64,000 nucleotides of DNA from positions 85,205 through 149,204 of the forward strand of contig JAFVAT010000005.1 of the NCBI GenBank assembly GCA_017480385.1, written 5' to 3'. The position numbers and the translations under genes are program-made. The notes under the pieces are model-generated. The model had not been told where the DNA came from, ran no database searches, and saw nothing but the letters and a program-made list of their open reading frames with translations. Positions 1 to 64,000 of the stretch are shown piece by piece (position 1 is the first letter of the stretch; every line of letters begins with the position of its first letter). The DNA is from Alphaproteobacteria bacterium (lineage in GTDB: Bacteria > Pseudomonadota > Alphaproteobacteria > CAAGCB01 > CAG-977).

Positions 1-324
1 TTCATCATCGGCGTTGCGTGATGCGCGTCAATCGCCGCCTGATTTTCCCAAGCGTCGATCAGCAGAACGGTTTCGGGATCGTTCGCCGGATAGAAGTATT
101 CGTAACGCAGGTTGCCCTTTTCGGCGCGGATTTTCGCCGCCGTGCCGCTTGCTTCCATTTCTTCGGCGAATTTGCGGGCATTGCCGTTTTCGCCCGTGTA
201 ATAAATATTAACCGTCAGGCTCATCGTTTTATTTTCCGCCTCCTTTTTCTCAAGCCATTTCGCCGTTCCCAAAAGAATCAGCGCGGCAAGTAAAAGACTT
301 GCTTTGATTGCTCTCATCTCATAC

Positions 325-1251
325 TCATTTCAGATATTTTTTCAAAAACGCCTTCATCAGCGCGGCAATTTCCCGATGATGAGATTCGAGCGCGAAATGC
401 CCGCTGTTCACAAAGCGGATTTCCGCATCCGGCAAGTCTTTTTTGAACGCTTCGGCACCCGCCGGAATGAAAGACGGATCGTTTTTTCCCCATACGGCAA
501 GCAAAGGCGGCTGATGATCGCGCATATATTTTTGAAATTCGGGATAAAGCGCCACATTCGAGCGATAATCCAGAATCAAATCGTTCTGCATTTCCGCCCG
601 TTCGGGCATTTGCACATAAGCGTAGTCCAACGTGTAACCGTCGGGGCCGACGCTGTTTTCCGGCGTGCCGAACGTGTATTGTCCGATAATGGTGTCAAGC
701 GCGTATGCCGAAGCGTATTGTTTGCGCAATTCGGGGGTCGGCTTTTTCCAGTATTCTTTCCGCGCTTCCCACTTTTTGCCCAAGCCTTCTTCATAGGCGT
801 TTCCGTTTTGAGAAACAATCGCCGTAATGCGTTCGGGGTGCCACATCGCCAGACGGAACCCGACCGGAGCGCCATAGTCGAACAGATACATCGCGTATCG
901 CTTCAATCCGAGCTTTTCCGTGAAAGCGTCAACCGTTTTTGCCAGATTGTCGAACGTGTAAGCGAACTTATCCCTTGAAGGCGCCTCCGTTTGGCCGAAG
1001 GACGGAAAATCGGGCGCAATCAGATGATATTCGTCCGCCAGTTCCGGCATCAGTTCCCGAAACATATGACTTGCGCTCGGAAACCCGTGCAGAAGCAGAA
1101 TCGCCGGTTTATCGGGATTTCCCGCTTCACGGTAAAAAACGCGGACACCGTTTGCATCAACCGTTTTATACCGCACCTGTCTTTCTTCCGCCCGCACTAT
1201 TGTCGTCATCAGCATAAAAATCCCGAACAAAAGAATAAGTCTTTTCAGCAT
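325..1251 (-). CDS. alpha/beta hydrolase (epoxide hydrolase/haloalkane dehalogenase-like), N-terminal signal peptide
   Basis: 308-aa ORF; hydrophobic N-terminus then 'LLLHGFPSASHMFRELMPEL...APDFPSFG' (HG oxyanion motif of alpha/beta hydrolase fold). Confidence 0.7.
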   Translation of the reverse strand: MLKRLILLFGIFMLMTTIVRAEERQVRYKTVDANGVRVFYREAGNPDKPAILLLHGFPSASHMFRELMPELADEYHLIAPDFPSFGQTEAPSRDKFAYTFDNLAKTVDAFTEKLGLKRYAMYLFDYGAPVGFRLAMWHPERITAIVSQNGNAYEEGLGKKWEARKEYWKKPTPELRKQYASAYALDTIIGQYTFGTPENSVGPDGYTLDYAYVQMPERAEMQNDLILDYRSNVALYPEFQKYMRDHQPPLLAVWGKNDPSFIPAGAEAFKKDLPDAEIRFVNSGHFALESHHREIAALMKAFLKKYLK

Positions 1252-1257
1252 GTTAAC

Positions 1258-2295
1258 TCAAGCTTCGTCCAAATCGACCAAAACATACTTGTCGCTTCCC
1301 ATGCCGAGCTCCCTCATATAGGAAAGCTGGCGCAGGCCGTGACGCGTTTCAATGCGTTCGCGCAGTTCCTTGCTTTTTTCGTTCAGCCGGTACACCAAAT
1401 CGACGGAAGCCTGATCAACCGCCAGAATATCATCGCTTGCCAGAATGCCGATATCGGGCGTCACAACCGGTTCGGCGTGAATCCCTTCGCAGTCGCAGCT
1501 GACGGACATATTCCGCAGCACGTTAACAAACGTAATGTTTTTGCCGAAATGATCGACCGTCGCTTTAGTCGATTCCGTCATGCGTTCCATGAACTCGTCC
1601 TGAGAAATGCTCCATTGTCCCTGCCCCGGATACGTATGAATCATCGCCTTGCCGATTCGCCCGTCCGCCATGCCGATCCCGATGTTTTTATTGGAACCGC
1701 CGAAGCCGCCCATTGTATGGCCCTTAAAATGCGTTAAAACCAATAGGGAATCGTATCTGTCCGCATGAGAACCAACGGACATTTCCTTGAAATATTTCCC
1801 GCCGGCAACCGGCCACATCCGCGTGCCTTCTTCGTCCATAATATCGACCGGCGCGAATGTCCAGCCGTTGACCTTTAACGTTTCCCGATGCTGTTCGGTC
1901 GTATAGCGGTCGCCTTCGTAATAGGTGTTCGTTTCAACGATTGTCGCGTCCGGAATATCGCTTTCAATCAGCTGTTTGACCCAGGCGGCGGGAATGATAT
2001 TCGGACCGTTTTTTTCTCCGGTATGCAGTTTGACAGCAATTTTGCCCTGCATATTCTGATTTACTTTCCGGTAAATCTTCTTCAATCCTTCGGGGCTTAA
2101 ATCCCGCGTAAAGTAAACGGTCGAAGCTTTGCCCTGCCGTTCTTCAACGGGAATATTAACCGAACTGCCCAAAGGTTCCGCCGCTTTTGCCATATCCTTT
2201 TCCATTTTTAATCCTTTCGCCAACGCCGCCTTGCCAAACGCGGTCAAAGCGACCGCCGCGCCCGTCAAACCTTTTACAAAATCGCGTCTGTTCAT
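1258..2295 (-). CDS. DUF362-domain protein with twin-arginine (TAT) signal
   Basis: 345-aa ORF; N-terminus 'MNRRDFVKGLTGAAVALTAF' is a TAT motif; 'CDCEGIHAEP' Cys motif; 7 nt downstream of the next gene. Confidence 0.55.
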   Translation of the reverse strand: MNRRDFVKGLTGAAVALTAFGKAALAKGLKMEKDMAKAAEPLGSSVNIPVEERQGKASTVYFTRDLSPEGLKKIYRKVNQNMQGKIAVKLHTGEKNGPNIIPAAWVKQLIESDIPDATIVETNTYYEGDRYTTEQHRETLKVNGWTFAPVDIMDEEGTRMWPVAGGKYFKEMSVGSHADRYDSLLVLTHFKGHTMGGFGGSNKNIGIGMADGRIGKAMIHTYPGQGQWSISQDEFMERMTESTKATVDHFGKNITFVNVLRNMSVSCDCEGIHAEPVVTPDIGILASDDILAVDQASVDLVYRLNEKSKELRERIETRHGLRQLSYMRELGMGSDKYVLVDLDEA

Positions 2296-2316
2296 CTTAT
2301 CCCTCTTCCAACGAAA

Positions 2317-2877
2317 TCACAATTGTTCCGCCGCCCATTTTTTCAGGTCTTCCGCAGAAACGCCGGCAGGAAAACGCTTGCCTTCAAGAACTTTCGCTTT
2401 CGGTGCCAAAGCCTGCATATTCTTGCCCGATTCACCGATCGGACTGACGCCGGAAGTCGCAAATGGAACAACCGTTTTGCCTGAAAAATCATACGCTTCC
2501 ATAAACGTGTCGATAATGGAGGGTTCTCTGTACCACCAGATCGGGAAGCCGACGAAAACGACATCGTATTGCGCTATGTTTTCGACTTTGGAAGCAATCG
2601 CCGGACGGCTGTTTCTGTCGTTCATTTCAACCGTGCTCCGGCTTTGCTTGTCCGTCCAGTCCAGATCCGCGTCCGTATAAACCTGCGCCGGTTTGATTTC
2701 AAACAAATCCGCGCCGACCGCTTCGGATAATCTGTTTGCCACGCCCGCCGTCACGCCGCTGGCGCTGAAATACGCGACCAGCATTTTTTTACCGCTCATA
2801 TTTGTTTCCTCCGCTTTTGTCTGAAAAGGCGTTAAAAAGGTTAAAACCGTTAAAAACGCCGATAAAAGTTTTTTCAT
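2317..2877 (-). CDS. exported flavodoxin-like protein
   Basis: 186-aa ORF; Sec-type signal 'MKKLLSAFLTVLTFLTPFQTKAEE' followed by flavodoxin-like 'KMLVAYFSASGVTAGVA...FVGFPIWW'. Confidence 0.6.
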   Translation of the reverse strand: MKKLLSAFLTVLTFLTPFQTKAEETNMSGKKMLVAYFSASGVTAGVANRLSEAVGADLFEIKPAQVYTDADLDWTDKQSRSTVEMNDRNSRPAIASKVENIAQYDVVFVGFPIWWYREPSIIDTFMEAYDFSGKTVVPFATSGVSPIGESGKNMQALAPKAKVLEGKRFPAGVSAEDLKKWAAEQL

Positions 2878-3506
2878 TAAACCGCTCCTATATTTTTGCC
2901 TAATTCATAGGCCTGTTGAGGATACTTTGTTTTGTTCACCGCTCCGACCGGCCAGACGCCCGAAGCGATCACCCGCCCCGCGTCCGTCCAGCCCAAATAG
3001 TTCAACAACGTTTCGTAATGCGAAATAATCGGCTGCGCTTCTTTGGCCGCCGTATCCGCGTACGTCATCAACAAAACGGCCTTTTTCGGGCGGTGAATCC
3101 GTCCGTTGATCGCGTAAAAGCGGTCGATTACGGTTTTTAACTGCGCCGAAATGCCGAAATAATACATCGGCGTAACAAATGCGACCGCATCGGCGTCAAC
3201 AATATGTTCGCGCACAAAATTGAAATCGTCGCTAAAGACGCACGGCCCGTCCATACCGCAATGATTGCAGGCGATACACGGGTGAACCTTTTTAAACGCC
3301 GCGTCAAAACGTTCGATATGATGACCGGCCTCTTCAGCGCCCTTGATAAAATTATCCGCCAAAGTCGCCGAATTGCCGTTTTTCCTCGGACTGCCCGTCA
3401 GAACCAGTATTTTCATTTGCTTTTCTCCGCCCGCTTTTAAAGCCTTCGGCAACATCGCCAACGCCCCCGCCGCCAAAGTGCCTTTGATAAAATCGCGCCT
3501 GTTCAT
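2877..3506 (-). CDS. NADPH-dependent FMN reductase / iron-sulfur flavoprotein family, TAT signal
   Basis: 209-aa ORF; 'MNRRDFIKGTLAAGALAML' TAT signal; 'KILVLTGSPRKNGNSATLAD' flavodoxin-like NADPH-FMN-reductase fold; start overlaps stop of flavodoxin gene (ATGA). Confidence 0.6.
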   Translation of the reverse strand: MNRRDFIKGTLAAGALAMLPKALKAGGEKQMKILVLTGSPRKNGNSATLADNFIKGAEEAGHHIERFDAAFKKVHPCIACNHCGMDGPCVFSDDFNFVREHIVDADAVAFVTPMYYFGISAQLKTVIDRFYAINGRIHRPKKAVLLMTYADTAAKEAQPIISHYETLLNYLGWTDAGRVIASGVWPVGAVNKTKYPQQAYELGKNIGAV

Positions 3507-3543
3507 TATTCCCCCGCTTTCAAACGACCCTTTATCTTCGCAT

Positions 3544-3566
3544 TTAAAGTCAGCTTTAAGTCAAGA
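3544..3566 (-). promoter_or_regulatory. palindromic operator-like motif TTAAAGtcagCTTTAAGTCAAG overlapping a CTTGAC -35-like box, 38-60 nt upstream of the flavoprotein operon start
   Basis: Perfect 6-4-6 inverted repeat TTAAAG/CTTTAA; near-identical copy at 10954-10975. Confidence 0.5.
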
Positions 3567-4814
3567 AAAAAGTTCAAAAACGGCGTTCAGCCTTTTCCGC
3601 CTCAGCATATCGCCGCGTTTTTCGGGCAAAGTCGCGGCTATTTCTTCCGCACTCAGCCGGATTGCCGCCGATTGTTTATAAACAGCGGAAACAAGGTTCA
3701 AAGCGCCCGCGAAATTCTTTTTCCATTCATTATCTGCGCGGTTGCAATATCTGTCCGCCAGACAGGCGATCAGGAACAATTCCGGTTTGTTTTCCGTCTG
3801 CTTGTAAATATCCCAAATAAAGTCGAATTTTTTGGCTTTTCTCATTTCGGAAAAATGATGAAAGCGCATATGGTTTTCGCAGACGAACCGGCACAGCTTC
3901 GCCGTAAAGGACGGCAGTTTCAGCCGCGCGCAAAAATCCATCCTCAACAGCTCCGCGCCCAGTTTGTCATGCCCGATGTGACGGGGGAATTCCGCCGGAT
4001 CGGTCAGCGGCTTGCCGATGTCGTGCAGTAAAACCGCCCAGTAAAGCGATTGCCTGGCCTGTTTGTTTAAATTGAAAAAGTCAACGTTCCTGTCCAGCCA
4101 TTTCAGCGCGCTGACGACGTGGCCGCCCGTGTTGCCTTCGGGGTGGTATTGCGGCTTTTCGGGACAGGAAAAAAGCATTTCCAAAGCGGGACAATAGGCC
4201 TCCAATGCTTTTAAAGCGTGCAAATTTTCGACAAACGCCCCGCCCGATTTCGCATCAAAGGCCTTGATAAATTCGGCGTAAAACCGTTCCGCCGGCAAAG
4301 AGGAAAGATCGCCTGATTCAGCCAAATGCACACATTCCGTCCGCGTCCGTTCCGTCAAGGTAAAGCCGAGCGTCGCCGCAAACCGCGCCGCCCGAACCGC
4401 GCGCAAAGGGTCTTCGCCGAAATGAGCCGGATCGACAACCTCCAATTCGCGGCGTTCCAAATCCTGCAAAGCCCGTTCGCTTACCCCCGTTTTGACAAGA
4501 TTTTCCGCTTCGTCCATAACAAGGCAATTCACGGTAAAATCGCGGCGCAACAAGTCTTCGTCAAGCGTTACGTCTTTGGAAAAGTCGAACGCAAACCCCC
4601 GATGACCTTTGCCCGTTTTGATGTCTTTGCGGGCTAGGGCGTGTTCCTCTTTGGTGTCGGGGTGCAGGAAAACGGGAAAGCCCGCCCCGACGCGCTGAAA
4701 TCCGACGGCCAGCATTTCCGCTTCGGTCGCGCCGACAACGACCCAATCCTTGTCTTCGGGCGCTTTTCCCAACAGCTTGTCCCTGACATATCCGCCGACA
4801 ATATAGCGTTTCAT
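3561..4814 (-). CDS. cca: CCA tRNA nucleotidyltransferase (poly(A) polymerase head + HD domain)
   Basis: 417 aa; 'YIVGGYVRDKLLG' nucleotidyltransferase head, 'RDFTVNCLVMD', HD motif 'LLHDIGK'. Confidence 0.8.
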   Translation of the reverse strand: MKRYIVGGYVRDKLLGKAPEDKDWVVVGATEAEMLAVGFQRVGAGFPVFLHPDTKEEHALARKDIKTGKGHRGFAFDFSKDVTLDEDLLRRDFTVNCLVMDEAENLVKTGVSERALQDLERRELEVVDPAHFGEDPLRAVRAARFAATLGFTLTERTRTECVHLAESGDLSSLPAERFYAEFIKAFDAKSGGAFVENLHALKALEAYCPALEMLFSCPEKPQYHPEGNTGGHVVSALKWLDRNVDFFNLNKQARQSLYWAVLLHDIGKPLTDPAEFPRHIGHDKLGAELLRMDFCARLKLPSFTAKLCRFVCENHMRFHHFSEMRKAKKFDFIWDIYKQTENKPELFLIACLADRYCNRADNEWKKNFAGALNLVSAVYKQSAAIRLSAEEIAATLPEKRGDMLRRKRLNAVFELFS

Positions 4815-5323
4815 TGGCTTTGCTTTTTCAAAAAGTCCAGAACAACCTGCGCCGTTTGTTCCGGCGTTTGATCACCGTTATCAATGATTAAATCCGAAAA
4901 ATCGGGATCATGACAGTGTTCTTCGTACATCTGCCGGATACGGGAAAGTTCCCATTCGGTCAGCTCCCGCGTTCCCCTGTTCATCAGGCATTTTTCCAAA
5001 GACGGCGATAACGTAATATTAAAAAAGTGCGTCTGCCCGTCTTCGTAACTTTTCCAGCGTTCGTAATTTTTCCGTACGATCGGATAGGCAAAGATCAAAA
5101 AGCGGCAAGAGTTGTCCGCCTTTTTTTGCCAAATAATCTGTTCCAGCCGGTCGACGCGTTCCCGCCAGCCGTCTTCCATTGACAACCCGAGCCGATCTTC
5201 CTCCTCATCGGACAAAAGATCGTCCACTTCAATAAACGACGCGTCAGGCAGGCTTTTGACCAAAAGCTTTGAAACGGTCGTCTTGCCCGCATTGATCGGG
5301 CCGTTGATGTTTAAAATAAGCAT
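4811..5323 (-). CDS. small P-loop NTPase/kinase-like protein
   Basis: 170 aa; Walker A 'NGPINAGKTT'; 4-nt overlap with cca start. Confidence 0.5.
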   Translation of the reverse strand: MLILNINGPINAGKTTVSKLLVKSLPDASFIEVDDLLSDEEEDRLGLSMEDGWRERVDRLEQIIWQKKADNSCRFLIFAYPIVRKNYERWKSYEDGQTHFFNITLSPSLEKCLMNRGTRELTEWELSRIRQMYEEHCHDPDFSDLIIDNGDQTPEQTAQVVLDFLKKQSQ

Positions 5324-5505
5324 TTTACAAGGTTACAAAAAAATCCGGCATAAATCAACACGGCGCAAAACCGCTTCATTTCACTTCCCGCGGTAAAAGC
5401 TTATACCGCTCCGCCGAACCCGCCCCGTTTGACAACCAGCACGACAGAACGTCCCAGATACGGTCAACAAAAAAGAAGCGTTAAAAAATCCCTCTTTTTG
5501 TAAAA

Positions 5506-6096
5506 TTATTCTTCCTTTTGCCAGACATTGATAACTTCCCCGATATACATCACATGAGGACTGATTTTGATTTTTTCATACAGTTCCGTCGCTTTATCGT
5601 CCAACAGTTCTTTTTGGAAAGGAATTTTGTAAATCGTTTTGCATTCGATTGCCAGATTCCCTTCTTTAAAAACAGGATTGCCGAGTTCCGTAAATTCCGG
5701 TGTCAAGCCGGCGGCTTTCAGCTTGTCACCGTCGCGTCCCGAATGTGACCCTATATACGCCAAAGCTTTCCGTTGCTCCTTGGGAAAACCAACAACGGTA
5801 AAGTATTCGTTTCTATCCATAAAGTCATTCGTGTAACGTTCGGGTGCGACATAAACGGTTACAACCGGTCTTTTCCATAAAACGCCGATGCTTCCCCAAC
5901 CGATCGTCATCGCGTTCATCTTGTCTTTATTGCCGGACGCCAGAGCCGCCCAATCTTTCTGAAACAGAGTGACGGGATTTTTAACGTCCGCCAAAGAAAT
6001 TTTTTTCCACCTCTCCTCCATTACCGATTTGCCGTCTTCGGCATACGCGGCGGAAGAAAACATCAAAAGTGTTATTATCAGAAAATTCAGCATCAT
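5506..6096 (-). CDS. exported flavin-reductase-like (FMN-binding split-barrel) protein, paralog A
   Basis: 196 aa; signal peptide 'MMLNFLIITLLMFSSAAYA'; ~80% aa identity to ORF 9299..9883. Confidence 0.6.
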   Translation of the reverse strand: MMLNFLIITLLMFSSAAYAEDGKSVMEERWKKISLADVKNPVTLFQKDWAALASGNKDKMNAMTIGWGSIGVLWKRPVVTVYVAPERYTNDFMDRNEYFTVVGFPKEQRKALAYIGSHSGRDGDKLKAAGLTPEFTELGNPVFKEGNLAIECKTIYKIPFQKELLDDKATELYEKIKISPHVMYIGEVINVWQKEE

Positions 6097-6105
6097 AGCC
6101 GTTCC

Positions 6106-7062
6106 TTACAATTTTTCATTAAAGAATTTTGTCAGCTTGTCCGCAATCTGTTCAACGTATTCCGGCACAAAGTATGTCTGAATATGCGTTGCGCCTTTGA
6201 TTTTGAACAATTCCTTGTCCTTTGTTCCGGTCGCTTTGGCAAAGGCGTCCTCGGTCATGTACAGAGAATCCGCCTTTTCGCCGGCAATCATCAATAAAGG
6301 CTGATTGATCAGCTCGATCTGATCGGTCGCGTCCCACGTCATCAGCTCCATCAGACTGCTTTCCGTATATTCAAACGTGGAATTCGGATGAGCATATGTC
6401 CGCATATAATATTGAAAGCCCTCGCGGTACAAATCAAACGGCAGTTTGGCGGCCTGTTCGTCTGTAACGCCCGCCATGGAACCGACCAGCCTTCAATCGT
6501 CCGATTGGGCGGTTTTCAGCGTGTACTCGCCGCCGCCGCAAATGCCCGGTATTCCGATCCGGTCGGCATCAACACCGGCGAATGTCGATATGTAATCAAT
6601 CATACCGTGAATGGATTCTTCCCGCAAAGTCGGTTTGTCGGTATGCCTCGGTTCGCCTTCGGACGCCCCCTGATAAGCCGCGTCCGCCGCAATCGTGATA
6701 TAGCCCTGTTCCGCCAGTTTTTGCGCGTAAAATCCAGCAACTTGTTCTTTCACGCCGCCGTTCAGATGCGCCACCGCGATCGCCGGATATTTTTTGTCCT
6801 TGTCGTAATTCGCGGGCAAGTAAACGTTCGCGGCGATTTTCAATCCATTCTGCATATACGTTACGGGCTTGATATTGACTTGCCCCGCGACGTTTTGAGC
6901 TATCGCCCCGTCATAAACCAGCCCGAACGGATTGCCCGCCGTCGAAACGCAGCCGCCGGATAAAAGAGCTGCTCCTATCACTGTCATTTTCAAAAATCCT
7001 TTCATTGCGTGTTTCCTTATTTCACCACTTTTTTCCAGAATTGAACGGCTTTGTCCGTCCAA
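6106..7062 (-). pseudogene. dienelactone-hydrolase-family lipoprotein interrupted by a single in-frame TGA (6493-6495)
   Basis: ORFs 6493..7062 and 6106..6477 are in the same frame, separated only by TGA plus 5 sense codons; lipoprotein signal 'MKGFLKMTVIGAALLSGGC'; Cys-nucleophile motif 'GICGGG'; likely start at 7005 or 6987. Confidence 0.45.
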
Positions 7063-7949
7063 CCCTCGGCGTTTGTCCCTGTGCCAAGACCGAATCCGTG
7101 TCCCACATTCGGATACAAATGAAAATCCGTTTCAACTCCCATTTTGTTCAACCGCTCGGATTGTCTTTGCATTCCGCGCGGATCGGCAATGCCGTCATAT
7201 TCGCCGACCGCCATAAAGACCGGAACGGTTTCGGGCGTGTAATCGCTGTGTCCGGTATAATTAACCACGACCATTGCCGGCTTCGGCAAGTCCGCCCCGC
7301 CGAACGCTTTTGCGCCATAAGTGCCGATATAAGCCGCCATGCGCGCGCCGGCGGAATCCCCCCAAACAGAATAGTTTTCCGTTGAAACTTCAAGCTTTTT
7401 ATGATGTTCAAAAATATATGTCAGAGCGTTGGCTAAATCCTCAACCGCCCAATTAGCCGAACCGCCCCGATATTTCAGCACAAAAGCGTTATAGCCCTTT
7501 TTGCTTAAATCCAACGCGATCGGAAACCCGCCGTGAAGGCTTCCGACATAAACAAATCCGCCGCCGGGACAAATGACGGCGAACGGCGCATCAGGCTTTC
7601 CTTTAAAGAAAAACAAGCCGGTATGTTTCTGTCTGTCATCGCCGTCAGGATAAAAGTTGTAAAACGTCCGATGCGTTTTAAGGTAATTCAGCCCCTTGAG
7701 CACGTCATTCATTCTGATTTCGGAAAGCCACGGCAGAATACTGCCTATGTTTTTGATTTGAGTCTCCGGCGGGTTGCGGCTTATCTCGTCCCACGGCAGG
7801 ATTTTATCGGCATAGCCTTTAAATTCCGGCGCGTTCAAGATGTCCCGAATCGTGCTGTTTTCATCAAACATTTTGATTTCCTCAGCCGCCGCTGATCCGA
7901 TTGCGCTTAATAGTGTCAATAAACAAAATCCCCAAAACCGCATTGCCAT
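7017..7949 (-). CDS. alpha/beta hydrolase fold-3 esterase/lipase (GDSAG motif), signal peptide
   Basis: 310 aa; 'MAMRFWGFCLLTLLSAIGSAAA' signal; 'HGGGF', 'GDSAGARMAAY' hormone-sensitive-lipase-family motifs. Confidence 0.7.
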   Translation of the reverse strand: MAMRFWGFCLLTLLSAIGSAAAEEIKMFDENSTIRDILNAPEFKGYADKILPWDEISRNPPETQIKNIGSILPWLSEIRMNDVLKGLNYLKTHRTFYNFYPDGDDRQKHTGLFFFKGKPDAPFAVICPGGGFVYVGSLHGGFPIALDLSKKGYNAFVLKYRGGSANWAVEDLANALTYIFEHHKKLEVSTENYSVWGDSAGARMAAYIGTYGAKAFGGADLPKPAMVVVNYTGHSDYTPETVPVFMAVGEYDGIADPRGMQRQSERLNKMGVETDFHLYPNVGHGFGLGTGTNAEGWTDKAVQFWKKVVK

Positions 7950-7967
7950 ATTCGCACATCATTCCCA

Positions 7968-8585
7968 TCACTGTTTATCCTTTTCGCCCGAATAATTTTG
8001 CAGAACAGGCCCGACGACCGTATCAAAGAAACGGTCGCTCCACCGGCTTGGCACAAAAACGCCGTCCGACATACACCAGCAGGTCATCATGCCGTAAAGT
8101 TCGGAAATAATGATCTGCGTTAAAAGATCAACAGGCGTGTTTGCGTTCAGCTCATTTTTCCGGACGGCCTGTTCCAAGATGCTTTTTAACATATCGACAT
8201 CAAACCGCCATTTGGCGTTATCCATATTTTCCGGCGCCTTGCCCGGATCGATCACGCCGCGTATCCATTCACGGCAAATGTTTATGCCGTAACGTTCGAC
8301 TTCCATATTAAATTGTTCAAAGTAATAGCGCATGCGTTCCGTGAACGGTTTGTTTTTCATGTTTTGCATATTCCGCTCTATCTTTTTGAACAGTCCGCGG
8401 CAAATTTCGTAACCGATATCTTCCTTATGCTTAAAGTGCGTATAAAAAGTGCCCTTCGCACAACCGCAGGCCTGCGTTATTTCTTCCACAAACAGATCGT
8501 CAAAGCTTTTTTTCTCCAACAGCTTAATCGTTGCCTCAATCAATTTTTGCTTTGTTTTAAGAGCGTTTTCCTGTCGTTTGGTCAT
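7968..8585 (-). CDS. TetR-family transcriptional regulator
   Basis: 205 aa; N-terminal HTH 'FVEEITQACGCAKGTFYTHFKHKEDI'. Confidence 0.8.
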   Translation of the reverse strand: MTKRQENALKTKQKLIEATIKLLEKKSFDDLFVEEITQACGCAKGTFYTHFKHKEDIGYEICRGLFKKIERNMQNMKNKPFTERMRYYFEQFNMEVERYGINICREWIRGVIDPGKAPENMDNAKWRFDVDMLKSILEQAVRKNELNANTPVDLLTQIIISELYGMMTCWCMSDGVFVPSRWSDRFFDTVVGPVLQNYSGEKDKQ

Positions 8586-8622
8586 TATTCTTTCTCCGTA
8601 TTTGATAAATATACGTTTTCAA

Positions 8623-8650
8623 TGACTCAGAGTCAATGACTTGAAGTCAT
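8623..8650. promoter_or_regulatory. tandem operator palindromes TGACTCaGAGTCA (8623-8635) and ATGACTTgAAGTCAT (8636-8650) upstream of tetR
   Basis: Two perfect inverted repeats 38-65 nt upstream of the tetR start codon. Confidence 0.55.
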
Positions 8651-8660
8651 CTTTATCAAA

Positions 8661-8701
8661 AACAACAAAAAAACCGGAGCAACGTTTTTAACATCGCTCC
8701 G
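8661..8701 (-). terminator. intrinsic terminator after flavin reductase gene
   Basis: Minus-strand hairpin CGGAGC(n15)GCTCCG followed by T-run. Confidence 0.5.
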
Positions 8702-8722
8702 ATCAATTTGAGGCTCGGAATC

Positions 8723-9286
8723 TTATTTTTTCAAAGCCAGTCCGTCATGGAAAGCCCGTCCGACCTTGTCGCCCAGAACGCGGTAAACGTGAGCCGCGCC
8801 GTCATAGGAAATCGGTCGAAGCTTGCCCAAATCGACGTTTCCTTTTTCGTCAAGAACGCTTTCGTCCGCCGCCATATTGACGACCCGTCCGACAACGCGG
8901 TAATCGCCGTCCTCTTCTTCCATTTCAATGACTTCGCATTCCAGAGTCAGCGGAAATTCCTCGATCACGGGCGCATCGACAAATTCGCTTTTCGTCACGT
9001 GAACGCCCGCTTTTTCGATTTTGTTGACGTTATTACCGCTTTCAACGCCGAAATAATCGGCAACCAGCATCGTTTCCGGCGTAGCAAATGACAAAGTGAA
9101 CGCCCGTTTCAGCATCAGATTGTCCGTTGTCTTGTGCGGCCCGAGCAAAAAAGTTACTTCGTGATAGCCGCACTGCGTCCCCCACGCGGCGTTCATCGCG
9201 TTCGGCACGTCGTTTTCGTCATACGTCGCGATAATAAATACGGGCAACGGCGCAACGACCGTCTTGTTTCCTAAATTCTTCTTCAT
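8723..9286 (-). CDS. flavin reductase-like domain protein (cytoplasmic)
   Basis: 187 aa; 'VVAPLPVFIIATYDENDVPNAMNAAWGT' is typical of the flavin reductase (DIM6/NTAB) family. Confidence 0.6.
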   Translation of the reverse strand: MKKNLGNKTVVAPLPVFIIATYDENDVPNAMNAAWGTQCGYHEVTFLLGPHKTTDNLMLKRAFTLSFATPETMLVADYFGVESGNNVNKIEKAGVHVTKSEFVDAPVIEEFPLTLECEVIEMEEEDGDYRVVGRVVNMAADESVLDEKGNVDLGKLRPISYDGAAHVYRVLGDKVGRAFHDGLALKK

Positions 9287-9298
9287 CGTTTTTTTCCT

Positions 9299-9883
9299 TT
9301 ATTTTTTCCGCCAAACGTTCACGACTTCACCGATATACGTCACGTGCGGACTGATTTTTATCCTTTGATATAAATCCTGCGCTTTGTCGTCCAACAGCTC
9401 TTTTTTAAACGGCTCTTTATAAATGATTTTGCATTCGATCGCCAGATTGCCCTCCTTAAAAACGGGATTGCCCAGTTCGGTGAATTCCGGCGTTAATCCG
9501 GCGGCTTTCAGCTTGTCGCCGTCCCGCCCCGAATGCGTTCCGATATAAGCCAGAGCCTCCCTTTTCGATTCGGGAAAGGCAACAACTGTAAAATAGTCGT
9601 TCCTGTCCATAAACTCGTTCGTATAGCGTTCCGGCGCAACATAAACCGTCACGATCGGCCTTTGCCACAAAACGCCGATCGTTCCCCAGCCGATAGTCAT
9701 CGCATTCATGCTGTCTTTGTTTCCCGCCGCCAAAGCCGCCCAATCCTTGTGAAACAAAGCCACCGGATTTTTAACGTCCTCAATTGAAATTTTCTGCCAT
9801 TCCGGTCCCATTTTCCGCTCCTGTGCCTGTGCTGTTCCCGATAAAACAAAAATCAGGAAAAACAAGAAATAAATCCGCTTCAT
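9299..9883 (-). CDS. exported flavin-reductase-like protein, paralog B
   Basis: 194 aa; signal 'MKRIYFLFFLIFVLSGTAQA'; ~80% identical to 5506..6096. Confidence 0.6.
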   Translation of the reverse strand: MKRIYFLFFLIFVLSGTAQAQERKMGPEWQKISIEDVKNPVALFHKDWAALAAGNKDSMNAMTIGWGTIGVLWQRPIVTVYVAPERYTNEFMDRNDYFTVVAFPESKREALAYIGTHSGRDGDKLKAAGLTPEFTELGNPVFKEGNLAIECKIIYKEPFKKELLDDKAQDLYQRIKISPHVTYIGEVVNVWRKK

Positions 9884-9892
9884 TGATTTTTC

Positions 9893-10918
9893 CTATTTCA
9901 ATTTATTGTAATCAGAATCGCCGACTTCTTCCAGCCATTCGGTCGAAGCGCCTTCAGCCGGAACGCTCATCGCGATATGCGTGAACCAGCTGTCCTTCGC
10001 CGCGCCGTGCCAATGCTTGACTTCGGCGGGAATATGGACGACATCGCCGAGGTGCAGTTCCTGTGCAGGTTTGCCCCATTCCTGATACCAGCCGCGCCCC
10101 GCCGTCACCAGCAAAATCTGACCGCTCTTGTGATGAACATGCCAGTTGTTGCGGCACTTCGGTTCAAAGGTCACGTTCGCAATGCCGACTTCCTCTTTAT
10201 TCAGCGGCTGTAAATAGCTTGTCCCCTTGAAGTATTTGGCATAAGCCATGTTTTCCTGCCCGAAACCAAACAAAATGTCCTGCGCGGCAGCCTTTTGCGC
10301 GACATTCAGGATTTCCGCCACCTGTTCATCGGTCAACCCGTTATGCTTGCCAACCGCAATATGACTGTTCAGCTGGCTTTCGACGCCGTTACGTACGGAA
10401 AGCATCGCGATCGTCGCCACTTCTCTGGTCTGCCAATCCACATTGTCGCGCGCGAAAATGTCGCCGAACAAATGCGCTTTCAGATATTCGTCGATCGCCG
10501 GCGCGAAATCAAACAGAGGCCCTTTAACCTCCCGTCCCGTCAGCTTTGTCTGATTCGCCGCGCCGTATTCCAAAGCCGTTCCTTTTGGCTTAGCGGAAGG
10601 CAAGCTCCCCTGTTCATCCTTGTTTCCGCGTTCGTTAACAACCGTCATCAACGTGCCCAAAGCGTTTAAGGCCCTCGGGAATCCACAGTAAGCGTAAGCC
10701 TGCGTCAGAATTTCCTTAAACTCGTTGACCGTCACACCGTTATCCAAACCGTTGATCAAAGCCTGTTTCAGCCCTTTTTGATCGCCTTTCGCCGTATAGG
10801 CTGCAACCTCGGCGATTGTTTTTTGTTTCGCGGTCAAAGCTCCGTTTGCCATTGCGTTTCCTCCCGTAAAAAGAATAAGCGCGCCCAGAAACAGCGCAGA
10901 TAAGTTTCTATTCGACAT
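9893..10918 (-). CDS. carboxymuconolactone decarboxylase (CMD) domain + cupin domain fusion, signal peptide
   Basis: Likely start at 10918 (MSNRNLSALFLGALILF...); cupin motif 'HHKSGQILLVTAGRGWYQEWGKP...GDVVHIPAEVKHWHGA'. Confidence 0.55.
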   Translation of the reverse strand: MSNRNLSALFLGALILFTGGNAMANGALTAKQKTIAEVAAYTAKGDQKGLKQALINGLDNGVTVNEFKEILTQAYAYCGFPRALNALGTLMTVVNERGNKDEQGSLPSAKPKGTALEYGAANQTKLTGREVKGPLFDFAPAIDEYLKAHLFGDIFARDNVDWQTREVATIAMLSVRNGVESQLNSHIAVGKHNGLTDEQVAEILNVAQKAAAQDILFGFGQENMAYAKYFKGTSYLQPLNKEEVGIANVTFEPKCRNNWHVHHKSGQILLVTAGRGWYQEWGKPAQELHLGDVVHIPAEVKHWHGAAKDSWFTHIAMSVPAEGASTEWLEEVGDSDYNKLK

Positions 10919-10953
10919 CTTGCACTCCTTGAGTTTTTTTATTAGATTAGCTT

Positions 10954-10975
10954 TTAAAGCTGACTTTAAGTCAAG
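10954..10975 (-). promoter_or_regulatory. operator-like motif TTAAAGctgaCTTTAAGTCAAG with embedded TGACTTtAAGTCA palindrome, upstream of the CMD-cupin operon
   Basis: Matches the 3544-3566 motif and the tetR operator half-sites. Confidence 0.5.
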
Positions 10976-11029
10976 CATTTTTTTAACTGCCGCTGAAAAA
11001 GCATATCAAAGCTAAAACTCTTCTAAAGA

Positions 11030-11593
11030 GTTGTGGTTTGACGCAAAATAATCATCTGCTATAATTCCGTCTGCATATAATTCGACAATCCCCGGCGTTG
11101 CGGTTTGACGCAAAATAATCATCTGCTATAATGGGAGCGGGGAGGAATCACCCGCTCTTTACGTTGCGGTTTGACGCAAAATAATCATCTGCTATAATGA
11201 ATGATCAAGGATTCGGCGGTGTTGATTAGTTGCGGTTTGACGCAAAATAATCATCTGCTATAATCGGACGGGGGATGATAAATATCTCCGCGTTGTTGCG
11301 GTTTGACGCAAAATAATCATCTGCTATAATTCAAGCGCATTATCGATGTCGATGCATAAGTTGCGGTTTGACGCAAAATAATCATCTGCTATAATCAAAG
11401 TCCTTAAAAATGAGACGTAACGGCAGTTGCGGTTTGACGCAAAATAATCATCTGCTATAATTCTTGACCAGCTCTAAAGTCAGTCAAAAAAGTTGCGGTT
11501 TGACGCAAAATAATCATCTGCTATAATTAGGAGCAGTAAGGATGAAGGTTTGCGTTTGTTGCGGTTTGACGCAAAATAATCATCTGCTATAAT
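11030..11593 (+). CRISPR. CRISPR array, 9 x 36-bp repeats (GTTGCGGTTTGACGCAAAATAATCATCTGCTATAAT), 8 spacers of 29-31 bp
   Basis: Repeats start at 11030 (degenerate, C5T), 11097, 11163, 11229, 11295, 11360, 11426, 11492, 11558; unique spacers; each repeat carries TTGACG-N16-TGcTATAAT on the + strand. Confidence 0.95.
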
Positions 11594-11599
11594 ATCAAT

Positions 11600-11632
11600 G
11601 AAAAAAGCCTTTGAAAACAAAGGCTTTTTTCT
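11600..11632. terminator. bidirectional intrinsic terminator between CRISPR array and cas2
   Basis: AAAAAAGCCTTTGaaaaCAAAGGCTTTTTT: 8-bp stem, A-run 5' and T-run 3'. Confidence 0.7.
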
Positions 11633-11643
11633 TTATTTTTCGT

Positions 11644-11973
11644 TTAAAAAAGTGTCAGCTGCTCCGGTTTTTCCGATATCAAAACAGGTTTTCGATTCCG
11701 AAATGTGATAATGTCGGCAAATTGTTTGTCCGTAAAAAACAAAATGCTGACGTTACCGTCCGGCGGAATCTGCTTTTTTATTCTGTTTATAAAAGGCGTC
11801 GCCATTTCCCGCGTGCCGCAAAAGCGGAAATAAACCGAAAACTGGCTCATTTCAAAGCCTTCGTCCAACAAATAATTCCGAAACGCCGTCGCCCGTTTGC
11901 GTTCTTCGGGTTCCGCCACGGGCAAATCGAACATTACCATCATCCACATCAGATTGTATCCCGTCACCGACAC
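11644..11973 (-). CDS. cas2: CRISPR-associated endoribonuclease Cas2 (GTG start)
   Basis: 109 aa; 'MSVTGYNLMWMMVMFDLPV' Cas2 N-terminus; begins 1 nt after cas1 stop. Confidence 0.9.
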   Translation of the reverse strand: MSVTGYNLMWMMVMFDLPVAEPEERKRATAFRNYLLDEGFEMSQFSVYFRFCGTREMATPFINRIKKQIPPDGNVSILFFTDKQFADIITFRNRKPVLISEKPEQLTLF

Positions 11974-11974
11974 A

Positions 11975-12883
11975 TTAAAGGTTCCACAGATTTTTTCCGG
12001 TCATCGCTTCGGGCAAGTTCAGACTGTCCGCTTCCCCCAAAACGCATTTTTGCAAAGAAACCGCCAGATCGGAAATCAGATACCCGACTTCACATTCCCG
12101 ATCGCCCGTTTTCACCGTACGGGACAGCAACGCGACAAGCCGTTTTTTCACTTCCGGCGTAACAGAGCCGAACTCGTCCTCATCCGTCATACGATAGACG
12201 CAAAAATCAACCAGAGGGCGGAACGGTTCCATCAAATCGTCCGCCAGACGCATCGCATTGTATTGATTTTGATGATGTATCCCCAAAGACGGATGCAATC
12301 CCGCCCCCGTAATCGCCCGAACAACCGAGGATCGTAAAATCGTATAACCGTAATTCAGCATCGCGTTAATGCCGTCCTGCGCCCTATCCCTGCGGAAATC
12401 CTTGCCGAACAACGTTTGAAAATAATATTTTGCCCCCTGCCCTTCCAAATTTTTGGGATCGCCGTTTTTGACCTGCTTTGCCATATAACGCAGAGACGCG
12501 TCCGGCTTTGAACAGGTTTTCAAAACTTCCGCCTGTTGCGTCAGTTTGGCTTGAATGATGTCTTTCCAATAACGGTCGGCGGCGGATTGCTTCATTCTAG
12601 CCTGAGCCGTCAGAATGTCGCCCTGCAAATGGTGGTTTTCCAGAGGGATCATAATCGAAGCGGGAACGTGATTCGCTCCGCAAACAACGAAAGGCGCATT
12701 CTGTTCCGCCAACCGGACAAGCAGATTGTTTGAATAGGTCAAGCCGTGCGCGTTGGCAATCACCGCCCCGATCTGATCGATCGGCACGCGCCCGACCTCT
12801 TGCGCGTTTTCATATACGACCATAAAACCGTGATCGACCGCCAGATAGCGATTATCCTGCGTGATTTCGATGATTCTATCCAT
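11975..12883 (-). CDS. cas1: CRISPR-associated endonuclease Cas1 (type II)
   Basis: 302 aa; Cas1 fold motifs; start overlaps cas9 3' end by 8 nt. Confidence 0.95.
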   Translation of the reverse strand: MDRIIEITQDNRYLAVDHGFMVVYENAQEVGRVPIDQIGAVIANAHGLTYSNNLLVRLAEQNAPFVVCGANHVPASIMIPLENHHLQGDILTAQARMKQSAADRYWKDIIQAKLTQQAEVLKTCSKPDASLRYMAKQVKNGDPKNLEGQGAKYYFQTLFGKDFRRDRAQDGINAMLNYGYTILRSSVVRAITGAGLHPSLGIHHQNQYNAMRLADDLMEPFRPLVDFCVYRMTDEDEFGSVTPEVKKRLVALLSRTVKTGDRECEVGYLISDLAVSLQKCVLGEADSLNLPEAMTGKNLWNL

Positions 12884-15800
12884 CCGCCTGCCCTTCCGGA
12901 CGCTTCGGGTCTATCACCCGTCCGTCTATCGTCACGGTGATTTTACGTCCGTTATGTAATCTGAATTGTTCAGCAGATGCGGCCCAAGAAAGTTTATCCG
13001 CTTCTTCTTTCGCAATAAGATGAGGACGTAAATAAAACAAAATACCTGTCATCTTTTTAACTCGGGCGATGATTGTTTCCCCGTCTTTTTCATAAGCGAC
13101 CATATCGTCAATATGCAGACGCATAATCAGTTTGGCGTGGGCGTCCGTATGACGCCATTTCGGAACGAAGTCTTTCTGATGGGCGCAATAGTTCGGAATG
13201 ATCTCGATTTGCCATTTTCCCGCGTTTTTCCCTCTGTCGGGACAGTAAATCTCCGCATACGCGTTTCCGCCGTAAATCGCGTAACGATACGGTTTCCCGT
13301 TTTTATCTTTAAAAGGCAGAATGACATTCTTGTTTCTTTCCCGATACGTCCTGACCTTGCGCGTGTTCCTGTCGGCAAAATAGCTCTGAATGATTGCTTC
13401 GTGTTCGGATTTGTCTTTCCCGTCCAACAAAGCGCGGATTTTATCCGCCGTTCCCGCTTGGTCGATGATGATATCCAAATCCGCCTCCGTTTTAAACTCG
13501 GTCACGGGGACGCGCTGAATCAGTTTCCACGTCCTTTTCTTATCTCCCTCGCCCGCAAAGCCGTAATACGTTTCCTCGTGCAATTTGGCGACCGTCTTTC
13601 CTTCCTGAATAGCTTTTTGCGGGTTGCCGTGGTCGGGTTTATGAGAAATCACCATACGGTCGAACGCGTCCTGCAATTCCCGCAGTCTGAATTCCGGATA
13701 AGGCAGATGAGGCGCCTTTTCCTGCGGCATTTGCGTGGAATAGTCACGTCGTTCCGTGGCATATTTCTGCAACGTCCCCCGTCCCGTGCAAGCGACAATA
13801 AACGCGTCCAAAGCGTGGTGGCGGTGATCCGTCCTATCCTTTTGATCTTCGGGGAACAGAGATTCCAATCCCCAATGGTGGCGCAGTTTCGCCGTCAGCT
13901 GTCCGGGGATGCCCCACACCTTCGACGGATTTGCGGCAAAGCACAAATACTGACGCGCCACCCGCGCCATATATTGCGTATCGGTCAGCATACGCGCCAG
14001 AACATCGTCCAAGTCCTGAAAAGCGTCTTCCCTGAACTTTTTCGCGCGGTTTTTCTTTTCGTCGTGCTTTAAGGAAAAATTTTCAACGCGCCCCAGAATC
14101 TCATTCCAACGTTTTTCATCGGCGTGGAAAGCCTCCCACGGAGAACGATTGCCTTTTTCACGGTTGCACGCACGGCAGGAAATGACTTTGTTGGTGCGGG
14201 CGTCCGAATATGACCGCGCAAACGGCAATAAATGCTCGATTTCAAATTCATCGGAAAACAGATGTTCGAAATTTATTGGCTTGCCGCAGAACGGACAACA
14301 CCTTTGAGACGAATCGTCGGAGGAATCCTCCCACAACTTGTATTTCATCCTGTTGTCATAAGAGTTTTTGACGCCTAAACGCTCCAATTCTTTGGCGATA
14401 CGGTCGTTATCTTTCGTGTTTTCCGTTTGCAACTTGTTCAATTCGTCTTTGGCTTTTTTACCCAACTTCAACTCGCGCGCCAATTCGACGACGATCGATT
14501 CGGGATGACCATAGCGTTTTACCAACTCGTTAATCAACTTTCTGACTTGATTCAGCGCGATGTGAACGGTCGGATTATTGATTTTTCCCCAGTATTTTTC
14601 GGGAAAATCCTTGTCCGCCGCGGCGTTCGTTCCGCCGATGACCGCTTTTGGCATCGCTTCCCCGTAATACGGCAACTCGTCATACACATCGCCCGTTTCC
14701 GGATTGATGAAAGTGTTGTAATATTCGGGTAAAGTCCCTTTCGTCTTTAAAGAAAACGTGTAGCCTGCCGATTCGACCGCCTGATGATACGGCTGTCCTT
14801 CGCGCAGAAAAGGATTTATTTTTCCTAACGCCTTCAAGCTTAAAGACGCCGTGCCGTCTTCCAAAGACGTATGCGCAACGGCTTCCGCCTGCTCCGGACT
14901 TAAAGCGTATTTGTCTTTTAATTCTTCAATCAGTTTCGATTCGTCCTGCGCGTTTAAAAGCAACGCCACGATTTCGTTTTGTTTTTCTCTGTCAAAAGAA
15001 AACCATTCCTTGCCGAAACAAGACTCATCCGCCAACTGCGCCGCCGTCGTGTCCGCGTCAAGTCCTTTGCGTTTTTCCGATTCCAGATTAAACGACACTT
15101 TCGGATTGACGCCGAACGGTTTGAGCAATTTTTTCGCCGCCGACCAGGTCAATGTCCGCTTTTTCTTATCCAAAGCGGAAAAGTCCTTTGCCGTGAAACG
15201 GTATAAAACCTCACGTTCCTCCGGCGTTAAAAAGCGTTCATCATCATCGTAAAGAATTTTCAACTGGTTGATCTGTTGCAATAAACGGCTTTGCTGAAAA
15301 GCAGGATAAGCGCAATACGCGCGGCGTTCGCCTTCCTCGAACTGACATAATCCCAATTCGGGCTGTTTCAACGGACGCTGATTGAAAATGATGTGGAAAA
15401 GATCGTCTTCGATTTCTTTCGACAAACCTTGCTTCGTCATAATTTGCCGAAATTCATCTTCGTACATTGCACGGTCGGGATAAAGCGGATAGGACGCTTT
15501 GCTCTTGACCACGATTGATTTTGCGCGAACAGGAACAAAATCCTGCGTGGAGGTTTTATCTTTGTTCATCAGGTACAGATATTCCCCCAAAGTCCGCGCG
15601 CCCGCTTCCGTCATACGTTTTCTTGTTTCGGCAATCGCGGTCTTCATCGCGCCCGTTTCCGCATCCTTTTTATCCGTCTTTAAATTGCTTTTAAACCCTC
15701 TGCGCTGATTGATGTGAAACAAAGCCCGCCCCAATTCATAGGGAGTCAGCTTTTCATCCAACGCCTTCGCGCGTAAAAAGTAGGGATCAAGCATTTCCAA

Positions 15801-16076
15801 CGCTTTGCGTTCCGCTTCGTCCTGCGGCATCAAACCGTATTTGATCAGCCTGTTCATCAGCGTTTCGCGACGCATCACAAAACGGTCGCGGCGTTTGCGC
15901 ATTCCTCTGGCCGTCCGGCGGGCGACCGCAAGCGGCTCTTTCGTTTTCGAATCCCGTCCGTCCGAAAAAATACGGACACCGAAATTTTCAAAGCGGTACG
16001 GCGCGCCGTCTTTTGTTTCGATGATGCTCCAGCCTAACGACGTTTCGCCCAAATCCAATCCCAAAACATAACGCAT
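12876..16076 (-). CDS. cas9: Cas9, type II-C
   Basis: 1066 aa; RuvC-I 'LGLDLGETSLGW', Arg-rich bridge helix 'RRTARGMRKRRDRFVMRR', HNH 'EIEHLLPFARSYSDARTNKVISCRACNREKGN', RuvC-III 'HHALDAF'; no csn2 or cas4 in the locus. Confidence 0.95.
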   Translation of the reverse strand: MRYVLGLDLGETSLGWSIIETKDGAPYRFENFGVRIFSDGRDSKTKEPLAVARRTARGMRKRRDRFVMRRETLMNRLIKYGLMPQDEAERKALEMLDPYFLRAKALDEKLTPYELGRALFHINQRRGFKSNLKTDKKDAETGAMKTAIAETRKRMTEAGARTLGEYLYLMNKDKTSTQDFVPVRAKSIVVKSKASYPLYPDRAMYEDEFRQIMTKQGLSKEIEDDLFHIIFNQRPLKQPELGLCQFEEGERRAYCAYPAFQQSRLLQQINQLKILYDDDERFLTPEEREVLYRFTAKDFSALDKKKRTLTWSAAKKLLKPFGVNPKVSFNLESEKRKGLDADTTAAQLADESCFGKEWFSFDREKQNEIVALLLNAQDESKLIEELKDKYALSPEQAEAVAHTSLEDGTASLSLKALGKINPFLREGQPYHQAVESAGYTFSLKTKGTLPEYYNTFINPETGDVYDELPYYGEAMPKAVIGGTNAAADKDFPEKYWGKINNPTVHIALNQVRKLINELVKRYGHPESIVVELARELKLGKKAKDELNKLQTENTKDNDRIAKELERLGVKNSYDNRMKYKLWEDSSDDSSQRCCPFCGKPINFEHLFSDEFEIEHLLPFARSYSDARTNKVISCRACNREKGNRSPWEAFHADEKRWNEILGRVENFSLKHDEKKNRAKKFREDAFQDLDDVLARMLTDTQYMARVARQYLCFAANPSKVWGIPGQLTAKLRHHWGLESLFPEDQKDRTDHRHHALDAFIVACTGRGTLQKYATERRDYSTQMPQEKAPHLPYPEFRLRELQDAFDRMVISHKPDHGNPQKAIQEGKTVAKLHEETYYGFAGEGDKKRTWKLIQRVPVTEFKTEADLDIIIDQAGTADKIRALLDGKDKSEHEAIIQSYFADRNTRKVRTYRERNKNVILPFKDKNGKPYRYAIYGGNAYAEIYCPDRGKNAGKWQIEIIPNYCAHQKDFVPKWRHTDAHAKLIMRLHIDDMVAYEKDGETIIARVKKMTGILFYLRPHLIAKEEADKLSWAASAEQFRLHNGRKITVTIDGRVIDPKRPEGQADG

Positions 16077-16149
16077 TGAAAGAAAACTCCTTAAAAATTG
16101 TTTCTAAAAATATTGACATACTTTACAAATATGTGACAACTTATATCTA

Positions 16150-16246
16150 TCATTTTAGCAGATGATTATTTTGTGTCTTTCCGTTAACAAGAATCAGAGA
16201 TTCACAAAATGAAAGGGGTGACTGCGCGTCGCCCCTTTAATTTTTA
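16150..16246 (+). ncRNA. candidate tracrRNA (anti-repeat 16156-16188, terminator 16212-16246)
   Basis: 16156-16172 TAGCAGATGATTATTTT is the exact reverse complement of repeat nt 16-32, with partial complementarity continuing to ~16188; GC hairpin GGGGTGAC/GTCGCCCC + TTTAATTTTT at the 3' end; TTGACA at 16113-16118 upstream. Confidence 0.65.
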
Positions 16247-16333
16247 TGCGGTTTTAGCGAGATTCATCTTGACGAAACAGGCTTTTGAAGTTAAAAGAAA
16301 AGCTCTGGATTTTTGTTTAAAGGAAATTGTGTT

Positions 16334-16633
16334 ATGGCCAAACGTTGCATTATTACCGGAAAAGGCGTGCAGACAGGGAACAATGTTTCTCACGCGAACA
16401 ACAAGACTCGCCGTCGTTTTATGCCGAACTTGCAGTCCGTTTCTTTGCTGAGCGAAACATTGGGTACGACAGTTACATTGCGCATGTCTTCCCGCGGTTT
16501 GCGGACGATTGAACACAACGGCGGATTGGACGCGTTTTTATTGTCCACGCCGAACGGCAAGCTGTCCTGCGAAGCCAAGCGTTTGAAAAAGCGTATTCTG
16601 GGTTCTGCCGAAAAGCACGCCGCGCAAGCTTAA
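16334..16633 (+). CDS. rpmB: 50S ribosomal protein L28
   Basis: '[34 protein letters not shown]' is the canonical bL28 N-terminus. Confidence 0.9.
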
Positions 16634-16650
16634 TCGCTGCCGCAAGAATT

Positions 16651-16688
16651 AAAAAAACCGTCCGATATTTTCGGGCGGTTTTTTTTGT
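16651..16688. terminator. bidirectional terminator after rpmB
   Basis: ACCGTCCG(n7)CGGGCGGT stem flanked by A-run and T-run. Confidence 0.6.
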
Positions 16689-16714
16689 TGCCGGCAATAA
16701 AAACTTAAAGAAAA

Positions 16715-17860
16715 TCACTGGCATAAATTCTGCTGTATTATTTTTTCAAATAAATCCTTTGAGGCATTTTGTTCTTCTTCCGAAAAAGGAAAAGATATTA
16801 TATCGTTTTTCTCTTTTTCTTTATTCGGATTAACGGGCAGCATTTTGACCAACTCAGCTTGCGGGATTTTGCAAATTTTGCTGTAATCAACCGTTTTTTC
16901 TTTGATTTCCAACGTATTTTTAAACGTTACCGTGCAAACATCGTCACTGAAAACCGAAGAAAGTCCTTTCGTGATTTTAACGCCGCCAAAGGAACTGCTT
17001 TCAGAACCCGAATTATGTTGCTTTTCTCCAGAAGCACAGGCCTTTATTGCTCCAAACAGGCCGGTTGTCGAATATTCGGGAATATATTTTGCGGCGGCAG
17101 AATCTTCAGCGAAAGAATAAAAGTCCGTCCATGCTTCGATTTTTTGAGCTTGCGTTTTATTCAAAGAAAACTCAAACGGGGGCATTTTAATTTGGCACAA
17201 ACCGTTTTTAATGCCTGTTATTTCCGCGGTCATTTTAAAAAAAGTAATCTTTTTTTCTGTTTCGGCAGCACGACAAACGCGTAAACCTTCGATAAAGTCT
17301 TGAGACAGAGCGAATGTTTTGCGCTGCAGTTTTTCCATATCCTGTTCTGACAATTTTATATCCCGTTTTTCGCAGGCCGATTCTGAAATTTTTTTCCACG
17401 CAATATTCATTTTCGTATCCGTAACGGTCATTTCCATCGGCTTTTTTTCCTGAGTCCCGTCGGGCTTGGAATAGGAGATATAAGTCGTGAACGTTTCCGT
17501 AACCTGATCTGTCGACGTATCCGTCATCGCGTCGCGGATTTCTGTCAGCTGTTCAGGAGAAACAGAGCAGGCATAATCAGAAAGAACGATGTCGTCCATT
17601 TGACTGGCGATCGAAAAATCGCAAAAGCCTTTATCGTTTTTACCCTTGATCCGAATATAAGTCGCTATGTCGTCCAATCCGAAAAATTGAGTAAACATTT
17701 TTAAAATCGGATTAGAATTTGTGAAGTTTTCCTCATAAGGAGCACACTCTTTCGCCGCATTTTTCAGTTCGTCCGTAAAATGATAAAAGGGAGCTGACTG
17801 TGCTTTTGCATGAAAAGCAGACAAGCCGAAAAGCAGGAAAAGGGTCAGACTTTTTTTCAT
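16715..17860 (-). CDS. hypothetical secreted Cys-containing protein
   Basis: 381 aa; signal 'MKKSLTLFLLFGLSAFHAKAQS'; no recognisable motifs. Confidence 0.45.
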   Translation of the reverse strand: MKKSLTLFLLFGLSAFHAKAQSAPFYHFTDELKNAAKECAPYEENFTNSNPILKMFTQFFGLDDIATYIRIKGKNDKGFCDFSIASQMDDIVLSDYACSVSPEQLTEIRDAMTDTSTDQVTETFTTYISYSKPDGTQEKKPMEMTVTDTKMNIAWKKISESACEKRDIKLSEQDMEKLQRKTFALSQDFIEGLRVCRAAETEKKITFFKMTAEITGIKNGLCQIKMPPFEFSLNKTQAQKIEAWTDFYSFAEDSAAAKYIPEYSTTGLFGAIKACASGEKQHNSGSESSSFGGVKITKGLSSVFSDDVCTVTFKNTLEIKEKTVDYSKICKIPQAELVKMLPVNPNKEKEKNDIISFPFSEEEQNASKDLFEKIIQQNLCQ

Positions 17861-17863
17861 TTT

Positions 17864-19456
17864 TTATCCTTTTTTTCTGTGCAGACGAGCTTTTATTTCT
17901 TTTAAGCTTACACCACCGGACAACAGGACGGCAACTGTAAATATGATTCCTCCGAAAGCGATCAGACCGGTCAATATGCCAAAGCGAATTATTTGCGCGC
18001 TATGTACCCAATCGGGGAAATAAACAGCTGTTTTTTTATTGGCAAAAATAACGGCGCCGGTCATTACAAGGGTGGAAATTAAAATGGAAAAGGCGCGTTT
18101 TTTTAACATGCGATCGGCGCGGTGCAAAGCTTGCTTTTTGATGCGCCAGATATATTGCAGCACGTTGATCCACGCGACAATTCCCGTTGCCAATGCAATG
18201 CCGACATAGCCGAAGTTCGGCAGGAAAGCGGCGCATAACAGGATATATAATCCCAAAGCCCAAGCCGCAATCCGAACCGGTGTCGTCGTGTCGCCGCGGG
18301 CATAAAAGACGGGAGCCAGAGTCTTCGTCAGAATATAGGCCGGCAGTCCCGCGGCATAAGCGCAAAGAGCAACGGCGGTATTGACGCTGTCCGTGTTCGT
18401 AAATTCGCCGCGTTCAAACAAAACGGAAATGACCGGATAGCTTAAAGCCATCAGTCCCGCCATAGACGGCACGGACATCAGCAAAGCAAATTCCAATGCG
18501 CGGTTCAAACTGTTTTGCGCCTGTTCCGTTTCTCCGGCTTTCAGCTGGCGGGACAAGATCGGCAATAATGCCGTGCCGATCGCCGCGCCGATGATGCCGA
18601 CAGGCAATTGGTATAACCGATTGGCGTAGTACAGCCATGATACGGCGCCCGTTGACAGGAACGATACGAATAACGTATCCAAAAACAGATTGATCTGATA
18701 AATGCCCGATCCGAACACGCCGGGAATAATCCGTTTCATTAACAGCTTCAATTCCGCCGATCTGTCTTTGATCACAGCGGCAGGTCCTCTTAATCCCAAA
18801 GGCAATCCCGCGCGGTGCGTGTGCCAGATCAGCCACAGCAATTGAAATACGCCGGCCAAGGTCACGCCGGCAGATAAAGCATAACCGTAATTGCCGCCGA
18901 ACAAAGGCGTTAAAGCAAACAGGGCTGCGATCATGGTCACATTCAGCAATACCGGCGTTAAAGCAGCGGCGGCGAAATACCCCATGGAATTGAGCATGCC
19001 GCTTTGTAAGGAATTTAAAGAGACCAACAGCAAATAAGGAAACGTAATTCGCGACATGATGACGGCTGCGTCGAATTTTGCCGGGTCTTCAACAAATCCG
19101 GGCGCCTGTACGATAATAAAAACCGGCATCGCGATTTCGGCAATCGCCGTAAAAAGCAGAACAATATAAAACAAAGCGGAAAAAGCTTCTTCAGCAAAAC
19201 GGCGGGCAGGCTCTTTGCCCTTGGTTTCCAGATGTTCCGAAAACAATGGCACAAAAGCGACGTTAAAAGCGCCTTCGGCAAACAGACTTCTGAACAGATT
19301 AGGCAGCTTGAAGGCGACAAAGAATGCATCGGCGATCATGCCTGCTCCTAAGAAATTCGCGATCAAAAGATCTCGCACAAAGCCTAAAACACGGCTGACC
19401 ATTGTCCAACCGCCGACCGTTATAATAGATTTAATGACTGAAAGAGGCGCTGCCAT
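17864..19456 (-). CDS. murJ: lipid II flippase MurJ/MviN
   Basis: 530-aa polytopic membrane protein with MurJ-like N-terminus 'ANFLGAGMIADAFFVAFKLPNLFRSLFAEGAFNVAFVP'. Confidence 0.85.
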   Translation of the reverse strand: MAAPLSVIKSIITVGGWTMVSRVLGFVRDLLIANFLGAGMIADAFFVAFKLPNLFRSLFAEGAFNVAFVPLFSEHLETKGKEPARRFAEEAFSALFYIVLLFTAIAEIAMPVFIIVQAPGFVEDPAKFDAAVIMSRITFPYLLLVSLNSLQSGMLNSMGYFAAAALTPVLLNVTMIAALFALTPLFGGNYGYALSAGVTLAGVFQLLWLIWHTHRAGLPLGLRGPAAVIKDRSAELKLLMKRIIPGVFGSGIYQINLFLDTLFVSFLSTGAVSWLYYANRLYQLPVGIIGAAIGTALLPILSRQLKAGETEQAQNSLNRALEFALLMSVPSMAGLMALSYPVISVLFERGEFTNTDSVNTAVALCAYAAGLPAYILTKTLAPVFYARGDTTTPVRIAAWALGLYILLCAAFLPNFGYVGIALATGIVAWINVLQYIWRIKKQALHRADRMLKKRAFSILISTLVMTGAVIFANKKTAVYFPDWVHSAQIIRFGILTGLIAFGGIIFTVAVLLSGGVSLKEIKARLHRKKG

Positions 19457-21935
19457 TGATAGTGTCCAGTAAAGCTGTTTTAATTGTTTGGATTTTATCT
19501 GCGTCCGTTATTTTTTTGCCGGCATTATCCGTAACATAGAAAACGTCCACAATACGAGAACCATAAGTGTAAATATGGGCCGAAACAATATTTAAATTTA
19601 AAGATGTCATCGTATGCGTTATCGCATGCAAAAAACCGGTACAGTCCGTTCCGTTGACTTCGATTAAGGAACAGGAATCCGATGCCGAATTGTTAATGAA
19701 AACGCGCGGCGGGCACCATAAAACGAACGCCGGCGCTTTGGCGCGTTTTTGATCGAGTTTTTTTTCAATCTCCGCAGGATTGGCCGTTTTAATGCTGTTT
19801 TGCAGGCGAGCTATTTTTTTTGCGGAATCCAGCGGTCGTTTTTCGTTAAGCATATTTGTTTCCTGAATAAGAAACGTATCCAACGCCATGCCATTATCCA
19901 AGGTGGCAATTTGAGCTTCAACGACGGAAACATCTTCTAACGCCATAGCGCCGGTGATTTCCGCAAACAACCCGTCATGGTCGGGCGCCAAAACGATAAA
20001 TTCGGTCACGCCGCGTTCAAGATCCGGCGTTACGGCAAAAGCGTATTCTTTTTGATCCGCTTTTTCCACCAGAGTTTTTTGAGCCGGCGTCAAACTGCGC
20101 ACACGGCTGTCAATGCCCTGCATTTTTTCCAAAGCCAGCGCGAACAAGTCTTTTAAAAGTTTGTCTTTAAACGAGTTCCAAACATTCGGACCGACGGCTT
20201 TAATATCCGCGACGGTCAGAGCATATAATAACTTCAACCGTTCGGGAGATTGTACGACGCTAACAAAGTCTTCGATTGTTTTCGGATCAAAAATATCACG
20301 GCGAAAAGCCGTTTGACTCATGATCAAATGATGCGCGACCAGCCAGACAACCGTTTCCGCATCGCCTTTTTCAACTTTCAAATCAGCCAGAATTTTTTCT
20401 GCCAGTTCCGCGCCGGCCTGCGCGTGTTCTCCGCCGCGGCCTTTGCCGATATCGTGCAATAAAGTCCCCAAATACAGCGCCAAACGGGATTGCGGCTTCA
20501 AATCATCGGGAATATCCGATAAATACCCGATCGCTTTAAAGGTGTGTTCGTCCGTGGTGTAAACATGATACAAATCGAACTGCACTTGGGCGACGATGTT
20601 TTGAAATTCGGGGATTAAGCAGCCCAAAATGCCGCATTCGGTCATTTGGCGCAGCGAAGATTCCGGATCCTGAGACAGCAAAATATCAAAAAACAGCTTA
20701 TGCGCTTCAGGAGTTTTGCGGATCCTGCGCGCCAGTTTGGCATTATCGGTAATCAGCTGCAATGTTTGGGGATTCAAAGACAGCCGCATTTTTTGTTTAA
20801 GGGCAAAAGCCTCCAGCAAAGCCAGCGGATATTCATTAAAATGCAGATGATCTTTAAAAGCAATGCGGTCATTGATTAAATAAAAATCCGTTTCCGGCAA
20901 AGGCGTCAGACGCGGCGTGCCGCTTAATGCATCTCTAATCGCAGCCGTAATCTGACGGGACAGTTCCCCCACTGTTTTACATGTCAGATAATAGTGTTTC
21001 ATAAACCGTTCGGCGGCAGACTGTCCTATCCGGCTGACATATCCCATTTGTTCGGCGATTTTCTTTTGCGCATCAAACGTTAAAATGTCCCCCGAACGGC
21101 CGGACATCATATGCAGATGACAGCGTACCGTTGCCAAAAAACGATGCGCTTTTAAAAATTTGTGGCAGGCGACGGGACTTAAAATGCCACGGTAAATCAA
21201 ATCGTGCATGTCCGTAATGCCAAATAAATACTTTGCAAGCCAAAACATCAAATGCAGATCGCGCAAGCCGCCCCGGCCTTCCTTGACATTCGGTTCCAGC
21301 ATATATTTCGACTGCCCCATGCGGCGATAGCGCACGGATCGTTCCTCCAGCTTGCTTTCCACAAAATCATGACCGTCACCGGCAGTTCGCAGCAATTCAT
21401 AACGGAAACAAAAATCATCAAACAAATCAACGCTGCCCCAAACCAATCGGCTTTCCAGCAAATTCGTTCTGATGCTCATATCCGAAACGGCCTGATCGAT
21501 ACAGTCCGCCGGTGTCCGCACAGAAGCCCCGACTTTTACCCCCGTGTCCCATAAAACGGAGGTGATAAAAGAAACAATTTCCTCCGCTTTGTTTTTGTCG
21601 TTTTCATTTAACAGGAATAGAATGTCTATGTCGGAATAAGGGGCAAGTTCTTTTCGGCCGTATCCGCCAACCGCAGCTAAGGCCAACTCCGGTTTTTCCT
21701 GATCCTGAAAAACAATATCGTAAACAAAGGTCATCAGTTCGGATAAAATCCGGTCCAATTCGTCCGCATGGCTGAACATTACTTCCAGCCCGCTGTTCTG
21801 CGGCGTATTCAGTGCCAGTCCCATATGCACCAGCACCTCATCGCGTTTTTGTTTCAACAGCTTGATAACGGCTGATTTCCGGTCTTCAAAGGCCGCCGTC
21901 TGCCAAACTTGTCCCAAATCGTAGCACAGCGTCAT
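19431..21935 (-). CDS. glnD: [protein-PII] uridylyltransferase/uridylyl-removing enzyme GlnD
   Basis: 834 aa; nucleotidyltransferase '[18 protein letters not shown]', HD '[11 protein letters not shown]', C-terminal ACT domains. Confidence 0.9.
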
Positions 21936-24652
21936 GCGTTTTGCTCCGCCAGCCGTTTCAATTTATAAAGCGCGTCCAGAGCCTGTTTCGGCGTCAGTTC
22001 GTCCGGAACGATTTTTTGCAGTTCCTCCAAAACAGGAGAAGAGAGCACGGCTTCAGAAACAGATGAGGCTTCCTGCGCCTTGGCTTTTTTCTGCACCAAA
22101 GCGAACAAAGGCAAGTCATTCATAAAGTTAACCTCGTACGACCCCTGCTTTTCCATTTCCGCCAACACTTGTTTGGCCCGCTCAATCACTGCCGCGGGAA
22201 GCCCGGCCAACCGTCCCACGTGAATGCCGTAAGACCGATCTGCCGTGCCTTTGATGACTTCGTGCAGGAAAACGACATTGTTTTTCCACTCTTTGACACG
22301 CATCGTGTACAGTGACAAATGCGCCAGTACTTCGGACAAAGCGGTCAGTTCGTGATAATGCGTTGCAAACAAAGCGCGGGATTTGTTGACTTCATGCAAA
22401 TGTTCAACAACGGCCCAAGCGATCGAAAGCCCGTCAAATGTTGCCGTGCCGCGGCCTATCTCGTCCAGAATAACCAAAGACTTGGGTGTGGACTGATTTA
22501 AAATCGCTGCGGTTTCAATCATTTCCACCATAAAGGTTGACCGGCCCCGCGCCAAATCGTCCGCCGCGCCGACACGGGAAAACAGCTTGTCGACAATGCC
22601 GATCTTTGCCGATTGAGCCGGCACATAACAGCCGGCCTGCGCCAAAACGGCAATCAAAGCGTTTTGACGCAGAAAAGTGCTTTTGCCCGCCATATTCGGT
22701 CCCGTCATCAGCCACAGCCGTCCGTCCTTTGTTTCATGATTGCCCAAATGACAGTCATTTGTGACAAAATCGGTTTCATGTGCCGCTTTCATTGTTTGTT
22801 CAACAACGGGGTGACGGCCTTTTTCAATGTCAAAGGCAAGACTGTCTTCTAAAACAGGGCGGCAGTAATCGTACTCTTCGGCTGTTTCCGCCAAACCGGA
22901 GGCAACGTCCAGCATCGCCAACACCTGTGCGTCCTGAGCAATCGTATCCGCCGCGCGCATCACTTTATTCACCAAATCGGCAAACAGCTCAAGTTCCAAT
23001 GCCAGCGTCCGCTCCGCTGCGCCCTTCAGCTTGTTTTCCAGCTCCGACAGCTCGACCGTCGTAAAGCGGATCGCATTCGACATTGTTTGGCGGTGCATGA
23101 AAATGGATTTGCCCTGCCGCGCGTCCTCCAGCATTGACTGCGCGTTTTTGGCGGTTACTTCGATATAGTAGCCCAGAATATTGTTGTGCGCGATTTTCAA
23201 ACCGGGAATACCGGCGATTTCCGCATATTTGACCTGCAGCCGCATCATCATTTGTCTGCTTTGGTCGCGCAGCTGTTTCAATTCGTCCAGTTCGGCAGAA
23301 TACATCGGTGCGATAAAACCGCCGTCCCGCGCCAAAAGAGGCAAGTCTTCCGCTAAAGCGCGGGATAAAGTATCGGTTAAGGCTTCGGGGATTTTTAAAG
23401 ACCTTAAGCAGCTTTCAATGGCAGGCGGCATGCCCAGATCGGAATGGATCGCCTGCTTTAAGTCAGGCAGCTGTTTTAAAGTGTCGCGGATTATCGCCAG
23501 ATCGCGGGGCCCGCCGCGGCCTAAAGACAGCCGGGCCAAAGCGCGCTCCATATCCGGACATTCGGCCAGCCTGTCGCGAACCGTGGCGCGAATCAGCGGA
23601 TTTTTAACAAAAAATTCAATTCTGTCCAGCCGCTTGTTAATCGCATAAATATCTGTCAGAGGCGAAGATAATTGCTGTGATAAAAGCCGTGCGCCGGCGC
23701 CGGTGACAGTTTTGTCAATGCTGGAAAACAACGTCGGTCCCTTTTCGGCGGACAAAGAATGAAACAGTTCCAAATTTCGCCGGGTAGCCGCATCAATTTC
23801 CATTAACCGGCCGACCGTGTAATGCTTCAACGGATTTAAGCGGGGCAGCTGTCCCTTTTGCGTCAGTTCAATATAATCGACCAAAGCGCCTGCCGCGCCA
23901 AGTTCGCTTTTATTAAAATGACCGAAAGCGTCCAGCGTTTGCACATTGAAAAATTTTTCCAGCCTTTTTTGCCCGTTTTCCGCAGAGAACCGCACTGAAG
24001 GCAGCGGTGTCAGCAGCCGTTTAAAGTCATTGAAAACTTCAAAAAAATCGGGAACTTGCAGCAGCTTATCCGACACAATAATTTCTTTAGGTTCCAACCG
24101 GGCAATGCCGGCGGATAAGGCTCCGGGTTTTTGAGACGCCAGCGTCTGCACGGCAAAATCGCCCGTTGAAACGTCCGCCCATGCCATGCCGATCCCGTCC
24201 AAAGATCCGGTTAACGCCAGCAAATAATTGCACGATCTCGGCTCCAAAATATTATCTTCGGTCAATGTGCCCGGCGTAATCAGGCGAATGACCTCCCGTT
24301 TGATCAAAGCGTTTGCCCCGCGCGCTTTGCGTGCCTGTACAGGATCCTCCATTTGTTCGCAGATCGCTACTTTAAACCCCTTGCGAATCAGACGGGACAG
24401 ATAAATTTCATGCGAATGAACAGGAACACCGCACATAGGAATATCAACACCTTTTTCCCGACCGCGTTTAGTCAATGCTATATCCAAAGCAGCAGACGCC
24501 GTTACCGCATCGTCAAAAAACATTTCGTAAAAATCACCCATACGGTAAAACAGCAAATATCCTTCATGCTGGCGTTTGATTTCAAAGTACTGCGCCATCA
24601 TCGGCGTTGATTTCTGATCGCTATCCTTTTCTGTTTTTGTGACCTGATTCAT
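21932..24652 (-). CDS. mutS: DNA mismatch repair protein MutS
   Basis: 906 aa; '[14 protein letters not shown]...[13 protein letters not shown]', Walker A 'GPNMAGKST'. Confidence 0.95.
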
Positions 24653-24730
24653 TGCGTTTCACTTCTTTGTTTATTTATGGTACGTTGTAATATATCCGTT
24701 TTTAACCAATCAATAAAGCTTTGAAATATT

Positions 24731-25972
24731 ATGACAGAAAACAAAAATTCACTTGAGCAGGACTCTTTAGCCTTACATGCTTCCGGCCGGCCCGGAAAAA
24801 TCGAAGTCGTCCCGACTAAGCCTTTGAATACTCAACGAGATTTAGCATTAGCTTATTCTCCAGGCGTGGCGGCGCCATGTTTGGAAATTCAAAAAAATCC
24901 CGACGAAGCCTTTCACTATACGGCCAAAGGAAATCTGGTCGCCGTCATTTCAAACGGTACGGCTGTTTTGGGACTGGGCAGCATCGGTGCTTTGGCTTCC
25001 AAACCGGTTATGGAAGGCAAAGCCGTTTTGTTTAAAAAATTTGCCGATGTGGATTCGATTGATATCGAAATCGATTCTTTGGATCCTGATAAAGTCGTGG
25101 AAACGGCGGCTCTGATCGGAAACGGATTCAGCGGCATCAACTTAGAAGACATCAAGGCGCCGGAATGTTTTTATATCGAAACGGAATTAAAAAAGCGTCT
25201 GAATATTCCTGTTTTCCATGATGACCAACACGGCACAGCGGTTGTCGTTGCTGCCGGACTGTTGAACGGATTGGAACTGACCGGCAAAAAAATTGAAAAA
25301 ATCAGGCTGGTTGTCAACGGCGCGGGAGCAGCGGCGGTCGCCTGCGCCTCTTTGCTGCGCGAATTAGGCGTAAAGCATATCATTATGTGCGATTCAAAAG
25401 GCGTCATTTACAAAGGCCGCACAGCAGGAATGAATCCTTTTAAAGAATCGTTTGCCGTTGAAACGGATTGCCGTACTTTAGCCGAAGCCGTTAAAGAAGC
25501 TGATGTTTTCTTAGGGCTTTCTGTCAAAGGAGCCCTGACGCAGGAAATGGTCAAAACAATGGCGAAACAGCCGCTGATTTTTGCCTTGGCCAATCCAAAT
25601 CCTGAAATTACGCCGCAGGACGCTTTTGCCGCCGCGCCGGACGCAATTGTGGCGACAGGGCGGTCGGATTATCCCAATCAAGTCAATAATGTTTTGGGCT
25701 TTCCGTATATTTTCCGCGGTGCGTTGGATGTTCGCGCTTTACAAATCAATGAAAAAATGAAGTTAGCGGCGGCCTATGCTTTGGCGGAATTGGCGCGCAC
25801 AGACGGATTGACCAAAGACAAAATCATTCCTTCTCCGTTTGACAGCCGTTTAATCGAAACAGTTCCCGTTGCAGTCGCCAAGGCGGCCTGTGAAACGGGT
25901 GTGGCACGCCTGCCTGTCGAAGATTGGGACGCCTACCGGATACGACTGCAAAACCGCGTCAAAAAAGGATAA
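24731..25972 (+). CDS. NAD(P)-dependent malic enzyme (short form, no PTA domain)
   Basis: 413 aa; '[13 protein letters not shown]', '[11 protein letters not shown]' Rossmann motif. Confidence 0.85.
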
Positions 25973-25976
25973 AAAA

Positions 25977-27446
25977 ATGGCCGTGCGCGTTTCCGATAAA
26001 GACGATGTCCCGTATCTGTTTGCCCAACGTGTTTTAACGGTTTCTCTTCCGACGGCTCTGATGCTGATCATTCTGGTTATGGCGGGAGAAGTGCAGGCAA
26101 CAACCGCTATCGTCGGATTTGGAATGGTTGTTTGTTTAACGATCGTTCTTGCGCTGCCGTTTTTGATGAAACTGAAAAATTTAACGCAGTATGTTCATAA
26201 AATAGCGCAGGAAGAAGATATTTCCGATATGCCTGTTTTCAGCGAAAGGGACGAAGAATCGGTTCGAATTGTTTCGGCGATCAATCAGATGCGCAACGTT
26301 TGGGCGACGCGAGCGGAACATTTGGAAGCGCAAACGCTTTCCGACGCAGCAGTATTGGACAGCCTGCCGGATCCGCTGCTGATGTTGGACGATAAAGGAA
26401 CGGTGATCGGAGCAAATTTAGCGGCGCGCGAACTGTTCGGTTTTAACGTTCGCGGGCAAGCTTTGAAAATATTGGTGGAATCTCAATATTTGCCCCTGGC
26501 TTTGGATCGGATTTTGAATGAACAAACGCGTAAAGAAAGTTTGGAAATTTACCTGAAACAAAAAGTTTTTAATGCAAAAATCGAACATTTGCCTGCGGAA
26601 GCCCGCGCGGGTACCGTTGCTGTTTTATCATTATATGATATGACTGCCAGAAAACAGTTTGAACAAATGCAAACGGACTTTATCGCCAATGCCAGCCACG
26701 AGCTGCGTACGCCGTTATCCGTATTGTCGGGATTTATTGAAACGCTTCAGGGAATGTCTGAAGAAGACGAAGAGGCTCGAAATCATTTCTTAAACATAAT
26801 GCAAACGCAGGCGGGACGAATGTCAAGCCTGATTGAAAGTCTGCTGTGTTTATCGCGGCTGCAAATGAATGAGGAACAAGAATTTTCCGCAGAGGTTGAA
26901 GTTCCTGAAATTTTGCCGGCTGTCAAGCAAATGTTGGACACCAAAGCGGCCAAAACGGAAATGAGCATTGTGTTAAAGCCCTGTGCGCAAACCGGCAGGA
27001 TTTTAGGAGATGTCAGCGAACTTAATCAGGTTTTTCAAAATTTAACGGATAACGCACTAAAATACGGCAAACCAGGCGGGAAAGTTACGGTTTCCTGCCG
27101 TATTTTGCCCAATGACGGAATGCTTGATGACAAAGCGCAACAAATCTATGCCGTTTCCATTCATAACACGGGCGATCCGATAGCGCCTGAAAATTTGCCG
27201 CATTTGTTTGAACGGTTTTACCGTGTCGCCGAAACAAAAAATAAAGCGGTCGGCACCGGTTTGGGATTGTCCATTGTTCAACAAATCATAAAACATCACA
27301 ATGGCCGAATTGACGTTCAAAGCTCTAATGAAACAGGGACGGTCTTTACGGTGTATCTGCCGATGTATCCACTTGAGCCTTCTGCGGAAAACGCCGGTTC
27401 AGAAACCACAGAACAATCAGCCCCGGCAGACACAGCGATGCCGTAA
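25977..27446 (+). CDS. PhoR-like PAS sensor histidine kinase
   Basis: Two TM segments, PAS, HisKA 'ANASHELRTPLS', HATPase 'GTGLGLSIV'; no adjacent response regulator. Confidence 0.75.
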   Translation: MAVRVSDKDDVPYLFAQRVLTVSLPTALMLIILVMAGEVQATTAIVGFGMVVCLTIVLALPFLMKLKNLTQYVHKIAQEEDISDMPVFSERDEESVRIVSAINQMRNVWATRAEHLEAQTLSDAAVLDSLPDPLLMLDDKGTVIGANLAARELFGFNVRGQALKILVESQYLPLALDRILNEQTRKESLEIYLKQKVFNAKIEHLPAEARAGTVAVLSLYDMTARKQFEQMQTDFIANASHELRTPLSVLSGFIETLQGMSEEDEEARNHFLNIMQTQAGRMSSLIESLLCLSRLQMNEEQEFSAEVEVPEILPAVKQMLDTKAAKTEMSIVLKPCAQTGRILGDVSELNQVFQNLTDNALKYGKPGGKVTVSCRILPNDGMLDDKAQQIYAVSIHNTGDPIAPENLPHLFERFYRVAETKNKAVGTGLGLSIVQQIIKHHNGRIDVQSSNETGTVFTVYLPMYPLEPSAENAGSETTEQSAPADTAMP

Positions 27447-28626
27447 TCATAAAGAAAACAGGCCATGTCGTATGATCGGCCAGCCATCCGCTCATTGAAG
27501 ACAGCATATCACGTGGCAAAGCCATTAAAGAACTGAGCAAAGCATATTGCGTCGCGGTATAAGCGGCATTGCATAAAAATGACATATAAGCGACAAACGC
27601 TGAAGTTGCCATAGCGGAAGTCAGATTATCCGAAATCACCGATATCATCAGCCAGGTAAGACTGTTGCCCTGCGTTGCCAAATACGCAAACGGCAGATTG
27701 CTGATCCCCTGCAGAATACCGCAGATCAGCAGACTGCGCATAATTCCCCAGCGGACAACGGCAATTCCTCCGAGAAAGCCGCCTAAAATCGTGGCAGCAA
27801 TACCGTACAATTTAACGACTGTTGCAATTTGATCATAAGAAAACCCCAGTTCCACATAGAATGGAGCCGTCATTGTGCCCAGTGTTGTCTCGCATAATTT
27901 GTAAAGCATAATGAACAATATGATCAGAAACCACCCCGGACGGGCGATAAAGTCCTTAATTGGAGCAACAACTGCCGTTTTGAAGAATTTTTTTTGATCT
28001 GCAGTTTCTTTTCTGACTTTCGGCTCTTTAACGGCCAAAATTGTTGCCATGCCGATTATTCCCGACAAGGCTAAAATCGTATAGACGTTTTCCCACGACA
28101 TGACTTGCGCCATATAAAGCGCGCCGGCACCGGCGGCCAACATGCCGATTCTATAGCCGAAGACAAAGCATCCCGATGCTGCGCCCTGATCCTGCGGATC
28201 AAAATCCTCCACACGAAAAGCATCTAAAACAATATCCTGAGACGCGGAAAAAAACGCGACGGCAATGGCGCAGACACCGGTCAGCATCGGATTGACAGCC
28301 GGATTCGTCCGGATCAGCGCAGCTAGACTGATCATCAGGCAGACCTGAAACAACAGAGCCCAAGACCGCCGTTGTCCCAAAGCCTTTGTCAACACTGGAA
28401 TTTTGCACCGATCGACATAAGGCGCCCACAAAAATTTAAAGCTGTATGGAAAACGCGTTAAAGAAAACAGCGCGATATCCGTTTTGGAAACACCTTTGCC
28501 GGCCAGCCAATACGCTAAAGTGGACAGCAATAAAACCAAGGGAAGTCCGCTGAAAAAGCCCAAAACCGCCATCACAGCCATTTTCGGACTGCGGTAGACG
28601 CTGATTGAGGCCTTCCAGCTGTTCAT
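27346..28626 (-). CDS. ampG: AmpG-family MFS muropeptide permease
   Basis: 426-aa 12-TM protein with AmpG-like N-terminus; 3' end overlaps the convergent kinase gene by 101 nt. Confidence 0.7.
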   Translation of the reverse strand: MNSWKASISVYRSPKMAVMAVLGFFSGLPLVLLLSTLAYWLAGKGVSKTDIALFSLTRFPYSFKFLWAPYVDRCKIPVLTKALGQRRSWALLFQVCLMISLAALIRTNPAVNPMLTGVCAIAVAFFSASQDIVLDAFRVEDFDPQDQGAASGCFVFGYRIGMLAAGAGALYMAQVMSWENVYTILALSGIIGMATILAVKEPKVRKETADQKKFFKTAVVAPIKDFIARPGWFLIILFIMLYKLCETTLGTMTAPFYVELGFSYDQIATVVKLYGIAATILGGFLGGIAVVRWGIMRSLLICGILQGISNLPFAYLATQGNSLTWLMISVISDNLTSAMATSAFVAYMSFLCNAAYTATQYALLSSLMALPRDMLSSMSGWLADHTTWPVFFMITASLCLPGLIVLWFLNRRFPQKAQVDTSADTP

Positions 28627-28628
28627 TC

Positions 28629-30458
28629 TTATTCCTGATCCATTTGTGCCCGTTTGTTTGCATCGCGCTTGCGCAGATTAGTGTCCAAAATCGCTTTGCG
28701 CAGACGGAACGTTTTCGGCGAGACTTCAACCAGTTCATCTTCCTGAATGTAGGCCAGAGCTTCTTCAAGACTCATTTTAATCGGCGGAATCAGCTGAATG
28801 TTTTCGTCTTTGGCCGCCGCACGAATATTGGTCAGGTGCTTTGTTTTAATCGGATTGACTTCAATGTCGTTTGACTTTGTATGTTCGCCGACAATCATGC
28901 CCTCATACACATCTGCTCCCGGATCAATGAACATCGGACCGCGGTCTTCCAGTTTCCACAGCGCATAGGCAACGGCAACACCGTTGTCCGTTGAAACTAA
29001 AACACCCGTTCTGCGTCCCGGAATCGACCCTTTATACGGCTGATAGCTGTGAAACAGTTTGTTCATAACGCCCGTACCGCAGGTGTCAGTCAAAAACTGC
29101 GAATGATAGCCGATCAAACTGCGCGACGGAACCAAGAACGTAATCCGCGTTTTATTGCCGCCGGAAGGACGCATATCCGTCATTTCAGCCCGGCGCTCGC
29201 CCAATTTTTCACAGACAGTGCCGACATACTGCTCATCAACATCAATAATGACCTCCTCAATCGGTTCCAGCTTTTTGCCGGATACGGGGTCAACCTGCAT
29301 TAAAACGCGCGGACGGCTGATTGACAGCTCGAAACCTTCGCGGCGCATCTGTTCGATCAAAATGCCCAGCTGCAATTCGCCGCGTCCCGCAACTTCAAAA
29401 GCATCTGTCGAATCCGTCCGAGAAACGCGCAAAGCAACATTGCCTTCCGCTTCTTTTTGCAAACGGTCCCAAATCACGCGGGAAGTGACTTTGTCGCCGT
29501 CTTTGCCGGCCAAGGGCGAAGTATTGATTGAAAATGTCATCGCCAAAGTCGGCGGATCAATCGGCTGAGCCGCAATCGGCGCCGTCACGGATTGATCGCA
29601 TAGCGTATCTGCAACGGTTGCTTTTGTTAACCCGGCCAGAGCGACAATATCGCCGGCATGCGCCTCTTCCAATCCGGTGCGCTTTAATCCACGAAAAGCT
29701 AGAATCTTACTGACACGGGCATTTTCGATTGTTTTGCCGTCACGCCCGATTGCTTTGATCATCGTATTGACCTTAATCGATCCCGAATGAATCTTGCCAG
29801 TCAGAATACGACCGACGAACGGATCATTTTCAATCGCCGTGACCAATAAAGAAAACGGCCCGTGCGGATCGCATTTCGGCGGCGGCACGAAGTCCATAAT
29901 CAAATCAAACAGAGGAGCGATGGAATCACGCGGGTCTTTGTCCAAATCCTTGACAGCCCAGCCTTCGCGACCGGAAGCGTACAGCACGGGAAAATCCAGC
30001 TGTTCATCTGTTGCGTCCAAAGAAGCAAACAGATCAAAAACTTCCTCGTAAACTTCCTGCGGGCGGGCATCAGGACGGTCAACCTTGTTAATCACAACGA
30101 TAGGTTTCAAGCCTATTTTCAAGGCTTTGCTGACGACGAACTTTGTCTGCGGCAGCGGCCCTTCCGCCGCATCAACCAAAACGATCGCCGAATCGACCAT
30201 ATCCAAAATACGTTCGACTTCGCCGCCGAAATCCGCGTGCCCCGGCGTGTCAACAATGTTAAAGCGCGCTCCTTTCCATTCAACAGAGGTGCATTTCGCT
30301 AAAATTGTAATGCCGCGTTCACGTTCCAAATCATTGGAATCCAAAGCGCGTTCAGCAACAACCTGATTGTCGCGGAAAGTGCCGCTTTGGCGCAGCATGG
30401 TATCGACCAGTGTCGTTTTGCCGTGGTCAACGTGGGCAATAATCGCAATATTACGCAT
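28629..30458 (-). CDS. typA: translational GTPase TypA/BipA
   Basis: 609 aa; '[19 protein letters not shown]'. Confidence 0.95.
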
Positions 30459-30618
30459 CGGAAAACTTCTTTGTTTTTAATAGACAATTAATGTAACTAT
30501 GCTTTTACGTATTCTTGTTCTTTTTGTCAATTCCCGACCGTTATGAAGCGGCGGATTTTTTTTGATCCGGCAGATATTTCGTATATACTGGAATTTAGTT
30601 TTTATTCAAGAGGGAAAA

Positions 30619-31161
30619 ATGTCTTGTTTGCTTGCCGCGCTTTTATTATCGCTTTTGGTTTTTCCGTGTCGGGCAGAAACCATAGAAGAACAATTTTTCA
30701 GAATGGACCGCAATAAAGACGGCTTTTTATCCAAAGAAGAATTTATAAAGGGTATGGAACAAGGGCCGGCTGAGCTTTCTTATTCTGCTGCGGCCCCGCT
30801 GACGGGTCAGATTTCCGCCGCCAAAAAACAAAAAATTATTGATGAATCCGTTGCTGAAGCAAAAAAGATTTTGCCGTTTAAAGTGGATCAGGCCACGACA
30901 TGGACGGACGTTTACGGCAGCAGTGATGAAATTCATTACGTATACCAGATTGAAATGGATATCGGTTCCGTACCGGCGGAACAAACCGCAATGCTCAAGC
31001 CCCTTTTAGAAGAGCAAATCTGCACAAAAGTAAAACCGGCCATGTGCGGCATCGCCAATGACCTTTTATTGAAAAACGGCATTTCACTGAAAACGCACTA
31101 TAATGATAAAAGCGGTCGGCTGATCGCTGAATGCCGCTTTATTCAGACGGACTGCGAATAA
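30619..31161 (+). CDS. secreted EF-hand-containing protein
   Basis: Signal peptide then EF-hand loop 'DRNKDGFLSKEEF'. Confidence 0.5.
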   Translation: MSCLLAALLLSLLVFPCRAETIEEQFFRMDRNKDGFLSKEEFIKGMEQGPAELSYSAAAPLTGQISAAKKQKIIDESVAEAKKILPFKVDQATTWTDVYGSSDEIHYVYQIEMDIGSVPAEQTAMLKPLLEEQICTKVKPAMCGIANDLLLKNGISLKTHYNDKSGRLIAECRFIQTDCE

Positions 31162-31162
31162 T

Positions 31163-32161
31163 CTATCCGACCTTTTTGGCGATCAGTTCGCTTAAAGAAG
31201 TTTCCGGTCGCGCCCCGTAGTGGGAGATAATCTCCGCTGCGGCCAAAGCTCCCATTTGCAAACATTCAAAAACAGACCTGCCATGGGAAAAACCGGTCAA
31301 AAAACCGGCAGCAAACAAATCTCCGGCACCGGTTGTATCAATGACACGGTTAATCGGTGCAGCGGGAATTTCATACCGATCCTGACCGCAAATCGCAATT
31401 GCTCCTTTGGCTCCGCGGGTAACAACAACGATTTCGCACAAATTTTCAGAATGCTTAAACGCCTCTTCCGGATCGTCCGTATCAAACAACGCTTTAATTT
31501 CGTCTTCGTTGCAAAACAGAATGTCAACCCCGTTTTTAATCAGCTGCAGGAAACTGTCCCGATGACGATTGACACAATACGGATCGGACAAAGACAGCGA
31601 TACTTTGCGGTCATACTTATGCGCCAATTCAACGGCATAGGCCAAAGCGTCCTTTGCTTCGGGTCTGTCCCACAAATACCCCTCCATATAAACGATTTTG
31701 GTCTGACGGATTAAATCTTCATCAATATCCTTGCGTGATAACTTGGAACATGCCCCCAAATACGTATTCATCGTTCTTTGCGCATCGGGGCTGACAATCA
31801 CCATGCAGCGCGCGGTCGGCCTTTCATTTTCCAAACAAGGAGTCGTAAAATAAACACCGGAGCGCGTAATGTCTTTTCTGAAAATTTCGCCTAATTGATC
31901 GTCGGCGACTTTGCCGATAAAAGCGGGTCTTCCGCCCAAAGCTGCAATGCCCACCGCCGTATTTGCCGCCGATCCGCCGGAACATTCAACGCCGTTCTGC
32001 GCGATATGGCTGTAAATCATTTCGGCAGCCGGCGCATCTATCAGCGTCATCATTCCTTTGGGCATATTGTGTTTTGCTAAAAACTCGTCGTCCATGTTGG
32101 CCAGTACGTCAACCATGGCATTGCCAATGGCAACAACGTCAAAACGTGTCAGAGCGTTCAT
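31163..32161 (-). CDS. adenosine kinase (PfkB family)
   Basis: 332 aa; 'VVAIGNAMVD', 'DTTGAGD' PfkB motifs. Confidence 0.8.
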   Translation of the reverse strand: MNALTRFDVVAIGNAMVDVLANMDDEFLAKHNMPKGMMTLIDAPAAEMIYSHIAQNGVECSGGSAANTAVGIAALGGRPAFIGKVADDQLGEIFRKDITRSGVYFTTPCLENERPTARCMVIVSPDAQRTMNTYLGACSKLSRKDIDEDLIRQTKIVYMEGYLWDRPEAKDALAYAVELAHKYDRKVSLSLSDPYCVNRHRDSFLQLIKNGVDILFCNEDEIKALFDTDDPEEAFKHSENLCEIVVVTRGAKGAIAICGQDRYEIPAAPINRVIDTTGAGDLFAAGFLTGFSHGRSVFECLQMGALAAAEIISHYGARPETSLSELIAKKVG

Positions 32162-32272
32162 ATAGTATAAAACCTCCGTATGGGGTTAATGTGCATATGC
32201 AGTATAAAGAATCTTACAATTCAAACAAGACTCTGTTACAAAAAACAGGAAACTTTTTTTTGGGAAAAGGCA

Positions 32273-32959
32273 ATGCTGTTTGAATTTAAAAGCGCGATAA
32301 AAGATATTTTTTCAAGTAAAATCAGAAGCTTGATTTGGGGTTCCGCCCTCTTGACGCTACTGATTTTCATTATATTGTTTTTTAGTTTTTCCCATGCGGT
32401 CTCCTTACTGCCGTTGACCGACATGCCAAAAGTGCAAAAAATAGTTGAAGTCTTTGGATATATTATATTTTTTATCCTTTCTTTGATGTTTTTTCCGTCT
32501 GTTGTTACGTTTATTTCCGGATTTTTTATCGACTCGGTTGTAAACCGTATGGCCGCTCGGAACAATATTCATGCGCTAAGGACCGTTCCTTTAAAAGAAA
32601 GTCTTGCTTTATCCGGAGTCGCGGCCATAAAAGGAATTATGGTATCCATTGGACTGGCTCTGGCATCTTTGTTGTTTGGCCTTATTCCTTTCATCAACCT
32701 TGTGCCGGTTATTTTGTATTACGGACTGAACGGGCGCCTGCTGGCCAGAGAATATTTTTTCGCTGCGGCCCTGCGTTATCTGGAAAAACAGGACGCGGAA
32801 GATCTTTTTAACCGTTATCAGGCATACTGGGTCAGAGCCGGCATTATCATCGCGATTTTAATGACAGTGCCAATTGTGAACATGATTGCGCCGCTAATTG
32901 CCATGGCTTTTATGCAAAGGTTGTTTTTGAAGAAAAATCCGAATCGGGAAAAAGCATGA
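32273..32959 (+). CDS. EI24/CysZ-like integral membrane protein
   Basis: 4-5 TM helices; start assigned to the internal Met of ORF 32180..32959. Confidence 0.5.
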   Translation: MLFEFKSAIKDIFSSKIRSLIWGSALLTLLIFIILFFSFSHAVSLLPLTDMPKVQKIVEVFGYIIFFILSLMFFPSVVTFISGFFIDSVVNRMAARNNIHALRTVPLKESLALSGVAAIKGIMVSIGLALASLLFGLIPFINLVPVILYYGLNGRLLAREYFFAAALRYLEKQDAEDLFNRYQAYWVRAGIIIAILMTVPIVNMIAPLIAMAFMQRLFLKKNPNREKA

Positions 32960-33336
32960 AAAAAGGTTTTTATTTTGGTGTTGTTTTAAGCTTATTGACC
33001 GCTGCCGGCTGTGTTTCCGAAAATGCGGCGGATCCAAACGGCGGAAAACCGACAATCGCTGCCAAACCCGAAGCCGTGATTCGTTCCGGGCGCAAAGATC
33101 CGCTGCTGAAATCCGACTACGTTTTGTCCGTTCTGGGCGAACCTTCGGTAAAACGGTATGAAAAGCCTTCGGAAGTATGGGTATATGCACAAACGGGGTG
33201 CGTTTTGTTCATTTATATGAACGATCAGGAGGACGGTTCCAAACTTGTCCGTCATATGGAAATCGGTACGCCGACTTTTAAGGCCAGACATAAAAACTCT
33301 TTGCCTTGTTTAAGAACAGCAGCAAAATTACGGTAA
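32956..33336 (+). CDS. hypothetical lipoprotein
   Basis: 'MKKGFYFGVVLSLLTAAGC' lipobox. Confidence 0.5.
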   Translation: MKKGFYFGVVLSLLTAAGCVSENAADPNGGKPTIAAKPEAVIRSGRKDPLLKSDYVLSVLGEPSVKRYEKPSEVWVYAQTGCVLFIYMNDQEDGSKLVRHMEIGTPTFKARHKNSLPCLRTAAKLR

Positions 33337-33372
33337 GAATAAAAAAGCCGGCGTTTTAACCGGCTTTTCTGA

Positions 33373-33690
33373 TTACATCTGTTCGTTAATCCAAGCGGAT
33401 AATTTTGATTTTGTAATCGCGCCGGAATGCGTGGCGACCGCTTCGCCGTTTTTAAACATGATCAGCGTTGGAATGCCGCGAACGCCAAAGTTTGTCGGCG
33501 TTTCGGGAGATTCGTCAATATTCATTTTAACGACTTTCAATTTGGCATCGCCGATTTCTTTGGACACTTCCTCCAAAACGGGGCCCAGCTGACGGCACGG
33601 AGAACACCATTCGGCATAAAAATCAACCAGAACAGGAATGTCGGAATTTTTGATTTCATTAGCAAATTCGCTGTCTTTGATTACTTTCAT
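33373..33690 (-). CDS. trxA: thioredoxin
   Basis: 'WCSPCRQ' active site; start at ATG 33690 with GGAAAG RBS. Confidence 0.9.
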   Translation of the reverse strand: MKVIKDSEFANEIKNSDIPVLVDFYAEWCSPCRQLGPVLEEVSKEIGDAKLKVVKMNIDESPETPTNFGVRGIPTLIMFKNGEAVATHSGAITKSKLSAWINEQM

Positions 33691-33749
33691 CGTTGCTTTC
33701 CTTTCTGTAAAAAAGTGTCCTTTATATATAGGGACGTTTTGATCAGCGG

Positions 33750-36700
33750 TCAATACTCCATTATATCACAAACGGCCTCTGTGATATCCATCAGCTTAGG
33801 CGCTTCGGTCCATAACAAAAAGCACCGAATCTGTTTATCAGGGTAAATTTCTGCCATTAACGCGCGGTAAGCGGCCATTTGTTTTAAATAAGCCGCGGGC
33901 GTTTCTTTGACTGACGCGGGAATGAAACGTCCTGTTTTATAATCAATCAGGCGCACTTCTTGGTCTGAAACGCTGATTCTGTCAATACGACCATTGATCA
34001 CGCGGCTGCCGACAACGCCGGAAACGGGCACTTCCGCCAAAGAAGATGCGGCGAACAAATCCGATGCCGCCGAATCATTTAGCAGCGTTAAAACATCATG
34101 TATCAAAGCTTCCCGTTCACTTTTTTTCGCTGAAGGCATCTGTACCGACACCACTTTTTCAGCAGCGGCAGGGTGGTCTTGGATCGGATATTGCGGCAAA
34201 ATTTCCAACAGCGCGTGAATGACCTGACCGCGTCTCATCGCCTCGATTCGCCCCTGCGTTAACGGAGACAGGCACGCAGGCTCTTCCACGTCCGGTCGGG
34301 ACGGCGCCAATGGTCGCGGCGGCGTCGGTTCTTTCGGAGCAGCAGCCGCAATCCATTCCGGCAGCGGGCGCGTTTCTTGATCAAGCGCGTCTTGCTTTTC
34401 AACAATCGGCGGTATTTCCTGCGCCGAAGACAAACGCAAAACCGGTTCTTCAAACAGATCGGTCTGGACTTCCTGAACCCGATAGGAAAGCGTGCCGTCC
34501 GGATTTTCCGTACTTAACGCACCGCGCACTAAATCGTACCAGTTATTTTTCGCATTTCGGGAGGTATCCCAGCCCGTAATGTACAACCGGTCTGCCGCGC
34601 GTGTCAGAGCCACATAAAGCAGTCGGTTGTATTCGCGCTGATTTTTTTCCTTCAGGCGTTCTATTTCTTCGCTGATCAGGTCTGTGCGCCATTGCGCGCT
34701 CGGAGCCCAAAAAAACATTTCATCGTTTCCGTTTTTCGGCCAAAAAGTTTTCGGCGAAAAAAATTTCAGCTGACGGGTATCCGGCAAAAAGACGATCGGC
34801 GCCTGCAATCCTTTGGCGGCATGAACCGTCATAATGCGTACGGCGTTTAATCCGGATTGTTCGGGGTCGCGTTTGATCTCGACATCATTTTGACGCAGAC
34901 TGCTTAAAAAGCTTTGCAAGGAAGGCGGACCGGATTGGTCGTGCTGCAAAGCCAAAGACAGAAATTCGTCCAAAGCGTCCAAAGCCTGTATGCCCAGACG
35001 GGAAACAAAAGCCTTTTGCCGCCCCAAGGGGCCCAAAATATAAGAATACAGTTCATAGGGACGCATTTTATCCACGCGTGAAAGCAGGTCTTTAATGAAC
35101 GAACAGGCCTTCCCCAACGGTGTTTCCGGCTGATTTTCATAAGTCCTGAGCCGGTTAAACAGCGTCGTTTTTCCGCGATTGTATGCTAAGGCGAATAGAT
35201 CTTTTTCCGAAACGCCGTCAAGCGGCATTTTCAAACGGCGCGCCGTTTCCAAGTCTTCGGCGGATAAATCATCGGCGGAAACACCGCATAAAGGGGAACG
35301 CAAAACGGTCGCCAAAGCCAGATCGTCTTCGGGCAGCAGCAATACGTCCCCCAAAGCCATTAAGTCTTTGACGGCGATATGCGACGTGATTTTCAACCGG
35401 TCAACGCCGGAAACGGGAACGCCGCGCGTTTTTAATTCGCGGGACAAATCGTTGATAAAGGAATTGCGGCGGCGGACCAAAATCAGGATATCTCCCGCCT
35501 GTATCGGTCGACCGGCGGATTCCAGCATTTCTTTTGAATCGAGCATATCTGCGATTTTTTGGGCGATTTTACGGGCCAAACGGGCGGAAGGCGTTTGGGA
35601 AAAAACGCGTTCGACCGGTTTTGTAAAAGGACGCTGAGCATCATTTTCTTCGGGCTTTTCCGTCGGCCAGACTTCAATCAGGCCGGCCTGCTTTTTGCGC
35701 CAGGAAATATGCGTGACATTTTCGTCGGGTTCAGCCACGCCGCTGCGCGCCGGATCAAAACGCAGCACAAAATTAACGGCGTCAATAACGGCGGGAACAG
35801 AACGGAAAGAAATATACATCGGAACGTCATTCCACGCTTTTCCGGCACTTTCGACTTTTGCTTTAAAGAATTGGCGCATCTGTTCAAATTCTTCCGGAAC
35901 AGCGCCCTGAAAGCTGAAAATCGATTGCTTTTTATCGCCGACCGCAAAGAGCGTCCTGTTTGTTTGGCGCAGTCCGGCGCCGGCAAAAAATTCTTCCGCC
36001 AGCGCTTTGATGATCGCCCATTGGTCAGGACTGGTATCCTGCGCTTCATCAACCAGAATATGATCAATGCCGCCGTCCAGTTTGAACAAGACCCAAGCAG
36101 CGGCTCCGGAGCCTTCCAGCAGTGCTTTTGCCGCAGCGATCAAATCGTCGTAATCCATAACGCCGCGGTCGTTTTTTAAAAGCATGTATTCGTTTAAAAT
36201 GGCTGAGCTGATACGGAACAAAGCTAAAGAAAGCTTCATATTTTGAATGGCTTGCAGATGCTTGGAAAAAAGCAGCGCTTTTTGCGCTTCCGCTTCCATT
36301 ACAGGTAGAACGGCAGCGGATTCTTTACAGGCCAACTGATCGCGAATTGTTCCGCTGCCGGTCAGAAAAACGGAGACATACTGCTGCGCAAGATCAGGCC
36401 TGTCCTCTTGGGCCGCCGCCAAAAAAGGATACATTTTTTCCGCTTTTTCCCGATCCGTTTTTTTAGCGGACGCACTTAAAACATCTGCCGCCTGCTTCAG
36501 CGCTTTGTATCGTTCGTCTTCCAAACGGCAAAATTCCCGCGTCAGGGAATCAGGCGTGCTTCCGACTGGAAGGTCCAGCATTTTTTCATAAGCATCCGTT
36601 AAGTCCCGCAGGGAAGAATAGTGCCGGTTTATGCGTTTTAATGCGGGCAAGTGCAAAGTCATTTCCGTTAAAACATCTAAAAAGCCGTCTTCCGTCGTTA

Positions 36701-37232
36701 CCGCGGTAATGATATCCAGAGCGTCTTCATATTCGGGACGGCTTAATATGGCCTTTTGCGCCTGAGCAATCAGTTCTTTCGCTCCGATCTCGTCCAAAAT
36801 ATCAAACTGCGGAGAAATGCCGGCCTCCAACGGAAAGCGTTTTAACAAAGACTGGCAGAAACCGTGCAGCGTTGTAATTTTCAGCCCGCCGGCAGTATCT
36901 AATAAGCGCGCGAACAGGCGGCGGGCCTGAGCGATTCTTTTCGCATCGGGCGGCGTGCCGGCCAAATCGGTCAATTCCCTGATCAGCGTTTCTTCCTCCG
37001 TAGAGGCCCATTTTGCCAATCTGGCGGCGATGCGGTTGGCCATTTGAGCCGCGGCGGTACGCGTAAACGTCAGGCATAAAATTTTTTCGGGCGGCGTGCC
37101 GGTTAACAACAAATTCAGCACCCGGTCGGACAATACTTTTGTTTTGCCCGATCCGGCGGAAGCCGCCACCCAGGCGGATTCTTCGGGATTGGCCGCAATG
37201 CGCTGCAAAACGTTCGGATCGCTTAAATCCAT
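33750..37232 (-). CDS. addA: double-strand break repair helicase/nuclease AddA (UvrD-like + PD-(D/E)XK)
   Basis: Walker A 'ASAGSGKTKVL'; C-terminal nuclease 'RIDRISVSDQEVRLIDYKTG'; start at 37232 with AGGGGAGG RBS. Confidence 0.85.
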   Translation of the reverse strand: MDLSDPNVLQRIAANPEESAWVAASAGSGKTKVLSDRVLNLLLTGTPPEKILCLTFTRTAAAQMANRIAARLAKWASTEEETLIRELTDLAGTPPDAKRIAQARRLFARLLDTAGGLKITTLHGFCQSLLKRFPLEAGISPQFDILDEIGAKELIAQAQKAILSRPEYEDALDIITAVTTEDGFLDVLTEMTLHLPALKRINRHYSSLRDLTDAYEKMLDLPVGSTPDSLTREFCRLEDERYKALKQAADVLSASAKKTDREKAEKMYPFLAAAQEDRPDLAQQYVSVFLTGSGTIRDQLACKESAAVLPVMEAEAQKALLFSKHLQAIQNMKLSLALFRISSAILNEYMLLKNDRGVMDYDDLIAAAKALLEGSGAAAWVLFKLDGGIDHILVDEAQDTSPDQWAIIKALAEEFFAGAGLRQTNRTLFAVGDKKQSIFSFQGAVPEEFEQMRQFFKAKVESAGKAWNDVPMYISFRSVPAVIDAVNFVLRFDPARSGVAEPDENVTHISWRKKQAGLIEVWPTEKPEENDAQRPFTKPVERVFSQTPSARLARKIAQKIADMLDSKEMLESAGRPIQAGDILILVRRRNSFINDLSRELKTRGVPVSGVDRLKITSHIAVKDLMALGDVLLLPEDDLALATVLRSPLCGVSADDLSAEDLETARRLKMPLDGVSEKDLFALAYNRGKTTLFNRLRTYENQPETPLGKACSFIKDLLSRVDKMRPYELYSYILGPLGRQKAFVSRLGIQALDALDEFLSLALQHDQSGPPSLQSFLSSLRQNDVEIKRDPEQSGLNAVRIMTVHAAKGLQAPIVFLPDTRQLKFFSPKTFWPKNGNDEMFFWAPSAQWRTDLISEEIERLKEKNQREYNRLLYVALTRAADRLYITGWDTSRNAKNNWYDLVRGALSTENPDGTLSYRVQEVQTDLFEEPVLRLSSAQEIPPIVEKQDALDQETRPLPEWIAAAAPKEPTPPRPLAPSRPDVEEPACLSPLTQGRIEAMRRGQVIHALLEILPQYPIQDHPAAAEKVVSVQMPSAKKSEREALIHDVLTLLNDSAASDLFAASSLAEVPVSGVVGSRVINGRIDRISVSDQEVRLIDYKTGRFIPASVKETPAAYLKQMAAYRALMAEIYPDKQIRCFLLWTEAPKLMDITEAVCDIMEY

Positions 37233-37233
37233 G

Positions 37234-40173
37234 TCAGGCCTCCCCTTCTTCTTCAGACGAATCGGAGGTGGCCCATTCGTCAAATCGCGCCAAGTGGTCA
37301 TAATCGTTATATGTCAGAGAAACGCTTGTGTCCGGAGTCGCCAGATAAGGCGTTTTTTCATCGTCGTACGTGTTAATCAGATCAATCAGCCGGTCTAAAG
37401 CTTCCTGCGCTAACGAAGCGGGTTCCGCTTTCAAAGGAACAATTTTGCCGCCGTCCTGCTGTCCTCTTAAGCGCCAATATTCCAAAACCGTTATTTCTTC
37501 AGAAGGTATTTTTTCAAATCCGTTGTGCGCAAAAATCGCGGCTTCCAAAGGCAGCTGAGGAGAATAGCCGGCCAAAACGGTTTTTTCGTTGGGAAGCAGT
37601 CCGGTTTTATAATCAATCAGGCTGACAGATCCGTCTTTCATCAGATCTATTCTGTCGGCGATGCAGCGAAGCGTAAAAGGACCGTTTTTGGCTTGGAAGG
37701 TTAATTCCCCCGATTGTTCGCAAAAAACGGTGCCGATTCGATCAATTCTTTGCTTTTGCCGGTCAACAAACCATTTCAGCGCAGCGATTAACCGCGGTTT
37801 CCAAAAGGCCGCTGCCGTTTGGGAAAAGTTCAGTTCTTTAAATAACTTAAGGCCGAGTTCCTGAATTTTTTGTTCCGCATCAACAGGCAGATCAGACGGA
37901 TACTGTCTGCAAAACAGCTCGACCGTTTTATGTACAATCGTACCGTAATCCGAAAGATCAAGCTCCTGATTCAGATCGTCCAGTTTTTTCAGTCCTAAAA
38001 TATAACGTGCGTAAATCGAGTAGGGATCGCGCATTAAAGTTTCAATCTTTGTAACGGACAGCCGTCTGGGGCGCGCTGAAACGGGCGGGCGGGGATTAGG
38101 CGGCAAAAAAGACAGGACGGCGCCCGGCTCGTCTGTTTTTGCTGCCCAAGCTGACCAAGGGCCGGCTTCAAACCGTAAACCGGAAATGTCCAGTACTGTT
38201 TCCAGACGCATCAGCCAGCGCGACGGCACGCTTGGTGTGCCGCCTTCTTTGACCGATCGGGTCATGATCAGCCGTTTAGCGCAGAATCCTTGTGCGAAGT
38301 CATGCGCGGAGAGAGCGATTTTCCTTTCCGGAGAAGATAAGCCGCACTGTTCCCGCATCGGTCGGGAAAGCCACGGATCCGCGTCCGGCGTTTTCGGCCA
38401 AACGCCTTCGTTCAGTCCGCCCATAATCAGCACGTCGGGCTGAATCAGCCGCGCTTCCATTGTGCCTAAAATATCCAGACGCGAATGCATGCCGTACTTG
38501 GGACGCACGGTGACGCCTTTAAACAAAGCGGCAAGCAGGGAAAGATATTCAGCCGCCGTCAGCTTTTCGATCAAAGCGGACTGGCCCTTCAGCTCAGTCA
38601 AAAACGCCGCCGCCGTTTCTCCGGCGTCCCCGCTCCATAACCGCTGAGCGCCGGTTCTGTCCGCGCTTTCGGCCAAATTTTCGGCAGCGGCCAGATGAGC
38701 GTCCAAAAAAGCCTCAAAAGCATATGATTCCTCTGCGTTCATCAGTGCGGAAAAGGCGCTTAAACGATTTTCCAAATCCTGCACAAAAGGCATTAAATCG
38801 GTTTCCTGCGCCGTTTGTGCCGCCGCTTTTAATCCGTCAAAACCGTCTCCTAAACGCTGACCGCGCAGCGCTTTCAGCTCTAATGTCCGCACTTGTGACC
38901 GAAACGAAGCGAAATCTTTTCCGCCCAAAGCCAACGGGTGTTTCAGACATGACAACAATTCAACCGGCGTCCAATTGTTCAAGGCCGCCTGTCCCAACAG
39001 CAATAAAAAGGATCCCGGTTCCGTTAACGTTAAATTCGTTCCGCCGGAATCGTCCATAACGATTCCCCACCGGTTCATTTCGGCAGCGACACGACGGGCC
39101 AAAGCTCTGTTCGGCGTGATCAAAGCGGCTGTTTTCCCCGGCATTTCCAGCGTTTGCCGCAAAATCAGCGCGATTGTCAGCGCTTCTTCCTGTACAGAAG
39201 AGCAATCTATTTTTTCAATGCCCTCAACGGCTTCTTTGGTAAACGGTTCCGCCGTACGCCACAGATCTGTCGTCGCTGACGGTCGCATGGCTTCGCTGAT
39301 CAGGCGCAGGCGTTCCTGCCGGATCGGAGGCTGACCGCCGAAGGGCTGTACGTCCGCCCGCGTTATTCCCATTTTTTTCAACAGCTGCTTTAAATTATAT
39401 TGAGGGTGGGAAGGCTCGCAGGCGTTAAAGCTTTTTTCGTCAAGCAGCATATCCAGTCCGGGCAGAATGACTTTGCCGTTTTTCACAGAAGCAATCGCGT
39501 CCAGCAGTTCCGCCGTCGCCGGCTGCGACCCCGTCGAACCGGCTGCAATAACGGGAAAATCAGGCGGTGTTTCCCGCCACAGACGCGCCTGGGCCTGAAA
39601 CAGGCGCACACGCCGGTCAGCGACATCGATAACGCCTTCCTCCTGTAGAATTTTAGGCCAAAAGTCTGTGATAATTTCTAAAAACTTTAAAATTTCCTGC
39701 CAATGAACCGCTAATTCGTCCGGAACAAGGTCTCTTAACCGCTCAAACGGCATGCCTTCGATATAGGCCTCGTCCAAAAGAGAAGCTAATGCGTCTGCTA
39801 AAAACAAAGATTTTTCCGCGTTTAATGATTGCGGACTGCGCTGTTGAATCAGGCGCGCTAACAATAACCGTCGGCGCAGCGGCAAAATCGCGGCGGGCAG
39901 ATCCGGCATATTATTCAGCAAACATAACCGCCCCTGCGTTTCTTCATCTTCGATGGACGAAAAGGAAATTAATCGGGGCAGCAGCAAAGGTTTTCCTTCG
40001 CTTTGACGCAGAAAAGCCTCCTGAACGGTTTTGCAGGCGCGCCGCGTCGGCAGGAAAATAACCGTTTTCGCTAATTCGTGGGGAAAGGCCTCATGCTGAC
40101 GCAGCAGTTCCGCCGCCAATGTATCGGCAAAGGAAAAAACGGGAGCTATTGTAAAAACGTTTTTAGCCGCCAT
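37234..40173 (-). CDS. addB: double-strand break repair protein AddB (alphaproteobacterial type)
   Basis: 979 aa directly upstream of addA; C-terminal 'DRIDLMKDGSVSLIDYKTG' nuclease motif. Confidence 0.8.
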   Translation of the reverse strand: MAAKNVFTIAPVFSFADTLAAELLRQHEAFPHELAKTVIFLPTRRACKTVQEAFLRQSEGKPLLLPRLISFSSIEDEETQGRLCLLNNMPDLPAAILPLRRRLLLARLIQQRSPQSLNAEKSLFLADALASLLDEAYIEGMPFERLRDLVPDELAVHWQEILKFLEIITDFWPKILQEEGVIDVADRRVRLFQAQARLWRETPPDFPVIAAGSTGSQPATAELLDAIASVKNGKVILPGLDMLLDEKSFNACEPSHPQYNLKQLLKKMGITRADVQPFGGQPPIRQERLRLISEAMRPSATTDLWRTAEPFTKEAVEGIEKIDCSSVQEEALTIALILRQTLEMPGKTAALITPNRALARRVAAEMNRWGIVMDDSGGTNLTLTEPGSFLLLLGQAALNNWTPVELLSCLKHPLALGGKDFASFRSQVRTLELKALRGQRLGDGFDGLKAAAQTAQETDLMPFVQDLENRLSAFSALMNAEESYAFEAFLDAHLAAAENLAESADRTGAQRLWSGDAGETAAAFLTELKGQSALIEKLTAAEYLSLLAALFKGVTVRPKYGMHSRLDILGTMEARLIQPDVLIMGGLNEGVWPKTPDADPWLSRPMREQCGLSSPERKIALSAHDFAQGFCAKRLIMTRSVKEGGTPSVPSRWLMRLETVLDISGLRFEAGPWSAWAAKTDEPGAVLSFLPPNPRPPVSARPRRLSVTKIETLMRDPYSIYARYILGLKKLDDLNQELDLSDYGTIVHKTVELFCRQYPSDLPVDAEQKIQELGLKLFKELNFSQTAAAFWKPRLIAALKWFVDRQKQRIDRIGTVFCEQSGELTFQAKNGPFTLRCIADRIDLMKDGSVSLIDYKTGLLPNEKTVLAGYSPQLPLEAAIFAHNGFEKIPSEEITVLEYWRLRGQQDGGKIVPLKAEPASLAQEALDRLIDLINTYDDEKTPYLATPDTSVSLTYNDYDHLARFDEWATSDSSEEEGEA

Positions 40174-40176
40174 AAC

Positions 40177-40884
40177 CTATTCCCGCAGCCGTTTTTCCGC
40201 CAGCGCCAAAGCCTCGGGCGTGCCGACATGATACCAATCGCCCGCGCCGACAACAGCCGCCAAGCGTCCGGCTTGTTCAGCCTTATCATACAATAAGTTC
40301 AAAGAAAACTTTCCTTCGGGCGCATCGGCAAAAATCCACGGATTTAAAATCTGCGCGCCGGCATAAACATAAGGGGCGCCTGATTCATCAGGGCGTTTGC
40401 GGCGCGGTCTGCCGTTTTCAAGAAAATAATCGCCTTTGCCGTCATGACCGAAAACGCGTTCAACCGGCCACAGCAGCAGCGAGATATCCGTTTGTTCTTG
40501 ATCAAATGCATCGGCCATGTCTTGCAGCGACGGTCTTTCTTCCGTCCATAAGGGATCGGCGTTTAAAACAAAAAAGGGATTTTCCCCCAGAAAAGGTAAA
40601 GCTTTTTTAACGCCACCGCCGGTTTCCAGCGCTGTTTCTTCCTCGGAAAAAGTCAGATGAATATCAGTACGCTGTCTTAAAGCGGATTTGATCTGATCAC
40701 CTAAATAACAGACGTTCACAACGCCCTGCGTTATCCCGTATGCGGCAATCTTGTCCAAAATACGATCAATCAGCGTTCGCCCTTTTACTTTGATCAGAGG
40801 TTTAGGCGTTTCGTCCGTCAAAGACCGCATGCGCGTTCCCCGTCCTGCGGCCAACACCATGGCTTTTGTTATTTCAACAGGCAT
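40177..40884 (-). CDS. nucleotidyltransferase, MurU-like (N-acetylmuramate-1-phosphate uridylyltransferase)
   Basis: 'KAMVLAAGRGTRMRSLTDETPKPLI' sugar-phosphate nucleotidyltransferase motif; conserved partner of the kinase gene. Confidence 0.65.
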   Translation of the reverse strand: MPVEITKAMVLAAGRGTRMRSLTDETPKPLIKVKGRTLIDRILDKIAAYGITQGVVNVCYLGDQIKSALRQRTDIHLTFSEEETALETGGGVKKALPFLGENPFFVLNADPLWTEERPSLQDMADAFDQEQTDISLLLWPVERVFGHDGKGDYFLENGRPRRKRPDESGAPYVYAGAQILNPWIFADAPEGKFSLNLLYDKAEQAGRLAAVVGAGDWYHVGTPEALALAEKRLRE

Positions 40885-41915
40885 GGCGGAATCCTTCTGT
40901 AATCCGCGGGAATATTTTTATCGAACCAGACTTTCAGCCGACCTAAAGCCGGGTGCTCCAACGCGCGTTCCAACAGCCGCCACAATCGGGGCAAATGCTG
41001 CAAATAACGGTTCTTTTTATCGCGAACGCACAAACGCACAAAAATGCCCAGCACTTTAATATGACGCTGTGCCGCTAAAACCGTCCAAGAAGCCAGAAAA
41101 TCTTCACGGTTGGCAATCTTTTTCCCCAAGCCGTCCATATAGCGGTTTCGCATATCATGAAACAGGTCAGGCGCAATATCCCGGCGGGCGTCTTCCAGCA
41201 AAGACATGATGTCATACGTGATCGTGCCGTGCAGCGCATCTTGAAAATCCAGCAAACCGCAGGCTTGCACGCCCTTCCGACTATCCAAACGCATCAGATT
41301 GTCCACATGGTAATCCCGCAGCACTAATGTTTTCGGCACATTATTGGCGATCGGGTACAGCTCTTCCCAAATCAACACAAAATCATCAACGGCATTTTTG
41401 TCGGCTTCCCGCCCGAAAGCCGCCGGCATAAACCAATCCGGAAACAGCATTAATTCCTGTTTGAGGGCGTCTTCGTCATACAGCGGCAAATTTTCGGGAA
41501 TAACCTCCGCCTCTTCATGTTTATGAAGATCTATCAGAAGATCCGTCGCCAATTCATACAGCTTTCGTTCGTCTGCGCCGTTTTTCAGCAAACGGGTATA
41601 GGTCGCATCACCGAAATCTTCCAGCAATACAAAGCCGTTTTCTTCGTCCTGCGCATAAACATGCGGCGCGCTGTAGCCTAAGGCCTCCAGCCTTTTTGCA
41701 ATTTTTAAAAACGGACGAACGTCCTCCATCGGCGGCGGAGCGTCCATTAAAACCATGGTTTCCGAACCGCGCGTCAAACGATCGTAATGCCTGAACGACG
41801 CGTCGACCGCCAACAGCTTTCTTTCCGCATCGTCCCAATGGTTCTTTTTTAAAAAAGCATTTAAAAGCTCTGAACGCTCAGACATGTTTTTATTTTCTCC
41901 ATTCTTTGAACCCAA
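40869..41915 (-). CDS. aminoglycoside-phosphotransferase-fold sugar kinase, AmgK-like
   Basis: APH fold 'RDYHVDNLM'; in the conserved tsaE-amgK-murU arrangement. Confidence 0.6.
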   Translation of the reverse strand: MGSKNGENKNMSERSELLNAFLKKNHWDDAERKLLAVDASFRHYDRLTRGSETMVLMDAPPPMEDVRPFLKIAKRLEALGYSAPHVYAQDEENGFVLLEDFGDATYTRLLKNGADERKLYELATDLLIDLHKHEEAEVIPENLPLYDEDALKQELMLFPDWFMPAAFGREADKNAVDDFVLIWEELYPIANNVPKTLVLRDYHVDNLMRLDSRKGVQACGLLDFQDALHGTITYDIMSLLEDARRDIAPDLFHDMRNRYMDGLGKKIANREDFLASWTVLAAQRHIKVLGIFVRLCVRDKKNRYLQHLPRLWRLLERALEHPALGRLKVWFDKNIPADYRRIPPCLLK

Positions 41916-42373
41916 CTTGAACCGTTTGCCGTTATGGTCACATTTCTTTTGTCAATCGCATCGGCAGGAATTTCCAGCTGAATCGTCAATCGGTTTTTCG
42001 GCAGCAAGCCTTCCGCCCGCTCCGGCCATTCTATCAAAGAAATACCGTCGGCAAGGGCCTCTTCAAAACCTGTTTCATAGATTTCCTGCGCTGTTTTCAA
42101 TCGATAAAGATCAAAATGCCAAAGAATTAATTCTTTCTCGTTTTGTCGGGCTTCATATGTTTGCACCAGCGTAAAAGTCGGACTGGGCACGTCTTCGTCC
42201 TGACGGGTGAGCGCCCGAATGAATGCTTTGGCAAAAACAGTTTTGCCTGCCCCCAAATCACCGGACAAAGCGATAACATCACGCGTTTTGGCCTGCTGCG
42301 CCAAAGCGGCCGCCAAAGCCTGAACGCCTTTTTGTGACACGCCTGTCAAAACAAAAGACTCAGAAAAGACCAA
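41861..42373 (-). CDS. tsaE: tRNA t6A biosynthesis ATPase TsaE
   Basis: 'LSGDLGAGKTVFAKAFIRAL' P-loop. Confidence 0.8.
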   Translation of the reverse strand: MVFSESFVLTGVSQKGVQALAAALAQQAKTRDVIALSGDLGAGKTVFAKAFIRALTRQDEDVPSPTFTLVQTYEARQNEKELILWHFDLYRLKTAQEIYETGFEEALADGISLIEWPERAEGLLPKNRLTIQLEIPADAIDKRNVTITANGSSWVQRMEKIKTCLSVQSF

Positions 42374-43304
42374 AGACCCCTTTTCCTTTCTTTTTCACTT
42401 TCCTGACCGCGGGTATCCGCTGTGCTCCGGAAGCGCTGCTTCTTTGAACCTGCTGCTGTGCAGCCCATTCCCATGGCATTTGGAAGCGGCCCTCCCACAT
42501 GCCCTTATGGCCTTCCTGCGCCTTTTGCTGATACGGCAAATAGATTTGTGTCACAGCAGGCAGAGCGATCGCCCACCCGGCTTCAACCATTGCGGCGCCT
42601 ATATCAAAAGAGCCGACAGAACAGGCCGCCATTAATTCGCCCTTCGCATTGATATTCATAATGCGGCAGCTGACATCGTCACCGCTGACAAAATCTTTCA
42701 GCATGCGCGCCGACACATATCCGCAGTTATATGTATGCCCGTCGGCATCAAGACATGTTTGATTGCTTAACGGAGAAGCCAAACCATACAGCCGAATGGT
42801 CTGTTGTCCGATCCGAAAAACATCGCCGCTGACAATTGAGGTAATCTTTCCCGAAACGGTATTCGGCGGCGTTTGTTGCATCTGCTGCATGGTGCCGGGG
42901 GGCAGTCCGACAAGCAGCTGCGGATCCAAAACCGGCTGCTGTTCCTGCATATCAGGAGCGACAGCGCCTTCAGCGGACAGTTCCTGATCCTGATTCTGCA
43001 GTGCTTCCTCCCCCGCCTCTTCCGATCGAGAAAGGTTTGAAGCCATACCCATAATATTGTTGACAATATCAGAACCGGAGACAAAAAAGAAAAGAACGCC
43101 GACAATAACCGCCATTAAAATAAACGTGGTCATGCATCCCAAAAAACGCCAGAGTCCTTTCCCCAAAAAGAAAAAACAAAGAATCCCGATCAGAATGGCT
43201 CCGCCGCCGACAGCCATATCTGCTCCGGAACCGTTTTGAAAACACAGGCTGCCGATATAAGAAGACGCCAATCCGATAATAAGAAGAGTTAAACGCAAAA
43301 ACAC
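42360..43304 (-). CDS. membrane-anchored thermonuclease (SNase-like) domain protein
   Basis: 3 N-terminal TM helices, Q/P-rich linker, SNase-like 'GDVFRIGQQTIRLYGLASP'. Confidence 0.55.
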   Translation of the reverse strand: MFLRLTLLIIGLASSYIGSLCFQNGSGADMAVGGGAILIGILCFFFLGKGLWRFLGCMTTFILMAVIVGVLFFFVSGSDIVNNIMGMASNLSRSEEAGEEALQNQDQELSAEGAVAPDMQEQQPVLDPQLLVGLPPGTMQQMQQTPPNTVSGKITSIVSGDVFRIGQQTIRLYGLASPLSNQTCLDADGHTYNCGYVSARMLKDFVSGDDVSCRIMNINAKGELMAACSVGSFDIGAAMVEAGWAIALPAVTQIYLPYQQKAQEGHKGMWEGRFQMPWEWAAQQQVQRSSASGAQRIPAVRKVKKKGKGVFGLF

Positions 43305-43351
43305 GTCAGATACCCTTTCGAATAAAACAAAAGTATGTAGCCATTAAAAAT

Positions 43352-43393
43352 AAAGCAGCGGACAAAGTCAAGAATCCGCTGCTTTATTTTTTT
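43352..43393. terminator. bidirectional terminator
   Basis: AAAGCAGCGGA(n12)TCCGCTGCTTT + T8. Confidence 0.6.
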
Positions 43394-43404
43394 ATCTTCA
43401 GCCA

Positions 43405-44139
43405 TTAATGGACACGTTCATCACGTTTGCGCAGGCGCATTTCGGCAATCCGAGAGTTGTTTTGCTCGCGGCGCTGGGATTTTTGATATTTTTTCGCAAA
43501 ATCCGTGTCGCGGCGCGTAACAGCCTGATTCTTGTTCAGACCGCGCAGTTTTCTGAGCTTTTCAATGCTGATTTTATTGCCGTATGCATCTGTCACATAC
43601 AGCTCTTTTTTAGCGGTCTTTTCCAATTCTTTCTTTCTGCCGCGTTCAATTTTAGCACGAGACAGACGGTCACGGCGTTCAGAAGGCAGCAGTTTGTGTT
43701 TGGAACGTTTTTTGCGTTTTGCAGCCCCTTCCAATCCGCGGACATCTTTTTTCTTGATATTCAGCGGATCATCTCTGCCGACCATGCTGTTGGAATTTTG
43801 GGCACGCCTGATATCTTCCTTGGACAACAGCCCTTCCATGCCCAGCTTTTTTTCCTGCCGCAAAATTTTATTGCGCACTTCAATTTTTTCTTCAATGCGG
43901 CGAACATCTTCACGGCGCTGCTTTTCAATGATATCCGTTTCTTTGGACTGACGATTCTTTTCCGCCTTTTCGGCATACAAGCGATCCTCCGCCTGTTTTG
44001 CAGCCTTGGCCGTACGGAATAAAAGGCCGTCATCTTTTACTATGTTGGAATGAACATTCTTTTGAGCCTCACGGCGCTGTTTCCATACCATATCGCTGTT
44101 GTCAGCCAAGCGAATGCGTTTTCTTTTATTTTCGTCCAT
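43405..44139 (-). CDS. hypothetical highly charged K/R/E-rich protein
   Basis: 244 aa, ~45% K/R/E/D, no hydrophobic segments, predicted coiled-coil. Confidence 0.4.
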   Translation of the reverse strand: MDENKRKRIRLADNSDMVWKQRREAQKNVHSNIVKDDGLLFRTAKAAKQAEDRLYAEKAEKNRQSKETDIIEKQRREDVRRIEEKIEVRNKILRQEKKLGMEGLLSKEDIRRAQNSNSMVGRDDPLNIKKKDVRGLEGAAKRKKRSKHKLLPSERRDRLSRAKIERGRKKELEKTAKKELYVTDAYGNKISIEKLRKLRGLNKNQAVTRRDTDFAKKYQKSQRREQNNSRIAEMRLRKRDERVH

Positions 44140-44278
44140 ATCAGTCGTCCTTCATTTCAGAAAAGCTGAAATTCCTTTACCATAAGTTAACTATACAAGA
44201 AAGAAAAAAAGAAGAAAAGTTTTTTTGAAAAAATCGACAAAAAAAGAATATGACATTCTTGTGACATCTTTGTAACGC

Positions 44279-46675
44279 TTAGTGAATCGGAAGATAAATT
44301 TGCGTTTTCTTTGTCCCTTTTTTGTCCGAAACAGCCAAAGTACCGCCGTGCATTTCAATAAAATTGCGAATAAGCGCCGCCGCGAACCCGTTTTGGGCGG
44401 CAAAATTGACCGTATCGGAGTCGTTTTTGACATTGAGGGACTGTTCTTCAATTGCAATGATCAAATTTTTATTCTCGACCTGAACGGATAAAGAGATTGT
44501 GCCGTCTTTAAAGGCTGCGGAAACGGCATTGTTCATCAGATAAAACAAGACTTGTTTCAGCCTCTTTTGATCTGCGATCAGCAAAGGCAAGTTATCGGGA
44601 TATGTTAAATTAAGCGTGATATTTTTATTTTTTGCCTGTTCCCGAACGATTTTTAAAATACCGTTTAAAAGGGCGTGAATATCAACAGAATTCAGTTCCA
44701 AAACGGCAGAGCCCGTTTCGATTAAAGCCAAATCGGTCATATCTTTGAACAGGCTTTTTAATTCCGCCGATGCATCTGCAATCGTTTGCAAAAAAGCTTT
44801 TTGCTGCCTGCCGGCATGCGGATTTTTGCCTTTTGCCAGCTTTTGCGCCGATTCTGTTAAAACAGACAGCTGAGGATTGATTTCCCGGCTCAGCTGTTCC
44901 AAAAAGACGGCTCGCAGTTTTTCCGCCTGAATCGTCGTTTGGCGGAACCTGCTGAGAAGCGTTTCCTTTTCTTCAATCAAGGAAGAGCGTTTTTCTTCCT
45001 CCGTAACGTCTAAAAACGAAACAAAAATACCGCCGTCAGGCAGACCGACGGCAATAAATTCCAGAACTTTTCCGTCAGGACGCAAGATCTGAAATATTTC
45101 TCCGGTATGCGATGTAATGACTCCCAGCAGTTGCTCTTTTGAAGTTTCCCAATTATTTTCGTTTTCAAAAAACGGACGCAATTTTTCCAAAACTTCCATG
45201 ACAGACAAGGGCTGGCGGTTAAAATCGGGATCACTGATCTGCCATAAATTAAGATACGCCGCATTGGCCAGTTTTAACCGCCCGTTGCGTCCAAAAAGCA
45301 GGATCGCTTCACGCAGGTGGTTGACAACCGTGAACTGCGTTTCATTCAAAACGGTCATCGACCGTTCCATTGTCAAATGGCCGGTAACATCTTCATATGT
45401 GATCAACAGACCTCCCAACGGGTGAGGTGTCAACATACGGCGCAATGTAACGCCCGAAGGCAGATGCAGAATGTCTTCCGTTGCCGAAACCAGAGAAGTA
45501 AAAAATTTAATTTCGCGTGTTTTATATGCATTAAAGTCTCTGTTTTCCGGCAATCGGCGTTTTTCGCGCATCATATCCAAGACATGCGAATACGTCGGCG
45601 ATCCGTCCAATTCCTCTTCTTCCAAATCCCACAGATTCATAAAAGAAGTATTATAAAACTGCAGGCGCATTTCAGCATCGAAAACAGCAATAGCGGTTTT
45701 CAAATGCTCCAAAACGCCATTGTGGGAAGCGATATGGCGCTGCAAACTGTTCTGTAATTCTTGTTCCTGCGTGATATCCCGAACAAAACCTATCGTTTTG
45801 TTTTTGGAGTACATTTGTGCCGGCAGCGGAATTTCCGAAGCTTCCACCCAGCGACGCTTGCCCTCCATAACGACATATTCACGGGTTTTTCTTTCCTTGC
45901 CGGCGGCTCTGGCCGCTGCTGCCAGCACTTTTGCCTCCCGCGGGGATTTTTCATAAACCAATTCACTGCCTAACAGCAGCGCCTGATCAATTGATTCAGC
46001 ATGAACAGCCGCAGCATAGGCCGTATTGCATAATGCCAGCTGCAGGTCTTCATTGCGCAGCCAAACCGGAAACGGCAGAGAATTAAACGCCTGACGGAAC
46101 AGAGCATTTTCTTTTTCCAACTCCCGAACACGATCTGTCAAAGACAACAATTTTTCGGCTGTTTCAGTCGTTTCCCGAATCCATAGCACGTCAACAATAT
46201 TGTTATATCCGACCGTATGCGTTCGAAAACCTGAAACCAAAAAACGGCGCATTTCAGTTTTGTGCTGCAATTCCAGAGCAAAAGGACGCTCGTTTGTTCT
46301 TAAAGCATTCAAAGCGGCGCTTAAAAGATCGGCGCTGTCAGGGGAAAAATGCTCCAGCAGAGCATCAAAAGAGGCCTCTGTTCCATGCGCCAGATCCATC
46401 ATCACGGCCAGTCGCCGGGAACAATATGTTTCCCGAATAAAGCCGATCGGATCATATTCCCACAAGTAATACCCGTCAGGAAAACTTTCCAGCGTTTCCT
46501 CCTGCAAATCCAGCTTTTCCTCTGTCATGACCAGCCGGCGATGTAGTCGAAGCAATAAATAAAAAGCGGACAGACAAGCCAAGACGACAACCAGACACGT
46601 AAAAATAAGCGTTTTCGGATAAAAAAACGCGGAAATAATCATTCTGGCCAGAACTGAATCAAATGCTGTCATCAT
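44279..46675 (-). CDS. multi-PAS sensor histidine kinase (PleC/DivJ-like)
   Basis: 798 aa; N-terminal TM helices, several PAS repeats, C-terminal HATPase. Confidence 0.75.
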   Translation of the reverse strand: MMTAFDSVLARMIISAFFYPKTLIFTCLVVVLACLSAFYLLLRLHRRLVMTEEKLDLQEETLESFPDGYYLWEYDPIGFIRETYCSRRLAVMMDLAHGTEASFDALLEHFSPDSADLLSAALNALRTNERPFALELQHKTEMRRFLVSGFRTHTVGYNNIVDVLWIRETTETAEKLLSLTDRVRELEKENALFRQAFNSLPFPVWLRNEDLQLALCNTAYAAAVHAESIDQALLLGSELVYEKSPREAKVLAAAARAAGKERKTREYVVMEGKRRWVEASEIPLPAQMYSKNKTIGFVRDITQEQELQNSLQRHIASHNGVLEHLKTAIAVFDAEMRLQFYNTSFMNLWDLEEEELDGSPTYSHVLDMMREKRRLPENRDFNAYKTREIKFFTSLVSATEDILHLPSGVTLRRMLTPHPLGGLLITYEDVTGHLTMERSMTVLNETQFTVVNHLREAILLFGRNGRLKLANAAYLNLWQISDPDFNRQPLSVMEVLEKLRPFFENENNWETSKEQLLGVITSHTGEIFQILRPDGKVLEFIAVGLPDGGIFVSFLDVTEEEKRSSLIEEKETLLSRFRQTTIQAEKLRAVFLEQLSREINPQLSVLTESAQKLAKGKNPHAGRQQKAFLQTIADASAELKSLFKDMTDLALIETGSAVLELNSVDIHALLNGILKIVREQAKNKNITLNLTYPDNLPLLIADQKRLKQVLFYLMNNAVSAAFKDGTISLSVQVENKNLIIAIEEQSLNVKNDSDTVNFAAQNGFAAALIRNFIEMHGGTLAVSDKKGTKKTQIYLPIH

Positions 46676-46827
46676 CTTTTTAAAATAGCGCGCCGAATAT
46701 GAAACGGCAAAGTAAAAATTGAAATATCGGAAATGTTTTCTAAAAGGATATCTTTTTTTAATTGATTTTCTCGAATAAAATAGTGATTATCTGTAAATCA
46801 TTGAAATTACTTAAAAGGAACGTGATT

Positions 46828-47316
46828 ATGGTGAGAAATAGAAAATCTTCGCGCGGCAGGACCGCGGACGGTTCGCCTAACCCGATTGACGTTTATGTCG
46901 GCGCCAGAGTCAAAATGCGCCGCACGCTGCTGGGAATGAGCCAGGAAAAATTGGGTGAAGCAATAGGTTTGACATTTCAGCAGGTTCAAAAATATGAACG
47001 CGGGCTGAACCGCATCAGCGCCAGCCGCTTATTTGACATCGGAAAAGTTTTGGAAGTGCCTATCAGTTTCTTTTTTGAAGAAATGGACGATCAGGTGGCA
47101 GAGCTTTCTCCGCGAATGTTGGCCGGCGCCGCCGAATTAGCGGAAGAGCCTGTTCTGTTTAATTACGATCCCATGACAAAGCGCGAAACGCTGGAGCTTG
47201 TCCGTTGCTATTACATGATTCCGGATCGCCGGCTGGCAAAGAAGCTACTGGATTTAATCAAGACCATGGCTTCCCCCGCCGAAATGGAAGAAGAGGAACA
47301 GGAACAGGAAGATTAA
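46828..47316 (+). CDS. HTH_XRE-family transcriptional regulator
   Basis: 'MSQEKLGEAIGLTFQQVQKYERGLNRISASRLFDI'; AAGGAA RBS; acidic C-terminus. Confidence 0.8.
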   Translation: MVRNRKSSRGRTADGSPNPIDVYVGARVKMRRTLLGMSQEKLGEAIGLTFQQVQKYERGLNRISASRLFDIGKVLEVPISFFFEEMDDQVAELSPRMLAGAAELAEEPVLFNYDPMTKRETLELVRCYYMIPDRRLAKKLLDLIKTMASPAEMEEEEQEQED

Positions 47317-47335
47317 ATTTTTTCTTTCATATAAA

Positions 47336-47367
47336 ATGCGGTTCTTCAGCAAGGACCGCATTTTTTT
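47336..47367 (+). terminator. intrinsic terminator
   Basis: ATGCGG...CCGCAT stem + T7. Confidence 0.6.
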
Positions 47368-47469
47368 ATGCCAAAAACGGCAGAGGCACACTAATTTTCT
47401 GTTTTCAAAGTCTATTTTCTCCTTTATACCTGTACAGGTAATCATTTTTGGACATGAGGAGTACATTTT

Positions 47470-48639
47470 ATGAGGAAAAATTACCTGTTTACCAGCGAGT
47501 CCGTTTCCGAAGGACACCCGGACAAAGTTTGCGACAGCATTTCAGACACCCTGCTGGATTTGTTTTTAACACATGATCCTCAGGCGCGTTCTGCTGTAGA
47601 AACAATGGTTTCGACAGATCGGGTCATTATCTGCGGCGAAGCCCGTTTGCCCGAAACCGTTGACAAACATATGATGGAGGAGGCCGTTCGCCAATGTATC
47701 AAAAACATCGGTTATGAACAAAAAGGGTTTGACTGGCAGACGGCAGATATCCAAAATTATATTCATAAACAATCCTCAGACATCGCGCGCGGCGTTGACG
47801 AACAAGAAAATAAAGAAGAAGGAGCCGGCGATCAGGGCATTATTTTCGGCTATGCCACAAATGAAATGGACGGGACAGAATACTCTCCGGCAACGTTGTT
47901 CTTGTCTCATGCGATTTTAAAGGAACTGGCCCGGCTGCGTCATGCGGGCGAAGTCAAATGGCTGCGTCCTGATGCGAAAAGTCAGGTAACGTTGCGTTAT
48001 GAAAACGGCAAACCGGTCGATGTGGATACGGTTGTCGTTTCAACACAGCATACGGAAGAAGTTTCGTATGAAGAAATCCGTGCGACGGTACGCAAAGTAG
48101 TCGATCAAATCTTGCCAAACGGCTGGACGGTTGATGAAAAGAAATTTTACGTTAATCCAACGGGACGCTTTGTGATCGGCGGCCCTGACGGAGATACGGG
48201 ACTGACGGGACGCAAGATCATCGTTGACACATACGGCGGCGCGATCGCACATGGCGGCGGCGCTTTTTCGGGCAAAGACCCGACCAAGGTTGATCGTTCC
48301 GCAGCCTATGCGACACGTTATCTGGCCAAGAACATTGTTGCCGCAGGTTTGGCAGACAGGGCTATGATTCAGCTGGCTTATGCGATCGGCGTGGCCAAGC
48401 CTTTGGCGGTATATCTCGACACATTCGGAACCTGCAAAGTAGACGAAGACAAGTTGGAAAAGATTCTGCCGGAAGTCATGGATCTGACGCCGCGCGGCAT
48501 TCGTACACATCTGGAACTGAACCGTCCGATTTATCTGCCGACGTCCCGTTATGGCCACTTTGGTAGAGCGCCCGGTGTTGACGGCGCTTTCCCGTGGGAA
48601 AAAACCGATCTGGCTGATAAATTAAAAGCGGCCTTTTAA
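47470..48639 (+). CDS. metK: S-adenosylmethionine synthetase
   Basis: '[18 protein letters not shown]', '[19 protein letters not shown]'. Confidence 0.95.
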
Positions 48640-48651
48640 GGAATTGCCTCA

Positions 48652-49392
48652 ATGGAAAAAACCAAGACGGCGGATTATCGTTTCTATGGACGGCGAAAAG
48701 GAAAAAAGCTGAAGCCTTCGCGCGAAGTGCTGCTTGAGTCGTTTTTGCCGAAAGTGCGTTTGCCGGATATTGTCGGTCGAGAAGATATTGATCCGCTGTC
48801 TTGTTTTTCTTTGCCCGTACAATCCGTTTGGCTGGAAATCGGTTTCGGCGGCGGCGAACATTTGGCGGAACAATCCCGCCGTTACCCGCAGACTGGTTTT
48901 ATCGGAGCGGAGGTTTTTTTAAACGGCATCACCAGTTTGCTGACGCATCTAACGGGCATGGAACACCGCGGAGATGTAGATGAAAACGTCGGTTTAGCGG
49001 AAGGGCGTGCGGACAACGTTCGTGTTTACGGCGAAGACGTGCGCGATATTCTGCCTTGCTTCAAAGCGGGCGGTTTTGAAAGAATCTATGTTCTTTTCCC
49101 CGATCCTTGGCCAAAAAGGCGGCATGCGGACAGACGCTTTATCGGGCCTAAAAATCTGCCGGTTTTGGCCCGGCTGCTCAAATCGGGCGGAGAACTGCGG
49201 ATTGCCAGCGATGATATGAATTATATCCGTTGGTCTTTGCAGCACTTAATGAATTCGCCTGATTTCGAATGGACGGCCCGATCCGCCGATGATTGGCGCA
49301 AACCGCCCGCAGACTGGGTTAATACTCGTTACGAACAAAAAGCGCTCGCCAAGGGAAAAAAGCCCGTCTATCTTATTTTTAAACGGAAATAA
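48652..49392 (+). CDS. trmB: tRNA (guanine-N7)-methyltransferase
   Basis: 'LEIGFGGGEHL' SAM-binding motif. Confidence 0.85.
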   Translation: MEKTKTADYRFYGRRKGKKLKPSREVLLESFLPKVRLPDIVGREDIDPLSCFSLPVQSVWLEIGFGGGEHLAEQSRRYPQTGFIGAEVFLNGITSLLTHLTGMEHRGDVDENVGLAEGRADNVRVYGEDVRDILPCFKAGGFERIYVLFPDPWPKRRHADRRFIGPKNLPVLARLLKSGGELRIASDDMNYIRWSLQHLMNSPDFEWTARSADDWRKPPADWVNTRYEQKALAKGKKPVYLIFKRK

Positions 49393-49395
49393 ACT

Positions 49396-49698
49396 ATGCA
49401 GGTTTCAGTCAGGACAGCTTCTCAACAGCGTGAATTTTTTATTAAAGGCGATTTTACGGCGCAGGACGAAAAACGTTTTTTTGACGTGTTTGTTCAGATC
49501 CGTTCTATGACGGAACCGCAGCTGGCTTTTAATTTAGCGCAGTGCACCTTTATTGATTCCGCGGCCATGGGCATGTTGGTCGTTGCTTTTGAAGAGGCCG
49601 CCAAGCGCAATATTTTCCGTCTGATCCGGCAGGCGCCGGCCTCTCTGGAGGGCATTTTGCGTTCCGCCGGTTTTGACCGGTTCTGCTCTTTTCAGTAA
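49396..49698 (+). CDS. STAS-domain protein (anti-sigma-factor antagonist-like)
   Basis: 100 aa; 'FIDSAAMGMLVVAFEEA'. Confidence 0.55.
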   Translation: MQVSVRTASQQREFFIKGDFTAQDEKRFFDVFVQIRSMTEPQLAFNLAQCTFIDSAAMGMLVVAFEEAAKRNIFRLIRQAPASLEGILRSAGFDRFCSFQ

Positions 49699-49776
49699 AA
49701 ACAATAAAAAAAGCTTGCCTGAATAAAAAAGCTTTGATATGTATGGAACATACATTCTTATAGTTTCTATGAGGGT

Positions 49777-49802
49777 GGGCTTAAAAAAGCCCGCTTTTTT
49801 TT
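49777..49802 (+). terminator. terminator/attenuator hairpin 34 nt upstream of rimP
   Basis: GGGCTTaaaaAAGCCC + T8. Confidence 0.5.
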
Positions 49803-49835
49803 ATGGTAAGAGCCGAAGAAACAAGGGAGGTCTTA

Positions 49836-50333
49836 ATGACTTTGAATGATACGCTGAACGAACTGATTGAACCGATTTGCGATCAAATGGGCTATGATTT
49901 GGTTCGTTTGCAGCTGCAGGGCGGCAATTCGCGCAAAGTACTGCAGATCATGGCAGAACGCAAAGACCGTCAGGCCATGACTGTTGACGACTGCGCCGAT
50001 TTAAGCCGGGCCATTTCTCCGGCATTAGATGAAAAAGACCCGATCGAAGACAATTATACGCTGGAGGTCAGCTCTCCGGGAATCGACAGACCTTTGGTAA
50101 AATTAAATGATTTTGATCGGTTCAAAGGGTTTGAAGCAAAAATCGAAGCTCTGACTCTGATCAATGGCAGGAAACGTTTTTCCGGTCGTTTGCAGGGAGT
50201 TGACGGCGATGACGTCGTTCTTCTTTTTGAAAACGAAGACGTTCGAATCCCCTTTGATCAGATCGCCAAAGCAAAGCTGATCTTAACCGATGAACTGCTG
50301 GCGGCTTTTGCTTCGCAGAATGATGAGGAATAA
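49836..50333 (+). CDS. rimP: ribosome maturation factor RimP
   Basis: GGGAGG RBS then ATG at 49836; conserved position before nusA. Confidence 0.85.
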   Translation: MTLNDTLNELIEPICDQMGYDLVRLQLQGGNSRKVLQIMAERKDRQAMTVDDCADLSRAISPALDEKDPIEDNYTLEVSSPGIDRPLVKLNDFDRFKGFEAKIEALTLINGRKRFSGRLQGVDGDDVVLLFENEDVRIPFDQIAKAKLILTDELLAAFASQNDEE

Positions 50334-50345
50334 AGGGAAAAACTA

Positions 50346-51881
50346 ATGGAAAATACGGCAGCTTTACCGCGTCCCGAACTATTGCAGGTGGCAGACGCGG
50401 TTGCCCGTGACAAGGGCATTGACAGAGATGAAGTCCTGAGTGCTATGGAATTTGCCATTCAAAAGGCAGGACGTTCCAAATTCGGACAGGAACACGATAT
50501 CCGCGCAACGATCAGCCGCAAAGACGGCGCGATCACAATGGCGCGCTATATCGAAGTCGTTCCTGATGATGCGGAAATCGAAAATGAAGCCGCGCAGATC
50601 ACGGAAACAAAAGCGCGTAAAAAAGACAAATCTCTGAAAGCCGGCGATTTTATCATTGATCCTCTGCCGCCGATTGACTTTGGCCGCATTGCGGCGCAGA
50701 CGGCCAAGCAGGTGATCGTGCAAAAGGTCCGTGATGCCGAACGTATCCGTCAATATAACGAATACAAGGACAGAATCGGCGAGATCATCAACGGCGTTGT
50801 CAAACGTGTTGAAACAGGCAATATTGTTGTTGACATGGGACGGGCTGAAGCAATTCTGCGCTGGGACGAACTGATCCCCCGCGAACAGTTCCACAACGGC
50901 GACAGAATCCGCGCTTATTTAATGGACGTCCGTCAGGAAGTCCGCGGCCCGCAGATTTTCCTGTCCCGCACGCACCCTCAATTTATGGCGAAACTGTTTG
51001 CGCAGGAAGTTCCTGAAATTTATGACGGCGCCATTGAAATCAAGGCTGTCGCCCGTGATCCGGGATCCAGAGCGAAAATGGCTGTTGTGGCTTCCGATTC
51101 TTCCATTGATCCGGTCGGCGCCTGCGTCGGCATGCGCGGCGTGCGCGTTCAGGCGGTCGTAACGGAACTGCAGGGCGAAAAGGTCGACATCATTCAGTGG
51201 TCACCCGATCCGGCGGCGTTTATCGTGAATGCTTTGGCTCCGGCAGAAGTCGTCAAAGTCGTCTTGGACGAAGAAGCGCACAGAATCGAAGTCGTGGTTC
51301 CCGATGACCAGCTGTCTTTGGCCATTGGGCGGCGCGGTCAGAACGTGCGGTTAGCCTCTCAGCTGACCGGCTGGTACATTGATATTTTGACCGAAGCGGA
51401 AGAATCCGAACGCCGTCAAAGCGAAGTTAAAGTCCGTACTCAGATGTTTATGGACGCTTTGGACGTGGACGATGTGATTGCTCATTTGCTGGTAGCGGAA
51501 GGCTTTTCTTCCGTCGGCGAAGTTGCTTTCGTTCCGTTGGCGGATATCACGTCCATTGAAGGCTTTGATGAAGAAATAGCGGCGGAGCTGCAGAATCGTG
51601 CCAAGGCCTATGTTGAAAAGCAAAATGCCGAATTTGCTGTTCGTAGCAAAGAATTAGGCGTTGATGCCAGCTTGATCGGCCTTGAAGGATTGGATCAGGG
51701 CATGATTGTCAAATTGGCAGAAAAGGGTGTCAAGACTCTGGACGATTTTGCCGATCTGGCGAATGATGAATTGCTGGAGATTTTGGGCGAAAACACTATG
51801 ACGGCACACGATGCGGACGCTTTGATCATGAAAGCGCGCGAAAAATTAGGCTGGTTCGCTGATGACGGCAAAGAAGCCTAA
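50346..51881 (+). CDS. nusA: transcription termination/antitermination factor NusA
   Basis: 511 aa with S1 and KH domains. Confidence 0.95.
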   Translation: MENTAALPRPELLQVADAVARDKGIDRDEVLSAMEFAIQKAGRSKFGQEHDIRATISRKDGAITMARYIEVVPDDAEIENEAAQITETKARKKDKSLKAGDFIIDPLPPIDFGRIAAQTAKQVIVQKVRDAERIRQYNEYKDRIGEIINGVVKRVETGNIVVDMGRAEAILRWDELIPREQFHNGDRIRAYLMDVRQEVRGPQIFLSRTHPQFMAKLFAQEVPEIYDGAIEIKAVARDPGSRAKMAVVASDSSIDPVGACVGMRGVRVQAVVTELQGEKVDIIQWSPDPAAFIVNALAPAEVVKVVLDEEAHRIEVVVPDDQLSLAIGRRGQNVRLASQLTGWYIDILTEAEESERRQSEVKVRTQMFMDALDVDDVIAHLLVAEGFSSVGEVAFVPLADITSIEGFDEEIAAELQNRAKAYVEKQNAEFAVRSKELGVDASLIGLEGLDQGMIVKLAEKGVKTLDDFADLANDELLEILGENTMTAHDADALIMKAREKLGWFADDGKEA

Positions 51882-52524
51882 AACAAAAAAGAGATGCTGG
51901 CGGGGGAAACCTTCCCCCGACGGTTTGTCCCGCAAACACGAAGAAACGGTCAGAAAGTGCATTGTGACCAATGAAACTCTGCCGATGAACCGCATGATTC
52001 GTTTCTGTGTTTCGCCGGACGGTCTGATCGTTCCCGATTTGGCGCACAAATTGCCGGGCAGAGGCATATGGGTAACGGCAGACAAAGAAATGATCGAAAC
52101 GGCTTGTCAAAAAAGGCTGTTTATAAAATATGCCCGACGGAAAATAAAATGGCCTGAAGATATGAATGAGTTGCTTGCAAACTTATTCGTCAAACGGCTG
52201 CAGGAACTGTTGGGTGTCGCTAAAAAGGCCGGACAGGTCGTTTCCGGCTTTGAAAAAGCGGAGGAGGCTTTGCGCAAAGGGCCGGTCGCCTGCCTGCTTG
52301 AAGCGACAGATGCCGCATCGGACGGTCGGGAAAAGCTGAGCCGCTTATGCGCTGCCGGCAATATTCCTGTGCTCCGAATCCTAACCGCGGATCAAACGGC
52401 GCAGGCTTTGGGCTCGGGCATGGGAGTGCATATCGTGCTGAAATCCGGCGGCGTCAGCGATTTAATAGTTGCGGAAGCACAACGTTTTGCGGCATATTGC
52501 AAAATTGAACCATTTAAAGTGTAG
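51862..52524 (+). CDS. YlxR (DUF448)/L7Ae-like RNA-binding protein
   Basis: 'CIVTNETLPMNRMIRF' YlxR motif; between nusA and infB. Confidence 0.7.
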   Translation: MTAKKPKTKKRCWRGKPSPDGLSRKHEETVRKCIVTNETLPMNRMIRFCVSPDGLIVPDLAHKLPGRGIWVTADKEMIETACQKRLFIKYARRKIKWPEDMNELLANLFVKRLQELLGVAKKAGQVVSGFEKAEEALRKGPVACLLEATDAASDGREKLSRLCAAGNIPVLRILTADQTAQALGSGMGVHIVLKSGGVSDLIVAEAQRFAAYCKIEPFKV

Positions 52525-52542
52525 GAAAAGGCTGATTGATTT

Positions 52543-55098
52543 ATGACAGACGCGAATGATAAAACAGAAAAGGCTCCTCTGACTCTTTCCCGCCCCAAGC
52601 TGGAACTAAAAAAAACGGTTGACGCGGGTCACGTGCAGCAAAGTTTGGGCACGGGACGGACAAGACCGGTTCAGGTCGAGGTGCGGAAAAAACGATCATT
52701 TGTGACCGATGCGCAGGGCAATATTCAGGGGGTCAGGGAAAACGATACGCCCTCCTCTGAATTTTTGGACAGCGAAAAGGCGCGCCGTCTGAAAGTCCTG
52801 AAAGATGCGATCAAAGAAGAAGAAGAAAATCGCATTAAGGCTGAAGAAGAAGCGAAAATTCGCGCTGTAGAAGAAGAAAAACGCAAGGCGGAGGAAGCTA
52901 AGCGCCGGGCGGAAGAAGCGGCTGAACAAAAGCGCCGTGAAGCCGAACAGGCCGCTGCTCAAAAGATTGAAAAACCGGCAGCTCCGGCTCCGGTGAAGAA
53001 AGAAGAGCACAAAAAGCCCGCTGACAAACGGCCTGCTCCGGCGCAGCACCAGCAGCCGGCCATGTCTCCGGAAGAAGCGGAAGCCGCCGAAAATCATCGC
53101 ATGAAGACCAACTATAAACGCCGCGAATTTCATGATGACGACAATCGCGGCGGTCATTCAAAACGCGGCGGCAGCGAAGACAAATGGCGCGGAGGTCGCA
53201 TGAATATGTCCGCTTTGATGCGCGGCGACGATGAAGAAGGACGCGGGCGGTCTTTGGCCTCTATTAAACGCGCCCGCGAAAAAGAACGTCAGAAAATGTC
53301 CGGCCAGGCAAAACCTGCGGAAAAAGTCTACCGAGAGGTCATCATTCCCGAAACAATCACAGTGCAGGAACTGGCCGCGCGTATGTCCGAACGCGGTGCC
53401 GATGTTGTCAAGCAGCTGATGAAAATGGGTGTAATGGCAACAATTACGCAAACAATTGATGCCGATATCGCGCAGATTATTGTTGAAGAAATGGGCCATA
53501 AGGCAAAGCGCGTCAATGAAGCCGATGTGGAAGACAATTTGCGCGACGCTCCGGACGCTGATGAAGACAAGCTGCCTCGTCCGCCCGTCGTAACGGTTAT
53601 GGGACACGTTGACCACGGCAAGACGTCTTTATTGGATAACTTGCGTTCGACCGATGTTGCGGCTCATGAAGCCGGCGGCATTACGCAGCATATCGGGGCA
53701 TATCAAATTACGCTGGAAAACGGTCAGAAAGTCACATTTATTGACACGCCGGGGCACGCAGCCTTTACGGAAATGCGCGCCCGCGGGGCAAAGGTGACGG
53801 ACATTGTTGTCCTGGTTGTTGCCGCAAATGACGGTATCATGCCGCAGACGATCGAAGCGATCACACACGCAAAAGCGGCGGGAGTTCCGATTGTTGTCGC
53901 GATTAATAAGATCGATGTTCCGGGGGCAAATCCGGAAAAGGTTCGTACGGATCTGCTGTCGCATGAAGTTGTTGTTGAAAGCATGGGCGGCGACGTGCTA
54001 GCAGTGGAAGTTTCCGCAAAGAAGCGCATTAATCTGGATAAATTGGTGGAAGCGATTTTATTGCAGGCCGAAATTCTGGATTTAAAGGCCAATCCGAACC
54101 ATATGGCGGAAGGCGCTATTATCGAAGCCAAAATGGAAAAAGGCCGCGGTTCCGTAGCAACCGTATTGGTCCAGCGCGGCACCCTGCATCAGGGAGATAT
54201 CTTTGTGGCCGGCAAGGATTGGGGACGCGTGCGCGCCATGATAGATGAACGCGGTCAGCGCGTAACAGAGGCGGGGCCGTCTTTCCCGGTTGAAGTGCTG
54301 GGCTTCCAATCGACGCCCTCTGCCGGCGATGATTTTATTGTCGTCAATGATGAAGATCGGGCCCGTGAAGTCGCCGCTTATCGTCAGCGCAAGGAACGCG
54401 AAGCACTGCAGGTGCGTTCAACCCGTTCCGCAATCGAACAGATGTTCGACAAGATTAAAGCCGGCGAAGCGAAAGAACTGCCCGTCGTCATCAAAGCAGA
54501 CGTGCAGGGTTCTGTTGAGGCTCTGACGGCAACGCTGAATAAGATCTCTACAGACAAAGCCAAAGTTCGCATTCTGCATGCGGCTGTCGGTGCGATCAAT
54601 GAATCCGATGTCACATTGGCCAAAGCCTCCAGCGCTTTAATTATCGGCTTTAACGTGCGCGCCAATACGCTGGCCCGTACGGCGGCGAAGCGTGACGGCA
54701 TTGAAATTCGTTATCATTCCATTATTTATAATGTGGCAGATGATATTCACGCCGCCTTAGAGGGCATGCTGGCCCCCGAACTGCGCGAAAAAATCCTGGG
54801 CTATGCTAAAATCCGTCAGGTTTACAATATCTCCAAAGTGGGTAAAGTTGCCGGCTGTATGGTCAAGGAAGGTCTGATGAAGCGCGGGGCGCATGTCCGT
54901 TTGCTGCGGTCAAACGTGGTTTACCACGACGGTATGATGGCGCAGCTAAAACGCTTTAAGGACGACGTGAAAGAAGTTCGTGAAGGTTATGAATGCGGCA
55001 TGAGTTTTGAAAACTTCAACGACATTCAGGTTGATGATACGGTCGAATGTTATGAAATTGAAGAAGTCGCCGCTAAGCTTGAAGAAGTGAAGCTGTAA
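52543..55098 (+). CDS. infB: translation initiation factor IF-2
   Basis: 851 aa; G domain '[17 protein letters not shown]', 'DTPGHAAF', 'NKID'. Confidence 0.95.
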
Positions 55099-55113
55099 AT
55101 ACAGGAGAAACTT

Positions 55114-55533
55114 ATGCGTTCCGATTCTAAACCAGTATCTCAACGACAACTCCGCGTCGCGGAACAGATCCGGCATATTCTGGCAGATTGTTTTCAACGC
55201 GGCAACGTGCCGAAGGATTTTTTGGATTGTCCGCCCGTTTCTGTCATGGAGGTCAAGGTTTCTCCTGATTTTTCCTATTGCAAAGCATACATTTCCGTTT
55301 TGGCAATCGAACAAAATTCGGCGGAGGAATTGGCTAAGGCTTTGAATAAGCAGTCCGGTTTTTTTCGTAAGATTTTGGGGACGAAAATCCGCTTGCGCCT
55401 GACACCGGAAATCCGCTTTTTTGCAGACGGCGCTCAGGCCGAAGCGGATAAAATCGATGCTCTTCTGGCTTCCGAAAAGGTTCAGCGGGATTTGGTCGCT
55501 TCGGAATCGGAGGAAGAAGCGGTAAATGATTAA
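55114..55533 (+). CDS. rbfA: ribosome-binding factor A
   Basis: 'QRQLRVAEQIRHILADCF'. Confidence 0.9.
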   Translation: MRSDSKPVSQRQLRVAEQIRHILADCFQRGNVPKDFLDCPPVSVMEVKVSPDFSYCKAYISVLAIEQNSAEELAKALNKQSGFFRKILGTKIRLRLTPEIRFFADGAQAEADKIDALLASEKVQRDLVASESEEEAVND

Positions 55534-56302
55534 AGCTGCTTTTTTTGATATAGACGGGACTCTGATTTCTTTCAAAACGCATGAAATGCCGAAATCAACG
55601 CAAGAGGCTTTGGAACGTTTGCATCAAAAGGGCGTTAAAGTGTTCATAGCGACGGGACGCGCGCCGAAAGACGTTGGTTTTTTGAAAAAATATTTCGATT
55701 TTGACGGCGTGATTTCGTTTAACGGACAGTATTGTTTTGATAAAACGGACGTTTTACACAATGCTCCTTTGCCGCATGAAACGATTTTATCCGTGTTGCC
55801 GTATCTGAAGGAAAAACAAATCGCGTCAACTTTTGAAACAATTGACGAAAATATATTTAATTTGGTGAACGACAGAGTGCACGAACTGATTCGGCTGGTG
55901 GGATTTAATGAACCGGAAAAGCAGGTCGCCGATGTGTCCCGATTGGAACGGGATATTTATCAGATGACCACCTTTGTTATACCGGAGGAAGAAGCGGATC
56001 TTGTCGCTCATTTGCCGGGGTGCAGGACTGTGCGGTGGTATCCGACGTTTGTTAACGTGATCGGAGAAAACGGCGGCAAACACGTCGGTATTGCCAAGGT
56101 ATGCGAAAAATACGGCATCGGACGTGACGAAATCATGGCGTTCGGCGACGGCGGCAACGATGTGGATATGCTGGAACACGCAGGTATCGGTGTGGCAATG
56201 GGCAACGGCGGAGCGGACGCCAAAGCCGCCGCGAATTATATAACAACGGCGGTTGATGACGACGGCGTTTATAACGCTTTGAAACATTTTGAAATCATTT
56301 GA
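55526..56302 (+). CDS. Cof-type HAD-IIB phosphatase
   Basis: 'AAFFDIDGTL', 'AFGDGGNDVDML'. Confidence 0.8.
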   Translation: MIKAAFFDIDGTLISFKTHEMPKSTQEALERLHQKGVKVFIATGRAPKDVGFLKKYFDFDGVISFNGQYCFDKTDVLHNAPLPHETILSVLPYLKEKQIASTFETIDENIFNLVNDRVHELIRLVGFNEPEKQVADVSRLERDIYQMTTFVIPEEEADLVAHLPGCRTVRWYPTFVNVIGENGGKHVGIAKVCEKYGIGRDEIMAFGDGGNDVDMLEHAGIGVAMGNGGADAKAAANYITTAVDDDGVYNALKHFEII

Positions 56303-56884
56303 AAAGATTGCCAAAAGAAGCTTTAGGGCCGATTTTTACCGGCCTCATCAACAACTTTATTTCATTGGATGCGTTTACGATCAAGTCGCTTAAACGATTA
56401 GCTTTTATTCCTGCTAAAGCGCATACAAAGCCAATAGTTCTTTGTCCCTCACTTCTCAGATCGGAGTAATCAAGTGACATAATAAATCTATGAAATATTT
56501 TACGCCTGTTTCAGATCAACAGCACCAAAAACTGAATATATCAATATACATTACATAAACTGCTGCTTACTTAAACGCTTTGTTATATTTCAGAAAAACG
56601 AATGTTATATTTCAACAGCAAAAAAACAATAAATTTATTTTTTGTTATTTAAAGATATCCCCTCTCCTGACGAAAGACGATCGAGAGCAGGAAAAACGCG
56701 GGCAGTTATAAGAAGGCCCTCCCTCCCGTGTATGGCCACGCAGGGCCTTCCGACTTTACGATGCAGTTTCAGAAACAAAAGGCCCTTTGCGCAATAACAC
56801 AAAGGGTCAAATAACGTAATATTTTAAAGCGTTTTTTTGAGCATTATCTGTTTGCAATGCTCTTTCTGAAACATGTGAATATCT

Positions 56885-57235
56885 TCACTGCTTCTTTTTT
56901 CCTTTGAGAGATTTTTTCATTTTTGGCGGAAAAACTTCCACTTCATCTACAATCAAGAAACCAGGATTGTCGGCAAAGTATTCAACCTGAACCCGATCAC
57001 CCGTATTTAAATCAACCAAAGAAAGATCTTCATCAAACCATTTGCCGTTTTTTTCTATTTCCGTCATCTCGTTGACGTTGAACAAATACACATTGCCGTC
57101 ATCTCCGCGCACGGTAAAAGTATTGTTTACAGCGGTCACCTGTTCGACTGTACCGAACGTTTTCATGCCGTCAGCCAGAGCCGGACAAACCGCCGCACAC
57201 GATAAGATCAGTCCCATTAAAAATTCTTTTCTCAT
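56885..57235 (-). CDS. hypothetical small exported protein
   Basis: 116 aa; signal peptide; K-rich C-terminus. Confidence 0.4.
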   Translation of the reverse strand: MRKEFLMGLILSCAAVCPALADGMKTFGTVEQVTAVNNTFTVRGDDGNVYLFNVNEMTEIEKNGKWFDEDLSLVDLNTGDRVQVEYFADNPGFLIVDEVEVFPPKMKKSLKGKKKQ

Positions 57236-57305
57236 GTGATTTCCTCCCTTTAAAACAACGTCTTAAAGTATCAAAAATCACTATAAAAATCAGGATAGCT
57301 AAAGG

Positions 57306-57743
57306 TTATCTGTCCGTTGGAACAATTTGAACGGTCACACCGGCTTCTTCTAAAATTGTTTTTGCCAGATTAAAATTTTCCAGCCACCTATCCGGAATAG
57401 GTCTGTCTTCAACCACAACGCGTTTAATGCCGGATTGAATAATCGCCCCCGCACAGCGCGAACACGGCAAATACGGATAAACATAAATTGTACAGCCGGC
57501 CACCGATTTCGGCGCAGTCAATATCGCATTAGCCTCTGCATGAACGATCAGTTCATACTTTAAGTCCCTTTTATTCAAACGTTCTTCCGTATCTTCAACT
57601 CCGATCGGCAGACCGTTAAAGCCAACGGAAACAATGCGTTTTTTATCGTCGACAATAACCGCTCCGACCTGAGAAGACGGATCTTTCGACCATGTCGCGA
57701 CCAACTGAGCCAAATCAAAAAATCGTTTTTGCCATTTATCCAT
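57306..57743 (-). CDS. dCMP deaminase (ComEB-like)
   Basis: 'HAEANAI', 'PCSRCAGAII' zinc-deaminase motifs; start at 57743 with AGGAGA RBS. Confidence 0.8.
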   Translation of the reverse strand: MDKWQKRFFDLAQLVATWSKDPSSQVGAVIVDDKKRIVSVGFNGLPIGVEDTEERLNKRDLKYELIVHAEANAILTAPKSVAGCTIYVYPYLPCSRCAGAIIQSGIKRVVVEDRPIPDRWLENFNLAKTILEEAGVTVQIVPTDR

Positions 57744-57873
57744 AGAACTCTTCTCCTTGATGTTAAAAGGATCATAACAATTTTTAAACGAATCGACAAT
57801 AAAAAGGCTTAACAAAACCGTTCCCTTCCGTTATCCTGAGCCAAATGTTACGCTTTACAGCAAAGGAAAACCG

Positions 57874-58557
57874 ATGAAACCGATTATTGCCGTTTTGTGC
57901 CCGATGCCCATGGAATTTGCCGCTGTTGAAAAGGCCTTGGGCCGGCTGGGAGAAACTTTGGAAACCGTTTTTGAAGAAAAACGTTTTGACTTGAACGGAC
58001 TGGACGTCATTTTGGCGCGCTGCGGCGTCGGAAAAACATTTGCCGCGGCCAAAGCGCAAAAACTGATTCAAACATACGAGCCGGATCATTTGTTTGTCTG
58101 CGGTGTTGCCGGCGCAATAGCGGAAGAGTTAAATGTTTTTGACGTCGTTGTTCCCAACCGTATTGTTCACGGCGATGTTTGTTTCGGTAACACTTACAGT
58201 CCGACAGACATTACAGAATCTTCCATGGAATTTTTTGAAGGAAAGCCCGGCTTTTCCGCATCGGCTTATCTGCCCGAACGTTTGAATGCTCCCTATAAAT
58301 CCGGGACATTAGCCACAATAGATTTCTTTGCGGAAGAAGCGGAAAAGACCTTTCTGGAAGAAAAATTCAATGCCGTCTGCATCGACATGGAAAGCGCGGC
58401 TGTGGCTCAAATCGCGACGTTGTGGAACGTTCCCGTTACGGTGATCCGCGCGATCTCCGACAACCGGAAACATACATTGGGTGATTTTGAAACAAACGCG
58501 CCGAAAGCCTGCGATATTGCGGCAGAAGCTCTGACAGAACTGCTGAAAAAAATCTAA
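57874..58557 (+). CDS. PNP/UDP phosphorylase-family nucleosidase (MTA/SAH nucleosidase-like)
   Basis: 227 aa; 'VCGVAGAIAEEL', 'MESAAVAQ' typical of the MTAN fold. Confidence 0.55.
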   Translation: MKPIIAVLCPMPMEFAAVEKALGRLGETLETVFEEKRFDLNGLDVILARCGVGKTFAAAKAQKLIQTYEPDHLFVCGVAGAIAEELNVFDVVVPNRIVHGDVCFGNTYSPTDITESSMEFFEGKPGFSASAYLPERLNAPYKSGTLATIDFFAEEAEKTFLEEKFNAVCIDMESAAVAQIATLWNVPVTVIRAISDNRKHTLGDFETNAPKACDIAAEALTELLKKI

Positions 58558-59165
58558 AGGTCGGAGGAATAAATAAACTCGGTTAACTGAACCGGTTTAT
58601 TTCCCAGTTTTTGCCACCCTTCCGGCACTTCCAAACAAGCCAGAGCTGACGTCGGAAAGCCGTCCGCAATACGGTGCTGATGCGGGTCTTCCCGTGTCAA
58701 ATCCCAATCGCATATTAATGGCAAAAACTCTTGCAATCCGGGATTATGCCCGATCACCAGCACATCATATTTATCCGATCCCGTTCGACGCAAAATCTGC
58801 AGCATTTCGTCTGCGTCCGCCATATACAGGGCGTCCATAAAGACAATTTCCGCCCGTGTGAAAATTTTTTTCAATTTCATCAGCGTTTCCATTGTCCGCA
58901 CCGCCGGAGAACACAAAATCAGGTCCGGCTGCAGCCGTCTGTCCCGCATCAGTTTCCTGATTTTTTTCACGTCTCTGCAGCCGCGCCTGTCCAAAGAACG
59001 AAAGACATCATGATCCGTCTTTTTGGATTTTTGCGCTTTACCATGACGCATCAAGTACAAATGACGGGAATCCTCTGATAAAAAAGGGCCCTCTTTTACT
59101 TTTGATGCGGAAGAATCCTTTCTGACTTTAACCGGTGACTTGGACATATGGCACCTCTCTCTCAA
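58554..59165 (-). CDS. histidine-phosphatase-family protein (SixA-like)
   Basis: 'LYLMRHGKA' RHG motif. Confidence 0.6.
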   Translation of the reverse strand: MRERCHMSKSPVKVRKDSSASKVKEGPFLSEDSRHLYLMRHGKAQKSKKTDHDVFRSLDRRGCRDVKKIRKLMRDRRLQPDLILCSPAVRTMETLMKLKKIFTRAEIVFMDALYMADADEMLQILRRTGSDKYDVLVIGHNPGLQEFLPLICDWDLTREDPHQHRIADGFPTSALACLEVPEGWQKLGNKPVQLTEFIYSSDL

Positions 59166-59300
59166 ATACTTTATTCAGGATAAAAACATTTCCCGACAAA
59201 GAAAAGCTGAACGATAGATGTAGACTCTTTTTATGCTTTTATTTCTTGAAAAAAAATATTACTGATTGAGTAAGAAATATTTTTATAAGGATTCTTAATT

Positions 59301-61595
59301 ATGGCCGCTGATCCCGTTGTTTTTTCACAGCCTGTTTCCATGGATTCTCCCGCCCGGTTTTTCAACCGGGAATTATCTTGGCTAGCCTTCAACCAACGCG
59401 TTTTGGAGGAAGCGATGAACAAACGCTACCCACTGTTGGAAAGACTGCGTTTTCTAGCCATTTCAGGGTCAAATCTGGACGAGTTTTTCATGGTGCGCGT
59501 CGCCGGCATTCTGGCGCAAATCTATGCGGGCGTTACAACGCGTTCCGATGACGGACTGACGCCGCAGGAACAGCTGGACGCAATTAACGGACGCGTTGAA
59601 ATTCTGCGCAAAACGCAGGACGAATATTTCCATATTTTGAAAAAAGAATTGGAAAAAGAGCATATCTTTTTGATTTCGCGCGACCAGCTTTCCAAACAGG
59701 ATATGAAAGTTTTAAAATCCGTCTTTGAAGAATCTGTCTTTCCGGTTTTAACCCCCATTGCACTGGATCCGTCTCACCCGTTTCCGTGGCTGGCGAATTT
59801 GTCCCACTCTTTAATTTTTTCGATGAAGGACAAGCACGGCACGGAACGCAAGGCTCTTATTCCTCTGCCGTCCAGTCTGCCGCGCTTTATCCGGCTGAAT
59901 AAAAAACCGGCGCGGTTTATCGCGCTGGAGGACGTGGTCATGCAGTTCATCGGAACGATTTTTCCGAACTTTACCGTCAGGCAAGCGGGATTATTTTCAA
60001 TCGTGCGCAACAGCCTGCTGCAGGTTGACGAACGCGCCGAAGATCTGGTGCGTCAATTTGAAACGGCTTTGGCGCAGCAGAAACGCGGCGATGTCATCGC
60101 TTTGGTCATGAATCAGGAGATGCCGCAGGAATTGGCGTCCTATCTGACGCATAAACTGGACGTGGAAAGCTTCGGTGTTGTGCGCCGCAACGGTGTTTTA
60201 GGCATACGGTCGCTGTCTTCTTTGATTTTATCGGAAAGGAAAGACTTGCTTTTCAAGCCGTACAAGCCGCGTCATGCCGAACGCGTCCGCGATTTCAAGG
60301 GCGATCATTTTGCGGCAATCCGCAAAAAGGACATGGTTATTCATCATCCTTACGAATCCTTTGAAGTCGTTGTCAAATTCCTGCGTCAGGCAGCCAAAGA
60401 TCCCGAAGTCGTTTCAATCAAGCAGACGTTGTACCGCACCAATCAAAACTCTCCGATCGTGAAGGCTTTGATTGACGCTGCCCGTGCCGGCAAGGACGTA
60501 ACGGCTGTTGTCGAACTGCGCGCCCGTTTTGATGAAGAAGCCAATATCAAATGGGCCAAAGATATGGAAAAAGCCGGCGTGCATGTCGTTTTCGGATTGA
60601 TGAACTATAAAACGCACGCCAAAATTTCTTTAGTCACGCGGCGGGAAAACGGCAAAATGAAAAGCTATGCGCATTTCGGCACGGGCAACTATCATGAAAT
60701 CACAGCCAATTTATATACGGACCTATCCTTTTTCACCTGTGATAAAGATTTGTGTAACGATGCGGCGCTGGTATTCAACTATCTGACCGGCTATGCGCAA
60801 CCGGAGGGATTAAAAAAGCTTTCGATCGCTCCGTTAAATTTACGCGACAAATTGATCAAACTGATCGAAAAAGAAATTTCTTACGCGCAAAAGGGAAAAC
60901 CGGCCAACATCTGGGCCAAAATGAATTCCCTGCTGGACGACAAACTGATAGACGCTTTATACCGCGCGTCTCAAGCCGGCGTGAAAATAACGCTGGTCAT
61001 ACGCGGCATTTGCGCTTTGCGTCCGGGCATTCCGGGATTTTCAGAAAATATCAAGGTGAAAAGCATTATCGGGCGCTTTTTGGAGCATGCGCGCATTATC
61101 TGCTTTGGCGCAGGCAACAAACTGCCTTCTCCTAAAGCAAAAGTTTTTATCTCTTCAGCGGATTGGATGCCACGCAATACGCTGCATCGGGTAGAAACGT
61201 TAGTGCCGATTGAAAATGAAACCGTTCATGAACAAATCATGGGACAGATCATGCAGGGCAATATCAAAGATGAAGCGTTAAGCTGGATTTTAAATCCCGA
61301 CATGACTTATACGCGTGTTTCGGAAAGCCCGCAGGCTTTTTCCTGCCACCAATTCTTTATGACGCACCCCAGCTTGTCCGGTCGCGGATCGGCTAAACTG
61401 CGCGGGATCGTTGCCCGTCAGAAAAAAGCGGTGCGCAAAGAGGAAAAAACAGCGGCCAAAGCCCCTGCGCGGCCGAAACGGGCAAAGAAAACGACGAAGA
61501 CACCCGCTGACGCCGTCTTAACGCCCAAGAAAACGCCCGTTAAAAAACAGAAAAAAATCGTCAGAAAATCTCTGGCTCAAACAAAAAAGGACTAA
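59301..61595 (+). CDS. ppk: polyphosphate kinase 1
   Basis: 764 aa; 'FFNRELSWLAFNQRVLEEA' PPK1 N-terminus; K-rich tail. Confidence 0.95.
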   Translation: MAADPVVFSQPVSMDSPARFFNRELSWLAFNQRVLEEAMNKRYPLLERLRFLAISGSNLDEFFMVRVAGILAQIYAGVTTRSDDGLTPQEQLDAINGRVEILRKTQDEYFHILKKELEKEHIFLISRDQLSKQDMKVLKSVFEESVFPVLTPIALDPSHPFPWLANLSHSLIFSMKDKHGTERKALIPLPSSLPRFIRLNKKPARFIALEDVVMQFIGTIFPNFTVRQAGLFSIVRNSLLQVDERAEDLVRQFETALAQQKRGDVIALVMNQEMPQELASYLTHKLDVESFGVVRRNGVLGIRSLSSLILSERKDLLFKPYKPRHAERVRDFKGDHFAAIRKKDMVIHHPYESFEVVVKFLRQAAKDPEVVSIKQTLYRTNQNSPIVKALIDAARAGKDVTAVVELRARFDEEANIKWAKDMEKAGVHVVFGLMNYKTHAKISLVTRRENGKMKSYAHFGTGNYHEITANLYTDLSFFTCDKDLCNDAALVFNYLTGYAQPEGLKKLSIAPLNLRDKLIKLIEKEISYAQKGKPANIWAKMNSLLDDKLIDALYRASQAGVKITLVIRGICALRPGIPGFSENIKVKSIIGRFLEHARIICFGAGNKLPSPKAKVFISSADWMPRNTLHRVETLVPIENETVHEQIMGQIMQGNIKDEALSWILNPDMTYTRVSESPQAFSCHQFFMTHPSLSGRGSAKLRGIVARQKKAVRKEEKTAAKAPARPKRAKKTTKTPADAVLTPKKTPVKKQKKIVRKSLAQTKKD

Positions 61596-61601
61596 AACGT
61601 C

Positions 61602-63176
61602 ATGGCACATCATTCAGAAGAAGATGATATCGAATTTGAAGCCAGCTTTTCCGGCAAGGAAGAAGCCGGAATACGGACCCGTCTGATTGCTCTGCAGGAA
61701 AAAATCCGAGAAGCGAATGTTCCCGTTATTATCCTGCTGTGCGGCGTAAACGGCTCCGGAAAAAATTCCGCGCTGGGCATTTTGCGTGACTGGCTGGATC
61801 AGCGCCAGCTTGATCTGCATGCCTATGAACGTCAGGACGTTCAAAAAGACCCGATCGAATTCAGACGCTATTGGTGTGATACGCCGATGAACGGCAATAC
61901 GGGCATTTTTGTCAGCTCATGGTATTCTGACCCTATGGTTTCCCACGCTTACGGCAAAACAGACGACGACGCTTTGTATAAACGGCTGGACGAATGCAAT
62001 GCTTTTGAAAAAGTTTTAGCCGATTCCAATGCCATTTTTTGCAAGCTGTGGTTTCACAAAAATAAAAATGATCAGGAATCTTTTTTGCGCGCCTTAGACG
62101 ATGATCCTTATGAAAAATGGCGCGTGATGCCGGACGATTGGAAAAACTGCTGCATGGCGGAAAAATTTGAAGCGACCACAAAGAAAATTATCCGCTATAC
62201 CGATAAAGAGTATGCCCCGTGGTTTGAAATCGAAACGGGAACTTTTACCGAACGGCTGCGAACCGCCATGAATGTCATCTGTACGCGTGTTGAAACGCAG
62301 ATCGCGGCACTAAAAAAGGAAAAAGAAAAGAAAAACGGCGAAGAAAAAAAGAAAAAAGACAGCCTTAAAAAGCCGAACTTTGTCAAAACGCTTGATATGA
62401 AAGCGGCTTTATCCAAAGAAGAATACTGTGAAATGCTGCCTTATCTGCGCGCCCGGTTAAACGCGCTGTTAATGGAGGTAAAAAAACGCGGCAAGAAAGT
62501 CATTTTAGCCTTTGAAGGACCTGATGCTTCAGGCAAGGGCGGCGTGATCAGCCGTTTGGCATCCTCTATTTTTGTGCGCGACTGCAATATTTTCCCGATC
62601 GCCGCGCCGACAAAAGAAGAAATCAACCATAATTATCTGTGGCGGTTTTGGACCCGCCTGACCAATCAAAAACTTTTAACCGTTTTTGACCGGACCTGGT
62701 ATGGCCGCGTTTTGGTGGAACGGATCGAACACTTTGCGGCTGACAAGGAATGGAAACGCGCTTATGACGAAATCAACCACTTTGAAAAGCAATTAGCAAA
62801 CGGCCGCAATATTGTTGTCAAATTTTTGCTTTACATTACCAAAGATGAACAAATGGTCCGTTTTAAGGCGCGTGAAGAAACCGATTATAAAAAGTGGAAA
62901 ATCGGCAGCGAAGATTGGCGCAACCGTGAAAAATGGGACCAGTATGATGAAGCCTTTGACGATATGCTGACCAAAACAAACACAAAGCATGCGCCATGGT
63001 TCGTCGTCGCGGACAACAATAAAAAATATGGCCGGATTCAAACAATGCGGCTGCTGTGCGAATATTTGGAAAAAGTGTTGGATTACGATCCTGCTGATGA
63101 AGTTCCGCCTCCGGAAAATGAAAAACAGGCCGGAAAATCCAAAAAAAATAAGAAAAAAAAGAAAAAATCCGCATAA
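61602..63176 (+). CDS. two-domain polyphosphate kinase 2 (PPK2, polyP:AMP/ADP phosphotransferase-like)
   Basis: 524 aa; two PPK2 P-loops 'CGVNGSGKN' and 'EGPDASGKGG'; poly-Lys C-terminal tail. Confidence 0.85.
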   Translation: MAHHSEEDDIEFEASFSGKEEAGIRTRLIALQEKIREANVPVIILLCGVNGSGKNSALGILRDWLDQRQLDLHAYERQDVQKDPIEFRRYWCDTPMNGNTGIFVSSWYSDPMVSHAYGKTDDDALYKRLDECNAFEKVLADSNAIFCKLWFHKNKNDQESFLRALDDDPYEKWRVMPDDWKNCCMAEKFEATTKKIIRYTDKEYAPWFEIETGTFTERLRTAMNVICTRVETQIAALKKEKEKKNGEEKKKKDSLKKPNFVKTLDMKAALSKEEYCEMLPYLRARLNALLMEVKKRGKKVILAFEGPDASGKGGVISRLASSIFVRDCNIFPIAAPTKEEINHNYLWRFWTRLTNQKLLTVFDRTWYGRVLVERIEHFAADKEWKRAYDEINHFEKQLANGRNIVVKFLLYITKDEQMVRFKAREETDYKKWKIGSEDWRNREKWDQYDEAFDDMLTKTNTKHAPWFVVADNNKKYGRIQTMRLLCEYLEKVLDYDPADEVPPPENEKQAGKSKKNKKKKKKSA

Positions 63177-63270
63177 AGTTCTTTAAATTCAAAAAAATCA
63201 ACGGTATAAAAATAAGACTTAAAAATTACGGATATCTGTCCGAAGGTCTTATTTTTTACCGGAGTTTTCC

Positions 63271-64000
63271 ATGAGAGAAGCAATTCAGGTTGATCAAAAA
63301 CTGCCTCTTTTGCAGGCTTTGCCGCTTTCCTTGCAGCACTTGTTTGCCATGTTCGGCGCGAATGTTTTAGTGCCGGTTTTATTGCATATCGATCCCGCTA
63401 TCGTTCTGTTGTTTAACGGTATCGGCACATTATTGTATATACTGATTACCAAAAAGAAGATCCCCGTTTATCTGGGCGCTTCTTCCGCGTTTATCGCCTG
63501 CGGATTGGCGGTCATTAATACCCCCAATCTGGGATATCCCGCAGCTTTGGGCGGCTTCATTACCGTCGGTATTGCATTTGTCTTTGTTTCCGCCGTCATT
63601 TCCAAAGTCGGCTATAGATGGGTTTACGCCATTCTGCCGCCGGCTTCAATCGGCGCGGTAATTGCCGTTATCGGTCTGGCGCTGGGCCCCATTGCCGCCA
63701 GAATGTCAGGTCTGACAGCGGAAGTTATGGATCCCGTCACGATTTCTATCGCTCTGGTCACGTTAGCCGTTACGGTTTTCGGATATGTTTTCTTCAAGGG
63801 ATTCCTGTCGATCATTCCGATTTTGGTCGGAATCGTTTCCGGCTATCTCTTCGCCGTTTGCATGGGACAAGTCGATTTTACATTGGTTAAGGAAGCTCCG
63901 TGGTTCTCTTTCCCGGAATTCACAACCCCCGTTTTTAAACCCGACGCCATTGCAATTATTCTGCCGGTCGCTCTTGTCTGTATTGCGGAACATATCGGAG
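63271..64000 (+). CDS. uracil/xanthine permease (NCS2 family), 3'-truncated by window end
   Basis: ATG at 63271; 'LQHLFAMFGANVLVPVLL' UraA-like; the ORF runs off the window. Confidence 0.75.
   Translation, partial: MREAIQVDQKLPLLQALPLSLQHLFAMFGANVLVPVLLHIDPAIVLLFNGIGTLLYILITKKKIPVYLGASSAFIACGLAVINTPNLGYPAALGGFITVGIAFVFVSAVISKVGYRWVYAILPPASIGAVIAVIGLALGPIAARMSGLTAEVMDPVTISIALVTLAVTVFGYVFFKGFLSIIPILVGIVSGYLFAVCMGQVDFTLVKEAPWFSFPEFTTPVFKPDAIAIILPVALVCIAEHIG

Follow-up and report, generated by a model that had tools for sequence, protein, structure and literature searches.

The stretch of DNA analysed here, hereafter the window, is 64 kb long and contains a complete type II-C CRISPR-Cas locus, made up of cas9, cas1 and cas2 on the minus strand and a CRISPR array with nine repeats. 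The cas9 gene (12876-16076, start at 16076) encodes a protein of 1066 aa that matches TIGR01865 with 586 bits. It overlaps cas1 (11975-12883; type II, NMENI subtype, TIGR03639 with 262 bits), which is followed by cas2 (11644-11973; TIGR01573 with 67.5 bits). The structures nearest to the window Cas9 are all type II-C Cas9 proteins. On the other side of the cas9 start, rpmB (16334-16633, + strand) encodes an L28 of 99 aa, which is the long form typical of alphaproteobacteria.

The array (11030-11593, + strand) consists of 36-nt repeats, read on the + strand as GTTGCGGTTTGACGCAAAATAATCATCTGCTATAAT, and 30-nt spacers. A lone degenerate repeat (11030-11065, C5 to T) is its first and lies at the cas2-distal, transcription-upstream end; in related loci terminal repeats are also degenerate at the cas2-distal end. 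Between the last repeat and the cas2 stop codon lies a perfect 14-bp hairpin (11600-11631), flanked by T runs on either strand, which probably acts as a bidirectional terminator for the converging transcripts of array and cas operon.

All nine repeats were found by the promoter scan to contain TTGACG-16-TGCTATAAT on the + strand, with 11 of 12 consensus matches and an extended -10 TG, and have by their sequence the type of repeat-embedded promoter known from N. meningitidis. Since these promoters point toward the cas operon, the array is expected to be transcribed on the + strand from within its repeats. The type II-C systems of N. meningitidis and C. jejuni have repeat-embedded promoters and an array that is transcribed opposite to the cas operon (PMC5965381; PMC3737331). 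In the window, crRNAs would start some 6-8 nt into each 30-nt spacer, resulting in guides of about 23-24 nt ahead of the repeat.

Sequence and fold of the predicted tracrRNA

The sequence TAGCAGATGATTATTTT occurs ten times in the 64-kb window, where 0.01 occurrences are expected by chance. Nine copies are on the minus strand, in the repeats; the tenth, on the + strand at 16156-16172, is the sole copy outside the array repeats. The first-pass annotation had described this segment as perfectly complementary to the 3' half of the repeat and as part of a candidate tracrRNA of about 95 nt, encoded between the cas9 start and rpmB on the strand opposite to cas9. Both the exact copy and its location are as described: the anti-repeat is inverted, on the + strand and 76 bp upstream of cas9. 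It had further proposed partial pairing over about 15 more nt. Pairing indeed continues, yet its extent was underestimated, as in the cofold the whole 36-nt repeat is covered. The anti-repeat is thus placed at 16152-16188 and is, as a + strand transcript, complementary to the whole repeat, from which it differs at several positions.

The predicted transcript runs from 16149 to 16246 on the + strand and measures approximately 97 nt, within the 75-170 nt used as a length criterion for tracrRNAs. Its 5' end was set by promoter geometry and a conserved ATCAT, its 3' end by the T tract. Downstream of the anti-repeat and an AAG junction lies a 5-bp hairpin (GAAUC-AGA-GAUUC, 16191-16203) at the position of the nexus or stem-loop 1, an element that the first-pass annotation lacked. 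It is followed by an A-rich single-stranded linker, ACAAAAUG (16204-16211), several positions of which are invariant, and by an intrinsic terminator (16212-16245). The GC-rich hairpin and T tract noted earlier were recovered here by the terminator scan as the best terminator-like site of the region, with an 11-bp stem (16212-16238, AAAGGGGTGAC-TGCGC-GTCGCCCCTTT), a UGCGC loop and TTTAATTTTT extending to 16245.

The in silico fold of crRNA and tracrRNA, suggested by the first-pass annotation, was obtained by cofolding the repeat with 16150-16247. In it, a helix of 22 bp is separated by a symmetric 3x3 UUU/UUU internal loop from a helix of 7 bp, which contains one bulged U and adjoins the spacer-proximal end of the repeat, giving 29-32 bp over the full 36-nt repeat. 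On the 3' side of the duplex follow the AAG, the 5-bp hairpin, the A-rich linker and the terminator hairpin, and the total amounts to -65.2 kcal/mol. Folded alone, the predicted RNA has an energy z of -4.1 as compared to shuffles.

No second anti-repeat was found, be it around the array, between cas9 and cas1 or elsewhere in the window; with their overlap, cas9 and cas1 leave no intergenic room for a tracrRNA. The anti-repeat of type II-C systems is usually located upstream of cas9 (PMC3737331). An Rfam scan of 10500-17500 with E<=10 gave no match to the tracrRNA family RF02348, which represents the same functional class, and no Rfam family that fits the element. A match to sraA over the element was rejected as being at chance level (23.6 bits versus a gathering score of 56, E 3.5). 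Sequences of tracrRNAs are considered too diverse for a single model (PMC3737331). The sequence does hold the features by which a type II tracrRNA is recognized: its locus, an intergenic anti-repeat, the polarity, a promoter combined with a Rho-independent terminator, and a structured 3' tail.

Predicted promoters between cas9 and the probable tracrRNA gene

The TTGACA hexamer at 16113-16118, which the first-pass annotation listed as -35-like, is present and is conserved as TTG(A/C)(C/A)(A/C) in 12 of 12 alphaproteobacterial loci (the related loci are described below). An extended -10 element, TGaCAACTT (16134-16142), with the TG at 16134-16135 and the hexamer CAACTT at 16137-16142, is found 18 nt past the -35 box. 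The complete geometry, consisting of the -35 box, 17-18 nt, TGn, CAAnnT, 5-6 nt and ATCAT, is shared by 11 of the 12 loci, the exception being L009 with AGG-CAACAT. A consensus promoter scan called no + strand promoter upstream of the anti-repeat, because CAACTT is far from TATAAT, with which it shares two of six positions. A relaxed -10 is known among alphaproteobacterial sigma-70 promoters. The predicted tracrRNA promoter is supported by its conservation rather than by a consensus match. It puts the likely transcription start around A16149, about 3 nt ahead of the anti-repeat.

The + strand further upstream of this promoter is the cas9 start codon region. A long, autoregulatory form such as the natural single-guide tracr-L of S. 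pyogenes, which starts at an upstream promoter, folds its 5' extension back on the anti-repeat and represses the cas9 promoter, was considered and seems unlikely, as neither a second promoter nor a 5' extension is found upstream.

Only 37 nt separate the tracrRNA -35 box from the cas9 start codon. Because of this, the cas9 promoter would have to overlap the tracrRNA promoter or lie within the tracrRNA gene, and both readings have a candidate. The first is a mirrored promoter on the minus strand (16110-16139), composed of TTGTCA (16139-16134), 18 nt and TGTCAATAT (16118-16110), which would yield a 5' UTR of about 27 nt with AAGGAG as its ribosome-binding site. Directly 5' of the tracrRNA -35 box, AT(A/C) is conserved in 12 of 12 loci, something that a -35 box does not require. 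The claim of divergent promoters in the cas9 upstream region of about 75 bp is plausible and consistent with the conserved mirrored motifs. The second candidate is a promoter-like site inside the anti-repeat (16152-16179, minus strand), detected by the promoter scan as AAGACA-16-TGCTAAAAT with a TG motif and directed toward cas9. The T at position 6 of its -10 is found in just six of the 12 loci, which is why this site is probably a vestige of the origin of the anti-repeat from a repeat.

We tentatively envisage, as a possibility that we would not bet on, that the tracrRNA and cas9 promoters form one overlapping unit in mirror arrangement, each -35 box being the extended -10 of the other. Synthesis of the two transcripts would then be coupled or mutually exclusive, with RNA polymerase engaging one direction at a time, and cas9 would receive additional input, varying by lineage, from the promoter in the anti-repeat.

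The site inside the anti-repeat also allows for a different explanation of the whole element, namely that the repeat-like sequence works on the minus strand only, as a repeat-derived promoter or as an element of the cas9 5' UTR, and that no + strand small RNA is made. The repeat promoter is kept at 16179 to 16152 on the strand of cas9, a gene that requires a promoter and that starts just some 75 bp away. The critical T of the -10 is, however, retained in half of the relatives only (6/12), and the conserved + strand promoter would be left unexplained. Moreover, type II systems depend on a tracrRNA, and the window holds no other anti-repeat. Further evidence on the strand comes from the comparison of loci.

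Conservation and co-variation among related loci

A scan of one genome per species identified 20 loci that encode a related Cas9. Eleven of these are from alphaproteobacterial MAGs of gut, rumen or faecal origin with 61-89% Cas9 identity, among which 'Acetobacter sp. CAG:977', three are Kangiella loci (43%) and six are Verrucomicrobia, Opitutales or Marinicella loci (approximately 39%). All alphaproteobacterial, Kangiella, Verrucomicrobia and Opitutales loci have the order cas9-cas1-cas2-array and 36-nt repeats, and the relatives' repeats differ at several positions. For each locus the best non-array match to its own repeat was searched on both strands of the whole locus. In L001-L013, L017, L018 and L020 this match is on the strand opposite to cas9 and 70-160 bp upstream of it. 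The same element is kept in position and orientation in 14 related loci, with Cas9 identities of 43-89%.

A covariance model, R1, was made from 15 element sequences. In the window it has one strong match, 16150-16251 (+), with 104 bits and an E-value of 3.7e-17. Each locus has exactly one strong match; other, weak matches correspond to CRISPR repeats. Among loci on which the model was not trained, weaker matches at the equivalent position were obtained in L016, L018 and L019, and a marginal one in L017 (E 0.17).

Several loci deviate in their layout. In L015, a Verrucomicrobia MAG, the anti-repeat and the R1 match (11810-11937, minus strand) are located downstream of the array rather than upstream of cas9, which indicates a relocation of the tracrRNA gene within this family of Cas9 loci. 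No anti-repeat turned up in L014, a close relative of L015 whose contig ends at the array. L016 (9-1716) and L019 (3864-4871) have a second, unrelated CRISPR array upstream of cas9, which is the only array found there; in L016 it comprises 29 copies of a 28-nt repeat, GTTAACCGCCGCAAAGGCGGCTTAGAAA. Such an array points to an adjacent CRISPR system of a different type. In no relative is cas9 adjoined by rpmB or by the gene past the window array (9893-10978), and the cassette of tracrRNA, cas9, cas1, cas2 and array thus appears in a different genomic context in each genome.

With rpmB some 90 nt downstream on the same strand and a terminator at its own end, the element might be a leader, an attenuator or an unrelated small RNA of rpmB. 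We regard this as extremely improbable: none of the 20 related loci has an L28 gene in the stretch of up to 7 kb around cas9, the element is retained next to cas9 instead, and Rfam gave no leader match here, only sraA at chance level (E 3.5).

Co-variation of repeat and anti-repeat was analysed by joining each repeat to the anti-repeat of its own locus in the 12 alphaproteobacterial loci. The proportion of cells that are paired is 98.6%, as compared to 36-58% with the partner shifted by 1-3 columns. Compensatory changes are seen in five pairs, with five pair types at one position, and the covariation score was reached by none of 500 shuffles. For each repeat the own anti-repeat outperforms the average foreign one by 5-16 kcal/mol. 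In the 15-sequence alignment A3, prepared in sgRNA style, the Kangiella rows are out of register; this alignment was kept out of the pair counts, and the Kangiella pairing was judged by comparing duplex energies of own and cross combinations. The strongly diverged Kangiella pair has -35.0 kcal/mol versus -16 to -23 in cross combinations. The co-variation could in part reflect gene conversion among repeat copies at the DNA level, rather than selection at the RNA level.

The + strand RNA duplex is more stable than its minus-strand counterpart in 14 of 15 loci; in L005 the opposite-strand duplex is more stable by 2.3 kcal/mol. Non-Watson-Crick cells of the duplex comprise 25 G:U and 3 A·C. G:U pairs form only on the proposed strand, and the A·C cells would pair only on the other strand, so the large excess of G:U points to the + strand. 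An element that worked on the minus strand only would leave this imbalance unexplained, as well as the conserved and covarying + strand hairpin and terminator, and we consider it very improbable. The first-pass annotation had named transcription of the anti-repeat on the minus strand alone, within the cas9 5' UTR, as the case that would speak against a tracrRNA; duplex stability, the ratio of G:U to A·C and the repeat promoters all counter it. By the same evidence tracrRNA and crRNA would have the same transcriptional polarity.

The 3' tail was analysed using 15 sequences. Given the raw MAFFT alignment, RNAalifold overlooked the short hairpin as a result of misplaced gaps and proposed a spurious helix in the anti-repeat; pair counts were made with an explicit structure in its place. 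Hairpin and terminator are 92% paired, as compared to about 50% when slid, and have compensatory changes in 14 of 16 pairs: four of five in the short hairpin, where 96.8% of the cells are paired, and ten of 11 in the terminator stem. None of 500 shuffles reached the covariation score of the tail. Intramolecular G:U and A·C cells number 14 versus 7, a modest strand signal that is weaker than that of the duplex.

The junction CCGYTAACAAG is nearly invariant across 15 loci, and the linker positions C54, A55, A58, A59 and T61 (numbered as in alignment A1) are invariant; both include Kangiella. In L006 (4370-4471, minus strand) and L009 (6805-6906, minus strand) the hairpin after the AAG is down to approximately 2-3 bp and has a large loop (GCUGAAAUAUGC), similar to the weak hairpin (GCAUUCGAUUGC) of the validated tracrRNA of SdoCas9, introduced below. 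A stable stem at this site may therefore not be essential.

These data also bear on the idea that array rearrangement left the element behind as a decayed, functionless solo repeat near a fortuitous terminator. Anti-repeats of tracrRNAs are thought to derive from degenerate repeats (PMC3737331), and the element does depart from the repeat at several positions. A neutral remnant would, however, show none of what is seen here: position and orientation are held down to 43% Cas9 identity, the element changes in step with the repeat of its own locus and the flanking helices carry compensatory changes. We therefore rate a functionless remnant as highly improbable.

Relation to known tracrRNAs and significance

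The closest described systems belong to clade IX of Gasiunas et al. 2020, which includes SdoCas9 of Sulfitobacter donghicola (1070 aa; tracrRNA ...GAGCCGUUAACAAGCAUUCGAUUGCACCACAUUAAAACGCGGGCC...) and Ghh1Cas9 (1094 aa; tracrRNA ...CCACCCGUUAACAAGCACCUUGAGUGCAAAAAAUU...), and whose Sdo and Ghh1 tracrRNAs were tested biochemically and used in working sgRNAs (PMC7606464). Judged by sequences and cofolds, the window element has a guide RNA module of this type. The order of modules and the junction CCGUUAACAAG are identical. In cofolds of all three, the repeat start GUUGCGG pairs with CCG-U-UAAC, where the same U is bulged. Next comes AAG, and past the AAG each has a short hairpin, an A-rich linker and a terminator rich in GC. 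Lengths are also comparable, with 91-106 nt for Sdo and Ghh1 and about 97 nt in the window. Over the N-terminal 400 aa, the residues that were available, the identity of the window Cas9 to Ghh1Cas9 is 42%. Ghh1Cas9 performs better with 24-nt than with 20-nt guides (PMC7606464), in agreement with the guide length expected from the repeat promoters of the window.

There are also differences. The central part of the anti-repeat is unrelated, AU-rich in the window whereas it is GC-rich in Sdo and Ghh1, and the 3x3 UUU/UUU internal loop belongs to the window duplex. Ghh1 has an extra stem-loop ahead of its terminator. Finally, the host of the window is of another lineage and uncultured, and its element is a predicted RNA.

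The EH metagenomic CRISPR-Cas9 system resembles the window in having a tracrRNA gene of approximately 100 bp upstream of cas9, with predicted promoter and terminator, the order cas9-cas1-cas2-array, 36-bp repeats, an array that is proposed to be transcribed in the direction of the tracrRNA via repeat promoters, and closest Cas9 homologues that are alphaproteobacterial (PMC10281378). Unlike the window locus, which was read from DNA sequence, EH was validated experimentally in E. coli (PMC10281378). With N. meningitidis and C. jejuni (Zhang et al. 2013, Dugar et al. 2013, reviewed in PMC5965381; PMC3737331) the window shares the repeat promoters and the array opposite to the cas operon, as well as a mutated repeat at the transcription-upstream end and a length similar to that of their primary tracrRNAs of 75-110 nt (PMC5965381; PMC3737331). 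The window tail is simpler than theirs, with one 5-bp hairpin and a terminator, and the tracrRNA sequence is unrelated save for the GUUG...CAAC/AAG ends. The Cas9 proteins are distant too, with a phmmer E-value of 1e-61 to the 1082-residue type II-C chain 6jdq, which we take to be Nme1Cas9. A full-text search found the repeat and tracrRNA sequences of the window in no indexed paper.

Altogether we hold it to be very probable that 16149-16246 (+) encodes the tracrRNA of this type II-C CRISPR-Cas9 system, whose host is an uncultured alphaproteobacterium from gut or rumen. The layout of a type II tracrRNA, as put forward by the first-pass annotation, is borne out by the predicted length, the full-length duplex, the covarying tail and the conserved position. 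We infer that the element is transcribed, where its transcription would start and end, that it would be bound by Cas9 and be active, and any processing by RNase III. A promoter of its own (TTGACA, 18 nt, TGaCAACTT) would drive tracrRNA synthesis in the direction away from cas9, up to the intrinsic terminator, and crRNAs would be made from the same DNA strand via the promoter in each repeat. The 5' 37 nt would pair with the crRNA repeat, and the AAG junction, short hairpin, A-rich linker and terminator hairpin would form the handle for Cas9 binding. The resulting complex of Cas9, crRNA and tracrRNA would cut matching DNA.

The element closely matches tracrRNAs tested in related Cas9 systems, and its arrangement, the logic of its biogenesis and its RNA architecture have been described before. 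The finding raises no new biological question; the physically overlapping, mirrored pair of tracrRNA and cas9 promoters is the sole mildly novel possibility. What it adds is a completed annotation for the type II-C system of an uncultured alphaproteobacterial lineage from gut and rumen, together with the parts for sgRNA design, namely repeat, anti-repeat, junction and tail, for the 1066-aa Cas9 and its relatives. The comparison of 15 loci provides an unusually clean case of co-evolution of repeat and anti-repeat, and it defines the invariant positions of these tracrRNAs as CCGYUAACAAG and the A-rich linker.
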